DNA of 57,753 nucleotides, counting the filler, from Sluysia triapertura (Eukaryota), in the NCBI GenBank assembly GCA_046118255.1. It is 4 parts of 4 records of this genome, joined end to end, with 100 filler letters (N's around TTAATTAATTAA, not from the genome) between each part and the next. Parts side by side here need not be neighbours in the genome. Positions count along the whole stretch, not along the records: positions 13,600 to 26,409 come from JBJNIA010080707.1; 3 more parts are not named here. The stretch is one strand, 5' to 3'. Shown one piece after another: positions 1-57,753 of the stretch; the stretch's first letter is position 1; each line of letters begins with the position of its first letter. Both the position numbers and the translations under genes were made by a program. The notes below the pieces were generated by a model that ran no database searches, was not told the DNA's origin, and saw nothing but the letters and a program-made list of their open reading frames with translations.

Positions 1-328
1 AATTAGCAAATAACTAGTTCTATCTAGTTAAAAGTAAAATTTTATTGTTTATTATTATCATTTAATTTTTTTTTAATAAAATATTCTGGTGAATTATTTT
101 TACTTAAATTTTCAAATTCAATAAAATCAATTTACGTGATTTCAAGGGCTAGATTTTAACTCTAGCAGGCAATATTATTTAATTCAATTCCATATAACGG
201 AATTTAGTAATATCATACTAGTTAAATTCAAATTCTTTTTGGAAGATAATTCTAGAGTAGAGACGCGTAAGTAATAAAATAATTGTCAGATCTTTACTAG
301 GTAAGGCCTCACGTTTTAGATATAAAAA

Positions 329-378
329 TCCAACGGCTGGCCCTCGCCGGTAAGTCCAGTACGTTGGTGGACTCACAT
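329..378. repeat. GC-rich ~50-bp hairpin-forming repeat, copy 1 (inverted copy at 32872-32923)
   Basis: Reverse complement TGTGAGTCCACCAACGTACTGGACTTACCGGCGAGGGCCAGCCGTTGGA matches 32872-32920 TGTGAGTTCACCAACGTACTGGACTTACCAGCGAGAGCCGGCCGTTGGA with about 4 substitutions; internal CCAACG...CGTTGG stem. Confidence 0.85.
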
Positions 379-431
379 TAGATTTTAAGAAATCTATTTC
401 ATATTTATTCTCCTTCACACTTCGTTGTTTA

Positions 432-722
432 TTCCGAAATATGTCAAACTTAAATCAAAATACTTAGATAATATAAAAGTGATCAGGTATATATCAACTG
501 CTTTATCATTCATTGTAAAATATATGATATTTAAGTTATAATATTTAAATGAAAAAACTACAATCGAATACGTATCAATTACTTTATTGATTATTTCGAA
601 ATACGTCAAATTTAAATCATAATACTTAGATAATATAAAAGTCGTCAGATATATATCAACTGTTTTATCATTCATTGTAAAATATATAAAATTTAATTTA
701 TAATATTTAAATGTCGAAAAAC
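432..722. repeat. Direct duplication with ~162-bp period
   Basis: 432-560 (TTCCGAAATATGTCAAACTTAAATCAAAATACTTAGATAATATAAAAGT...) is repeated at 594-722 (TTTCGAAATACGTCAAATTTAAATCATAATACTTAGATAATATAAAAGT...); it explains the duplicated peptide in ORF 415..963. Confidence 0.85.
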
Positions 723-739
723 AAAACAAATAACGACTA

Positions 740-1200
740 AAAAATAGTTCGTTGTCACCTTGTTCCATTTTCTGTTTCCTTTCTTGACTTTCAACTCGTT
801 TCAAATACTCAGCAAGGTTTAACATGATGCCAGCAACTGGACTTTTCAGAGATACGTTAACAAGTAGATTAATTTCGCTTAAATTCATATCATTAATATC
901 GTGATACTCTTTTAATTCTCTATTCACTCGTAAATTCAGTTCATAATCGGATTCAACTAACAAGCGTGTATGAATTTATAATACGAACAATATATGTTCC
1001 ACTATTAAGAAACAATCTTTTTAATTCTGTATTTATATCATTGGAAAAACTATTTTCGTTCAAATTAACAGCATTTGAGTTTATAGGTTTAATATTTGGC
1101 GTTCCTTTCTGCCTCCATTTAACATCACTACTTGTTGTAAATGCATGTTCAGAAAGAATTGTAGAATCATCTTCGGCTGTTCTAATTATTGATTCTAAAT
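740..1200 (-). other. Frameshifted coding-like fragment, possibly a piggyBac-type transposase N-terminal relic
   Basis: Minus-strand frame LESIIRTAEDDS...SDVKWRQKGTP...ELKRLFLNSGTYIVRII shifts near 960 into LVESDYELNLRVNRELKEYHDINDMNLSEINLLV; only loose resemblance to piggyBac 'LF..I..IV..TN...EI' spacing. Confidence 0.25.
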
Positions 1201-1221
1201 TAAAAATACTGAATATAATTA

Positions 1222-1914
1222 CTAAAAAGTCGTGAAATCAAATGGTTTCCAATGTGAATGAAAATGTCGATACAATGTACATAGAGCCAAAACAACGTGA
1301 CGGCGAGACTTAAAACAATCTGAAAACAACTGAATTTCTCCATCCATTTTACGCAAGTCATCTTCAACTTCGATAGACTGACATGATTGACGAAGTTCCT
1401 TATGTATTTCGGGTAATGACATTCATTGGTTTAATTCTAAATATGACTTTTCCAATTTTATATTTGTTTTGAAACACAACCTTTCGCTTTTAGCTCTTTT
1501 TAATGCATCTAATGTAGTGGTATACAGTTTTCGTAGCATTACAATCTGGTTTGATGTAGAAACGTAATCTAAAATTGAATTGATTACTTCTTCTGAATAA
1601 TTTCTATCGATGGTAGATCTAAAATAGGTTATAAACTGAACATGACTTTTCATCATTTCTTCCGAATTATTAATTTTGAAATTAATACTATCAATCTGTT
1701 CAGAAGCTTTAAAACTCGATTCTTCGCGATCACCTTGTGATCCTATTTGAAAGATTCTTTTAAATTCTTCTGTAGCTACTAAAGGGTTTCCTTCTTTTAA
1801 TGACTTAGTATGACAAGATTGATTCTCCAAACCAACATCTTGTTCTGAATTATCTTCTGATAAATATTCTATTGATAGTTCTGCATCATACACATCATAT
1901 TCAAACTCTGACAT
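1222..1914 (-). pseudogene. COPS2: COP9 signalosome subunit 2 (CSN2) N-terminal copy with in-frame stop and truncation
   Basis: DVGLENQ, FKA..I..INFK, RNYSE..INSILDYVSTS, YTTTLDALK.AKSERL.FKTNIKL and ELRQSCQ...EDDLRK follow the CSN2 N-terminal order. ORFs 1423..1914 and 1222..1422 share a frame and are separated by one TGA (1423-1425). Many normally invariant residues are changed, no introns are evident and the PCI domain is absent. Confidence 0.85.
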
Positions 1915-2003
1915 TTTTAAATTTAAACGGGCATTTCAAACTCTTATTTTTAAATTTTTGCCTAATGTATAATAAAATATTATTTAAACAAAATCGTTAA
2001 TAT

Positions 2004-2133
2004 NNNNNNNNNNNNNNNNNNNNNNNNNNNNNNNNNNNNNNNNNNNNNNNNNNNNNNNNNNNNNNNNNNNNNNNNNNNNNNNNNNNNNNNNNNNNNNNNN
2101 NNNNNNNNNNNNNNNNNNNNNNNNNNNNNNNNN
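2004..2133. other. Assembly gap (N run)
   Basis: Run of N, followed by low-complexity AAT-rich sequence to about 2400. Confidence 0.99.
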
Positions 2134-3671
2134 ATAAAAATGATAATAAGGATTTAAAAAATAATATTAATAATAAAAATAATAAAATATAATTAATAAA
2201 ATAAAATAATAAAAATAAAAATAATAAAAATTTATAAAATAAAATTAACGATAAAAATATTAAAATATAATTAATAAAATAAAATAATAAAAATAATGAA
2301 TTGCAATAATAAGATAGAAATGATAAAAATAACAAAATGAAATAATAAACATAATACAATAATAAAATAAAGTTAATAATAATAAAATAATAATGATAAT
2401 AACAGCATTTGACATAAATGATAATTAATAAAAATCATATTACGTTTATATCTTTTGGTGTATAATTCATGTAATATATATGAACCATGCTGACGCTGAC
2501 GATGATTTAGCAGGACAGATTTTAATCAAAATTTTTTTGACAATTATTATTTCTTATAAGAAAGCTTCTTGTGACCGTTTTCTTTCAACATAACATTTTT
2601 ATTAGTAAGTTCTCCAACGGCCTCACCTACAACAGGTAAATGACATCTTTCATGCTGATGTGCGATACGTTTTTCTACTTGTTCTGAATCATCGAAATCA
2701 ATTCCACAAAAATACACAAATAGTTTCGGGTCTTTGTTATATTTTGATTAAGATTATTCAGCAGTTAGAGAGAAGTTTAATAGATTGTAATTTATGTTCA
2801 TAAACTAGTTATAAAAGTATAATTCTGTGTATACAATAAAAAGATAGTGCTTAAGTGATGACGAGTTGGCAACAGACATTACATATAAAGAGATGTTAAT
2901 AAAATGGATTTTATTGAAACGATTTAATAAAAATGATTTTATTACACGTTTATGAATCGCCCGTAAAAAAATGTAATACTGCAGATACTGTAAGCGTATT
3001 TTATTTATGATGAGGTTTATGTGATTGATGATGACGGTGAATGAGATGCGTGTTGTGTGTTGTAGAGTGACACCACAACGATTATCTATTATTTCCTTTA
3101 TTTTACTCAATCTACTTTTACTTAAATTAATTCTCACATTAAAATAACAATCATTATTATTGTTAATCCACATAAAAAATAATGAATTTAATTGATTTTT
3201 GGTTTTTCATACCCAATTTTCTTACGGAAAATATTTAAGCTTCTTATTCTCAAACAAACCACTAAGCAAACATTTCAAACTCACTTCTAGATTCTCCTCT
3301 TCCATAGTAATTATCTCATATTCAATTGGTTATGTGTATCATTCTAAATGAAAAAAAATTCAACATTCAATAATTAAGAATTAATTAAAATTTAACTTTG
3401 CTCAATATTAAGGCTTTCCTTGTATGAACTTGGCTAAACCATATCTTCATCGAAATGTCATTTAAAACAAATACATACACAATTTCAAATTTAATGTACC
3501 ATTCCACATTCAAACGTTATTAACAAAAACGTACTTTTTCTTAATTAAGATTTTAATTAATTAATCCATTTTTAGACTTAATTTCATTTTATGTTTAAAG
3601 TTATTTAGTAGTCAACAGGCTCTATATGTTTTCACCTTCACCTCTCTGATTCCTTTTTTCTTCATATTAAT

Positions 3672-3900
3672 CATTACCATATTAAACTTATCTTTATTAT
3701 TTTGAACAAAAATTTTATTTCTCAAATATTTTAAAGATTTTAAATATTCTATAAAATTACTTGAAGATCTCAAATGCTTATCAAGTTTCCAAGAATATCT
3801 AAAGGTTAATAAGGTCTTAAATGATCTAAAAGTTGACAAGTTCAAAGGTACTTTAATATTTCTAAAGATTTTCCAAATCCATCTCAAGATTCCATAAGGT
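3672..3900 (-). repeat. Interspersed repeat family A, copy 1
   Basis: Reverse complement (TTGAGATGGATTTGGAAAATCTTTAGAA...TTTAGATCATTTAAGACCTTATTAACCTTTAG.TATTCTTG...TTTGTTCAAAAT.ATAAAGATAAGTT) matches 39170-39395 and 42955-43075. Confidence 0.85.
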
Positions 3901-4683
3901 CATTAGTTATTGGGTTTTAAATTGATAATTTAAAACAAAAGTATCAAAGACACAACATTTGCAAAAAAAATCAAATTATAAGACCATCTTTTACGAAAAA
4001 TGTGATGACACACTGAGTCAAAGCGTTAATAACATCGCCACTATGACGAATAATTTCAAACGGTGATATAAATTAAGTTTAAAATAGCTAAACTGTCGAA
4101 AATAATACTTTTTGAAACTTACATATAAGTTATATTTAATTATATATTTTAAAAAATATTTAAAACTACTAAGAACATTTCAGATTATTTTATCTATTGA
4201 TTTACTAACAAATTCAGTAAATAACATACCTTAAAATCATAAAAATATTGATAATTTATTTTACAAAATATACACTATAATTATTCTTGAAAAAATTTAA
4301 CATAAAATAATGACCAATAAATTTACTTTCAAATTTTCGTAATAAATTCTTTGATTTTTTCTCTGCACAATTATTAAATAAACATTTACTACTTATTATT
4401 AATAATAGCATAAATATCACTAAAATTTAAAAAACAAACATACAAATACGCACACAAATTACAAAAACAAATTGTCAGCTTTGTTTTTAAAGTGATAAAT
4501 AAAAACGTTATTAGAAATAAAAATTACTGAAAGACAAAATGTCATTTGTTGCTTGCTTTATTCAAAGTAATTAAGAATTGTTGTTATTCAGCAGTAGTCT
4601 ATTATAATAAATGCAACATATATTAGCGATTTATAAATAGATGTAAATAAATGAATTAGTTATTTTTATTGTTACTATTTTTA

Positions 4684-5494
4684 TCATTGTATATTCCCTG
4701 AATTGTCATTGTTATCACCGTTATTATTATTATCATCATCATAATCTTCATCATTATAATCACAATGAAAAATAAATTGACAATTGTCAATTAATGTTTG
4801 TATTAATAAACAATCGTATTTGTAATTTATTTGAATAAATTTAATAATTTCCTCTGGAGATAATAATGATGTAGAGTGATTTGTTTCTAAGGCAGATGAC
4901 GGTTTCGATATAAGAGTAGGCGCAAATACGATGGCCAAATTAGCACTATCCATTCGATTAGTCATTTTGTATTTGGCGACATTATGAAGATGTGTAATGA
5001 AAAATTTCAAAGTAACATAATGAGCTGAATTTAATAAATTACGTATTGAATAACGAATCTGAATATTTCTCATTGGACCTTCCTTTTTTGTTTTGAAAAT
5101 ATCAATCAATTTCACATATAAATCCATAGTAATCAATGGAATAGGTAATTGTCGTAGAAATAATTTTATCAATCCAGTAATAACTTCTGAATCTTCTACA
5201 CGTGGATCATGCTCGAAATTTATCGAATCGACACACACAAAAATGCTTCTGAACTTCGTATATAAATTTATTACCACTTTCATCGATATCAAATTTCATA
5301 AAAGTCGACTTTAAAACGTCTTCATTTTCATCCGAAAAATTATCACAATGATCATGAAGCCAAAATGTAATGTTTTCATCTTGATAAACATTTGATACAT
5401 TGAGTTTAATGCCTTCACTTCGTGAAATAACTCTCACAAATAATGGCGTATCACCGTACCACATCTGACCGTAACTAGACAAATTTTTACACAT
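4684..5494 (-). pseudogene. RhoGAP-domain gene, frameshifted at the arginine-finger region
   Basis: EDSEVITGLIKLFLRQLPIPLIT, HYVTLKFFITHLHNVA and NRMDSANLAIVFAPTL are RhoGAP motifs. The expected 'YR.SGN' segment is split across frames around 5265-5290 (TATCGA-TGAA-AGTGGTAAT), and two ORFs overlap there. Confidence 0.75.
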
Positions 5495-5955
5495 TTGAAA
5501 TGAATATTTTTGTTACTGAAACATGTTTCTTCTAATAAAAACAAACCTTTAGGACTATGGTTGTTAGGCTATCGATTAATGCTTTACTCTTATATAAATT
5601 TCACAAGCTTTACTTTGTTTTTAGCTTAACTATGTGTGTTAATGACCCGGACTGTTTGGTTGATTTGATAAAGATGATTCCTGCGAAATAGTCAACAATT
5701 GGGGAGTTAGTACTTCTGATGATTATTTATAATGTGTATCCATCGCCTGACGATACGATCAAAACAAAATAGATATATGTAAGACATTTCTTGAATAATT
5801 TGAAAATATTTAACAACTGATGACGATGGTGACTCAGTAATTGAAGTAATAAATATGTAAATATCACCGGCGATTTTATTAGTGACACATTCTAGTTATT
5901 TAAATTTAAATACAAAAACACACATGAAATAGAACCAACAAGAACAAAGTAATTA

Positions 5956-6690
5956 TTAAATCTGTTTGTTAAAATGTTTAGGAACATCTCCGAATACACT
6001 TTTCCATTTAAACGCATAAGCGAGAATAAGAATAAGTTGGACAGTTCTGTAGCAATAAGATGAGGCCCTGAAAATCTTTTTCTCTTTTAAGGTCAGTGGA
6101 AAACTTGAGCATGAAGGCAGCACATACGTAGACATAGAATTCGGCAAATAAATTGGAAGCAGAATGATATGTGTCCCATAGTCGAATCACACATCGTAGT
6201 GGTAGTTCTCGCATTAAAAGATTGATCATCCATCGAAACGCAAACTGTAAATATTCAATTTTATGTTCCAGTAAATTGCGGTGCAAATCTGCATCTAGGC
6301 GACTGATAAGTGATGAAAGGGTTTGTACTCACGTCCGACTACCAGGATGTGCAAATGTATAATGATCTTGTATACTATCCAGTAACCTGCTTACACGCCA
6401 ATAACAATCAGCTTCTACTCGACGAAGTTCTTCATCATTTGGTATGGATCCGAAAGCGGTATTCATATCAACAGAAACGTATTCTAACAAAAACACAACA
6501 AAATAGGGAGTAAACAGATCATTTATTCCTTGTACATAATCACTAGCTGGATGACGCATAGACCATATAAACAATACTCTTTCGAATAACTTTTGAATAT
6601 CTGGAATTCAGTAAATCTGTTGGAATATTTCTGGATGTTCTTTTAACATAGTACTTATTCGGAATCCTGCACCCACATAACATGTTTAAC
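5956..6690 (-). pseudogene. TBC1D22: TBC1D22/Gyp1-type Rab-GAP, frameshifted and internally deleted
   Basis: FIWSMRHPASDYVQGINDLFTPYFVVFL, VEADCYW, LLDSIQDHYTFA.PG and EYLQFAFRWMINLLMRELPLRCVIRLWDTY...KDFQGLILLLQN.PT are TBC1D22 signatures. They are spread over three frames with no apparent introns, and the catalytic DxxR motif is degraded. Confidence 0.9.
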
Positions 6691-7009
6691 ATCCACTTAG
6701 TGTAGGGATGGCTAGAATGATAATATGGTGGTATTGGTAATTGTCGAACACAAATAGTGGGTGGTTCGGATAATTTATGATTCTCCATATTGATTAAATA
6801 TGTTGTATAAGAGAAAAATTAAAACAAACAGAGAGATAGATTGATAATAAGGATAAAAAATAGTAATAATGATAACAATTCTGTGGTTATTATGTTCATT
6901 AATACAGAATTGTTGAAATTTATTATGAAATTTTATCATAAAAATTATTATTAAAGTTATTATAAAAGTTATTATTTGATATTTATTATATAACAATAAT
7001 GACTATAAT

Positions 7010-7199
7010 TGTTACACCTATTTTAATATGATGTGAATCGTAACTACAATAACGATAGTTCATGATAGTTAGATGTGATGGTCGCGTTTATTTTTAAATG
7101 AGTTTAGTAGTTTGTTTAATAGTTTGTCTATATGTGGAGTGTTTTTATGCGATGAATTGTGATGAATTATGATGGATTTGATGTGATGAATTCCCTACA
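7010..7199. mobile_element. Possible solo LTR (~190 bp)
   Basis: Block bounded by TGTTACA...CCCTACA (TG...CA) with strongly strand-skewed composition, upstream of a gag remnant; no target-site duplication found. Confidence 0.3.
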
Positions 7200-7869
7200 G
7201 TAGGAATATAACCGAATGGCCAATTAACGGAATGTACAGAAATTCAATTAGAATTTTCTAAGCATTTAAAGCTTTCCAGCAGAGTTTCCAATATTAGAAA
7301 ATAAGGTTTAAAAACAAAATTTGTAAATTGAATTATGTGAATTTTATAATAAATGTTGCATATATATCCACTTTTTGAATAACCTTGACTTAGAGTTGTT
7401 TCGCTTATAGTAAAGACGATAGAATTATTGCGATTATTATTTTATTTCTCTTTAAAAATTATATTTTTAATAATAATAATTATTAATAATATAATATCAA
7501 ATATTATCGTACGATTTATTTTTAGAATCAATTTACTTTTAGAATAATTAGATAATTTAACTTACATATTAACATAAAATTTATTAACTATTTAATATAC
7601 AAACATTTAGCATTTAGATAATTTATATTTATTTTTTGACAAAATTAGACATAAAATTATTTTTAGACTTGATACATAGGTTAACCAAACATCCTAAGAC
7701 ATGGTTTACGTACCAAGCGCAACCCTTGGTACGACATCATCTGAGATTCACTGATTAACGATATTCCACACGGGGCAGTTATTTCAATCAATCACCAATT
7801 ACCTGGCGGTACTGACGACGATCCTGAAATTCCATCACGTACTGATTAAGATCAATTAAAAAATAAAAG

Positions 7870-8665
7870 TACTCCTTCGTGGTCTCATTTTTTGGATGAA
7901 ACTGGTTCCCCAAACACATGGTTTATGGTTGGTGAAGCCATGTTCAAAACTAGTACAACCAAACATCAAACTGCTAAGTTTAATCACACTTTGTCATTGT
8001 TACCACAAACAATTTTAAGTAAGCTTAGGCCAAAAATTCAGACGTGTATCGCCTTGAAATTTCCGTATGACGAACTCAAACAAATCGTCATACAGCAATA
8101 CCGTCCTAATTCAGAAAAAGTGTTTCGAGACTATTTTAAAGTCCAAACATTAGGTTCATTATTATCCTCGAAATTTTTGGAAAAAATAAAAACAGATCTG
8201 GCGCCTTTTGGTTGTGATATCGATGAAAATCACGATGTCTTAAAAAGATTATTCCTCGATGCTAAGCATACTCGTTGGAACCCAAAATATAAAATCGACG
8301 AACTAGCTAAAATCGCCGATAACATTATTGCACTCCGGAACAAGAATCACCAACAACCTCTGTACGCAGTGAATGATTCTTTTTCTAATAATCAAAATAT
8401 ACTGCAACAACAACAAATACCGAAATACAAAATCTTCTACGAGTTGAAAATTTAACCAAACAAGTAACTGAATTAACAAAAATACTGCTATCAAAATCAA
8501 GAGAGAACTAACCATCAAGGAGAACAAGTTCACCCAAATTCTCAACGAGTTCCACTACTTCAAACAGATTTTACAGAAACAAAAACATTTCAATGGAATC
8601 TACTATTATCACAATAGATTTCTACAACAAGCTAAATCATGTTTATTGGGATGCAAATTCCCAAA
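7870..8665 (+). mobile_element. Ty3/Gypsy-type gag remnant
   Basis: F.....PNTWF...EAMF, AKF...LP and PYDELK pattern in ORF 7892..8455; downstream in a shifted frame YYYHNRFLQQAKSCLLGCKF (about 8600-8660) resembles the C-x-Y-H-x2-F-x3-A-x2-C-x3-C-x-F knuckle of this gag family. Confidence 0.75.
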
Positions 8666-10114
8666 CACATCTACAACTATAATCATAAAAAACTTATGCG
8701 TATAGCATGCACATTTTCAAAGGAATTCTAAAAGATGCATGGATGGCTGCATCCATTTTAGAAATCTTAAGCCCACATCAAAAACTGAATTTGCCAACTG
8801 AATTTTTCATATTTAAGAAAAATAAAACAATTGGAACATTTTATTAAAAAGATTAAATTTTGTAAAACTTTATGTAAAATATGTTTTTATTGTTTTATTA
8901 ACAATTGTTTAATAATATATATTAAGATAATTAAGTTAATTTTATTAATAAAATATTTAAATAAGTATAATTTCTTAATTAAGTCTTATCAGAGTGCTAA
9001 CAAACCAAAATTATGCCACTTATAAGTCCGATATATTCATCATTTTCATATACAGTAGCTGATTTCTGAATTCTGTACACTGGTGGCCCATATTTCCATT
9101 TCGATTCATTTTCGCATAAATTATTAGGTTTTAAAGCTTTCTTAACACCTTCAGTATCATTATTTGTTGTATTTAAAAGTATTGTAGTTAGTTGAGCTAA
9201 ACTTTTAAGCCATAATTTACGTACAATTTTGACTTTTTGATTAATTCGTCAAGATTTACTTTACTTGCACAAATTCAGCGTCTAAAAATATTAATCAAAA
9301 CCGAATAAAAATTCATTACTCCTACCAATTTGTATTTTTCTATCTTCAGGTATTGTAGTCTTAATATAAGGAATATAAAAATAATTAAATGGTCTTTTCT
9401 TATAAAACTCTATACATATAATAGATTGTTTATTAGAAAAAGTGAAGTATAGCAAAATTTAAGATTCAAAGTCTGATGTTAACCTAAAATATAGCTCCTC
9501 TCCGTTATTTTAACCTTAGCATCATTTTATTATTACATACATTCGAATTTCCATAGCATATGATAAATATTTTTGTGCCACTTTATACAAACAATTCGGA
9601 TAATCACTAATTAAAATTAATTTCCGATTTCTACTATTAAATTTTAATAAGTTATGTATTTTGATTATATTATCAAATTCGAAAACCTGGACTCAGAAGT
9701 TTTTAAAAATTTGTTAACTTTATCAACAATATCTAAGTCAAATGTTTTCATTATATTAAATAATCTTTAAATAATCACACGAAAAAAAGAATCAAGTGAT
9801 GATAAAAATGGACTAGCTATAAAATCAGTAATAATAATAAAACATCAGGTGATAAAAAGTCAAAATGATTAAAATAAAAATCAGGGCAATAAAAAGTCAA
9901 ATGATAAAATGATAATAATACTGTTCTTAAATAATTATCAGACGAAAATATAATATTCATGAATAGTTTACTAACAGTTGAGAATAGGTATGATAATGGC
10001 GATAAGTGCAGTAATGAATCTATTACCTGAGTCAGTTCTGAAATATTTCTCACTATTGGACTATTAGTCATACGATATTCTACGAACTGTGTACTATTTT
10101 GTGTGTTTCTGTTG

Positions 10115-10400
10115 TCAAATTGTTTGATTTTCAAGAGTTATTCTATGGTTGACAATCAAATCTGTAACATTAAGAATTATCAAAACAATTATAATACATG
10201 ATTCCACAACAAAAATAGTATATGGGTTATGGGGAATTGTACACTGCATGGCCGACCTGTTTTCAGGGCCACCTACAGTCGTACTTCCCATTATCCTAAA
10301 TTGATATTTTCTATGATTTATTATTGTAGATTTCGTGTACAAAAAATTTGGTGTTTCGTGTACAAGAAAAATGGTATTCTTTGGCATCTTTGAAAAACAT
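10115..10400 (-). pseudogene. Fibronectin type III C-terminal strand plus transmembrane segment (receptor exon or fragment)
   Basis: KYQFRIMGSTTVGG resembles the FN3 'Y.F.V.A.T..G.G' motif and is followed by hydrophobic IFVVESCIIIVLIILNV. Other exon-like minus-strand pieces at about 9020-9240, 11240-11490 and 11635-12160 may belong to the same gene but could not be joined. Confidence 0.45.
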
Positions 10401-11634
10401 TAAACTCACACTTCAAAATCATTTTTGAACATTACAATTAACGGAATTTCTTTTATCATCTTAAACTACGAGTTATTTCATATAATTTTTACCACAGAAA
10501 TTTCTTTTATATTTCCTATCATATTTAAATAGCAGACTAAGAAATTAAAGATTTGTGTCAGAGAATTTACATGCCTTGTATTATTTACTCATTTATTATT
10601 ATTACAATTTTGATTTTTTCTATTATTAAAAGATCGTGTTATGTAGAGAAAGAACATAAAAGATTTATGTATTTATTTTATTATTTTAATTTATATTATT
10701 ATTATATTTTATATCATTATTAATATTTTATTATTATTACTATTATTTATTATCATTATTATCTTCATTTTTATTATCACTATTATAACTACAATTTTTA
10801 GCATTAATTTTGATCAATACCAATTTTCATTATATAGTCTGTCATCAGTCGACAGTTTAAGTAAGAATTTAACTCTTACTTTAAATAAGGAAAAAACCTT
10901 ATGAAGTATAATCTTATGTGTGTGTGTGTGTGTGTTAATGGACCAATGAAGTTCCGCGAGAATGAATTTTTGGAGATTTATACCTCTTATTACTATACAC
11001 ATGGAAAATGTGATAAATTGCCTGTTTCTTCTATTTATACAATTTTTGGGCATCAATTATTTTTCAATATTTCGTAAATCACTTAAACTATAGTAATTAT
11101 TGAAATCATTCTCCAATTAAAATAATTAATACAATTTTTATACAATTCTAATTACTAACTATTTTCAAATCATTTTAATACTATTTTAATAATAATTACA
11201 ATTTTTTATCTACATTTTATTTTTGAATTGCTTTTTGATACTTTACAATGATTTTTGATCTTTCCTTCATATTTTGGCCAAAGTGCAATAGTGATTCTCT
11301 TTGCGTCTTTTTTCTAATTGGGTCTTTTTTCTTGAGAATTATGAATTTCAACTGTTTTGATGTTTTTTACTACCTTTTTAATCACCATTCCTTTTTGCAA
11401 AACTTAATAACTTCTTCTGTAACTTCAATCCAGTAACAATTCAACGTTTATCTCATGCTTCTGGAAAGATAGCCAAACGGTTCTGCAATTACAATTATGA
11501 AAATAAAAATAGAAGATAAATGTAGTAATATGTTTCTAACAACTAAATGTTTAAAATACATAAGGGTTTAATTCGTACATTAAATATAATGAATTAAATC
11601 TATTTCAATACATAAAATATACAACATTTACACA

Positions 11635-12160
11635 CTATTTTATACAACATTTATCATTATCATCATTATCATCGTCATCATCAGCATCAATATCACCACG
11701 GATTTTATATTCCATATCACCAGTACCATCAAGTTCATAATTTAAAATTCCATCATCATTATCATCAATTTGATAATTAAATTTATCATCATTGTCATCA
11801 TGAACATCTTTAAACTGAAATCCGAATTTATTATCTATATCATCTTCACAATACATCGAGTTGGCAAACTGTAATGCATTTAGCAATCTCGTCTTTCTAA
11901 ATAATAATCATAATTAATAATAATATTATTATTATTTCTGTTTTATTATGAACTGTTTGTCGATTGAACAAAATATAAACTAACGTAAGAGAATTTGTAA
12001 TTGAAGAATTTGATAAAAGAGACGGTACTTTTATTATTGGACCAGTGTCGTTGCTTGGCAACGTACTAGTAGTACTTGAAGTAGAAGACTGAGACGATAC
12101 CGTTTGTACTTTCTTTAGAATTATATCTAATCTGGAAGATAAGTTAATTTTATTTAAATA
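11635..12160 (-). CDS. Two putative exons of an unknown gene (Ser/Thr-rich, then Asp-rich)
   Basis: Open frames SSRLDIILKKVQTVSSQSSTSSTTSTLP... ending at a GTTAGT donor near 11985, and an AG acceptor near 11897 leading into the acidic ORF 11635..11886. Confidence 0.35.
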
Positions 12161-12284
12161 CAACATAAAATTGATGGTCTTGTTTTGAGAAAACAATGAT
12201 TTACTACTTTATTTATCTATTAGGTTTACCCTTTAAACTTTACATTTACATTGCATCAACCACATTTTATTATACAACTTATGC

Positions 12285-12791
12285 CAATGGTGCGCAAACT
12301 AAGGAGTAGGACCCCGGATTGGGTCGCTAAAAATTTTAAAAGTAGTTAGATTTTACAAACAAGGTTTTGTTTTTTCTTTGAATAGTTTTGTTGTTTTTTT
12401 ACCAAATCAAGTAATTCCATAATTTACGTTCTTGATGTAGAACAATAATCAAGAATAAAGTTTCAAAGCAATTATACTTACAACTTCATAAAGCAATTAC
12501 ACATGCGCACTAGAGATGTTATGCTATTTTTTAGCTGTTAATTAAAAATAACATTAACAGACTGGTATCACAATCGCGAAATAGTAGCTATTAAATAACA
12601 GCGACGTTTTGAAAAAATATTAATATTTCACAAATATAATATTGCATTTATGATATAAAGAATTAAAATTTAATTTTGTTAATTTTTCTTTATTTTTGCT
12701 AAAGAAACATAACTATTGTTCATAATATTTAATTTATAAGAAACAGAAAAATACATTTTATTTATGAACTTAAAAAGTTTGTGCACGCTTG
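12285..12791 (+). mobile_element. hAT (Charlie-like) MITE family B, copy 1, with perfect 8-bp TSD
   Basis: Imperfect TIRs CAATGGTGCGCAAACT / AGTTTGTGCACGCTTG; ACTTATGC is duplicated at 12277-12284 and 12792-12799; interior is shared with 21051-21597 and 48204-48768. Confidence 0.92.
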
Positions 12792-12909
12792 ACTTATGCG
12801 CAGTTCTTAACATCTATAAAATAATTACTTTAGCATCAAATATGACATTTATCATTAATATTTTTGCAGCATAGTGTTACTAGTGTTTATTCCGATTTGA
12901 AATTAAATT

Positions 12910-13000
12910 ATCGAACCTGGGACATCTCGCTTCGATGCTCTGACCACTGAGCTATCAGCTCCGTCTAACAATTTTGTTTTATTATAGTCAATTATACTAC
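12910..13000 (-). repeat. tRNA-derived repeat or tRNA pseudogene (SINE-like head)
   Basis: Minus strand reads GAGCTGATAGCTCAGTGGTCAGAGCATCGAAGCGAGATGTCCCAGGTTCGAT: A box, D-arm (GCTC/GAGC) and B box are present, the anticodon arm is partly deleted and there is no acceptor stem. A truncated second copy is at 17088-17139. Confidence 0.7.
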
Positions 13001-13499
13001 CAAAATAGTAACCAGAAAAGAATCCTTAGACCAAGAAAGAAATGAGTTATAGAAATTTTATCTGAAGTATAGTGGATAATATTAATTTCTGAGATAATGT
13101 AAAATTAAACATTATTATAATTATTTTTCCTGAACGTGAAACAATCTCACTTATGGAACTTTAAAAGATTACAATAAGATTATTACTATCATGAACTGTG
13201 CTATGAACTTTGACATTTCAACTTATATGTACAAGTTATAATAAACTCAGATCACTCTATAATCAAACATCTTAGTTGAGAAGGACGCCTAAATATCGAA
13301 TAGTCGAACATGCCAGGAATTATTTTCAATTCATATAGCCATTTCGATATCATCCACAAATGTTTTTAACATTTTTTTAAAGTAATTTGAATTTTAATGT
13401 GACATATAGTGTAAGGCTGCTCAAGTCGTACCACATGCATTTTGCACAAACTACGGCGACAACAGCATATACGTCTGAGTGAGCTAAGTTGTGTGACAT

Positions 13500-13599
13500 N
13501 NNNNNNNNNNNNNNNNNNNNNNNNNNNNNNNNNNNNNNNNNNNTTAATTAATTAANNNNNNNNNNNNNNNNNNNNNNNNNNNNNNNNNNNNNNNNNNNN
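13500..13599. other. Artificial contig-join linker
   Basis: 44 N + TTAATTAATTAA (stops in all six frames) + 44 N; identical structure at 26410-26509 and 39396-39495. Confidence 0.97.
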
Positions 13600-14235
13600 A
13601 TTCTTGTTCAAAGTCGAACTTTTGGTTAACATCATCGAATGTTTATCATCAATTTCAACAGAACCGCCTTCATTAATTATTTCATCTGAAATATCAATTA
13701 ACAAAGCATTTTGTTGTTTAGCAACTTCTGTTGCTACAATTTCATCATAATTATATTTCACTTTATTGCCCCAACCATTAAATCCAAACTGCACAACAAA
13801 TAATTTATTATTAGTATTATTTCGAACATATATAGGACCAACATCACGTGCCCACACATCATTGTATTTTATGATATAAAAATCAATATTACGCATTGAC
13901 ATTTTTTCTTTTAACAATTTTATAGCACGTTTTTTAACTTTATCATCATGAACAATCAAATGAACCTTTTCACTCTCAACTAAAACTCGTGTCATTTCGA
14001 CCCATGTAGGTTCGATATTATTTCTATAAGGTAGACCATATGTGTATTCGTGCGGCCATATTAACCAAGTACCTTCATGCTCTTCTTTCTCATCTGGAAA
14101 AGTATACAAAATAAAGGTACTTTTATCTTCAACGGTATCTTTTTCAACAACGGTACTTGTTTCAACAACAATAATAATAATTACTATTACAACAATAATA
14201 GTCAATAATAGAAAAATTATTGAATTTTGTTTCAT
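13600..14235 (-). CDS. Agmatine deiminase / Porphyromonas-type peptidylarginine deiminase family protein with N-terminal hydrophobic leader; 3' end lost at contig end
   Basis: FPDEKEEHEGTWLIWPH, DVWARDVGP, FNGWGNK, EGGSVEID and LTKSSTLNKN match the ordered PAD_porph/AguA motifs (P.E...H..TW..WP, D.W.RD.GP, FN.WG, EGG, LN.NR). The frame is uninterrupted from the ATG at 14235 (MKQNSIIFLLLTIIVVIVIIIIVV) to the gap. Confidence 0.92.
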
Positions 14236-15359
14236 TAAGTGAATAGTAATCAAATGATTGAATTTTTGAACGACCAAGGATAAATATATATGTATATTTT
14301 AAATGATGGTGTGCATCATGATACTAATTTTAGTACTAATGTATTTTCTGCAATCATGAAATTAAAAATATTGCATCGCATGTATTAATATGTAATCATA
14401 ATATTAATAAACTTTATACAATTAAAACAGTGTATAAATCTAATAACGGAAGAATTTTAAGTAAAATTAAAAATGAAACCGAATATGCTACATTTAATTA
14501 GTTAATTGGAATAAACAATAGTAAGTACGAAAAAAGTAAAATTCTATTAATATAAAAATGCTGAAATAATTAATAAGCAGAAATCAATAGATAACTTCAA
14601 AATAGTTAAATTCATAGTTAAATTTTGTTTTAATCGTTTATTAATCTATATTTAATTAAGCGATTTTAGATGATCCCTTTTTATATTATATTATTACGAT
14701 TCATCTTTTATATCTCTGGGCATTTACAAAAATAAACATATATCTTAAATCATATTTAATAAATATTAAACAAAATTATGTTGCTGATAAGATTATTTAT
14801 GATTTTTTTATCAAAGGATGTTATTGTAAGAATGTTATTATGTTATTATGCAAAAGATGGTTTTAGTGTTTCTGCAATCTCTTCCCATTATAAAAAATTA
14901 ATTAAAACTTTAATTAAATTGAGATAATTTTAAAATACATTAAAAGACAATTCAACAAATTGCAGAATAAACAAAATTCAATTAAATAAATAAATAGGAA
15001 ATTCACTAAATTAAATGTATTATTTATTTTTGTAAATACTAAGCACTTAATGAAGTATTATATAAATAGGAGTAAATTTTATACAAGGTGCACAATAAAT
15101 TGTACAACTACTACAAGTAAGACGTCAAGATAATTTTGCTAAATTGGAAACTCGAGTTACATACTGTGATAATGAATACATCAAAATTTCACGTCCTATC
15201 CGGGATTGCAGAAGCAGATTTTTGATTTATAAATTTATAAGTTTATTATTAATAAGACTGCTCTACTTAAACTTGTAATTATTTCGACGGTTTGGTTTAA
15301 ACTAATCAAAAAATCTAATTAAAATATGCAATAAATTGTGTTTTATTGTAACAAATATT

Positions 15360-15360
15360 A

Positions 15361-15405
<45 letters not shown>

Positions 15406-15428
15406 GTTGTTGCTGTTGTTGTTGTTTC
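15360..15428. repeat. (ATT)n/(GTT)n microsatellite
   Basis: Trinucleotide run seen directly. Confidence 0.95.
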
Positions 15429-15485
15429 TAGTTTTCAAACTGACCTTCATTCAAACTAATTCGATATAAAACATGTAGTGTAGAT

Positions 15486-15681
15486 CATGGTTTCTCAACC
15501 GTTGGGTCGTGTTCCAGTATACATAATGTAATATATTATAATATAAATAGAAAATAAAAAGAATTAATTTATACAATCAAAACGTTAATTAGCACCAATA
15601 GTATATGTCTTTTTTATTTCTTAGCATTCCTTTATGTAATAAAAAAATTGGGCCGCGGGGTAAAAAGGTTGAAAAACGTTG
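15486..15681. mobile_element. Short hAT/Charlie-type MITE
   Basis: TIRs CATGGTTTCTCAACC / GGTTGAAAAACGTTG, subterminal GGGTCG and GGGCCGCG, and a degenerate 8-bp TSD GTGTAGAT / GTATAGAC. Confidence 0.8.
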
Positions 15682-17087
15682 GTATAGACGAATCCACTAT
15701 AATATGTTGCTTAACAAATTAAACTATGAAAAACGTAGCAGTTGTTTATCTTACAAATTGTCGCAAAGTTCTTACTCAATGATAAATGAGTAAAATATCG
15801 AATTACAAGGTCAACTTTTTACAATTTCGAATTTTTCTTTTATACGTCTCAAGAATTATAAATTGTTTCGAGGTAAAAGTTAAAACCTTCTTTGAGGTTC
15901 AAAAGGACAATACTAGTGTGGTGACCAACCCATTACTTTGTATCAACAAGATATAACAAAATTACTTTTCAAAACATTTCATAATTGTTAATACTTGCAA
16001 ACATTACAAACATAAAATTTCACAATATCAAAATCATATTCGACATCGAAACCATCAAACATATACTTAAAAATTAATTCACAACATATCACACATAAAA
16101 CCAAATTCCACAACATTTTACTTATTTTATTATCAAAACCTTTTTCAAATTTTGTTTCTTTCAGATCCACTAAAACTAGTCTTATTTCAAAACCATTAAT
16201 ACACATTAAATCTTATTCAAAACATTTTAATTCAAAAGTTTTCAACATCCAAACCATAATTACATTCAATGTACATTAAAAACTCTTTTAAAACATTTAG
16301 TCATTATCCTATAAGATTAGAACTACAATTATATCTTAAGTCATTAAATGTCTATTCAAATATTAATACAAAACTCTTCAATTTTACAATCCAATAACAC
16401 TCATCATTATCACTAGTAAAAAAACATTAAATTCACATTTTCAAAACGGAATTTCTGTAACATCTTAGGTCGTTAACTTTATAAAAATTCTCGTTTTCAT
16501 ATAACAAGATCAATAACAGAAATAAGAGTTATAAGAAGAAAGTTCATGTTATAAGTAATATTAATATTAATATTATTTAATTATCAGTTGACTAATCAAT
16601 TTACATTTGTAACTGCCAATAATTGATAGTTTTAATTTAAATAAAACTGTTTCATATCTAGTGAGGTGTCTGAGTCATCCGTTTCGGAAAATTCAATACT
16701 ACAATTTTCGATAATTATTTTACAAAATCAAAACCATATAAGACGAGTGTTTTAAAGCACTTCAGTAAACAAAATGCGATCATTGTGATTTTAATACATC
16801 ACATCAATTAACGAATTCATTGGAATTTAAAACAATTTCAATGTAAAGAATGTGCATAAAACAACATTGTTTTCATTCAAAACTACTTCATCAGAAATTC
16901 GACGTTAGCCATGCTGTAATTGTTTCGGTACTTTCGATATAACAAGTTAAGGGTTACGAAATACAGTGTGACAAAATAAATAAATATTTACCTACGCAAA
17001 ATCAAAATTTATGGAAATCTAAAGTAAATTTGACCCAAGAAGCGCTACACATTGTATGTTTTTTAGATGCAGTCACTGTATTGATAC

Positions 17088-17139
17088 ACCCCCGAGCCAT
17101 GAACTCTGTCTAACAATTTTATTATAGTTAATTATACTA
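17088..17139 (-). repeat. Truncated second copy of the tRNA-derived repeat
   Basis: GAGCCATGAACTCTGTCTAACAATTTTATTATAGTTAATTATACTA parallels 12949-12999 GAGCTATCAGCTCCGTCTAACAATTTTGTTTTATTATAGTCAATTATACTA. Confidence 0.7.
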
Positions 17140-19792
17140 TCATTATTCTAAATGGCACTTTAGGCCTTTACCTCAACTTAAAGAAAATAAATAATCGCTT
17201 TAGCCTCAGTGTTTCTTAAGCACATATTTCAACGAAGTAATAACATCGGTAACATTTGTTTCAAAGTCACAAATAGTTCTAAAATAGTTTGAGGGCAATG
17301 ATTCAAATCCAATTTATTTGAAATTTATTATTGGTTTATTTAACTTTTATTTAAATTAATTATTAAATCAAATAAATATTTATAAAATTATAAATCATAA
17401 TAAAATAATAAATATATTTTAAATAAATATAGAAAAATCTTAATTATCTTAAAATAAAATTATAAATAAAAAATAAATCTAGAATATTTTAGTAATTTTA
17501 AAGAAATATATTAAAATAATCTGAAATCAAAACGTAAACAAAAGAAAACCAAAACTAGAATACAAGAAACATCGAGGTCAATTCATCTTACTTAATTATT
17601 AAGTCAAAAAAGAGTACGAATTATATGGTAGCTTCAAAATAACGAAAAAATATGTAATTCAATCAATATAAATATGAAGAAATACATGAATATGAATGTA
17701 TTTGTGAATCCATACATTATTATCTTAATTTAGCCATTCTATCGCCATTACATGAAAAATGAAATTTAGTTAATAATATGAAATTGACCAAATAATTGGA
17801 TTGGTTATACTGAAAAATACTAATTAAATAATATATAAAATACAAATTTGGACTGATATAATAAGATTACTCGTATTTTTTGTTGATGTTGACCTCATTT
17901 ATACCATTATTGAATTCTATTTCATAATATAACTTAGTGTATTTAGTTAGTTAGTTCACTTTCTGAGTATAGATAGCTAAAGATATTAATTGACAAAAAT
18001 TATTTAATTTATAAAGCGATTCTTCTACAGCAAAATAAAATTGAGCAGTAAACGTCTCAGTGACTAACACTAAGTTAATTTTAATGTAAGATCGTGAAAT
18101 AAAACAATTTATCCAATTAATGTAATTAAAATGAGAAACTGAGGAATGTTTATATAAATTATATCATCAAACCAATAATGAATAAAGAAAAGATCAGTTA
18201 CTGGATCAAGTTATTGAAATATCTATCATTTTAAAATCGGGGTTTCGAAAATTAATTTAAGTGTATTTTGTTTCATTTTTTTAGGTTGAAACCTTCTTAC
18301 AATAATAAACCTTACCAAATAACTGAAAAAATGATTAGGATAAATCCTTTAAAACTGTCAAATTGTATCAGATTTAAGACAATAAACTGTCTTCATGCGG
18401 AATACTGCGTCAATAAAACCACGTCAATAAACGATGAAGCGATTGAAATTACAATTAAGATAATGATATTGTGTTCACATAAGATTTGTAAAAACTAAAT
18501 TTTGACAATGAATTTTGTTTGCATAAAATTGCATGAACAAAATTGTGAATTGTAATTGAACTGATGCTAGTTTAGGTGGAATGCATCATTCTAGAACATT
18601 CTAAAAGCTTCTATTTTATTTTTAGAAGTTTATTTTCTTTTTTGGAAAAATAAATATTTTTTTGTTATTTCGATGCTTGAAAAAATTATTTTTTAAATAA
18701 ATTTAAAGTTTTTTTTTTGATGACATTTTATATAATTTTAGAGGATTGTGATGACAACCTAACAAATAGAAATCTAAAATTAAAGAAACATTTACCATAT
18801 GATAAAATAAATAATTTCATTGCAACTTTAATATTATTATATGATGTATTCAAAGTATAATAAATTAAGTATAAGATATTCGGTAATCACATTGAAATAA
18901 ATCATCATTAAAGACTTACGCTTACCTTTATTTAGATTCAGTGTTCAGTACTCTTATATTACAAACACGATTGTTATAATAGTTCATTAAACATTAAACA
19001 CATTTTCTGTAATTCGATATCAATGTGGTGTCATTTTGCTGTCTTTAAACTCAGTCAGAATTTACGAATTATATGTAAATAATTTTGACTATCAGTCGGT
19101 CTATTAATATTCAACATAAAGCAAAAATTAATATTAAAAACAAATTCATAATAAATTATATTATATTATAATTATAATTTTAGTTATTGAGAAACATTAC
19201 TTTTATTTTTGTTTTTGAATTATTAAAATTATTAAAATTATGTTTTATTATATCAAGATCATTCATAATTTATGAAAATTGTTTGACACTTTCTCGCTGT
19301 TATTCTCAAAGTATTTTTTAATCTGAAACGGCACCGTTCTTCGAGATCAAGAAACATGAATCTTGGCTTTTCAAACAACAGCAAGTAGTTTATGAATATC
19401 GTGTAAATTGAAGAGAATTGAGACATTTATATTTTAAAAAACATTTCAGAGACGAAGGTTTTTTTTGTTACTTAGTTCATTTTTACATATAAAACATAAT
19501 TTTATCTACATGTTTGATGTAGACAGAACTTTGTACTTGTAAAATTAAATAAAATTATATAAATTATTGATTTAATTTCAATTTTAAATGCATTATTTTA
19601 TCGAATTATTTAATTTTTCAATTAATTAGTTTTCAATAGGTTTTTTTATTGCATTAACATGTTGAGGAATTTCATATAATATTGGTATAATTATAGGTAT
19701 AAATCATCTTGATGTTGTATGGAAGAAAACATAACAAATAAAAGTTTAAGGATTATAACTAGACGATTTGTCCCAAGGCGAAGCAAGATATA

Positions 19793-20302
19793 TAGTGATG
19801 GCTTAATTATTAGACTAAAACAGGAAAAATATACCATAGAAAATCTGTGGAAGATTGTCAAAAGGAGAGTTTCTAGCCATAAACCAACCACCAGGACGGA
19901 ACTTATTGAAACCCTGATAAAAGTGTGGCATCACGATGACGATATCAAAGACGTGTGCCCTAAGCTCATTCGTGACATGCGCATTTAAGGATCAGGAAAT
20001 TATTGGATAATAAACGAGGGCAAAGAAAGTATTAAATAAAAGTGTGTCCATATTTGATTCGTAGTAAATTGTGTTATCACATTCTACATGAATAAAAATT
20101 CTGTATGTTTTGGATCTCAGTATTTTTATCTATTATTTTACTTTCACCAGAATTTTTCGGAGAAAATAGTTATTTTCCAACATTTTACATTTTCCGTGAC
20201 AATGTTTTTATACACTTTTGATTAATATTTTCACCGTATCCTTGAAAAATGTTGAATTTTATCACAAAAATGGTCTCTAGTCTAATAATTTGGCCACCAC
20301 TG
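19793..20302 (+). mobile_element. Internally deleted Tc1-like transposon, copy 1
   Basis: TIRs TAGTGATGGCTTAATTATTAGACTA / TAGTCTAATAATTTGGCCACCACTG; retains the transposase C-terminus IENLWKIVKRRV...TTRTELIETLIKVW; homologous to 47205-47744. Confidence 0.9.
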
Positions 20303-20349
20303 CAAATTTTATAACATTAAAATGAACTATATAGTACAATAATTTATAC

Positions 20350-20650
20350 GAAATAAAATTGGCAGTACGGAAAACACCTTCCCTTGTTTCAAATCAATAT
20401 AATACTTCGACTGAATCTTGAGTATAGTTCATAGAAATAATCTCTAGATGATTCAATTTCTCCAGTTGTAATCTATTAGCGAATAACTGTAAAAAATCTT
20501 TAGTAAAGGAAATCGTTGCTAACACAGAATACATCCAGCTTTAAGTAAACTTTTAACATGTGCCTCAATTTTTAATAATCAAGAATGGCTATTATCTTTA
20601 AATGATCTATCACGATTTGGAAACATGTGTGTATAAGGGTTGTCGACAGA
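20350..20650 (-). mobile_element. Degenerate Gypsy reverse-transcriptase N-terminal remnant
   Basis: Broken frames give KIEAHVKSLLKAGCI, IDY, KLN and LKQGKVFSVL in the expected RT order. Confidence 0.4.
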
Positions 20651-21050
20651 TTAACGTCTTATTTGTTTCTTATTTGGATTCTATTATTAGAGTAATGTTC
20701 ATAATCTATAAACATATACGTAATACGTAACATTAAGATCTTTATTTATCGTTTTCGATAAGCACAGAATGAATATAGCCTACTTTTTTTTAGATTTGAT
20801 CATTGATTTCGCTATTAACATGATTCGAAACTATTTCTTCGAAACGTTTTCTTCGGCTTTTCCATCTTTGTTGCCACCTTTTTGGCAGAATTATTTCGAG
20901 TAGACTGATTTGAGAATTGGATACTAAGTATTGACTAAATAATCCTGATACAGACATTTTGAAACGGATTGAGGATTATGTTTTGCTGTTGGATTGCTCG
21001 TTATAGAATTGGAACGAAAGTCTTGTCCGACAGAAAATATTTATTTAACC

Positions 21051-21597
21051 CAAAAGCACGCAAATTAGGGGGCGCAAAAAACGTTAAAATTGTTAGATTT
21101 TACAAACAAAATTTTGTTTTTTCTTTTGTTATTCTTTGTTGTTTTTTACCAATTCAAGTAATTCCATCATCTTGATGTAGAACAATCATAGAAAATTCAT
21201 ACATCTGCACTAGAGATGTTATGCTATTTAGTATTCTGCTATATTTTAGCTGTTAATTAAAAATAACGTTAGCAGATTGCTACGACAATCGCGAAATAGC
21301 AGCTATTAAATAACGACGTGTTGAAAAAATATTAATATTAATATTAACAGACATAATATTGCATTTTTGATATAAAGAATTAAAATTTAATTTTGTTAAT
21401 TTTTCTTTATTTTTGCTAAAGAATTAGAACTGTTGTTTTAATAGTAGTTAATTTATTTAATTTATAAGAAACAGAAAAATACCATTTCTTATTAATAAGA
21501 AGTTTATTTTATTTATGAAGTTTTTTATAGTGGCATTATGATTTTGGAGGCGCCAAAAGTAAATATGTTGAAATGGGGGGGTGCAACTTAAAAAGGT
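21051..21597 (+). mobile_element. hAT MITE family B, copy 2
   Basis: Extensive identity to 12285-12791 (GTTAGATTTTACAAAC, TCAAGTAATTCCAT, GCACTAGAGATGTTATGCTATTT, TGATATAAAGAATTAAAATTTAATTTTGTTAATTTTTCTTTATTTTTGCTAAAGAA); termini decayed. Confidence 0.9.
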
Positions 21598-22027
21598 ATA
21601 TGGTATCGGTTTTTTGTTTTATGATTCTGCAATGAAGTTTTGCTGTGATTATTGTGGTAATTTATAAGATTTAAAATTTTTAATTTTATTATATTGCTAA
21701 GATAATACAATTTTACCTATTGTAGTAACGAGAAAGATTTTTATTTAAATTTAGTAGAAATCTAGAAACTTCAGACAAACGAAAATATTAACAAAATTTT
21801 TATTAGGATTAATTAAAAGATAAACATTCGTTTTTATGTTCTTATTTTGATTATGCCATCCCGAACGTGTTTTCGATTCACTTCGTAAAAGATTCTAAAG
21901 AAAATAAAATAATGTAAATATGTTTTAATGTTACTAATAAAGTTAATAATCAAGTTAAAATTAAGAATTAAGTGATGATGATTGTTACTATCGAATGGCC
22001 TTGTGTTCAGTGATGATATCGATTGCT

Positions 22028-22745
22028 TTATTCTATTGATATGATCCACTCAGATGTCGTCTGAGAATTCGGTTGCATTGTGTACATTACACATTCTCCC
22101 TTTCGAGTAGTTGCATATAAACACAAGCCGGATTTATCGTCCAATTCTGATCGTATTAATGGCATCATGTTAGCATCAAATTGAATGCTATGCTCTCTTA
22201 GAGAATATTCTTGTTTAATATCTGGTGCTCCTAATAATTTCAATGGTTCGCATCGACACATTTGTAATTGATTATGTTGAATTCTTTTTTTACTTTTAAC
22301 ATAATGAAGTCAACTTATAGAAATTTTAATGTCATATTCATATTATTTTTATTAAACTAATAACACATAATAAATAAGTCGTTATTACTGAACTTTAAAC
22401 ATTTTAAACTAATTTCTAACTCTTTTTCATTAATAATAATTAGTCTTAAAAAAGAGCATCATTTTTCTGTAAGTCTAAGTAAAACTCACAAGCGAGAAGA
22501 AATTTCGTGTATCTTTACGGAAAAGTGGTTCAACGACTCTGTTGCCAAGTAATTTGATTGGATGATAATTAAGACCAGTTATTTCTTGATAGCTGTAAAA
22601 CTAGTGGAATTAACATTTCTGAGTTCTGTGTGGATCGTTCTAACCACTATATCTATAAACTTTGATTTTGAAAAACTCGTACTTTGTACTTTTCCGCTTG
22701 ATGAAATTTTGATAACCTCTATTCCGAGATGATGACAATGTAGTG
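22028..22745 (-). pseudogene. Possible WD40-repeat gene fragment (two exon-like pieces, frameshifted)
   Basis: About 22490-22600 gives QEITGLNYHP and, in a shifted frame, SNYLATESLNHFSVKIHEI (WD40-like), ending at a GTGAGT donor near 22490; downstream ORF 22028..22261 looks coding. Confidence 0.4.
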
Positions 22746-24303
22746 ATTATCGTCATACTTTTGTGTGTGTGTAATTTTTTCTTTCATTTTCTTTTTTTTC
22801 TTTCAAGAACTTTTTTGTGTTACACTCATCACATTTTTATTTTCGTAACTTTTTAATTGGATCATAGATTTGTTGTCTGATCGTGTTGAATAATTATTTG
22901 CACACAATGCAAGAGGACAAAGTGTATACTAGTAATTATCTTGACAGCCATTGTGATTTTTACATGTAATTTTAATTAGCAAATTTATTATTGTCATCAT
23001 TAAAATATAATTTTTTTATTTTTCAATTTCTTGGTATTATTATCAAAATTCGAAAATTGTGGATAAATAGGTTTATGAGTACATAAAATTTTCGTGGAAA
23101 TAATGTATTAAAATTGAGGGGTGAATAAATAAATCGTGGAAGGATTGATTTGAAAATATAGAAGTGTTAAAATGAAGTGTTGAAAATGTTTGTGAGTTGC
23201 GAAGTTGTTATTGGTGAGTTGAGTTTTCTGAAAATATTAAGTGTTTGTTGTATACTGTGATGGGTTTTATGAATTATTGATTGTATCATGTGATGTATTT
23301 AAAGATTGTGCATTTGTGTTGAGCAGATAGTTTGTGGAATTGAGTGAATTAAAGTTGGGTTACAACATGAATATTTAGAAAATATTTGAGGACTATATTT
23401 TGCAAAAGATGATAAAAAAAACAAGAAAATTAAATGTCGGATAAAGTTTTATTTCTTTAAGACTATTAAATTTTAATACTTCTTTTATGATTGTTATCAA
23501 AAGTATTTTCTATAAATAAATGTGTTACTAAAAATAGAATGTGTTACTATTTTTAGTAATAAAATTGAAATTGTATAATTGAGATAAAAAATCATTATAA
23601 ATAATTAATTCTTGTTTATTTGTTGTATTATTACTTGAGAAAAGTGTAAGAAAACGATTTTATTGTTATATTAATGTATTTATAATTAATTATTTTCTTG
23701 GAATAAAATTTTAGTTATTGATTATTATTATTATTACTATTATTATTGTTTATTTTATTGATTTTGTGATTATTATAATATATTTTGAAAATAAAAGGAT
23801 TGTTCTTGATAATAAATTAGTTTACAATCCTTTATAAATTAATAAAGTGTTATGAAGAAAACAGTAATTTATTTCAGATATAAGAATATAAAAAATTGAT
23901 GTGTTATTCTACTTTCAATAGACAGTAGATCTTTTAAGCTATTTTTGAAATAAATATTTATATGCAAACATTCGCCAGAATAAGCAATAATCACAGATAG
24001 TTTCTGGTGAAAGAAAAAATACATTTTAACATTTAACCCCTTGAGTGGAGATGACTGGCCTTGCCCGCAGTGTATTTTCATGTTTAAAAACCATATGGAT
24101 TTCTTTGAATATGTAAAAATAAAAATATTATTATTGTTGTACATGGTCTTTTATATATATTCTAGCTAAAGTGGCTTCGAAAAGTATCCTACATTCTTCA
24201 AGATTATTAGTTGTAATAATAATAATTTTAATTATAATTATAATTATAATATATTAATTTATATTGTGCTCATATATACTGCAAAGTAAGTACTCAAAAG
24301 TGC

Positions 24304-24745
24304 TTAAAATAAATCATAATATTTCTGAAACAGAAAGAACTTTGCTTTTTTCTTAAGTATTTCATAACCTTCCACTAATTTGACATTCTCTGGTAACAGG
24401 TTGTATATTTTTGAGACATAAATGGTGTATAACCTATCACCTAGCTTACTATCACTGTGGATTCTGTATAGATTATTATGTCTCAACTAAATATTCATTT
24501 TGGCTTCCAATTGTTTTATTATTTCTAAAAGATATTCAGGACTTCCGTAATGTAAGCATTTGTAAATTATTGTCATCTTTTTGAATTCTATTCTTGCTTT
24601 TATTGGCAACCAATGTAATTCTTTAAGATAAGGTGTTATATGAGATCTTCTTACAACTTGGAGAATTAGTCTTGCTGCTTTATTAATTATTAATTGTATT
24701 TTTTTCACTTTTCTATATGAAATTGACTACAATAAAATCTGTGAA
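24304..24745 (-). mobile_element. CR1/L2-type non-LTR retrotransposon ORF2 3' end (5'-truncated)
   Basis: KIQLIINKAARLILQVVRRSHITPYLKELHWLPIKARIEFK and IYNLLPENVK...KKK.K..LF are typical post-RT C-terminal motifs; in-frame TAG at 24487; second copy at 57609-57753. Confidence 0.88.
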
Positions 24746-25654
24746 TAAACAATAAGTTTAGCTGTTTCTTTATTAATAAATTTTTGAATATTTGATACAA
24801 TCAAAATTAATATAAATATTCCTAAAATATTCACCTAATTATTCAAATATTACGGCTTTTGTATGACATTCATTGTTTGTTTGTCATAAACTGATAAAAT
24901 TGTATTTTTAAGCAAAATTAAAATTCAAAATTATTCATAGTAAAAACTGAACCAATAAAAATTAATATTTATACTAAAAGTATCATTCTGATACTATAAT
25001 TTAGATTAAATAATAATTATTGAGATTAAATATTGAAATAAGGTTCAAATTACAAATAAATTAAAAGTGCATATCATATATAATAATTGTATAAGAGTAA
25101 TCTGATTAAATATTTATCATTGTTGTTCATCATTATTTAATAGACTAATCAAAAATCTATTTGAAACATAGAATATGGCGTTTCTGAGAGTAGCCGAAAT
25201 ATTATTTAAACAAAGAGAAATTTTAATAAAGAAATATTTTTAAAACTATTTCGAAGAACAAAATGATTCATAGAATTTCTACTTAATGAAAACATCAAAT
25301 GGATTATTTTATTGGTTACAAAACAAAGAGAACTAATCATAATCATAATCATAATGAATTTTATTTAAAATTTCAATAAAATGAGGAGTTATTAAAATAT
25401 AGAGTTTTCAATCAAAGTGAATTAGAATAACAAATTAAGGATAAAATTTTCAGGTTATGAAAAAAGTTTTATTTAAAAATCATTATATCTGGCAAAATCC
25501 ATTTTAAGTTCATTTTCATTTTTATTACAACAACGAATAACAAAATTTGGAATAAACTATTATGTAACCTAGTATGTCTATAGGACGAGCAAATGAAGAA
25601 GGAAGGGAAAATAGCACAGAAGAAAGAAAGCCTAGCAAGTTATAAAGCTTGATG

Positions 25655-26165
25655 AAGTCGAAGAATTGTGGGCGCTACTGGAATGCCTAAGTCTACTGTC
25701 AATAGAATCCTAAAAGATTTCAGTCTAAACATTACATCACAAATGGGAAGCATGGTGGAGATAGATCCTTTCCAAAAATGGAGTTGAAAATGATGATTGA
25801 TGATAATAGGATTGAATTTCACCACGATGTTCAGATTAGTACCGCAACTTCCACTACACCCTTAAGTCTATTGTATTAGTTCCTGAACCTATAAATTAGC
25901 CTGATTCGTCGAACTTCGTTACAATTATGCCGTGCAATAGCGAAATTTAGAAATAAACGTTGGTAATAGTAGACTGATTTTTCTAGATGTAACGACAAGG
26001 CCTAAGTGTGGACGTGCTTGTGTTCCTGTTAGTGCTGCAATAAGTCATATCTTCACTGTGATTGAAGCCATGAGCATGTATGGCATAATTTACTATACAA
26101 TCTTCATTTCTGAAGTGAATGAAGAACTGTTCAAAGATACACTGATGGAAATGTTGGGATTAGTG
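25655..26165 (+). mobile_element. Tc1/IS630-like transposase remnant
   Basis: IVGATGMPKSTVNRILKDF (HTH-like) and later FTVIEAMSMYGIIYYTILISEVNEELFKDTL (DDE_3-like segment), with stops and frameshifts between them. Confidence 0.55.
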
Positions 26166-26409
26166 AAGGATAAGGGTTGATATAAGGGTCAAAACTTGGA
26201 ATAATATGATAAGTAGAGCGTTGTTGAGGAACTAAGATAGGGTATTGTGATGAACTCTAATGGTGGGATAGGCATATAAAATACTTAAATTAAGATAAAA
26301 TAACGAAACAATACAAAGAAATAAACCGTTACAGGGTTTTATCTGCTAAAATATTAAAGTACATTTGTTAATTAATTTAATTATAATTTGTTTAATTTCA
26401 TAACTCAAT

Positions 26410-26509
26410 NNNNNNNNNNNNNNNNNNNNNNNNNNNNNNNNNNNNNNNNNNNNTTAATTAATTAANNNNNNNNNNNNNNNNNNNNNNNNNNNNNNNNNNN
26501 NNNNNNNNN
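26410..26509. other. Artificial contig-join linker
   Basis: 44 N + TTAATTAATTAA + 44 N. Confidence 0.97.
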
Positions 26510-29500
26510 AAATAATTAAATTGTAATTTTTGAAACAATTAATAAAATGAGTTATAATTATTATTATTAAATTATTAGTGCTATTACTATGATTATTTAT
26601 CAATCGAATACAAAATTAATATAAGTTAATTATTAAAACTGAATATTTGTAATTAGATATTTTCATAAAATTGGTTCATGTTATTCGATTTCGCTGTACT
26701 GTATTTAAATTGATATTATCCAATCACCGATTATTAATAATAATTATTCTAGCATACGAAGATAGAACAAACAGTATTATTTTAGAAATATTATTATTAT
26801 TAGATTATTAAATTATTTAAAATTAAGTTACAAAATTACATAAAGTTAGTACATCGTATATCAAAGCACAACTACAAAGTTTATGACCTTATATCAAATG
26901 CAAATATAAATAGAACACGCTAAGCTAGTAAAAACAAATTATTCATACAAGTGTTTTTATGTTTTAAAAGTTTTTAAAGCAATTTTGTCTAAAGAAATTA
27001 ATTATAAATTTTTTGATTTTTGATACAAATTCGTTCTAAGGAATTCAGCTATAAATTAATTTTAAAGAATGATACAATTGCACATACTTGACACAAGATT
27101 TAATTACCATTTTTTGTTATAACGTTAGTTTATACTTAATTATTAAGTGCAGTATTTGAAAAAAATATATTTTATAAAATAAACGGTCAAAAACTTAAAG
27201 TAAAATTTATTTGCATATTTAATTTCTTGTAAAGTTACAGTTAAATAATAATAGTAAACGGATATTCTTATCATTGATTGTTTAAAATTGTTTTTTTTCT
27301 ATTTGCTATTATTTTTATTGCGATTGCTGTGGTTTTATAACATAAACCTAACCTAATCAGCAAAATAGATAGGTAGAGTCCTCCTACAATATACGGCTTA
27401 CGAATGGTGTATTTTTAGGTACGTGAACGTAACTAACGAGTAAAAAGAAATTCAATACGATACCTTACTAGCTAAATTAGGGATCCTTATAATTAGAAAA
27501 GAGGGTGCGTTTCTTATTGGTAAGACGTATTTTATATTAAACGTTGATGTATTCTTTACTACACGCTTCGATAAAAATTATACGACATCGTTCAATAATT
27601 GGTATTTTATCTCTTACTAAATTATATGATACACAAAGAAATAACAAATAGTCTTAAGGTTTATTATAAACAAAAGCAATGTTAACAAAATTTTACAAAA
27701 CAATGATAACAACAATAATAATGTTAAATTAATGTAACAATAAGTTATTTATAAAATAATGATAACAACAAAGATGTTAAATTAATAAGCCGATAAATCA
27801 TTTATAAAAACAATAATGATAATAATGTTGATTCAAAAAGATCTAATCTAGAAAAGACTCAGTCGAATTATTATTAAAGAATCTAAAGTCATTTTATCAT
27901 TGGCTTTAAGGACCAATGGAAATCAATAAGATTAAGTAAGATTTTATAACTCTTACAAGTTTTCAACAACTTATAAAATTTAGACTTATTACTTGAAAAA
28001 TAATCAACACAATAAATTATAATTTTCCACAGCTGTGTGACTTGAATTGCAATTTGGACAATTATTTTTGATACCCCAACTGGTAGTCTGTGAATCGTTA
28101 ATAAATTTAATATTGCTTTTCCAAAAATTCGGTTTGATCAAAAATACGTAAATCAATTTTTTTCTTAAAAAGCGTGTTACATCTATTCTATTTATAATCA
28201 AAAAATCCATTAGTTAATGGCTTTAATCTAATGATGATAAATAATTTCATTAAATCCATTAAGCTAGTGGTAAGTCCATTAATTATTTTTTTGAAAAATC
28301 CATTAAACTTTATTTTTGTATTTTAGATAATAATAATATTTTATATAATAATAATTTATATTATTTTGTTTTTTAATAAATAATAATTATTTTTTGTACT
28401 TTTTAAATTCCTTTTTATTCCTTCTTTTAATTTCCATATCACCCTTCTAACACTTTTGTCAGCAGGAATTATTACAACGAAAATATTAATATGAGTTTAT
28501 CTAAAACTGATACTGCTATTTCATCAATTACTTCATCAGTTAATAAAACAGCACCTAATTACTTGTATAAGCACATAGGTCAATTATGCTTAAAAATATT
28601 CTTATGTCCTACAGTCCAAACTAAATAATTTTCAAAAATATGTTAATTTCTTCGATTTTTACAAAAGAAAGATGTATTATTCTTATTCAGTAGTTTGTCT
28701 TTTTTCTTTTTTTGGATACTCTTCAAAAATTCAATATTAAACCAGACAATTTCATAACTATAACTCCACCTATTGTTATGAATAACAATATCTATGATTT
28801 CGACGGTTACTCTATTGTTTATATTATGAAGAACATTAATATTCGTCGAAAATGCTTAATATTATCAATGCTTAATATCGTCAATATTATTCTTAAAGAA
28901 ACTTAAAAGTATCCTTAAATTTTGATCAATATCGAATCAAGTTTGATTTTTAAAAAAAATGTAGTTTATCGATTTGCGAAAATTCTCCAAGAGCAAATTG
29001 TAAAAAGTGAGACTCTACGTTTAAATATTCAACGATTAAATTCTATATTTAATCGAATCTAAGCAGATGTAACACTGATTAAAATATGGCGTAACAATTA
29101 ATCCAATTTAGAAATTAATGGAAAAAAATGAAAAAGTATTTTTATTAAGCGAGCGCTTCAAGATAAAAGAGTTTCGAGGTATTGATGGCGAAACCCAACT
29201 GCAAGGATAGAACAAGAAATAATTTGCTTAAAGCATTATAAAATCAAATTTTCATGGAACACTACCTTTACGATAAACATCAAAAAGCTCTTGCACATGC
29301 TGCACTTGATCAAACAAATTATTTAATAAAAATGAATAAGCAAATTCGAATGTAGAACACATGTAAAGTAAACAGATAATGCATTTATAACTTGTCCATT
29401 TTTACATTATTTGCGCATTCAACTAAGTCAGTACAGTGCTCAATTTTATATATTTGAAGAAGATGAATGATCTCAGAACTTGAACCCTACTTAAGTTGCT

Positions 29501-30519
29501 ACATTGAAGCTAAAAACGTGTGCACTGAAATGATTAATTATGTACAAAATCCAAATAATTAAGGATGTATTTGTTTAGACTTGTACTAAAGTGATACAAA
29601 ATATTTTTAATAATAAAAGAAATTCCCCAAAATATTTATAACAATAATAAGTCTTTTTCTAATATTATACATCAATGATAAAACTGAAAATAACAATTTA
29701 ATATATTTTAAGCAATTCACAAAAGAATGATTATCTGAAAAATCATATTAACAATTACCAAAAACAAATTAAATCTATAATAACCATAAATATCAATTTG
29801 TGTAACTTAATCCTAATCTAGTTGTAACACAAAAATAGCTTTCTAAAAATGTCAGCTATTTCACTTACTAAAAAACGAAGTTACTTCAAAAGGGGTATCA
29901 CTTATCTAAAGTAAAATCAACAGGAATCCTCTAAAATAACAAAACTGGTTCCAAAATATGAGAGGGTGAATCCCACAAGTATACTTTATTTTTAACTAAA
30001 TATAGAGTAAAATGTAAGATTTTATGACAAAATATACCTTTTAAAATTAATAGTTATTTAAATAAAAATTTATTTAATTATATCAATAATAAAATTTAAG
30101 ACAATATGACAAAATACTCATTATCAAAATTTACTTTAACTAGGTCAATAATAATAAAACTTAAATTATAGCAAAATATTCCTTATTAAATTAATATTAA
30201 AAAATTTATTTTATAAAATACTCTTGATTAGAATTAATATTTATTTAAACAAAAAAATTGAAAAACGTTACCAAAAGCATAGATCTTCTTTTCGAAATCA
30301 CCTGTGAATTTTGTGTCCTTTTGTGTGTAAAAAATGTATAAGTGTTCTTATTTATACTTTTATGTCGTCCAGTCATTTCTACATTCACAATCAGGAATTA
30401 AAGAATGGAAGAGATTAAAGAAAGCCTGAAAGAACGATTATATCCAATTGTCTTAGCACTACCACCATCAAATGCAGTAAGCATGATACGCTTATAATCG
30501 AGCGAAAAAACCAATGGTA

Positions 30520-31350
30520 GATCTAAGAAGTAACAGGAGAACTATCAGAGCGTTAATAGATATTGGTGCAGAAACATAATTAATAAATAAAAATCTTATC
30601 ACTAATAAAGAATTAAAAGGACTCTCTAATCATTTATCACATTTAGCAGGAGTCACTGGAGACGCATAATGAAGAAATAGTAAAGACATGTTGCGAATTA
30701 TGCCGAAATAAGTTTAACTTAAAATTGAGAGTAATGAGTAACTGCCCGAAGATATGATTATGGAATGGACATATTATCGCAGCTAAATGGAGCAGTATTA
30801 GATTTCGATAAGGCAAGATTAATGGACAATTATTCTCGGAGAACTATAGATGATGATGACGTACTTCTATGAGAACCACTATGAATACATTATGGTCGCA
30901 AAAACCATATGTCTACGAACAGGAAGAATAATGTTCATTGCATCGGAAATTAACCAGGAAAAGTTAGACGCTGGAATAGCAGATTCAATTTGTAGTATAT
31001 ATGAAGGAAAAGTATTTGTTCGGATGATAAATTATGCCAACGATAATAAATGGCTGTATAGTGGCACTAAATTAGGTAGAATTGTTAATTATAACATAAA
31101 AATACATATTAATACCATTTAAGGCAAACTCAATGGTGTACTATAAAATTACAATGATAGATAAATGAAGAAAATTATGCTGATATAAAAAGTTTGAATA
31201 AAAACTTAACAAAAAGACGAAAAGAACAATTTTACGAGATCATTCATCGATGCTCAAGAGTATTTTCAAAAAATAAAAATGCTATTGGAGATTAGTTATA
31301 ATAAAATATGAAATACCATTAATAGAAGATAAGGTTATTCGCAGGAAAAG
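30520..31350 (+). mobile_element. Ty3/Gypsy pol remnant (protease, linker, start of RT)
   Basis: TIRALIDIGAET at 30541-30576 (decayed D-T-G protease site), KVFVRMINY...LYSGTKLGRI linker, then LTKDEKEQFYEII...VFSKNKNAIG and IKYEIPLIEDKVIR. Confidence 0.75.
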
Positions 31351-32707
31351 ATAAACATTTCTGGACCCGCAATCATTGGTGGTATTTATTATTCGATTTT
31401 ATATCATGTTGGTGTTAATTGGTGATGAATCAGTTTAGTTTATTAGTTTTTTGGAGTTTATTTGGTCAAGATCGATTGGGTTAATTACTGTTTGTTCCAG
31501 TTAACATTTATCGATTCGATTTGATTTCGCTGGCTTTCCAGTGACCATCGATTTAATTTGATTCTGATATCGGCTGATTAAAGTTATCCGTAAGTTTTGT
31601 ATAATAAGTTCTATTTCCCTTAGGAAATATAATATTCTACGTAAAATCACAAATCTTAAAGTTTAGTTTAGGCTAAACAAAAATCATTTTAAAAATCATT
31701 AAAAGATACTAGAAGCAATTCTAGTTACAATCAATTGTTATTTTGTTATTATAATTGATAATTTACTTATATTTTGTGTTTGATTTTTTAAACAATTTTT
31801 ATAATACACCTTAAAACTTGTGTTAATTTATTTTAAAGAACGATTAAAGCTAAGAATTACTCGTACAGGATAATATTTATAATTAAAAAAGGTTGTTACC
31901 ATTGTAAGTATTGTGTAATTAAAAAATTTTAAAAAATATAAATATTGCGTATAAACATTATGTAATTAAAAAATTTAAAAATATTAAAAAATTGTATTAA
32001 TCAACTTAATTAAAATCTTATTGTAAATGTTGTAATTATATGTGAATTAAACTTTGTAACTTAAATACTAAATAAATCAACTTAATTAATCCCTGTTTAT
32101 AATCGTTTATTAATTTAGTCAAATATTTACATTATATTATTTGGAAAGCCGGATTCGGAAATTAAATGTTTATTATTTATATTATCAATCTGTATATAAA
32201 GACGTAATCTCTTTCATAAATTCACAAAAAATATAAACTTGACGTCTACCAGTTTGTGGAAAAGCGTGCTCGAAATCAAGTTATTTGTGGACTGGTGTAT
32301 CAATTCGTGAAAAAATCGTGCTCGGAGAGAATTATTTGTGGAAAACATTATTAATTTTTGGAGAAATTATGACTCTTTTCGTGGAAAAATTGTGGTATCA
32401 AGATATATAACAACAGAAGATTTAATTCGGAAATATAACAGACCAAAAATTCTACCTATGAACAATAAGTAAGATCTAGCATCGAATTTAATTAGTGTAT
32501 TAAATTGGATTGCACTTTTAAAAAACATAATATTTTCTTTTAATAACTGCTTGTATTTTTTTGACGAGTTTGACTTCATAAAGAACGTTAAGAACAATAA
32601 AAATGCAAATGCATAATTTCGTACATAATTTAACACGCATAATAAATATTGATTTTTTTACAACATAAATTTTTAATTAATATTTATAATTTTTATTTAT
32701 AATATTG

Positions 32708-32812
32708 TTTTAAGGAAAGGAAATTATTGGATAACTAGAAGAGCAAACAAAGTACTGATATAATAGTTTGTACATATTTGATTTGTAGTAAATGAAAATA
32801 TTTCATGAATAT
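32708..32812 (+). mobile_element. Fragment of the same Tc1 family
   Basis: TTTAAGGA.AGGAAATTATTGGATAAC...AAAGTACTGATA.AA.AGTTTGTACATATTTGATTTGTAGTAAAT matches 19984-20070 and 47440-47513. Confidence 0.8.
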
Positions 32813-32871
32813 AAATATTCAATATTGTGAGAAAGTTAAAGTTAATATAGAAAAAAAGTTTAAGTTAGGAC

Positions 32872-32923
32872 TGTGAGTTCACCAACGTACTGGACTTACC
32901 AGCGAGAGCCGGCCGTTGGATTT
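32872..32923. repeat. GC-rich hairpin-forming repeat, copy 2
   Basis: Inverted homologue of 329-378. Confidence 0.85.
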
Positions 32924-35900
32924 GGTAAAGTAAAAGCAATGGAGGCCAAGTCAAAAATTTATCAGATTTTTTAAATTTATGCTAGCTGTTTCGAACGTAT
33001 CTATTAATTTAATAATTAGTAATTTATGCAATTTATTTAAAAATTTAAATGTAATTTTTCATAGATCCTTTGAAATAGGATCGAAATGGTTATGTTACGA
33101 TGTTAGATTTACACTCTAACAGAAAGTTCAACTGACGGGTGATTTTTCTTTATTTTAAAACTATATAAATTGATTTAAATCAAGAAAAATTAAATCGAAA
33201 AGTATATTATATAACGTTAAAGCTATATAAATTACGAGATTTTATTAAAAAGATCATTTCCAAAAAATTAGTTATATCAAAATTTTTTCGTTAAAAAATT
33301 TGAATTTACTGAATAAATATATTACAAAAGGCAAAAACTATAGTTATAAATACAATTAGAGTAAATTTTATCACGATTACGTTTCACTAGAAAAGTAATC
33401 GTTAGTTAAATTGCATTTTAATAATAATTTATAAATAACTATTAAACACTTATTAAAATTATTCCTTTACAAAATTTGAGTGAGATTTATAAGCAAAATT
33501 TAAATTAGCGTAAGCTTAAATTAAAAAACTAACGAATACCCTTTAATATTTATGTAGATTTTTGAAAGTATACTAAAACCAAGGATTTGGAATTATGTCA
33601 GGGGCTCGTGAACAGAATTTGAAAAATAATCGTCGCAGACAAGATTTAAAAACAATTCTTTGCAAACAAGATTTTAAAATTTAAAATGTATGATTGTCTT
33701 AAATGCATGGTCTATTTATATATATTTTGACCTTGATTGTTTTATTTTAGTTTATTTGATTTAAACAATTAAATTGTTTATTTTTGACGATATTATTAAA
33801 ATTTTCAACTTGTTTATTGTGATAATATTAAATTTTAAACTGGTTAAAATTATATTAAAAACATATAAATTCAGAGTAATGCAAAATATTAAACTTACAA
33901 ATTTCATTAAAATCCATAAAATAATTTAATTCCAAATTAAACATTAAAAATTTTTATAAAATCAATAATTCTAAAAATATTAAATAATTAAATACAATAC
34001 TTTATATTTATAATTACTTATAAATATAAATATACAATACTTTTATTAAATAATTTACAAATATATAACAATAAAAATTCAAGTAAGACAAAGTGATCCA
34101 TTACAAATAACAATAAATTAAAATAAAGGTTGCCCTTAATTGTTATAATGTTAGTAAAATATTAATCCCGGAATAATTTTTGGTGGTCTTGTTATAAGAT
34201 TTTACGTTTAATATCAACCCTCATATGGGTTTAAGGAATAACTTATAAATATAAACTTACGACTGCACGGATTTTCAAGAAGCCAAAAATAGTTACTCAT
34301 AGTAAGTGATTTGCGAATTTCCATACTGAAAGAATCAAGAAATGTTTAATCTTTGCTGCAAAATTTCTTTGACTTAAATGCCGAATATTCCTGACGACAA
34401 GTGAATTTGAAGAAAATCAATTTGATGAGAAATGTTGAGCGTTTTTTAGAATTTTCATATCAGAATAATTAAAATGTTTCTTACGATGTAATAAAAATTT
34501 TATATTTAATAAAAATGCTTTTTAATACATAAATATTTTACATCTTTAAAATTTTATGACATCAAGTACATAAAATTGTCGTTATTATTATAGTTTTTAT
34601 AATAAAACTTTCATTATTGGTTTTTTAATTATTTAGATTTATTGTTATTGATTTATGTAATTTAAACTTTTATAAATGTTAAATCTTAAAATTTTTCATT
34701 TTTATTGAAAAAAATTATTAAAATTTTCATTTTCATTAAAATATTTATATATTTACACCATGAACATGAATTCGAAAAGCTTTTAAATTTTAAAAGTTAA
34801 AAATTCATCACCGTGCTTAACATAATAATAATGAAACGCTTATCCAATGGCTGTGTTGTTGAGTTACTGAGTCTAACTTAAACAAGAAACATCCTCGAGG
34901 GCGTATTAAATCAACAATTTAAGTATCTTTTTAAATTGGTTCAAATTATTTACTTTATTATAGTGCTTAAGACACTGATTTGAAAGTTACTTTTGTAATT
35001 AAGAAAAAACTTTTCGAAATAAAAATAAAGTCCTATATATTCATTCAGAAACATTAAAACACGAATGAAGCTTAATTTCATATTTAAATCTTTAAATTAT
35101 CTAAAAGAAGTATATATAAGGTAACCGTGAGTTTAGATAACTGAAACTCAGTGCTGCTGAAGTATCAAATTGAAGGTATGGCGATTTTTCTGGTTACACT
35201 GGTTGATGGTATGCAGGACTCAATATTTTGAAATTAGACTGGCCCATCGCTGAATTTAAAATTTAAACAAGCACTTCTTAGAAATAGCTTTCGATCTAAA
35301 TCTAGATTTCCTGCCAAGTTTAAATTTTCCCGAGTTACTTTGGATCAGAGGCGTGGACTAATAATTCTACAACTACTAAAAGTAAACAATCCAGCCATTC
35401 TCGTATTTGCATCGTAATTGTATCGAAACGTATCATCTTAGATTAACTGCTGTAATATCTACAAATATCTTTTTAATATTTTTTGTCTAGTTTAAAAACT
35501 GCTTCGAAATTTGGAAATCCACAAATTTAATTTCAAGATTCTTTTTCCTCAAAAATATATGATATTTGTAATTTTTTGAAACGTATGCAAAAAGGTCTTC
35601 TTTGTAATCTCTAAAACTTTTTAAAACGTTTGGTAACAAAATAATATTAAAACAAATTAAATTTTATTTCTATATTTTCATAATATGGTTTTTGTACGAA
35701 CATTGTTTTGTGGACCATTTTCACATTAACTATCTTAATTAGAGTGATAGGCGCACTTTTCTTAACATCATACCAGTTCCAAGACTCCGGCAATTTTTTT
35801 TATATCTTCAGTATCTGCTAATATTTTAATCGTCATTGCATTAATGTTTTGTTGATTTCAACTTCGGGTATTGATACATACTGGTTCCGTATAATACGGA

Positions 35901-38900
35901 TGAGCTCTCTAAAGACACCAAATGAATTGACTGTACCAGATTAAATTTTGGTATGTTCTAAAAATATTCATAAAACAAGAGACAATTAAAATTTAATCGT
36001 TAATATATATTGAATGAAAATCAATAAAATACTATTTTGTAACATAGTTTCGAATTTAAATGAAACCGTTAAAAAGGTGATATTTTACTTTAGTTCCTAA
36101 AATGAACCATAAATTAACTATAAAGGATTTTAGTAAAAATTTTACTTAGGCTTATTAAAATAAACCTTTTAAATTACCTACGATATAAATTAAATAACAC
36201 AGAGATATATTACGATAAACAAAAATTTATAATTCAACAATTAGACAGGTTTTAACAAGATTATTATTTTATATCAATAATCTTATATAATTACAAATTT
36301 TGGAAATAATATTTTAGGCGATTAACAAATTTAAACATTAACCAAAAAGAATTCGTTGAGTTGATTTTGCTTTGCGATTTTTAAAATATTACTGAAGTAA
36401 ATTAAACTAACTACAATATTAAGGCGAAACCGGTCCTTTAAAAACTCTATCTTCTGGTATAGATTTAAAATAACTTTGTTCTTAAAACTTGTTAAAAATT
36501 TTGCGTTATTTACACTAAGATGTCTTATGATCTTTACCTATTTAAACAAATATTAGTATTTAACTAATTTAAACAAATATTTGTTTTTTATTAAAAATTA
36601 CTTTAATTTTTAAAATTTAATTTATTAGTAATTCATTCAATATTTAAATACGATTAATTTATTTCAATATTTAATTAAGACTTACATTTAGTAATTTGTA
36701 ACATGGTAATTCCAATATTTGATGAAATAATTTTCAAAAATTCGAATAGTTATTAACACAATCAATAAAATTTACAAATTTATGATTATTATTGATCACA
36801 ATTCATAAAATCAATATCACAAACAATATTAACAATAATAATTACAATCGTAATTGTAACATTTTTAGAAAAATTAGAATCTAATAGTGGTAATAAATAA
36901 ATGAATAAATTAGATTTATTTTTCTTTTAAATTTTATAAATTCTGTTCTATAAGTTAAAGTTTGGTGTAGTTATTTAGAATTTCATAAATTTCGTGTTTT
37001 AAAAGTTGTTGTTTGATAATGGAGAAATGTGAATCGACGTGGTGTATGTATGCAGCGTAGGTGATATAATTACTGAACCACCGCAAGCTGGTTGAATAAC
37101 CAGCTATTTATCTAGCGTGGCTTGTAAATTTAAATGTTAAGAGTTTAACTGATGAAGTTAATATTGTTAATATCATGTTCGTTAGATACGTCTCAAATAA
37201 ATTAACAGGTGTATTTTAAAAGATGTTTATATTAAGGATTTAATTACAATTCATATAGATTTAGTTACATTTTCCTTAGAGTTTCATTGCTAAAATAAAC
37301 ATGAAATAAAATGATAAAAGATAACAGTAAAATGATTTTATGTATGTTTTATGAAGTTAACCGTGAAGATGTATATAATATTGTGTTAATTAATAATATT
37401 AGATAGTATAAAGTTACAAAATATGTTCATAAGATTGCGTTAATTATAGATGTCTTTGGATAGTGTTTCAGCGGTACTGAAGAATAATTTAAAAAGTAAT
37501 GTAGACAATTATCAGATACCAAGTACAAAGATATTTTAGTTAACTTATTAGATCTTAGTTTAATAAAGAATGTGTTTCAAGATTTAGGAATCCACGAATT
37601 AATATGTCCATAGATTTTGGAGAGATTAAAGGAATTAACTATGCTAGTCTTATTTGATTTCATGATGTTAAATTTCAGGTTTATTATTAGATTTAATAAA
37701 GTTTCCATTTGTTTTTTTTTTCTTTGAGAATCAAAAACTGTGAATTTATATTTTAAGCGTCTTAACCCTATCTTGTTTATATTAATTCAAATAAACCTAA
37801 TATGACTATCGTATTTCATAAATTAAAAGTTTTACTAAAATTACATTGGATTCCACTCCTGACACATTTAAGTTTGATAAAACTTTTAATTTATGAAATC
37901 CAAAACATTTGGCAATACAATTCACAAAAATTTAATTGGATAAAAAATAACAACAGAAAATATGTAGTATTCTAATGAGATTTACAGTCTAACTTAATTC
38001 CAACAAAGAAACCCAAGTAGGAAATAAGATTAAACATATTAAATACTCAAATGTCATCAATATTTGTTTTGTCTTTACATTAGTTTGAATAAAGATACTT
38101 GTCAATCAAGTCTGAAAATAACCTATGAAAGAAAGCACATCTATTTGAATTTAAGTTGAAAATAATATTCTAACCCAAAACTAATACATTGCAATTAACA
38201 AATCACATCATTTAAAATTGGTGTCCGCGTCAAAGCAACGAATACCATACTAAAAATTACAATAAATACGTCACAATTTTTACAGTTAAATTACATATAT
38301 TTGGTAGATTTATGCTTTTAAATAAAAAAGTATCATTTCTACAATGAACATATATTTTTCGAAAGTTTGTTCGAAAATTATAATTTTAAATTTTTAAGTA
38401 AAATTGCACATTGCCTTTTTTGTCACTGTACGTGAAACAATTTTTACAAGTATAAAATAATGTTAAATTTAATTTAAGATAGCTTACTATAACGTACTAC
38501 TAATTATCAAATTAAAAAAAAGTAAAATTTATTCACTTTTGAATTTAAATAGTATATAATTTACTAAAAATTCAACAAAATCAAAAAATATTTACAATTA
38601 CGGCTTTATAAATTATTAATAAATTATTATTTGGTGCTGATGAAGATTCTTATTGACTTTTCTGAGAAAAGGTATTACAGTAACAAAAGTGAATTAATAG
38701 TTGAAATAAAGAAAATATTATACATTTAATTTATGAAAGAACAAGTATAAATGGATTTTTTCATTGTTTTTAGAAAAACAAAAAGAAAATTTTAATTTTT
38801 AATAAAGACAAACCATTTAATCTGTTAATCTTCAATAAGTAATTAATAATAAGTTACTATTAGAACAAGTTATTAGAATAAAACATCTAACTTTATTACT

Positions 38901-38929
38901 TTAAATATTTGTTTTTGGACTTTATAGAT

Positions 38930-39395
38930 TTGCTGGGATTGCCCAACTGTAGATCAGGAAATGAGTAAGAAACAAAACTATAAAATCAATTAAGAACTTA
39001 TACAAATTGATGGATTGAACATTATAAACATTGTTGAAATAAGAATCATAATAAAGAAAACATCTATAATGATCCTAACAGCTAAAGAATATCTCAAGGT
39101 ATCTTAAATTAAAGAATATCTTAAGGTATCTTAAGTTAAAGAATATCTTAACCTATATAAGGGTTTGAGATCTTACGGAAGCTTGAGATGGACTTGAAAA
39201 ACCTTTAGAAGCATTAAGGTACCTTTTGAACCTTAGAACTTTAGATCATTGAAGACCTTAATAACCTTTAGGTATTCTTGAAATGTCGACAGGTATTTGA
39301 GATCTTTTAGCAACCTTATAAAGTGTATAATATCTTTAAAATAATTGAGAAATATAATCTTTGTTCAAAATATAAAGATAAGTTCATTGTAGTAA
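38930..39395 (+). repeat. Interspersed repeat family A, copy 2 (runs into linker)
   Basis: TGGGATTGCCCAACTGTAGATCAG...GATGGATTGAACAT...AATAAGAATCATAA...AGCTAAAGAATA shared with 42775-43075; contains a short internal tandem TAAAGAATATCTTAAGGTATCTTAA. Confidence 0.9.
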
Positions 39396-39495
39396 NNNNN
39401 NNNNNNNNNNNNNNNNNNNNNNNNNNNNNNNNNNNNNNNTTAATTAATTAANNNNNNNNNNNNNNNNNNNNNNNNNNNNNNNNNNNNNNNNNNNN
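39396..39495. other. Artificial contig-join linker
   Basis: 44 N + TTAATTAATTAA + 44 N. Confidence 0.97.
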
Positions 39496-40202
39496 TTTAT
39501 TTCCAAACCATTTTATCAATTCAGATACTAGTTCTTCTGTTCTTTGAATAGTATTTTCTATGTTGTTCATTTTAAATTCAGTATATTTAGACGTTAATAC
39601 ATTAATGTAGTACTTATACTTCATCTGTATGTGTTGTTTTGTACAATACAAAATTTGTTACTCTCTTAAACACTCCATTGAAATTTTATATTTACTAAAT
39701 TAAAATAAGTGCACCATTTCTTCATTTAATATTTTTATATAAAAATTCGATCTTACCAATATTTTATAGCTGTGAAATAAAATTTTAAAATAATTAAATT
39801 TTCTCTGTAATACAAAAGTAAAATCACATAAACATGACGATGAATAAATACTTTCCAATTTCATAATGTCTTTTATATTAGATTTGTATTTTATATTACA
39901 CATTATCGATATAATTCAAAACGTACTTCTAAAAAATTTACAAATTTATTTATGGAATATGACTAACAAACTTTTAATGTTTGAATATATCAATAAACTA
40001 AAGTAAATATTATATTTAAATTTGAATCATTATCGTTTTATGTAGATTAATAATCATTACTTAAAAGATGTTATTAAAGTACAGTTATAATAAGATATAA
40101 ATAAAAAATTAGTTATAAAATAAATGTTATAGTATATAATAATGAATTTAAAAAATAAAATTTCAAAATTTCAAAATTTTAATTTTGTAACAATGAAATT
40201 AG

Positions 40203-41531
40203 ATGTATTTTTTGAATCGAAACATTTCCGCTTTATATCTAATTATTATTTTAATTATGGAGTTAATTAGCAGTTTAGAATATTGTGATGAAAATGAAGA
40301 ACCAGTTTTAGTGAATTTCACTAATTCTTCAATAAATTATATTATTAATATTTTAAATACATGGTTTAATTCTCAAAGTTCAGAGTTCAGTAGGGATGTT
40401 AATACTTATTATTACTTTATTCCTATTGGTTCTATAACATATCACCGGCAATTTCCAGGAAGTGGAAGAGATTTTTTATTATGTTTTCCTGATTATATTA
40501 ATAATCACAATATCATAGAATCATTTATACCATTTTTAATTTATCACAAAAGAATATTATCATTCCTTGCAATCAATAATGATGAAAATCAAATAAAGGA
40601 AATTAAATTTAAAATTGAAGAAAATTTATTTAATATTTTCATTTGTTTTTTACCAACTGCTTATTGTCATTGCAAAAAACCTAATTTTAATTTAATAAAT
40701 CCACCAGCAGATTTTATGATTTCTATATCAGATTCCTCGTTATCAGTTTTTAATTATTTACGCGATTGTTTAATTATTCGGAATATTATATTGTCAAATT
40801 TAGTTATTTTTAGATCCACCTTATTTTTCTTAAAGAAATGGGCTTGCATGAAATTGATTTATTCTAAATGGTTTTATTTAAATGGTTTATCCTTAGCAAT
40901 TATGCTTACTTATATATTTCAGAATAATATACCTGCTAATTCTATTTATGGAAATTTATATCTTTTTTTTCGTTTTTTCACAGAATTTAATTGGAGTCAA
41001 TATTGTATTGAATTAAAGCATCAATATCATGATGACGTAGGTTATGCTAATAGTAATATAAACAACGAACGTGGAGTTATGAATGTTTTAACACCCTCAA
41101 AACCAACCAAAAATTGTTTGAAATATGTTTCACAAGTACACTTAAATAGAATATTAAATTTGTTTCGTGAAGCATTGTTTGAATTAGAAAAGTCTGATTT
41201 TGAAAAGTCATATTCAGTGCACTTTCAACAACCACTAAGTTTAATGGATTTTTACCATTATTTTCTGCAAAATATTTATGTATCTAAACAACATGTACAA
41301 CAAAGTTCAAATTATCGTATAATTATTATATCCTTAATTGAATCAAATAATTCTTTATTTTATCGAAATGATTGTGATTTTTTCCATTTTTGGCGTTGTA
41401 TAAAAATTAAACTACAACAATTAATGTTGAAATTTCCTCTGTTGATATTTTCATTACAATCTTGTAATCAGAAAATTAAAAAAAACGAGAATAGTTTTAA
41501 AATGCCGTCACATTTTGTTATTTACTTGTGA
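40203..41531 (+). CDS. Divergent canonical-type poly(A) polymerase homologue, intronless, predicted catalytically impaired
   Basis: FRSTLFFLKKWA....IYS..FYLNGLSLAIML, FFRFFTEFNW and MNVLTPSKPTKNCLKYVS..L..I...F parallel the PAP central domain (FR..LR..K.WAK...IYSN..G.LGG...A.L, FF..F..W.W, MPIITP.YP..N...NVS). The NTase motif reads IGSITYHRQFPGSGRDFLLCFP. ORF 41515..41697 may be a frameshifted or spliced C-terminus. Confidence 0.82.
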   Translation: MYFLNRNISALYLIIILIMELISSLEYCDENEEPVLVNFTNSSINYIINILNTWFNSQSSEFSRDVNTYYYFIPIGSITYHRQFPGSGRDFLLCFPDYINNHNIIESFIPFLIYHKRILSFLAINNDENQIKEIKFKIEENLFNIFICFLPTAYCHCKKPNFNLINPPADFMISISDSSLSVFNYLRDCLIIRNIILSNLVIFRSTLFFLKKWACMKLIYSKWFYLNGLSLAIMLTYIFQNNIPANSIYGNLYLFFRFFTEFNWSQYCIELKHQYHDDVGYANSNINNERGVMNVLTPSKPTKNCLKYVSQVHLNRILNLFREALFELEKSDFEKSYSVHFQQPLSLMDFYHYFLQNIYVSKQHVQQSSNYRIIIISLIESNNSLFYRNDCDFFHFWRCIKIKLQQLMLKFPLLIFSLQSCNQKIKKNENSFKMPSHFVIYL

Positions 41532-42774
41532 AAATATTTCTTTCAAACCAATTCAGAATTATTTTGATAATACACAAAAAAATTTATTACGGCATGATAT
41601 TGATTTTATTATAGAGCCAATTAAAGATATTAACAGATTGTTATTAATGAATTTGGATCATTATTTATTGATTTCGAAATTAATTGAAACAATTTAACTT
41701 TTAAATTATTTGCTTGTTTTCATTAATACTTCAATAACTGTACTATATATTATATATTTTGGAACTTTATTTGTAAATGTCAAATTTTACTTTACTTATA
41801 CAGCTTAAATATCTTTCATTTATTTAAGTCGCTTTTAATCCATTTAAAGGATGAATGATATTATTTTGACCATTGTGCTTTCATTTATATTAACCTTTTT
41901 GATATAATTCTTAGCGATATAAATAATTTCCTTTTAAATCTGAATTATTTTTGGATTAGATTTATTGAAATAAAATAATTAAATACGGTTATTGAAATTT
42001 AATGGAAATATTTTTACTGATTATTTTATTAAAAAATTTTGGCTTTTGATTATTATTTTGTTATAAAAGTGTTTATATGTAGATAATATTTTGTTAAACT
42101 AAAAATAAATGCACTTTTTATTGACTTAAATATTCTATATAAATTGAATTGAATTAATAGTATGTCGATAATGAAATCTGCTGATCAATGTACACTTTGT
42201 AAGTAAAGTTTTGTTCCGGTTTAATAAAAGCAAAATTTAACGTTTAAAAAGGTTCTTTGATTAGAAATGATCATAATAAGCTTTAGAAATATTGAATTAA
42301 ACAAATCATACCTTGAGGTGTTGCACTTTAAATTGATCTGCATATTCCTGTTGACCCTTTTTGCTATTAGTATTCCTCTTAGATTTTAGATCATTTGTGA
42401 CGAATCCTGTAATTATTAAACTTATATTTAGCTACATTTTATCAGTAAATAGTATGGTACGAAGTAATGTGGAAGACATATATATAACAACAGTAGTTTT
42501 TTAATACATCTCACTTAATAATTGTTGAATAATTATTAAAAAAATAATACATTTTATTAATGATTATACCCTTTAATTTTATTATAACAAAATATTTAAT
42601 TATCATACAAACGACATTTAATTTGAAAAAAGTAATTTTAGGTATGACAGAAATATAACAACACATAGTTTAATAATTAATTAACTTTAAAATTAAATTT
42701 TTTTAATATCTCCTTAAGGCTGATTTCTTTTCAAGCAGAAAAAGTGGGTGCTTTCAAATCCTTTACATTGTCAA

Positions 42775-43075
42775 ATTGTTGGGATTGCCCAACTGTAGAT
42801 CAGAAGATGAGTGATAAATATGAACTATTAAATGAAGAGAAAACTGATAAAAAGTGATGGATTGAACATGGTAAACATTATTGGAATAAGAATCATAAAA
42901 ATAAAAACATCTATAATAATGTTAAAAGCTAAAGAATACTTTGGAGTTCCAAAGACCTTGTGGGATATTGAGATGGACTTGAAAAACCTTTAGAACTTTG
43001 GAACCTTTAGATCATTTAAGACCTTATTAACCTTTGAGTATTCTTGAAACCTTGATAAGCATCTAAGATCTTTGA
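42775..43075 (+). repeat. Interspersed repeat family A, copy 3
   Basis: Homologous to 38930-39310 and, in inverted orientation, to 3760-3900. Confidence 0.9.
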
Positions 43076-43285
43076 TTTAGTTGTAGTTTGATATCTCCGT
43101 TATTTATTTTAATTAATTATTTGTCATAATTAATTACCATATTATAACATTTAAAAAATTTTGTAAGGTTATTTACAGTAATATTTTTTATTTTTTTAAT
43201 ATAAATTTCCTTTAACAAAGTATAGAAGAAAATGAAAGAAGAATGCACACATAAAACTTTATTCTTAATTATCAAATCGAAAAAT

Positions 43286-44157
43286 TTAGAATCCGAAGAT
43301 TTTTTTGTGCATCCCAGTCAGCAAAGCCTCGAGTTTTACATCTAAAATAAAATAAGTAAATAATTTATGAATTTGATAATAAAGAAAATTAATTACATTT
43401 ACCACGATATGTAAAATATAATATATGTAAAATATAATATTCTCTATCGGTTTGATTAATGGATCATTGAAAATTCTCATTTTCATATGATATAACTTTT
43501 CGGTGTCGTGCGCTATGTTTGATTCTGTTATTTCTTTACGAATTGATTCGCGTTGTGATAACATTATATACATGAAATACATTAATATGTTATATTTACC
43601 ATATATACTATCTCGTTTGTATGATTGCCAAACGACTCCTTTTAACGTTGTAACAAAGCGTTTTACATTTACACATGGATTATTGTGATATATATAATAT
43701 TTAGATCATGATCATTCAGAATAAAACTAATCTTTAGCTCAAATTGGAAATTACACCTGAAACAATTTTGTAATGTAATCATTATTTCATCATAATTAGG
43801 GAGATATTTTGAACTATGTTCCATTAACACTTGATATTGAGATTTTATAATAGTTGTCACAGTAAATATTGAATTAAGAAATTGTTTTAAATTGTCATAT
43901 ACATAAACGAATATGCCAGTAATTGGTACTTTGACGGTATATTTCATTTTACTAAACCACTTTGTTTACCAACCAAGATCATGCTCAATTTTTGACTCTG
44001 ATGACCAGACTTTTTTTATTAACAATGTTTGACTGAGCATAGAATTGTTATTATCTTCGAAAACTTTGGTATGATCAATTAAAGAAGCATCAGTAAAGTA
44101 ATTAATTTCAAAGATTTCTACATCTTGCATGTTTATTTTCTTTAACATTTTTTTGTC
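43286..44157 (-). pseudogene. Unknown coding-like region interrupted by stops
   Basis: ORFs 43966..44148 and 43669..43947 share a frame and are separated by one TAA (W*TKWFSKM); 43286..43582 follows in another frame; AG acceptor-like site near 44157. No family recognised. Confidence 0.35.
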
Positions 44158-44561
44158 CTAACAAAAGTTGTAATTCGTTTTATAATAATTTTTTATTCTC
44201 TGTAATTTTTATTCTTTTCATTATATTTGTAACCAAATATTATTGCCTTATTTATTGTACAAACGAAAAGTCTATGTATAGACACAAAAATAATGATCGC
44301 TGATTGGCAAATTAATAACAGTAACAAAATCAAATAACAAGGATTGGACAGACTATATTAACAGCAATATTGAAAATTGAGTCACGCAATTGCGATGAAA
44401 CATAAAATTAACCACTATCGATGATGTCAGGATACATGTATAGTAACTACAAATGTCACCATCGATAGTGGCAATGATTTTGACGAAACAGCATAAATCA
44501 AAATGTAAAATTTAATGACAAAATAAAATAATAGCAATAATAATGATAATAACCACATTTA

Positions 44562-44639
<78 letters not shown>

Positions 44640-44640
44640 C
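44562..44640. repeat. (ATT)n microsatellite
   Basis: Seen directly. Confidence 0.95.
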
Positions 44641-47204
44641 TTTTGACATTTTTGTATATTTAATAAACATAATATTTAATTGTGCTATATATTTATAATA
44701 TTATAATAATTATATAATATATACTCTAAAAACTGTAGTTACTTAGTAACAAATTAATTGAAAAATTATTTTTTTAAAAACAAATTCAGTTTGTAGTAGT
44801 AAACAAAGATTAATGTAAAATCAAAATTGAATAAAGTAAAATTTAATTTTCATTATAAAGAAATAAAATGCTTGACCTTGTAATGAAATATAATTATAAT
44901 AATAATAATGATTATAATAATGATAATAATAATGATTATAATAATGAAGCAAGGAAAAGAGAAATTTAAGTAAGTATAAAAAGAATAGGTTGTTGTGGAC
45001 CCTCGAAGCAAAACACTTGTACTAATTGCTAATAAAGGATTTTAATGATGATTTTTCTAAGGTTCGTTAAAATGAACCTGAATATACAGTTGTTAATTAA
45101 CGAATTCAAAAATAAAGGAAATTAGGAATAAATATATTAAATCAATTCAATAATAATAAATTTATTCAGATTATTCTAACTAATAATCTTATGTAAAGAA
45201 ATTTTAAAAAATGATTTGTCTTTGTTATTAGTTTAAATGATGACCAAATAGAGAGATTTACATTTTGAATAAGAATTTTAAGATATTAAAATGTTGATTC
45301 AAAACCTTATAAAATAAAACTAACAAAACTCTTTTAAATTAAGACGTGTGATTGATTTGACTTCACCTCCGTAGGAAATTTAGAAGCTTATTAGGCTTTA
45401 TCTTTATCAACTATTCTGTGAAATTGATTTTAAAAAATTATGCTTGACATAATTTAAACAATCATTATAAATTTAATTTATACAAACACAAATTAATTAT
45501 TTAAATTTAATATTTTACTCGTTAGTTTTATTTTAATAATTTTAATTTAACAATATAAGATAACAAATAATTTACCAATACATGTTTATCCAGAATTAAC
45601 ATCAATAATTTTTTGTGCTATCTGCGAAATAATAATCAATAATTTGTATATTTAATAGTCCAAAGTTTTAAATGAAGCACATATAAATATGAAACATAAT
45701 AATAGCACATATAATACATACCTTATCAATTGTTTTATCTTATTTAAAATGGATGGTCTTTTCAATCAATGTGGTTTCGATTTTTAATGATTATTTACTT
45801 CGAAAAATTCATCTGATTACGAATTTTAGATTAAATCAAAAACAATCGAGAGTACTGAATACTTATTATTATTCAAAACACAAATAACACAGTCAATATT
45901 TTATAAATAGTTGTAAATTATTCTCTTCATTACATCGGGGGTTAAAAAACTCATTTAAAAACTATTTTAAGTATAGTTTAGTATTTATATTTTCTCTAGT
46001 AAAAACAACGTGGAAAATTGAAAGAAAGCAAAACATTAAATCCAATTACAATTTGTGCCATAAATCAGCTTGAAAGTTTCCATAAAACAAGATGGAGAAA
46101 ATTGTTTTAAAATCATTACTCTAAATGTTTAAAATGGACCCTACTACTTGTCATTATTTATGATTAACTGTGGCTACTTATCTAAACCGGCATCTAGTAA
46201 CAGGGGAGTAGCATTTTAGAATATTTCAGAAACTTCTTTTCTATTTTTAGTAAGGAAAATAAAATTAAAAATTCCTTTTTAAAATATTAAGATAAATTAA
46301 TGTTGTTAGTTATCCTTTTTATAGTTGTTTTTGTAGAATTAAAAGGTTGTGATAACATAACAACAATAATAAATATTTAAAAAATTATATGAATTTTATA
46401 AAATTAACTTACTCGAGAACTTTTAATTTGCCAAATATTATTAATCAAATGTCCAATAAAATGTACCAGAATAATAAATAAACAAAATACATTTTAATTA
46501 GTAAAATATTGACTACTCAATAAAAATTTAATGATAATTATAATAATACATGTGCATACACCCCGTCTTTGTCAATATGACCAATTAATTTTCGAATTTC
46601 TCTAGAATTAATTTTATTTCTTATTTAACTCTATGCATACAGTCTTAATCTATTATTATATGGCCGATTTAATTTGATCACCTAATTTTGTGTATGTTAG
46701 TGCTGATTTTTCATTTCCATTTTATTTTCTGTATATTGTGTACATTTCGTCATGTTAACTTATTTTTTTCAGGAATAATTTTTATTTCTTATCGAAGTAT
46801 GCTCGATACTTTTCAATATATGTATGTTCTGATTTATTTTCTATATTCATGGGAGTACGTAGGCGAGTAAGTACCTGTATCATCTTTTCTCTATAATATT
46901 TTATATTTAAAATTAGTTTATAGGTTTTCACATTAATAATAATAATAATGTTAAATTTCTAACTTTATACGAATTTGAATGTCTGAGTTAATTTATTTAA
47001 TTTTCGTAAATTTTGTCTTTTAATTGTTGTAGAACAAATATCTTTATAATTATTTACCTGTAAAATCCTATAGTAATCTAAATCTTAAAAGAATAACTTC
47101 TAATGTTAAATATCCTTTCGTAATCTTAGCATATAAAATAATTTCAATATCACACAATTTTCTTGTCATCTATTTGGTTTGCCAATATTTCTTTATATTA
47201 GTTA

Positions 47205-47744
47205 CAATGGCGGCCAAATTATTAGACTAAAACAGGAAAAATATGTTTTGTTTGGCTTTCTTAATATTTGTTACCCTGGCTTGGAAACTCTCCAGACATG
47301 AATCCCATAGAAAATCTGTGAAAGATTTTCAAAATGAGAGTTTCCATCCATAAACCAACCACCAAGGCGGAACCTGATAAAAGTATGACATTGTGATGGC
47401 AAAAACAATGAATTGTGCTCAATCTCATTCCTGGAATGCCTTTAAGGATCAGAAATTAATGGATAACAAAGTACTGATACAACAGTTTGTACATATTTGA
47501 TTTGTAGTAAATTGTGTTATCACATCTACATGAATAAAACTTCTGTATGTTTTGGATCTCACTATTTTTATCTATTATTTTACTTTCACCAGAATTTTTT
47601 TGAGAAAGTAGTTATTTTCCAACATTTTACATTTTCTGTGACAATATTTTTATGCCCTTTTGATTAATAGTTTCATAGTATCCTTGAAAAGTGTTGAATT
47701 TTATCACAAAAATGGTCTTTAGTCTAATAAATTGGCTACTACTG
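47205..47744 (+). mobile_element. Internally deleted Tc1-like transposon, copy 2
   Basis: TA + TIR CAATGGCGGCCAAATTATTAGACTA ... TAGTCTAATAAATTGGCTACTACTG; encodes WLGNSPDMNPIENL* (Tc1 WPxxSPDLNPIE motif). Confidence 0.92.
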
Positions 47745-48203
47745 CAAGAGACTTCTCACATATCTCAAACTGATTTAGTACAAATTTATCAAATAACTTT
47801 CTATTCAATTTAATTATGTTTCTTCTATTCGTTCAAAATTGATTTCCTTTATACAGGCTAAGTCTGAAGGTGTGGTTCCATATTCTATAAACTACAGTTG
47901 TAAATTCCACTTCCTAAACCATTTAATAAATAAAAGACTTTACTTAGCCACAAAAAGTAAAAGGTTTAAGGAAAATTTCATTTATTTATTTCAGTAATAA
48001 AATTGTATAATTTTTTGATAGGAAAACTATAATAAAATAATGCACTTTGTAAATTAATAATTATAATAATTCTATTTGATCAAATATGGTAGAAGTGTAA
48101 ATCACCAATAAATCAAAATTTATTAACATTTATATACATAGTAATTATCGCTTTCCTACACAAAAATTAGTATAAAATTTATCCACTATTTATTACATTA
48201 ACA

Positions 48204-48768
48204 CAGGCGTGCACAATCTTTTTCGTTGCGCCCCCATTTCGGCGTATTTATTTTTGGCGTTCCCAACTTATTAAAAAAATCATTACGCCACTATAAAAAA
48301 AACTTCATAAATAAAATAAACACCGTTTTAATAACAAAATGTATTTTTCTGTTTCTTATAAATTAAATTAATTAAATATTATGAAAACAACAGTTCTAAT
48401 TCATTAGCAAAAATAAAGAAAAATTAACAAAATTAAATTTTAATTCTTTATATCAAAAATGTAATATTATGTGAAATATTAATAGCTGCTATTTCGTGAT
48501 TGTGATAGCAGTGTCTGCTAACGTTATTTTTAATTAACAGCTAAAAAATACCAGAATACCAAATAGTGCACTTTATGAATTTGTAAGTATATTTGCTTTG
48601 AAATTTTATTCTTGATGATTGTTTTACATTAAGAACGTAAATTATGGAATTAGATGATGGAATTACTTGAATTAGTAAAAAACAACAAAAAATATTCAAA
48701 GAAAAAACAACTTTGTAAAATCTAACAATTTTAAAATTTTTAGCCCCCCATCCGGGAGCGCGTCTTTG
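48204..48768 (-). mobile_element. hAT MITE family B, copy 3 (inverted)
   Basis: Begins CAGGCGTGCACAA; interior is the reverse complement of 12285-12791 and 21051-21597. Confidence 0.9.
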
Positions 48769-48897
48769 AACTAAAGTAGAGTTAAATAGTTTTATCTTAG
48801 TCCAATATTTTAACTATATTGTTATCTCTTTTTGTTGTCATACAAACCAAGATAAAAATCATTTTATAAAAATTCATTATCATTATCATTATTACAG

Positions 48898-49124
48898 ATG
48901 AACAATAAACCATCATATTTACCTAAATTCGAATCGGATTCTACGGAACCAATATTTGGAAAAAATGACGTCACACAAGAAAAATTAATATCACGAAGAC
49001 AAAAGGCACAAGAATATCAAAAAATTCAAATGGAAACAGCAGAAGACAAAAAGCGTAGTTCTTTGTTGAAAAAGATGGAAGAACAGAATTTTGAAGAAAA
49101 AGTTTTGAATCGAGTTAAACAAGA
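48898..49124 (+). CDS. CCDC81: Coiled-coil domain-containing protein 81, penultimate exon
   Basis: Acceptor TTACAG ends at 48897; NKPSYLPKFESDSTEPIFGKND resembles the CCDC81 'NKP..LP.FE.DS.EPIFGKN' segment; phase-2 donor GA|GTTTGT at 49125. Confidence 0.85.
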
Positions 49125-49321
49125 GTTTGTTATTTATTTGTGTAACATTTATAAGTCTCGTTAAAAATAGACGCGACGTAATTTTTTTAGATAATATAGT
49201 CTCAGAGATATTATTAATAATTAATAAAAAGAAAAATAATTATAACACACTTAAATATTGATTATATTAATGTGATTAAAAAGTAAGAGAATATATCTAT
49301 AGTAGCTATTAATTCTCTCTC

Positions 49322-49343
49322 TGTGTGTGTGTGTGTGTGTGTG
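49322..49343. repeat. (TG)n microsatellite in CCDC81 intron
   Basis: Seen directly; a similar run lies at about 10917-10935. Confidence 0.95.
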
Positions 49344-49585
49344 TTATTAATCAAGGTATAAAATCATTTTTTTTTGGTTACATCCTTGATGATACACAAA
49401 AATATTTTAATGAATAAATAGATATAATAAAAAATGTTATAGTACATTAGATTTGTTACCTAAATATTCAAAGATGTTTTGAAATAAGAAAAAATACTCA
49501 AATATCAAAGTATTAAGAAGCAGAAAATATGTAATCATAATAAATAAATAATCACAACTTTGTTGAGCACTATTTGTTAATTCAG

Positions 49586-49853
49586 TTTGTTAGAAGATAG
49601 AGCACGACGTTATGAAAAGTCTGTGGAAGCTAGATCCAAATTAGAAAATGACTGGGATGTTGCTTTAAAACAGAAAAAAGAACGTGATGTGGTTGAACGA
49701 TTGAAACGATCAATGGGAGATGAAGTGCTTGTACATGAACAATGTGATAAGTATCGACGGTGTTTACAATGCAAGCGAGAATTGGATGATCACGGATCCA
49801 GTAGCATTTGGAAAGAAACGTATTTCATTCCCGGTTCCAGATATATTAATTGA
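49586..49853 (+). CDS. CCDC81: CCDC81 terminal exon
   Basis: Acceptor TTCAG ends at 49585 and keeps frame with the phase-2 donor (GA+T = Asp); EQCDKYRRCLQCKR....G.S.IW....IPGSRY* matches the CCDC81 C-terminus. Confidence 0.9.
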
Positions 49854-49985
49854 AGTTATTACTTGATAATTATTTGTTTTTGACAATACAAATCAATATG
49901 TATTGATTTGATCAACCAGAACTTATAGTCCGTCACAAGATTGTGCATTCTACTTTTCGAATAATTTCATATTATATAATGATTT

Positions 49986-50306
49986 ATGTATAAAATTCGA
50001 AATAAATTACCAAAATTAATAGAAATTATTGATTCTTTTTGCTTTAGTTATGACAGTAAGAAATATCCAACTAGTAGTTTTATAATTCAACGGAAGTTTC
50101 AAAATTGTAATAATGCACGTGACAAAGATTGTTCTTTATATTTAAGAGATATTATTAATCGTAAAACTTATAACCATAATGTACCAACGTCACTAAAACA
50201 TGGAGAAATTAATTATACTTCTAATACCAGTAATAATTTCGGTTTTGTTAACCATAAAGCTACTAAAACAGACTTAGTTCAAACAAAATTACGCAACAAT
50301 CAATAG
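49986..50306 (+). CDS. Unknown ORF, possibly the 5' part of the 50419 gene
   Basis: 106-aa ATG ORF; the frame stays open for about 42 codons past the TAG and overlaps the start of the next ORF. Confidence 0.35.
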   Translation: MYKIRNKLPKLIEIIDSFCFSYDSKKYPTSSFIIQRKFQNCNNARDKDCSLYLRDIINRKTYNHNVPTSLKHGEINYTSNTSNNFGFVNHKATKTDLVQTKLRNNQ

Positions 50307-50418
50307 TTACCTATTATACGTCATAAACGAATACGATCTTATTGTACATATAATAGATTAGTAACAAAAGATTTACTTAACCTTACGAATGGACATCAAA
50401 ATTCATATTTGAATAAAA

Positions 50419-51633
50419 ATGAAAAAATTTCTTAAAAATTATAATAAATTTTTAAAACTATTTACAAAAGAATTTCAGTTGGAATATAATTTTAAAAATG
50501 CTGATGATATTGAAAACATATTAAAAGAAAAATTTTCCAAATTATTAAAACCAAATTCTAAATGTGTAACGAAAAGTATTCAAGTAAAGATAGAAACAAA
50601 ATCTCAAAGTATTGGATTAAATTTATTAGATCAAAATAATCAACAATTAACTTATTATTCGATTTGTATGACAAATGAATTAATTAATTTATTATTATAT
50701 GATATAAATAAAAAAATCATCAATTGTATAACGAATGAACCAGTTAAATCGCCAAATATTGACTTAATTGATGTTAATCAAGAAATATTTGATGTTATTT
50801 GTAATTTATTATTTAAATTTTGCAAAAAATACTTAAAATTTTCTGATGAAAATTCGAATAAAATATCAGAATATAGTAGACAGAAAGATACATTTAATGA
50901 CAACCGCATTAATATACCTAGTATTTTTGAACCAAAATATAAATCAAACTACTATTGTGACAGTAACATTGTTTTATTTCAAATATTTCCCTATGGTGAC
51001 AAATCGTCAATGCTTTTTCATCAAAGTGTATTAAAATATTTTATAATTAATGAAGCCATAGAATTAACTGACGATTTATTATTGATGACAATATCTTATA
51101 TCGACGGAATTGTATCGTGTACATCAATTTCCAATTTGTTTTTGTGTAAAATTTTCAGTTTTTACTGTGTTTATTTGAATTCAGTTACGTATAACATTAA
51201 AATAGTACACAACAATGATTATATCGGTAAACTACGATCAATTAGTTGTCCAGCTTTATACATTGAATACTTACCAGTATTTGAGGAATTATTAAATTGT
51301 TGTGATTCTTCGCATTCAGTTAGTTTTGACAAACCATTCGAAAACAACAATAATGAAGGTAAGGATGTTAATTTTTTCGATGAGTCCGAGTCAATTTCGA
51401 ATGATATCAAAAAATCTGATTTAAATTTTAATATTTACAATAATTTCGATAATACTCATGTTATGAAATCAAACCATACATTCGAAAATATTAATCACAA
51501 ATTGAATGACATAAACAAACAAACAATTTCAAACAATGAAACCAATTATTTATTTTTAAGTCGTAATTCAATAAAATCGGTTTTTAAAGCATTTATGTTT
51601 CCATGGTTTTATATGTACAATCGAAAAGTATAA
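50419..51633 (+). CDS. Uncharacterised 404-aa protein
   Basis: A 1.2-kb stop-free frame is very unlikely by chance at this AT content; no domain recognised. Confidence 0.65.
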   Translation: MKKFLKNYNKFLKLFTKEFQLEYNFKNADDIENILKEKFSKLLKPNSKCVTKSIQVKIETKSQSIGLNLLDQNNQQLTYYSICMTNELINLLLYDINKKIINCITNEPVKSPNIDLIDVNQEIFDVICNLLFKFCKKYLKFSDENSNKISEYSRQKDTFNDNRINIPSIFEPKYKSNYYCDSNIVLFQIFPYGDKSSMLFHQSVLKYFIINEAIELTDDLLLMTISYIDGIVSCTSISNLFLCKIFSFYCVYLNSVTYNIKIVHNNDYIGKLRSISCPALYIEYLPVFEELLNCCDSSHSVSFDKPFENNNNEGKDVNFFDESESISNDIKKSDLNFNIYNNFDNTHVMKSNHTFENINHKLNDINKQTISNNETNYLFLSRNSIKSVFKAFMFPWFYMYNRKV

Positions 51634-52371
51634 CTTTAATAACATTGCAATTTCACTGAATATTCGAATCATAAATATTCGAAGATATATTTTTTGTAAA
51701 ACTTGATTTATTTTTTGAGTAAAAATACTTCAAATTTTATTTATTATTTTATACAAATAAAATTATTATTTTAATATTCTCTTTAATATACATTTCCATT
51801 ACTAATAAATTACTAATATACAATAATTTATAGGTCAGCGAACCAGGTTGAAAAAGCATTATTGAAATAAGAATAAATGTGTACCTTTTTATTCGCTTCA
51901 ATGTTATTCGAAAGTCACTAAAAATTTTATCAATTTAAAATTAATAATTCTTATTCGAAAATATCAACTTTACGATTTGTTTTATCTACTTGTCTCAAAC
52001 TCTAAATTTTGAACGGAACCTTTATAACCCAAAATAGATTCAAGGTAGACAGAAAAATCAAAATAAAATAAGTTTAAATTAAAGCCTTTTTTATATTTGT
52101 AAAAATAGATTTTGTTGACTCTCAATAAATCGAGATTTAAAAATTTTTATTAAAAAATTGATTTTGTTTTAATATTTTTAACTACGAAAATTAAAACGTC
52201 CTTAGCCAAAATAACTAAATTCCAAAAATCCAATTTCGGCGAGGATAACTGTATTGATGTTAAGATGTTAAATTTGTTGTTTATTCTTTGATTATTCTGT
52301 GAGTTCCTTACAATCTTAGACTTACTCACTTTATGGCTAAGTTGTAAGCAGTATTTTAGAAGAACTTATAT

Positions 52372-52639
52372 CAGGCCTTCTTAAACTATGGGTCGCGACC
52401 CCAAATGGGATCGCGAGAGATTTTAATGTCAAATATTTAAATACATGATTTTATAACATCTAGTTGTATATTTGGTTAGAGTCACATTCACACACCTGCA
52501 AACAAACAAAGGTTGAAATGCGCGCGCACACGTGCAGCGATACAATGATTCTAGCTGTGTTTTTTTATATTTATTTGGGTCGCCAGGAAACTCGCAATCA
52601 TAAATGGGGTCGTGCATGAAAAAGGTTTAAGAAGCCCTG
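52372..52639. mobile_element. hAT/Charlie-type MITE
   Basis: TIRs CAGGCCTTCTTAAAC / GTTTAAGAAGCCCTG, subterminal GGGTCGCGACCC palindrome and repeated GGGTCG; flanks ACTTATAT / CTTTATAG form a degenerate 8-bp TSD. Confidence 0.88.
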
Positions 52640-54165
52640 CTTTATAGTATACATTATATTTTATACTTCCAAATTTACATAGAGATGTAGATCATGCATT
52701 TGATGAACCAGTTTTCAGTTAAACTTTCCATCAAAATCTAGTCTAAATTCATCGAGTAAAATCCAATGTAAATTTATATCAAGCTTTTATCAAGAATTTT
52801 ATTGAATAAATTCAAAAAGAAATTACTATAAATTATAAAATTAATCCTTTATTACAATTGTTATCATCATTACTAATATAGTTATGACATAATTATCACT
52901 ATCACTTTCATTATTATATATTTTATTTTCACTACCATTTATAATTTTTTGCTTGACGTATTTATTTTTCATTTTTTCTGCATATGCAATAAATTTGTTA
53001 ATGTTTTAATGTGTTAATGTAAAATTTGTCTTGGCTTCTTCTAAGTATTTAAAATTTTATACGTTTACATCAATATCAAATTTAAATATGTCTGGATACT
53101 ATTTTATACTCTAAAAAATAAAATTTGAAGTTATTCCGAACTTCTCAATTAATACTATCACTTTATATTAAACTTAACTGGAGGTATGAATCAGTATACT
53201 CGTTCTCGCTGTTCAGGATAGAAGTGCGTAATGTTTTATTAATAATAGATACACTGTTATATTCTAATCAATACTCAACGTTTTAATCAATTTTAACGTT
53301 AAGTTTATAAAAATCAATGGATATTACTTAAAATTAAAATCTGGATATAAATCGATTGATTGAAATTGTTCTTCCAAATATTATTGTCGCGAATGTTGAA
53401 AAATCTCCTTCCTTTTATAGTAATTCCGCAATACAATCCAACATTAATATTATCAAATAATGTATAATATATAAATAAATTTATTCTAATGAATCAATCT
53501 ACAAAATTCTTGAACGAAATAATTTAACAGTTTCAATTATCACATTTAGTGTCAGTTTCATTCTATTCGTCAGTACTATATATACAGTTTGGATTTAGAT
53601 AGAAAAACTGAATGGTTTAGGAAATTCAGATGCATGATCCCTGTTGATAAGCAGAATTAAACTACTTTTTGAAATTTAATGTGAAATCTGTTGAAAGAAA
53701 TTCAGGCCATGTTAGTTTTTCATTTGAACTTCTGATATGTAAGTTTTAATGGTTTTTATTAGTAATATTCGTATTAGTAATAGAATTTGAATTTTTACAT
53801 CTTTATATTTGAGATATCGAATATTTTGAAATACGAAAAATGCAGTTTGAAATTTTTATGCTTCAAAAGTCTGATTTAATGAGCTTATTTTAAAACGTAT
53901 GATCTAAGGATGTTCCAATACCTTCTTTATCCTATCATTAAACATCATATTATCTTAGTTCGGAATTTACCTTTCAAGTATATTAAATATTGTTTTACAA
54001 AAGGCAATAAGCGCTACGCAGTTGTACTTCTCGATTCAAAATTTCATTTTCTTAGAAGCTTTCAATGCTACACTTGACTCAACATTGCGTAGAACGAACA
54101 ATTTTCGTCAAACTTAACAGACACATCATGTATATGTTATTTAAATTAAATATTAGATAATTTAT

Positions 54166-54326
54166 NNNNNNNNNNNNNNNNNNNNNNNNNNNNNNNNNNN
54201 NNNNNNNNNNNNNNNNNNNNNNNNNNNNNNNNNNNNNNNNNNNNNNNNNNNNNNNNNNNNNNNNNNNNNNNNNNNNNNNNNNNNNNNNNNNNNNNNNNNN
54301 NNNNNNNNNNNNNNNNNNNNNNNNNA
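54166..54326. other. Assembly gap (N run)
   Basis: Run of N. Confidence 0.99.
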
Positions 54327-56110
54327 TTTAATTGATTTTTGGATTTTCACTTTTCTAAATAAAATCTTTAATTATATTTTGCGTCTAATATTATTATTTG
54401 TTTTTATTAAAAAAAGTTTTATGTAACAAAAGAACGAAAATAAAACTTAAAGTAATATTTAGCACTTCCATCTCCAACCTGATTTCTACATACAAATTTA
54501 TAAAAGACTTATTAAATCAAGTTGACAAGAACTCGTTTAAATTACGAAGAGATTGATCTAAAGCCAATTCAAAATCAAGACGTGAAACTAAGTAAAACGT
54601 AAAATATATCATTAAAACAATTAAATTTTGCATGTGCATGATCCGCGTTTTTTAATAAAAATAATTATTAATTAATGTTTTTTTCATCAATAATATTTCT
54701 AAATAATTTTATCAGTTTGCAATAGAAAATTGATATTGAAATTGTTATTGCACGATTATTACATATTATTTTACCGCGTATTTCACCGATTTTCCAGATC
54801 AAGCTATACATTACATTTACTAAATTTTTTTCAAATCCTTTTCTCCATAAATATTTATTTCTGATATCTTTTTGTAAATATGAGTAAGATTCTTTAATTT
54901 TGTAACAGAGTCGTCTGCAGAAATTGTTCATCAATTTGTGGACTTATGCCAAAACATAGAAAATCATCACATTAAATCTCTAATTTTTTAACGAACATCT
55001 GATTATGAGACTTCATAAAACAATTACACATAATCATTGAGGTTACACTATCCATTGTTTACTAAATCCATACATACCAACCTTTTTGTACCATTCTTCC
55101 TGACTAACGCTAAGCATTTATGATTTTTGAATGACTTTAAGATACCTTGGTGTATTTAGTGGGAAGAAAATAATTAAATGTTTCATTCTTAAAAAGTATT
55201 AGTGATGTGCAAGATTTTGTTTGGTACTAAACAAAGAGGCTATTTTGATTTAGTTATCAATAGTTTAAACTCTTCTCCTAACATATAATTATTCCATCTC
55301 TAAATAATTTACCACTTATCTCATATTCTTCAGAAATTACATACGTGCTTCTTAAAATCTTTATATTTTTTCAACTTTGACAAAAACAATTCTCTAAAAT
55401 TAAAAGTAGACCTTTCACTTACAATTTTTTGTCATAAATGATTCTTTTAGATAAAATCATGTTTCGAAAGAAAAAAATAAGAAAAAAAATAAAGAATAAG
55501 ATAAAAAGAATAAAATAAACTTAATATTCATTACATAAATATAATTTTCTTTTTTGTTTGATGTTTAAATCTAAAATTAAAGCGGAATAACGAAATTTCA
55601 AAAGATTAATTTACATAGCCCAATGACAAATTATATTTTGATGAAACCAAATATTGAGAAGAGTTATTGTTATTATCAAATAATTAATATCAAATATAAA
55701 ATTAAATTTATATTTCGTAGATAAATATTGTCTATTTAGTTTTTGAATTTTCTTTCGCATATTGATAATGAGAAAAAGTTAATATTAAAGAAAATTACAA
55801 TATAAAAAACAGCTCGACAATTTTATTTCATTTTAGTTAAAGAAAATTCAGTTTAATATTAAAATAATTTAAATAACTAGAAAACAAATTATTTAATGAA
55901 AACCAGTATCATTTTGTAATTTACTAACCTTTAATTAACGAATCCATTACAAAACTTCCTTTGCCATACAATATTTTTAAACTCAAATAATGCCATGAAT
56001 TATCGCTAATATTTCCATCCATTATTATGTTTATTTTATCCAATTCCTAAATTCAAATTATAGTTTTATATAGTTAAATTTATAAAAGCAGTTTTTCACA
56101 ATTTTGTTAA

Positions 56111-57135
56111 CCCTTTGAGTACCATGAATACATAAATAAATTCATTATAGCTTATTGAAATAAGATAGTGTATTTTAATTTGTAATTTTTAAATCTCAAA
56201 TAAAATACTCACACCATTTAAAGAATCATTTGATTTTAATTTATTTAGATATTGTTTCTTTGAATTTTCATTTATCATCTGTAAAATTTTAAATGATAAG
56301 TATACATAATCAATTATTTATCGCCACTATTTATTTTAAAATTATAAAATAATAATTACTTGACTATTTATCTTGATGACACTATTTTTCGAAATAAATA
56401 AATTTAAGAAACCATTCTTTATGGTTATTGTTATGATTACATATTTGTCTTTAACGATACCGTTATTAAATAATTGCATTAAACAACCATCGGTGAGTTT
56501 TGTTTGAAAGTTGAATTGAATGTTAACTAAATACGGTATAGGAAATGGTTGTTTAAATTTATAATGCATATGACCATGTTGTCCAACGAATTTCGGAGAG
56601 ACATCTGAATTTGAATTATATTTTTACACTCTAATGATAATAATATTATGTTTAGGTAAAAGTTTGTGCGCTGTGCTAAAATAATGATGGTCTTTTTCTA
56701 AATAGACTATCAATGTCCTCAAGCTTCTGTGGGCCTTCAGATTTGGTCAAGCATTCCCCACTTCAACTTCATCGAATGACTCAAAGTTATGCATTTATTG
56801 TAATAACGTTTGGACTACAGGATGGATATAACAGAACTTTTATACTGATCTGATCAAACTTGCAATTTTTGCACACATTGTACGAAAACAGACACACATA
56901 CATTGTGAGTCATCAATGATCATGATATGAACTGAATGAACATACATATAATTGCAAATTTTTTTAAAATTGTTGTGCTCAACTTACAAATGATTTTCAA
57001 ATTTGTTCACTTTTTGAAAAGAATTGGAAAACAAAATATACTGTTATAAAGTGACATTAAATTGTCAAACGAAATTGATTTATTAGTGTACGTAAAATTC
57101 CAAAATCCCAAATGGAAATCGTGGCATTTAGTGAG
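56111..57135 (+). mobile_element. piggyBac-like relic
   Basis: TTAA on both sides; left end CCCTTTGAGTACCATG versus right-end reverse complement CTCACTAAATGCCACG (imperfect TIR); internal RYRKWLFKFIMHM and Cys-rich scraps (CNFCTHC, CKF..NCC) resemble the piggyBac C-terminus. Confidence 0.5.
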
Positions 57136-57608
57136 TTAACACGCCTTATAAACCTTTTCCTCAACTTAATATTTTATTATTTGATTTTTTATAGGGGTAT
57201 TTTTGAATGAATTATACATAATAATGTAGTTTAATCAAATCAATTTAATAATAATAATTAATAATTAAAATAAAAAATGATGAATTTCTCATTCTGAGTA
57301 TATATGATTAATGACGTCATAGATCTTTCGTAAATCTCAAAGATTTCATACAATTTCTATATTACTATAGCAGGAGATTTAGAAGACCAAGTATTCTTTC
57401 TTAATATTTGCTGCATGATTTTTGAAATTACCTTGTGATTTATCGTATTCATTATCGATAAAGATTCTTCATAATTGATCGATTAAATAAATTAAATAAA
57501 TAAATCGATTAAAATAAATCAAGTCCATCATAAATATAATTCCAATCTACAAAACCATTATAAAATTTATTGTCTGGCACTTTATAATTATCTAAACTCA
57601 TTATTCAA

Positions 57609-57753
57609 TTAAAGAATTATTACATTGGTTGCCAATAAAAGCAAGAATAGAATTTAAAATTATGACAATAATTTAAAAATTCTTACATTACGGAAGTCCT
57701 GAATATCTTTTGGAAATAATACGAAAATTGGAAATGAAGATGAATATTTCATT
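57609..57753 (+). mobile_element. CR1/L2-type LINE fragment, second copy
   Basis: TTACATTGGTTGCCAATAAAAGCAAGAATAGAAT...CTTACATTACGGAAGTCCTGAATATCTTTT is nearly identical to the reverse complement of 24490-24625. Confidence 0.9.

What the first reader, a model, noticed from the sequence alone, without database searches (positions are those of the whole stretch)
13600..14235. Bacterial-type agmatine deiminase with a secretion/anchor leader integrated in an animal-like genome (candidate HGT)
Seen: an intact, intronless 212-codon frame with PAD_porph/AguA motifs and AT-rich codons like its surroundings. It shares a gap-free contig (13600-26409) with hAT MITEs, a Tc1 and a CR1/L2 LINE whose families recur on other contigs here, which argues against a contaminant contig. 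No flanking bacterial operon genes are evident. Established: this family converts agmatine to N-carbamoylputrescine plus ammonia (Porphyromonas PPAD citrullinates peptides), and it is typical of bacteria, plants and some viruses rather than animals. Inference: a horizontally acquired, possibly secreted deiminase acting on extracellular agmatine or peptidyl-arginine. From memory, the 'HEGTWL.WPH.Y.YG..YR' segment resembles signal-bearing Bacteroidota homologues, which needs a search. The catalytic His and Cys should lie in the missing C-terminal half, so activity cannot be judged here.
Basis: partly seen in the sequence, partly recalled or inferred. Interest (0 to 1): 0.8.

Follow-up and report, generated by a model that had tools for sequence, protein, structure and literature searches.

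The report
Bacteroidota-type deiminase gene in eukaryote DNA
The first half of a bacterial-type (Bacteroidota-like) agmatine-deiminase-family gene sits, intact and reshaped to the host's AT-rich style, in otherwise gene-poor, transposon-littered eukaryotic DNA, so it is a credible but still incomplete case of a gene passed from bacteria to a eukaryote.

Summary
On the minus strand, 14235 to 13600, there is an open 212-codon frame that runs off the piece's edge. Residues 46-212 match Pfam PAD_porph (E 2.5e-35, profile positions 2-154 of 321).

All close relatives are bacterial, at 44-55% identity. They are mostly Bacteroidota lipoproteins or T9SS-secreted proteins. In a careful ML tree the frame falls in a 96/96-supported clade whose labelled members are all Bacteroidota.

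The other 12.2 kb of the piece looks eukaryotic:
- GC is 25% and no open stretch exceeds 93 codons.
- There are no remnants of bacterial neighbour genes.
- It carries a Tc1-like and a CR1/L2-like remnant, and repeats present at very high depth in the same sequencing run.

The gene shows long residence in AT-rich DNA (GC3 20%; more FYMINK residues than any of 80 relatives) and constraint (chance of staying open about 7e-10). The bacterial lipobox cysteine is gone. In its place is a 20-residue Ile/Val core encoded by (ATT)n(GTT)n-like simple sequence, a likely signal anchor.

Horizontal transfer is therefore supported. Still open are substrate (family level only), catalytic integrity (the His/Asp/Cys half is missing), expression, host identity, and independent proof of linkage. 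This is a new member of a known kind, of moderate interest.

The parts
13600..14235 (-). Open 212-codon frame: the N-terminal half of a PAD_porph (agmatine deiminase family) protein, cut by the piece's edge at 13600
   Evidence: Translation. Pfam PF04371 E 2.5e-35. PDB relatives 1xkn, 6b10, 2jer, 3hvm and 1vkp. Collinear alignment to bacterial relatives.
14164..14223 (-). Codons 5-24, SIIFLLLTIIVVIVIIIIVV: hydrophobic core of the leader, a likely signal anchor or uncleaved signal peptide, encoded by (ATT)n(GTT)n-like simple sequence
   Evidence: Mean Kyte-Doolittle hydropathy 3.71. The uncharged run is 20 residues against a median of 11 in bacterial relatives, and the fragment has no Cys. It takes the place of the lipobox signal peptide of the relatives. 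The simple-sequence arm pairs with the microsatellite at 15354-15412.
13600..14100 (-). Residues 46-212: the first half of the pentein-fold catalytic domain
   Evidence: Pfam match to profile positions 2-154 of 321. 48 of 65 columns that are at least 95% conserved in 80 bacterial relatives are retained.
13843..13854 (-). W128-A-R-D131, the conserved W-x-R-D motif. From established knowledge of the family, its Asp binds the guanidinium group.
   Evidence: W128, R130 and D131 are invariant columns in alignment A1. Read directly from the sequence.
13663..13671 (-). E189-G-G191, the conserved EGG motif
   Evidence: Invariant columns in A1.
14236..14300 (-). 5' flank: an in-frame stop at 14278-14280 and a TATA-like 'tatatattta' about 50 nt upstream of the ATG. 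In 20% GC DNA this is only an observation.
15354..15424 (+). (ATT)n(GTT)n microsatellite, the same simple sequence that encodes the leader core (in inverted orientation)
   Evidence: I1: 59 nt, 75% complementary.
19719..19988 (+). Tc1-like transposase C-terminal remnant (context: eukaryotic mobile element)
   Evidence: Atlas look-alikes score 0.91, with 76 of 100 hits in the DDE_3/Tc1 set, from eukaryotes. The Pfam scan was not significant.
24304..24708 (-). CR1/L2-like LINE ORF2 tail with one internal stop (context: 5'-truncated retroelement)
   Evidence: Translation shows HITPYLKELHWLPIKARIEFK ... GDRLY ... LLPENV. Atlas look-alikes score 0.93 and are eukaryotic, most often Cnidaria. The family assignment comes from memory of the L2/CR1 tail motif.
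15570..18918 (.). Several high-copy repeat segments (15570-15766, 15964-16357, 16949-17342, 18525-18918) that tie the piece to the main genome of the run
   Evidence: Summed contig depth is 4,000-24,800, against about 24-38 for single-copy bins.

Best explanation
This is the 5' half of a gene that a eukaryote with a very AT-rich, transposon-rich genome acquired from a bacterium. The donor was most likely a member or close relative of the Bacteroidota clade of exported (lipoprotein or T9SS) agmatine-deiminase-family proteins.

Since the transfer the gene has stayed open and has been remodelled:
- Its codons and amino-acid composition have drifted to the host's AT bias.
- The bacterial lipobox cysteine was lost.
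- The signal peptide's hydrophobic core was lengthened to 20 Ile/Val/Leu residues, probably by slippage of (ATT)/(GTT) triplets.

The inferred product is a type II membrane-anchored or secreted pentein-fold guanidino-group hydrolase, with its catalytic domain facing the lumen or the outside. It most likely deiminates agmatine or a similar free guanidino compound to N-carbamoylputrescine plus ammonia, through a Cys thiouronium intermediate.

Shown: family membership, bacterial affinity, an intact constrained frame, compositional adaptation, and eukaryote-like surroundings. Inferred: topology, substrate, activity (the catalytic His/Asp/Cys lie beyond the piece's edge) and expression.
For: - Family: PF04371, E 2.5e-35. 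PDB hits are to characterised agmatine deiminases (2jer, 3hvm, 6b10, 1vkp); no PPAD chain appears at E<=1e-3.
- Bacterial affinity: the best hits in the 5.8-billion-cluster collection are 44-52% identical, and every named one is Bacteroidota. The exhaustive search of 1.84 billion representatives found nothing closer. Hit contexts are gene-dense bacterial contigs with T9SS tails or lipoboxes. 541 loci were found in GTDB genomes, and 76 of the best 80 are Bacteroidota.
- Tree: in the careful ML tree the query lies inside a 96/96* clade of 34 rows whose labelled rows are all Bacteroidota.
- Eukaryotic residence: flank GC is 25%, the longest open stretch is 93 codons, and 1204 bacterial neighbour ORFs give only chance-level tblastn hits. 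Tc1-like and L2-like remnants are present. Repeats on the same piece reach depth up to about 24,800 in the run.
- Depth: exact contigs over the ORF (25-33) are within about 2-3x of unique flank contigs (8-18).
- Constraint and adaptation: P(open by chance) is about 7e-10, and 48 of 65 highly conserved columns are kept. Among copies in the run, 5 of 9 differences are synonymous and the indel pair keeps the frame. GC3 is 19.8%. FYMINK is 38.4%, above all 80 relatives, and GARP is 14.0%, below 79 of 80.
- Leader.
Against: - Only half the gene is present, so catalytic residues, a stop codon and a poly(A) signal cannot be checked.
- No RNA run holds the stretch.
- Physical linkage rests on the assembly. 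The only run that holds the stretch is probably its own source, and its contigs are short: one of 202 nt crosses the start codon, and a 149-nt interval has no long exact contig listed.
- Some bacterial homologues are equally AT-rich (gene GC 28-30%, GC3 13-15%), so composition alone does not prove amelioration.
- The query is a long branch (1.13 against a median of 0.21), and its position inside the clade is unresolved.
- A quick tree paired it with a diatom sequence, and the AU test does not reject that grouping (p 0.21).
- 17 of 65 highly conserved positions have changed, for example DWGFNGWG to QFGFNGWG and EIDGxG to EIDDKH. This could mean relaxed constraint or a new specificity.
- Neither the fragment nor its relatives reach the AguA equivalog cut-off.
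Confidence: 0.66

Rival explanations
1. Dead or truncated relic of a horizontal transfer. The DNA is integrated in the eukaryote, but this copy, and perhaps all copies, is a fragment or pseudogene without a working C-terminal half, and it is not expressed.
For: The frame ends at the piece's edge, so half the gene is unseen. Summed depth over the ORF (137-144) is about 4-5 times that of single-copy bins, and variant letters are present. This suggests several copies, some of which may be fragments that break assemblies. The branch is long and 17 of 65 conserved positions have changed. No RNA evidence exists.
Against: 212 codons stay open in DNA where a stop is expected about every 11 codons (P about 7e-10). 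Invariant motifs are retained: HEGTWL, WxRD, FNGWG and EGG. Differences between copies are mostly synonymous or conservative. The leader looks adapted rather than decayed.
Confidence: 0.18
2. Contaminant or chimeric assembly. The 636 bases come from an AT-rich bacterium, such as a Bacteroidota symbiont or food organism, and were joined to host DNA by mistake at the end of a contig.
For: The bacterial-like part lies at the extreme end of the piece and is cut mid-gene. Some relatives have similar GC (28-30%). Linkage is not independently verified.
Against: A 202-nt contig of the run crosses from the ORF into the 20% GC non-coding flank, and coverage continues from there. No bacterial gene, promoter-proximal neighbour or any ORF follows in 12.2 kb. 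Nothing above 55% identity exists among about 15 billion proteins, most of them bacterial or metagenomic. The lipobox Cys typical of the clade is missing, and the leader is made of the host's own type of microsatellite. Several diverged copies sit at host-like depth. The amino-acid composition lies outside the range of 80 bacterial relatives.
Confidence: 0.08
3. Not a direct bacterium-to-host transfer. The gene belongs to an older eukaryotic lineage of exported PAD_porph proteins shared with diatoms, reached either vertically or by eukaryote-to-eukaryote transfer.
For: Diatom transcripts P0056 and P0309 (Nitzschia, MMETSP0014) and the eukaryote-like contig L093 encode secreted homologues. They share RDVGP, FYIIxY, YTYG and IEPxWVEMT with the query. 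The quick tree paired the query with P0056 (SH-aLRT 84). The AU test does not reject that clade (p 0.213).
Against: With better sampling, the careful tree puts the diatom group in a separate 99/94* clade beside Lysobacter-like sequences and puts the query in the 96/96* Bacteroidota clade. Identity to the diatom proteins (41-46%) is lower than to Bacteroidota (up to 55%). The query shares the INEGGSVEID insertion state and ILYT with Bacteroidota. Two long branches attract each other.
Confidence: 0.07

Closest known systems
Bacteroidota 'agmatine deiminase family protein' lipoproteins and T9SS-secreted forms (e.g. Flavobacterium, Pedobacter, Chitinophaga, Ferruginibacter, Saprospiraceae; P0001, P0002, P0016, L015)
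   Same: Same Pfam domain and collinear alignment, at 44-55% identity. The consensus HEGTWLQWPHEYQYG, WxRD, FNGWG and INEGGSVEID are shared. An N-terminal export signal sits at the same place. Same clade in the tree, 96/96.
   Different: The query lacks the lipobox Cys. It has a 20-residue Ile/Val core instead of an h-region of about 11 residues. Its branch is about five times longer, 17 of 65 highly conserved positions are changed, and its amino-acid composition is more AT-driven than in any of the 80 relatives. It lies in non-coding, transposon-rich DNA rather than a gene-dense bacterial contig. The substrate of the bacterial clade itself has not been tested, as far as these tools show.
Characterised agmatine deiminases / AguA (EC 3.5.3.12): Enterococcus faecalis 2jer, Helicobacter pylori 3hvm, Campylobacter 6b10, Arabidopsis AIH 1vkp
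   Same: Same pentein-fold family. The N-terminal motifs align over residues 44-212.
   Different: Distant: 29-54 bits, and 70 bits to Chlorobium 1xkn. The known enzymes are cytosolic and have no leader. The TIGR03380 equivalog cut-off is not reached by the fragment (70 against 381.8) or by its full-length relatives (179-206).
Porphyromonas gingivalis PPAD (secreted peptidyl-arginine deiminase, same Pfam family)
   Same: Exported member of PF04371 from Bacteroidota; T9SS-tailed relatives of the query exist.
   Different: No PPAD chain was among the PDB matches at E<=1e-3. The query keeps the FNGWG loop typical of the agmatine-type branch. That reading of the loop's role is from memory, not tested.
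Diatom secreted PAD_porph proteins (P0056; P0309 from Nitzschia MMETSP0014; P0310 on contig L093)
   Same: Eukaryotic, intronless or mRNA-borne, with a signal peptide in front of the same domain; of bacterial ancestry.
   Different: They fall in a different bacterial neighbourhood (Lysobacter-like; 99/94 clade) and have about 47% GC, with a Ser/Thr-rich linker instead of a membrane-anchor-like core. The best tree shows an independent acquisition, though a shared origin is not rejected.
Vertebrate PADI citrullinating enzymes acquired from cyanobacteria (PMC8826395)
   Same: A precedent for a guanidino-modifying enzyme entering animals by horizontal transfer.
   Different: A different protein family (PADI, not PAD_porph), a different donor phylum, and intracellular calcium-dependent enzymes.

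Membership tests
Pfam PF04371 PAD_porph (pentein-fold agmatine/peptidyl-arginine deiminase family) | Significant match to the family profile above the gathering score | tested here: met
   122.7 bits against a cut-off of 25, E 2.5e-35, profile positions 2-154 of 321.
Pfam PF04371 PAD_porph | Conserved N-terminal motifs (W-x-R-D guanidinium-binding Asp; F-N-x-W-G; E-G-G) | tested here: met
   W128, R130, D131, F152-N-G-W-G156 and E189-G-G191 are invariant columns shared with 12 relatives.
Pfam PF04371 PAD_porph | Catalytic His/Asp (D-x-H-I-D-G) and nucleophile Cys (G-G-x-H-C) in the C-terminal half | not testable with these tools
   These motifs lie after column 260 of A1 in the relatives. The window's frame ends at residue 212, at the piece's edge.
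AguA agmatine deiminase, NCBIfam TIGR03380 (equivalog, EC 3.5.3.12) | Whole-protein score at or above the curated cut-off of 381.8 bits | tested here: not met
   The fragment scores 70.4 bits. The full-length nearest relatives score 179-206 bits. So the name holds at family level only.
Bacteroidota exported lipoprotein subclade of PF04371 | Placement inside the clade in an ML tree | tested here: met
   96/96* clade of 34 rows, all labelled rows Bacteroidota. The position within the clade is unresolved, and grouping with diatom sequences is not rejected (p 0.21).
Bacteroidota exported lipoprotein subclade of PF04371 | Lipobox with an acylated Cys at the end of the signal peptide | tested here: not met
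   The 212 residues contain no Cys. The relatives show L-x-S-C or similar.
Horizontally transferred gene resident in a eukaryotic genome | Nearest relatives are from another domain, and vertical eukaryotic homologues are far more distant | tested here: met
   Bacteroidota score about 200 bits and 44-55% identity, against 29 bits for Arabidopsis AIH.
Horizontally transferred gene resident in a eukaryotic genome | Physical linkage to bona fide host DNA, confirmed independently of the assembly | tested here: inconclusive
   The ORF shares a gap-free piece with Tc1-like and L2-like remnants and high-copy repeats. A 202-nt contig crosses the start codon, and depth is within 2-3x of the flank. Only one run holds the stretch, it is probably the assembly's own source, and no long read was seen.
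Horizontally transferred gene resident in a eukaryotic genome | Adaptation to the host (composition, eukaryotic signals) and purifying selection | tested here: met
   GC3 is 19.8% and FYMINK/GARP lie outside or at the edge of the range of the relatives. The frame is open with P about 7e-10, and 5 of 9 differences between copies are synonymous. Caveat: a few bacterial relatives are equally AT-rich.
Horizontally transferred gene resident in a eukaryotic genome | Transcription (poly(A)+ RNA) | not testable with these tools
   No RNA run holds the stretch.

The most novel reading that the evidence does not exclude
An animal (or other AT-rich eukaryote) has domesticated a Bacteroidota exported agmatine-deiminase-family gene and expanded it into a small family. 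It converted the bacterial lipoprotein signal into a eukaryotic signal anchor by triplet-repeat expansion of Ile/Val codons. The host thereby gained an ecto-enzyme that destroys or converts microbially produced agmatine or other guanidino compounds at its surface or in its gut. Such an extracellular polyamine or guanidine-handling activity has not been described in animals.
Probability: 0.3. Interest if true: 0.65.

Novelty: new member of a known kind. Interest (0 to 1): 0.45.

Why it matters
Transfers of bacterial genes into animals are known, but each well-supported case that is retained and remodelled shows how foreign genes become host genes. Two points are of interest here.

- The enzyme family. 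In the papers searched here I found no report of a Porphyromonas-type (PF04371) deiminase of the exported Bacteroidota clade in an animal-like genome. It would give the host an extracellular route for handling agmatine, a common product of bacterial arginine decarboxylation and a signalling and polyamine precursor.
- The leader. The bacterial lipoprotein signal appears to have been turned into a long Ile/Val membrane anchor made from the host's own (ATT)n/(GTT)n simple sequence. That is a concrete and testable route for making a bacterial export signal work in a eukaryote.

An apparently independent acquisition of the same family by diatoms, noticed here, suggests this exported enzyme is repeatedly useful to eukaryotes. 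The case is limited by the missing 3' half and the lack of expression data.

Tried and rejected
- Rfam and tRNA scans of 13600-26409 found nothing.
- A Pfam scan of seven flank ORFs gave no significant family. The TE remnants are therefore supported only by Atlas look-alikes and motif reading.
- A search for MITE-like terminal inverted repeats in 15400-19400 found only AT-rich chance pairs, so the hAT MITE claim is unverified.
- tblastn of 1204 ORFs from the bacterial relatives' neighbourhoods against the flank gave only chance-level hits, so there is no sign of co-transferred genes.
- Two metagenome scans found no close relative and no source for the missing half: one with query peptides and one with a degenerate DNA pattern for TWLIWPH[EQ]YTYG.
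- The viral-contig scan found one relative at 29% identity, so a virus-borne origin has no support.
- Literature searches found no report of PF04371 or agmatine deiminase transfer into animals. The compendium's supplements are not held.
- The profile word search listed only the best 120 bacterial proteins, so it does not test for diverged eukaryotic orthologues longer than 371 aa. That gap is only partly closed by the exhaustive representative search.
- The quick tree's pairing of the query with diatom P0056 was not kept by the careful tree. It could not be rejected by the AU test either.
- Host identity is coded in the run table and could not be established.
- No structure prediction or complex prediction was run. 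Neither would change the verdict on a half domain.

Full report
**1. What is there**

The finding's coordinates hold an open frame on the minus strand. The ATG is at 14235 and 212 sense codons run to 13600, where the piece ends. An in-frame stop lies 14 codons upstream of this ATG, and no other ATG lies between them.

Pfam places residues 46-212 on positions 2-154 of the 321-position PAD_porph profile (PF04371), with E 2.5e-35 and 122.7 bits against a cut-off of 25. Solved structures matched by sequence are all of the agmatine-deiminase type:
- Chlorobium 1xkn, 70 bits
- Campylobacter 6b10, 54 bits
- Enterococcus 2jer, 41 bits
- Helicobacter 3hvm, 39 bits
- Arabidopsis AIH 1vkp, 29 bits

No PPAD chain appeared at E<=1e-3. 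The alignment with relatives is collinear with only single-residue indels, so this half has no intron.

**2. Who its relatives are**

The word-indexed search of 5.8 billion protein clusters gave 49 hits, the best at 44-52% identity. Every named hit is from Bacteroidota: Flavihumibacter, Flavobacterium, Pedobacter, Chitinophaga and Taibaiella. That search cannot see proteins longer than 371 aa, so I also ran the exhaustive search of 1.84 billion representatives. It returned 2382 hits, the best again only 44-51% identical. The named clusters among the ten best I looked up are Bacteroidota.

The contigs that carry the best hits are gene-dense bacterial DNA. Many of these proteins carry a T9SS C-terminal sorting domain or a lipobox. 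A scan of one genome per GTDB species found 541 loci, and 76 of the best 80 are Bacteroidota.

Trees gave the following:
- A first quick tree put the query as a long branch next to the 80 Bacteroidota rows.
- A second quick tree with all representatives paired it with P0056. P0056 turned out to be a diatom transcript. Its 87%-identical relative P0309 is labelled Nitzschia, MMETSP0014.
- A careful tree had better sampling: 70 rows, 169 columns, LG+C20+F+G4, ultrafast bootstrap/SH-aLRT. It places the query inside a 96/96 clade of 34 rows whose labelled rows are all Bacteroidota.
- In that tree the diatom sequences, with P0310, form a separate 99/94 clade beside Lysobacter-like proteins.
- An AU test does not reject forcing query and diatoms together (delta lnL 12.3, p 0.21).

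So a bacterial origin is well supported. A Bacteroidota-type donor is the best reading but is not proven. The query's end branch is about five times the median (1.13 against 0.21).

**3. Where it sits**

The remaining 12.2 kb of the piece is not bacterial:
- GC is 25.0%, falling to 19% in places.
- The longest open stretch in six frames is 93 codons, and there is no tRNA or Rfam match.
- 1204 ORFs taken from the bacterial relatives' neighbourhoods find nothing beyond chance.
- A Tc1-like transposase remnant lies at 19719-19988 (Atlas 0.91; 76 of 100 hits in the DDE_3 set; eukaryotes).
- A CR1/L2-like ORF2 tail lies at 24304-24708 on the minus strand.

In the only public run that holds the stretch, segments of the piece reach summed depths of 4,000-24,800, against about 24-38 for single-copy bins. 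The piece therefore carries repeat families of the dominant genome in that sample.

Exact contigs over the ORF have depth 25-33, and unique flank contigs have 8-18. A 202-nt contig runs from inside the ORF to 47 nt upstream of the ATG. This fits integration but is not independent proof. The run is probably the assembly's own source, its contigs are short, and no long read was seen.

**4. Signs of constraint and of long residence**

- From the ORF's own composition a stop is expected about every 11 codons, so 212 open codons have P about 7e-10.
- Of 65 columns that are at least 95% conserved among 80 bacterial relatives, the query keeps 48. These include HEGTWL, W-x-R-D, F-N-G-W-G and E-G-G. 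The 17 changes include DWGFNGWG to QFGFNGWG and EIDGxG to EIDDKH.
- Summed depth over the ORF (137-144) is 4-5 times single-copy depth, and variant letters are present. This suggests several copies or alleles at 90% identity or more.
- Of nine listed differences between copies, five are synonymous and four are conservative. One insertion/deletion pair four bases apart restores the frame.
- GC3 is 19.8%.
- The share of FYMINK residues (38.4%) exceeds all 80 relatives, and GARP (14.0%) is lower than in 79 of 80.

A few bacterial relatives are equally AT-rich at the DNA level, so composition supports but does not prove amelioration.

**5. The leader**

Bacterial relatives begin with a signal peptide of about 20 residues that ends in a lipobox Cys. 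The query has no Cys at all. It has a 20-residue uncharged core, SIIFLLLTIIVVIVIIIIVV (mean hydropathy 3.71), against a median run of 11 in the relatives. The core is preceded by Lys2 and followed by an acidic linker.

By the positive-inside rule this predicts N-in/C-out. That means a type II signal anchor or an uncleaved signal, with the catalytic domain in the lumen or outside. This is an inference, since no predictor was available.

The core is encoded by ATT/GTT/GTA triplets and pairs as an inverted repeat with the (ATT)n(GTT)n microsatellite at 15354-15412. That suggests lengthening by slippage of the host's commonest simple sequence. One N-x-T sequon is present, at N139.

**6. Function**

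The name 'agmatine deiminase' holds only at family level. The fragment scores 70 bits on the AguA equivalog model (cut-off 381.8). Its full-length bacterial relatives score only 179-206 bits, so the substrate of the whole exported clade is untested.

The catalytic His/Asp and Cys motifs lie in the missing half. My best reading is an exported guanidino-group hydrolase acting on agmatine or a similar free guanidino compound. Peptidyl-arginine is less likely, because no PPAD chain was among the PDB matches.

**7. Rivals**

- A dead or truncated relic is possible, because half the gene is unseen and no RNA data exist.
- A contaminant or chimera is unlikely for several reasons: the non-coding flank reached by a run contig, the lack of any close bacterial match among about 15 billion proteins, the lost lipobox, the host-type leader and the out-of-range composition.
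- A shared origin with the diatom genes is not rejected statistically, but it is not the best tree.
- A viral route has no support: the single viral relative is 29% identical.

**8. Novelty**

Transfer of bacterial enzymes into eukaryotes is a known kind of event. No paper in the searchable library reports this family in animals. No closer relative exists in the protein collections or JGI metagenomes.

I rate it a new member of a known kind, with moderate interest. The interest comes mainly from the remodelled leader and the possible extracellular handling of agmatine. It is tempered by the missing 3' half, the unknown host and the absence of expression and independent linkage data.

Noticed in passing
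L092:473-1810 (P0056), P0309, and L093:4841-6061 (P0310): Diatom transcripts encode signal-peptide-bearing PAD_porph proteins; P0309 is labelled Nitzschia, MMETSP0014. So does a eukaryote-like metagenome contig whose neighbouring gene has an HSF DNA-binding domain. They nest beside Lysobacter-like bacterial sequences (99/94 clade). This looks like an independent bacterium-to-stramenopile transfer of the same exported enzyme family.
   Followed up: partly
window 15570-15766, 15964-16357, 16949-17342, 18525-18918: These segments have summed contig depth of 4,000-24,800 in the run, against about 24-38 for single-copy bins. They are very high-copy repeat families. Sharp copy boundaries lie at 17116/17117 and 17176/17177. 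The loose-end consensus ACTGAGCTATCAGCCCCG... looks like a tRNA-derived SINE head (from memory). No terminal inverted repeats were found, so they are not shown to be hAT MITEs.
   Followed up: partly
window 15354-15424 and 14163-14221: An (ATT)n(GTT)n microsatellite lies 1.1 kb upstream of the gene. It is the reverse complement of the simple sequence that encodes the Ile/Val core of the leader. Similar ATT-rich tracts occur at 23721-23750 and 24199-24256.
   Followed up: partly
L001:6184-7329 and L001:8001-9116: In the Bacteroidota contig that carries P0002, two PAD_porph paralogues (381 and 371 aa) lie in tandem, separated by a 208-aa gene with no family match. They are followed by periplasmic-binding and ABC transporter genes, so the exported deiminases may belong to an uptake locus.
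   Followed up: no
window 25600-26200: A local GC rise to 37% contains short plus-strand ORFs with a helix-turn-helix-like stretch (STVNRILK; Pfam HTH hits only at E 0.03-0.3). This may be another degraded transposase.
   Followed up: no
window 22028-22261 (-): A 77-codon ORF in a slightly GC-richer stretch (about 29-30%) has only a faint zf-CCCH_UNK hit (E 0.075). It could be a host exon or a chance frame.
   Followed up: no
window 13705-14053: Contigs of the run show nine substitutions and one frame-preserving indel pair (14030/14034) within the ORF. Summed depth is about 4-5 times single-copy, which suggests a small family of paralogues or divergent alleles of this gene in the same sample.
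   Followed up: partly
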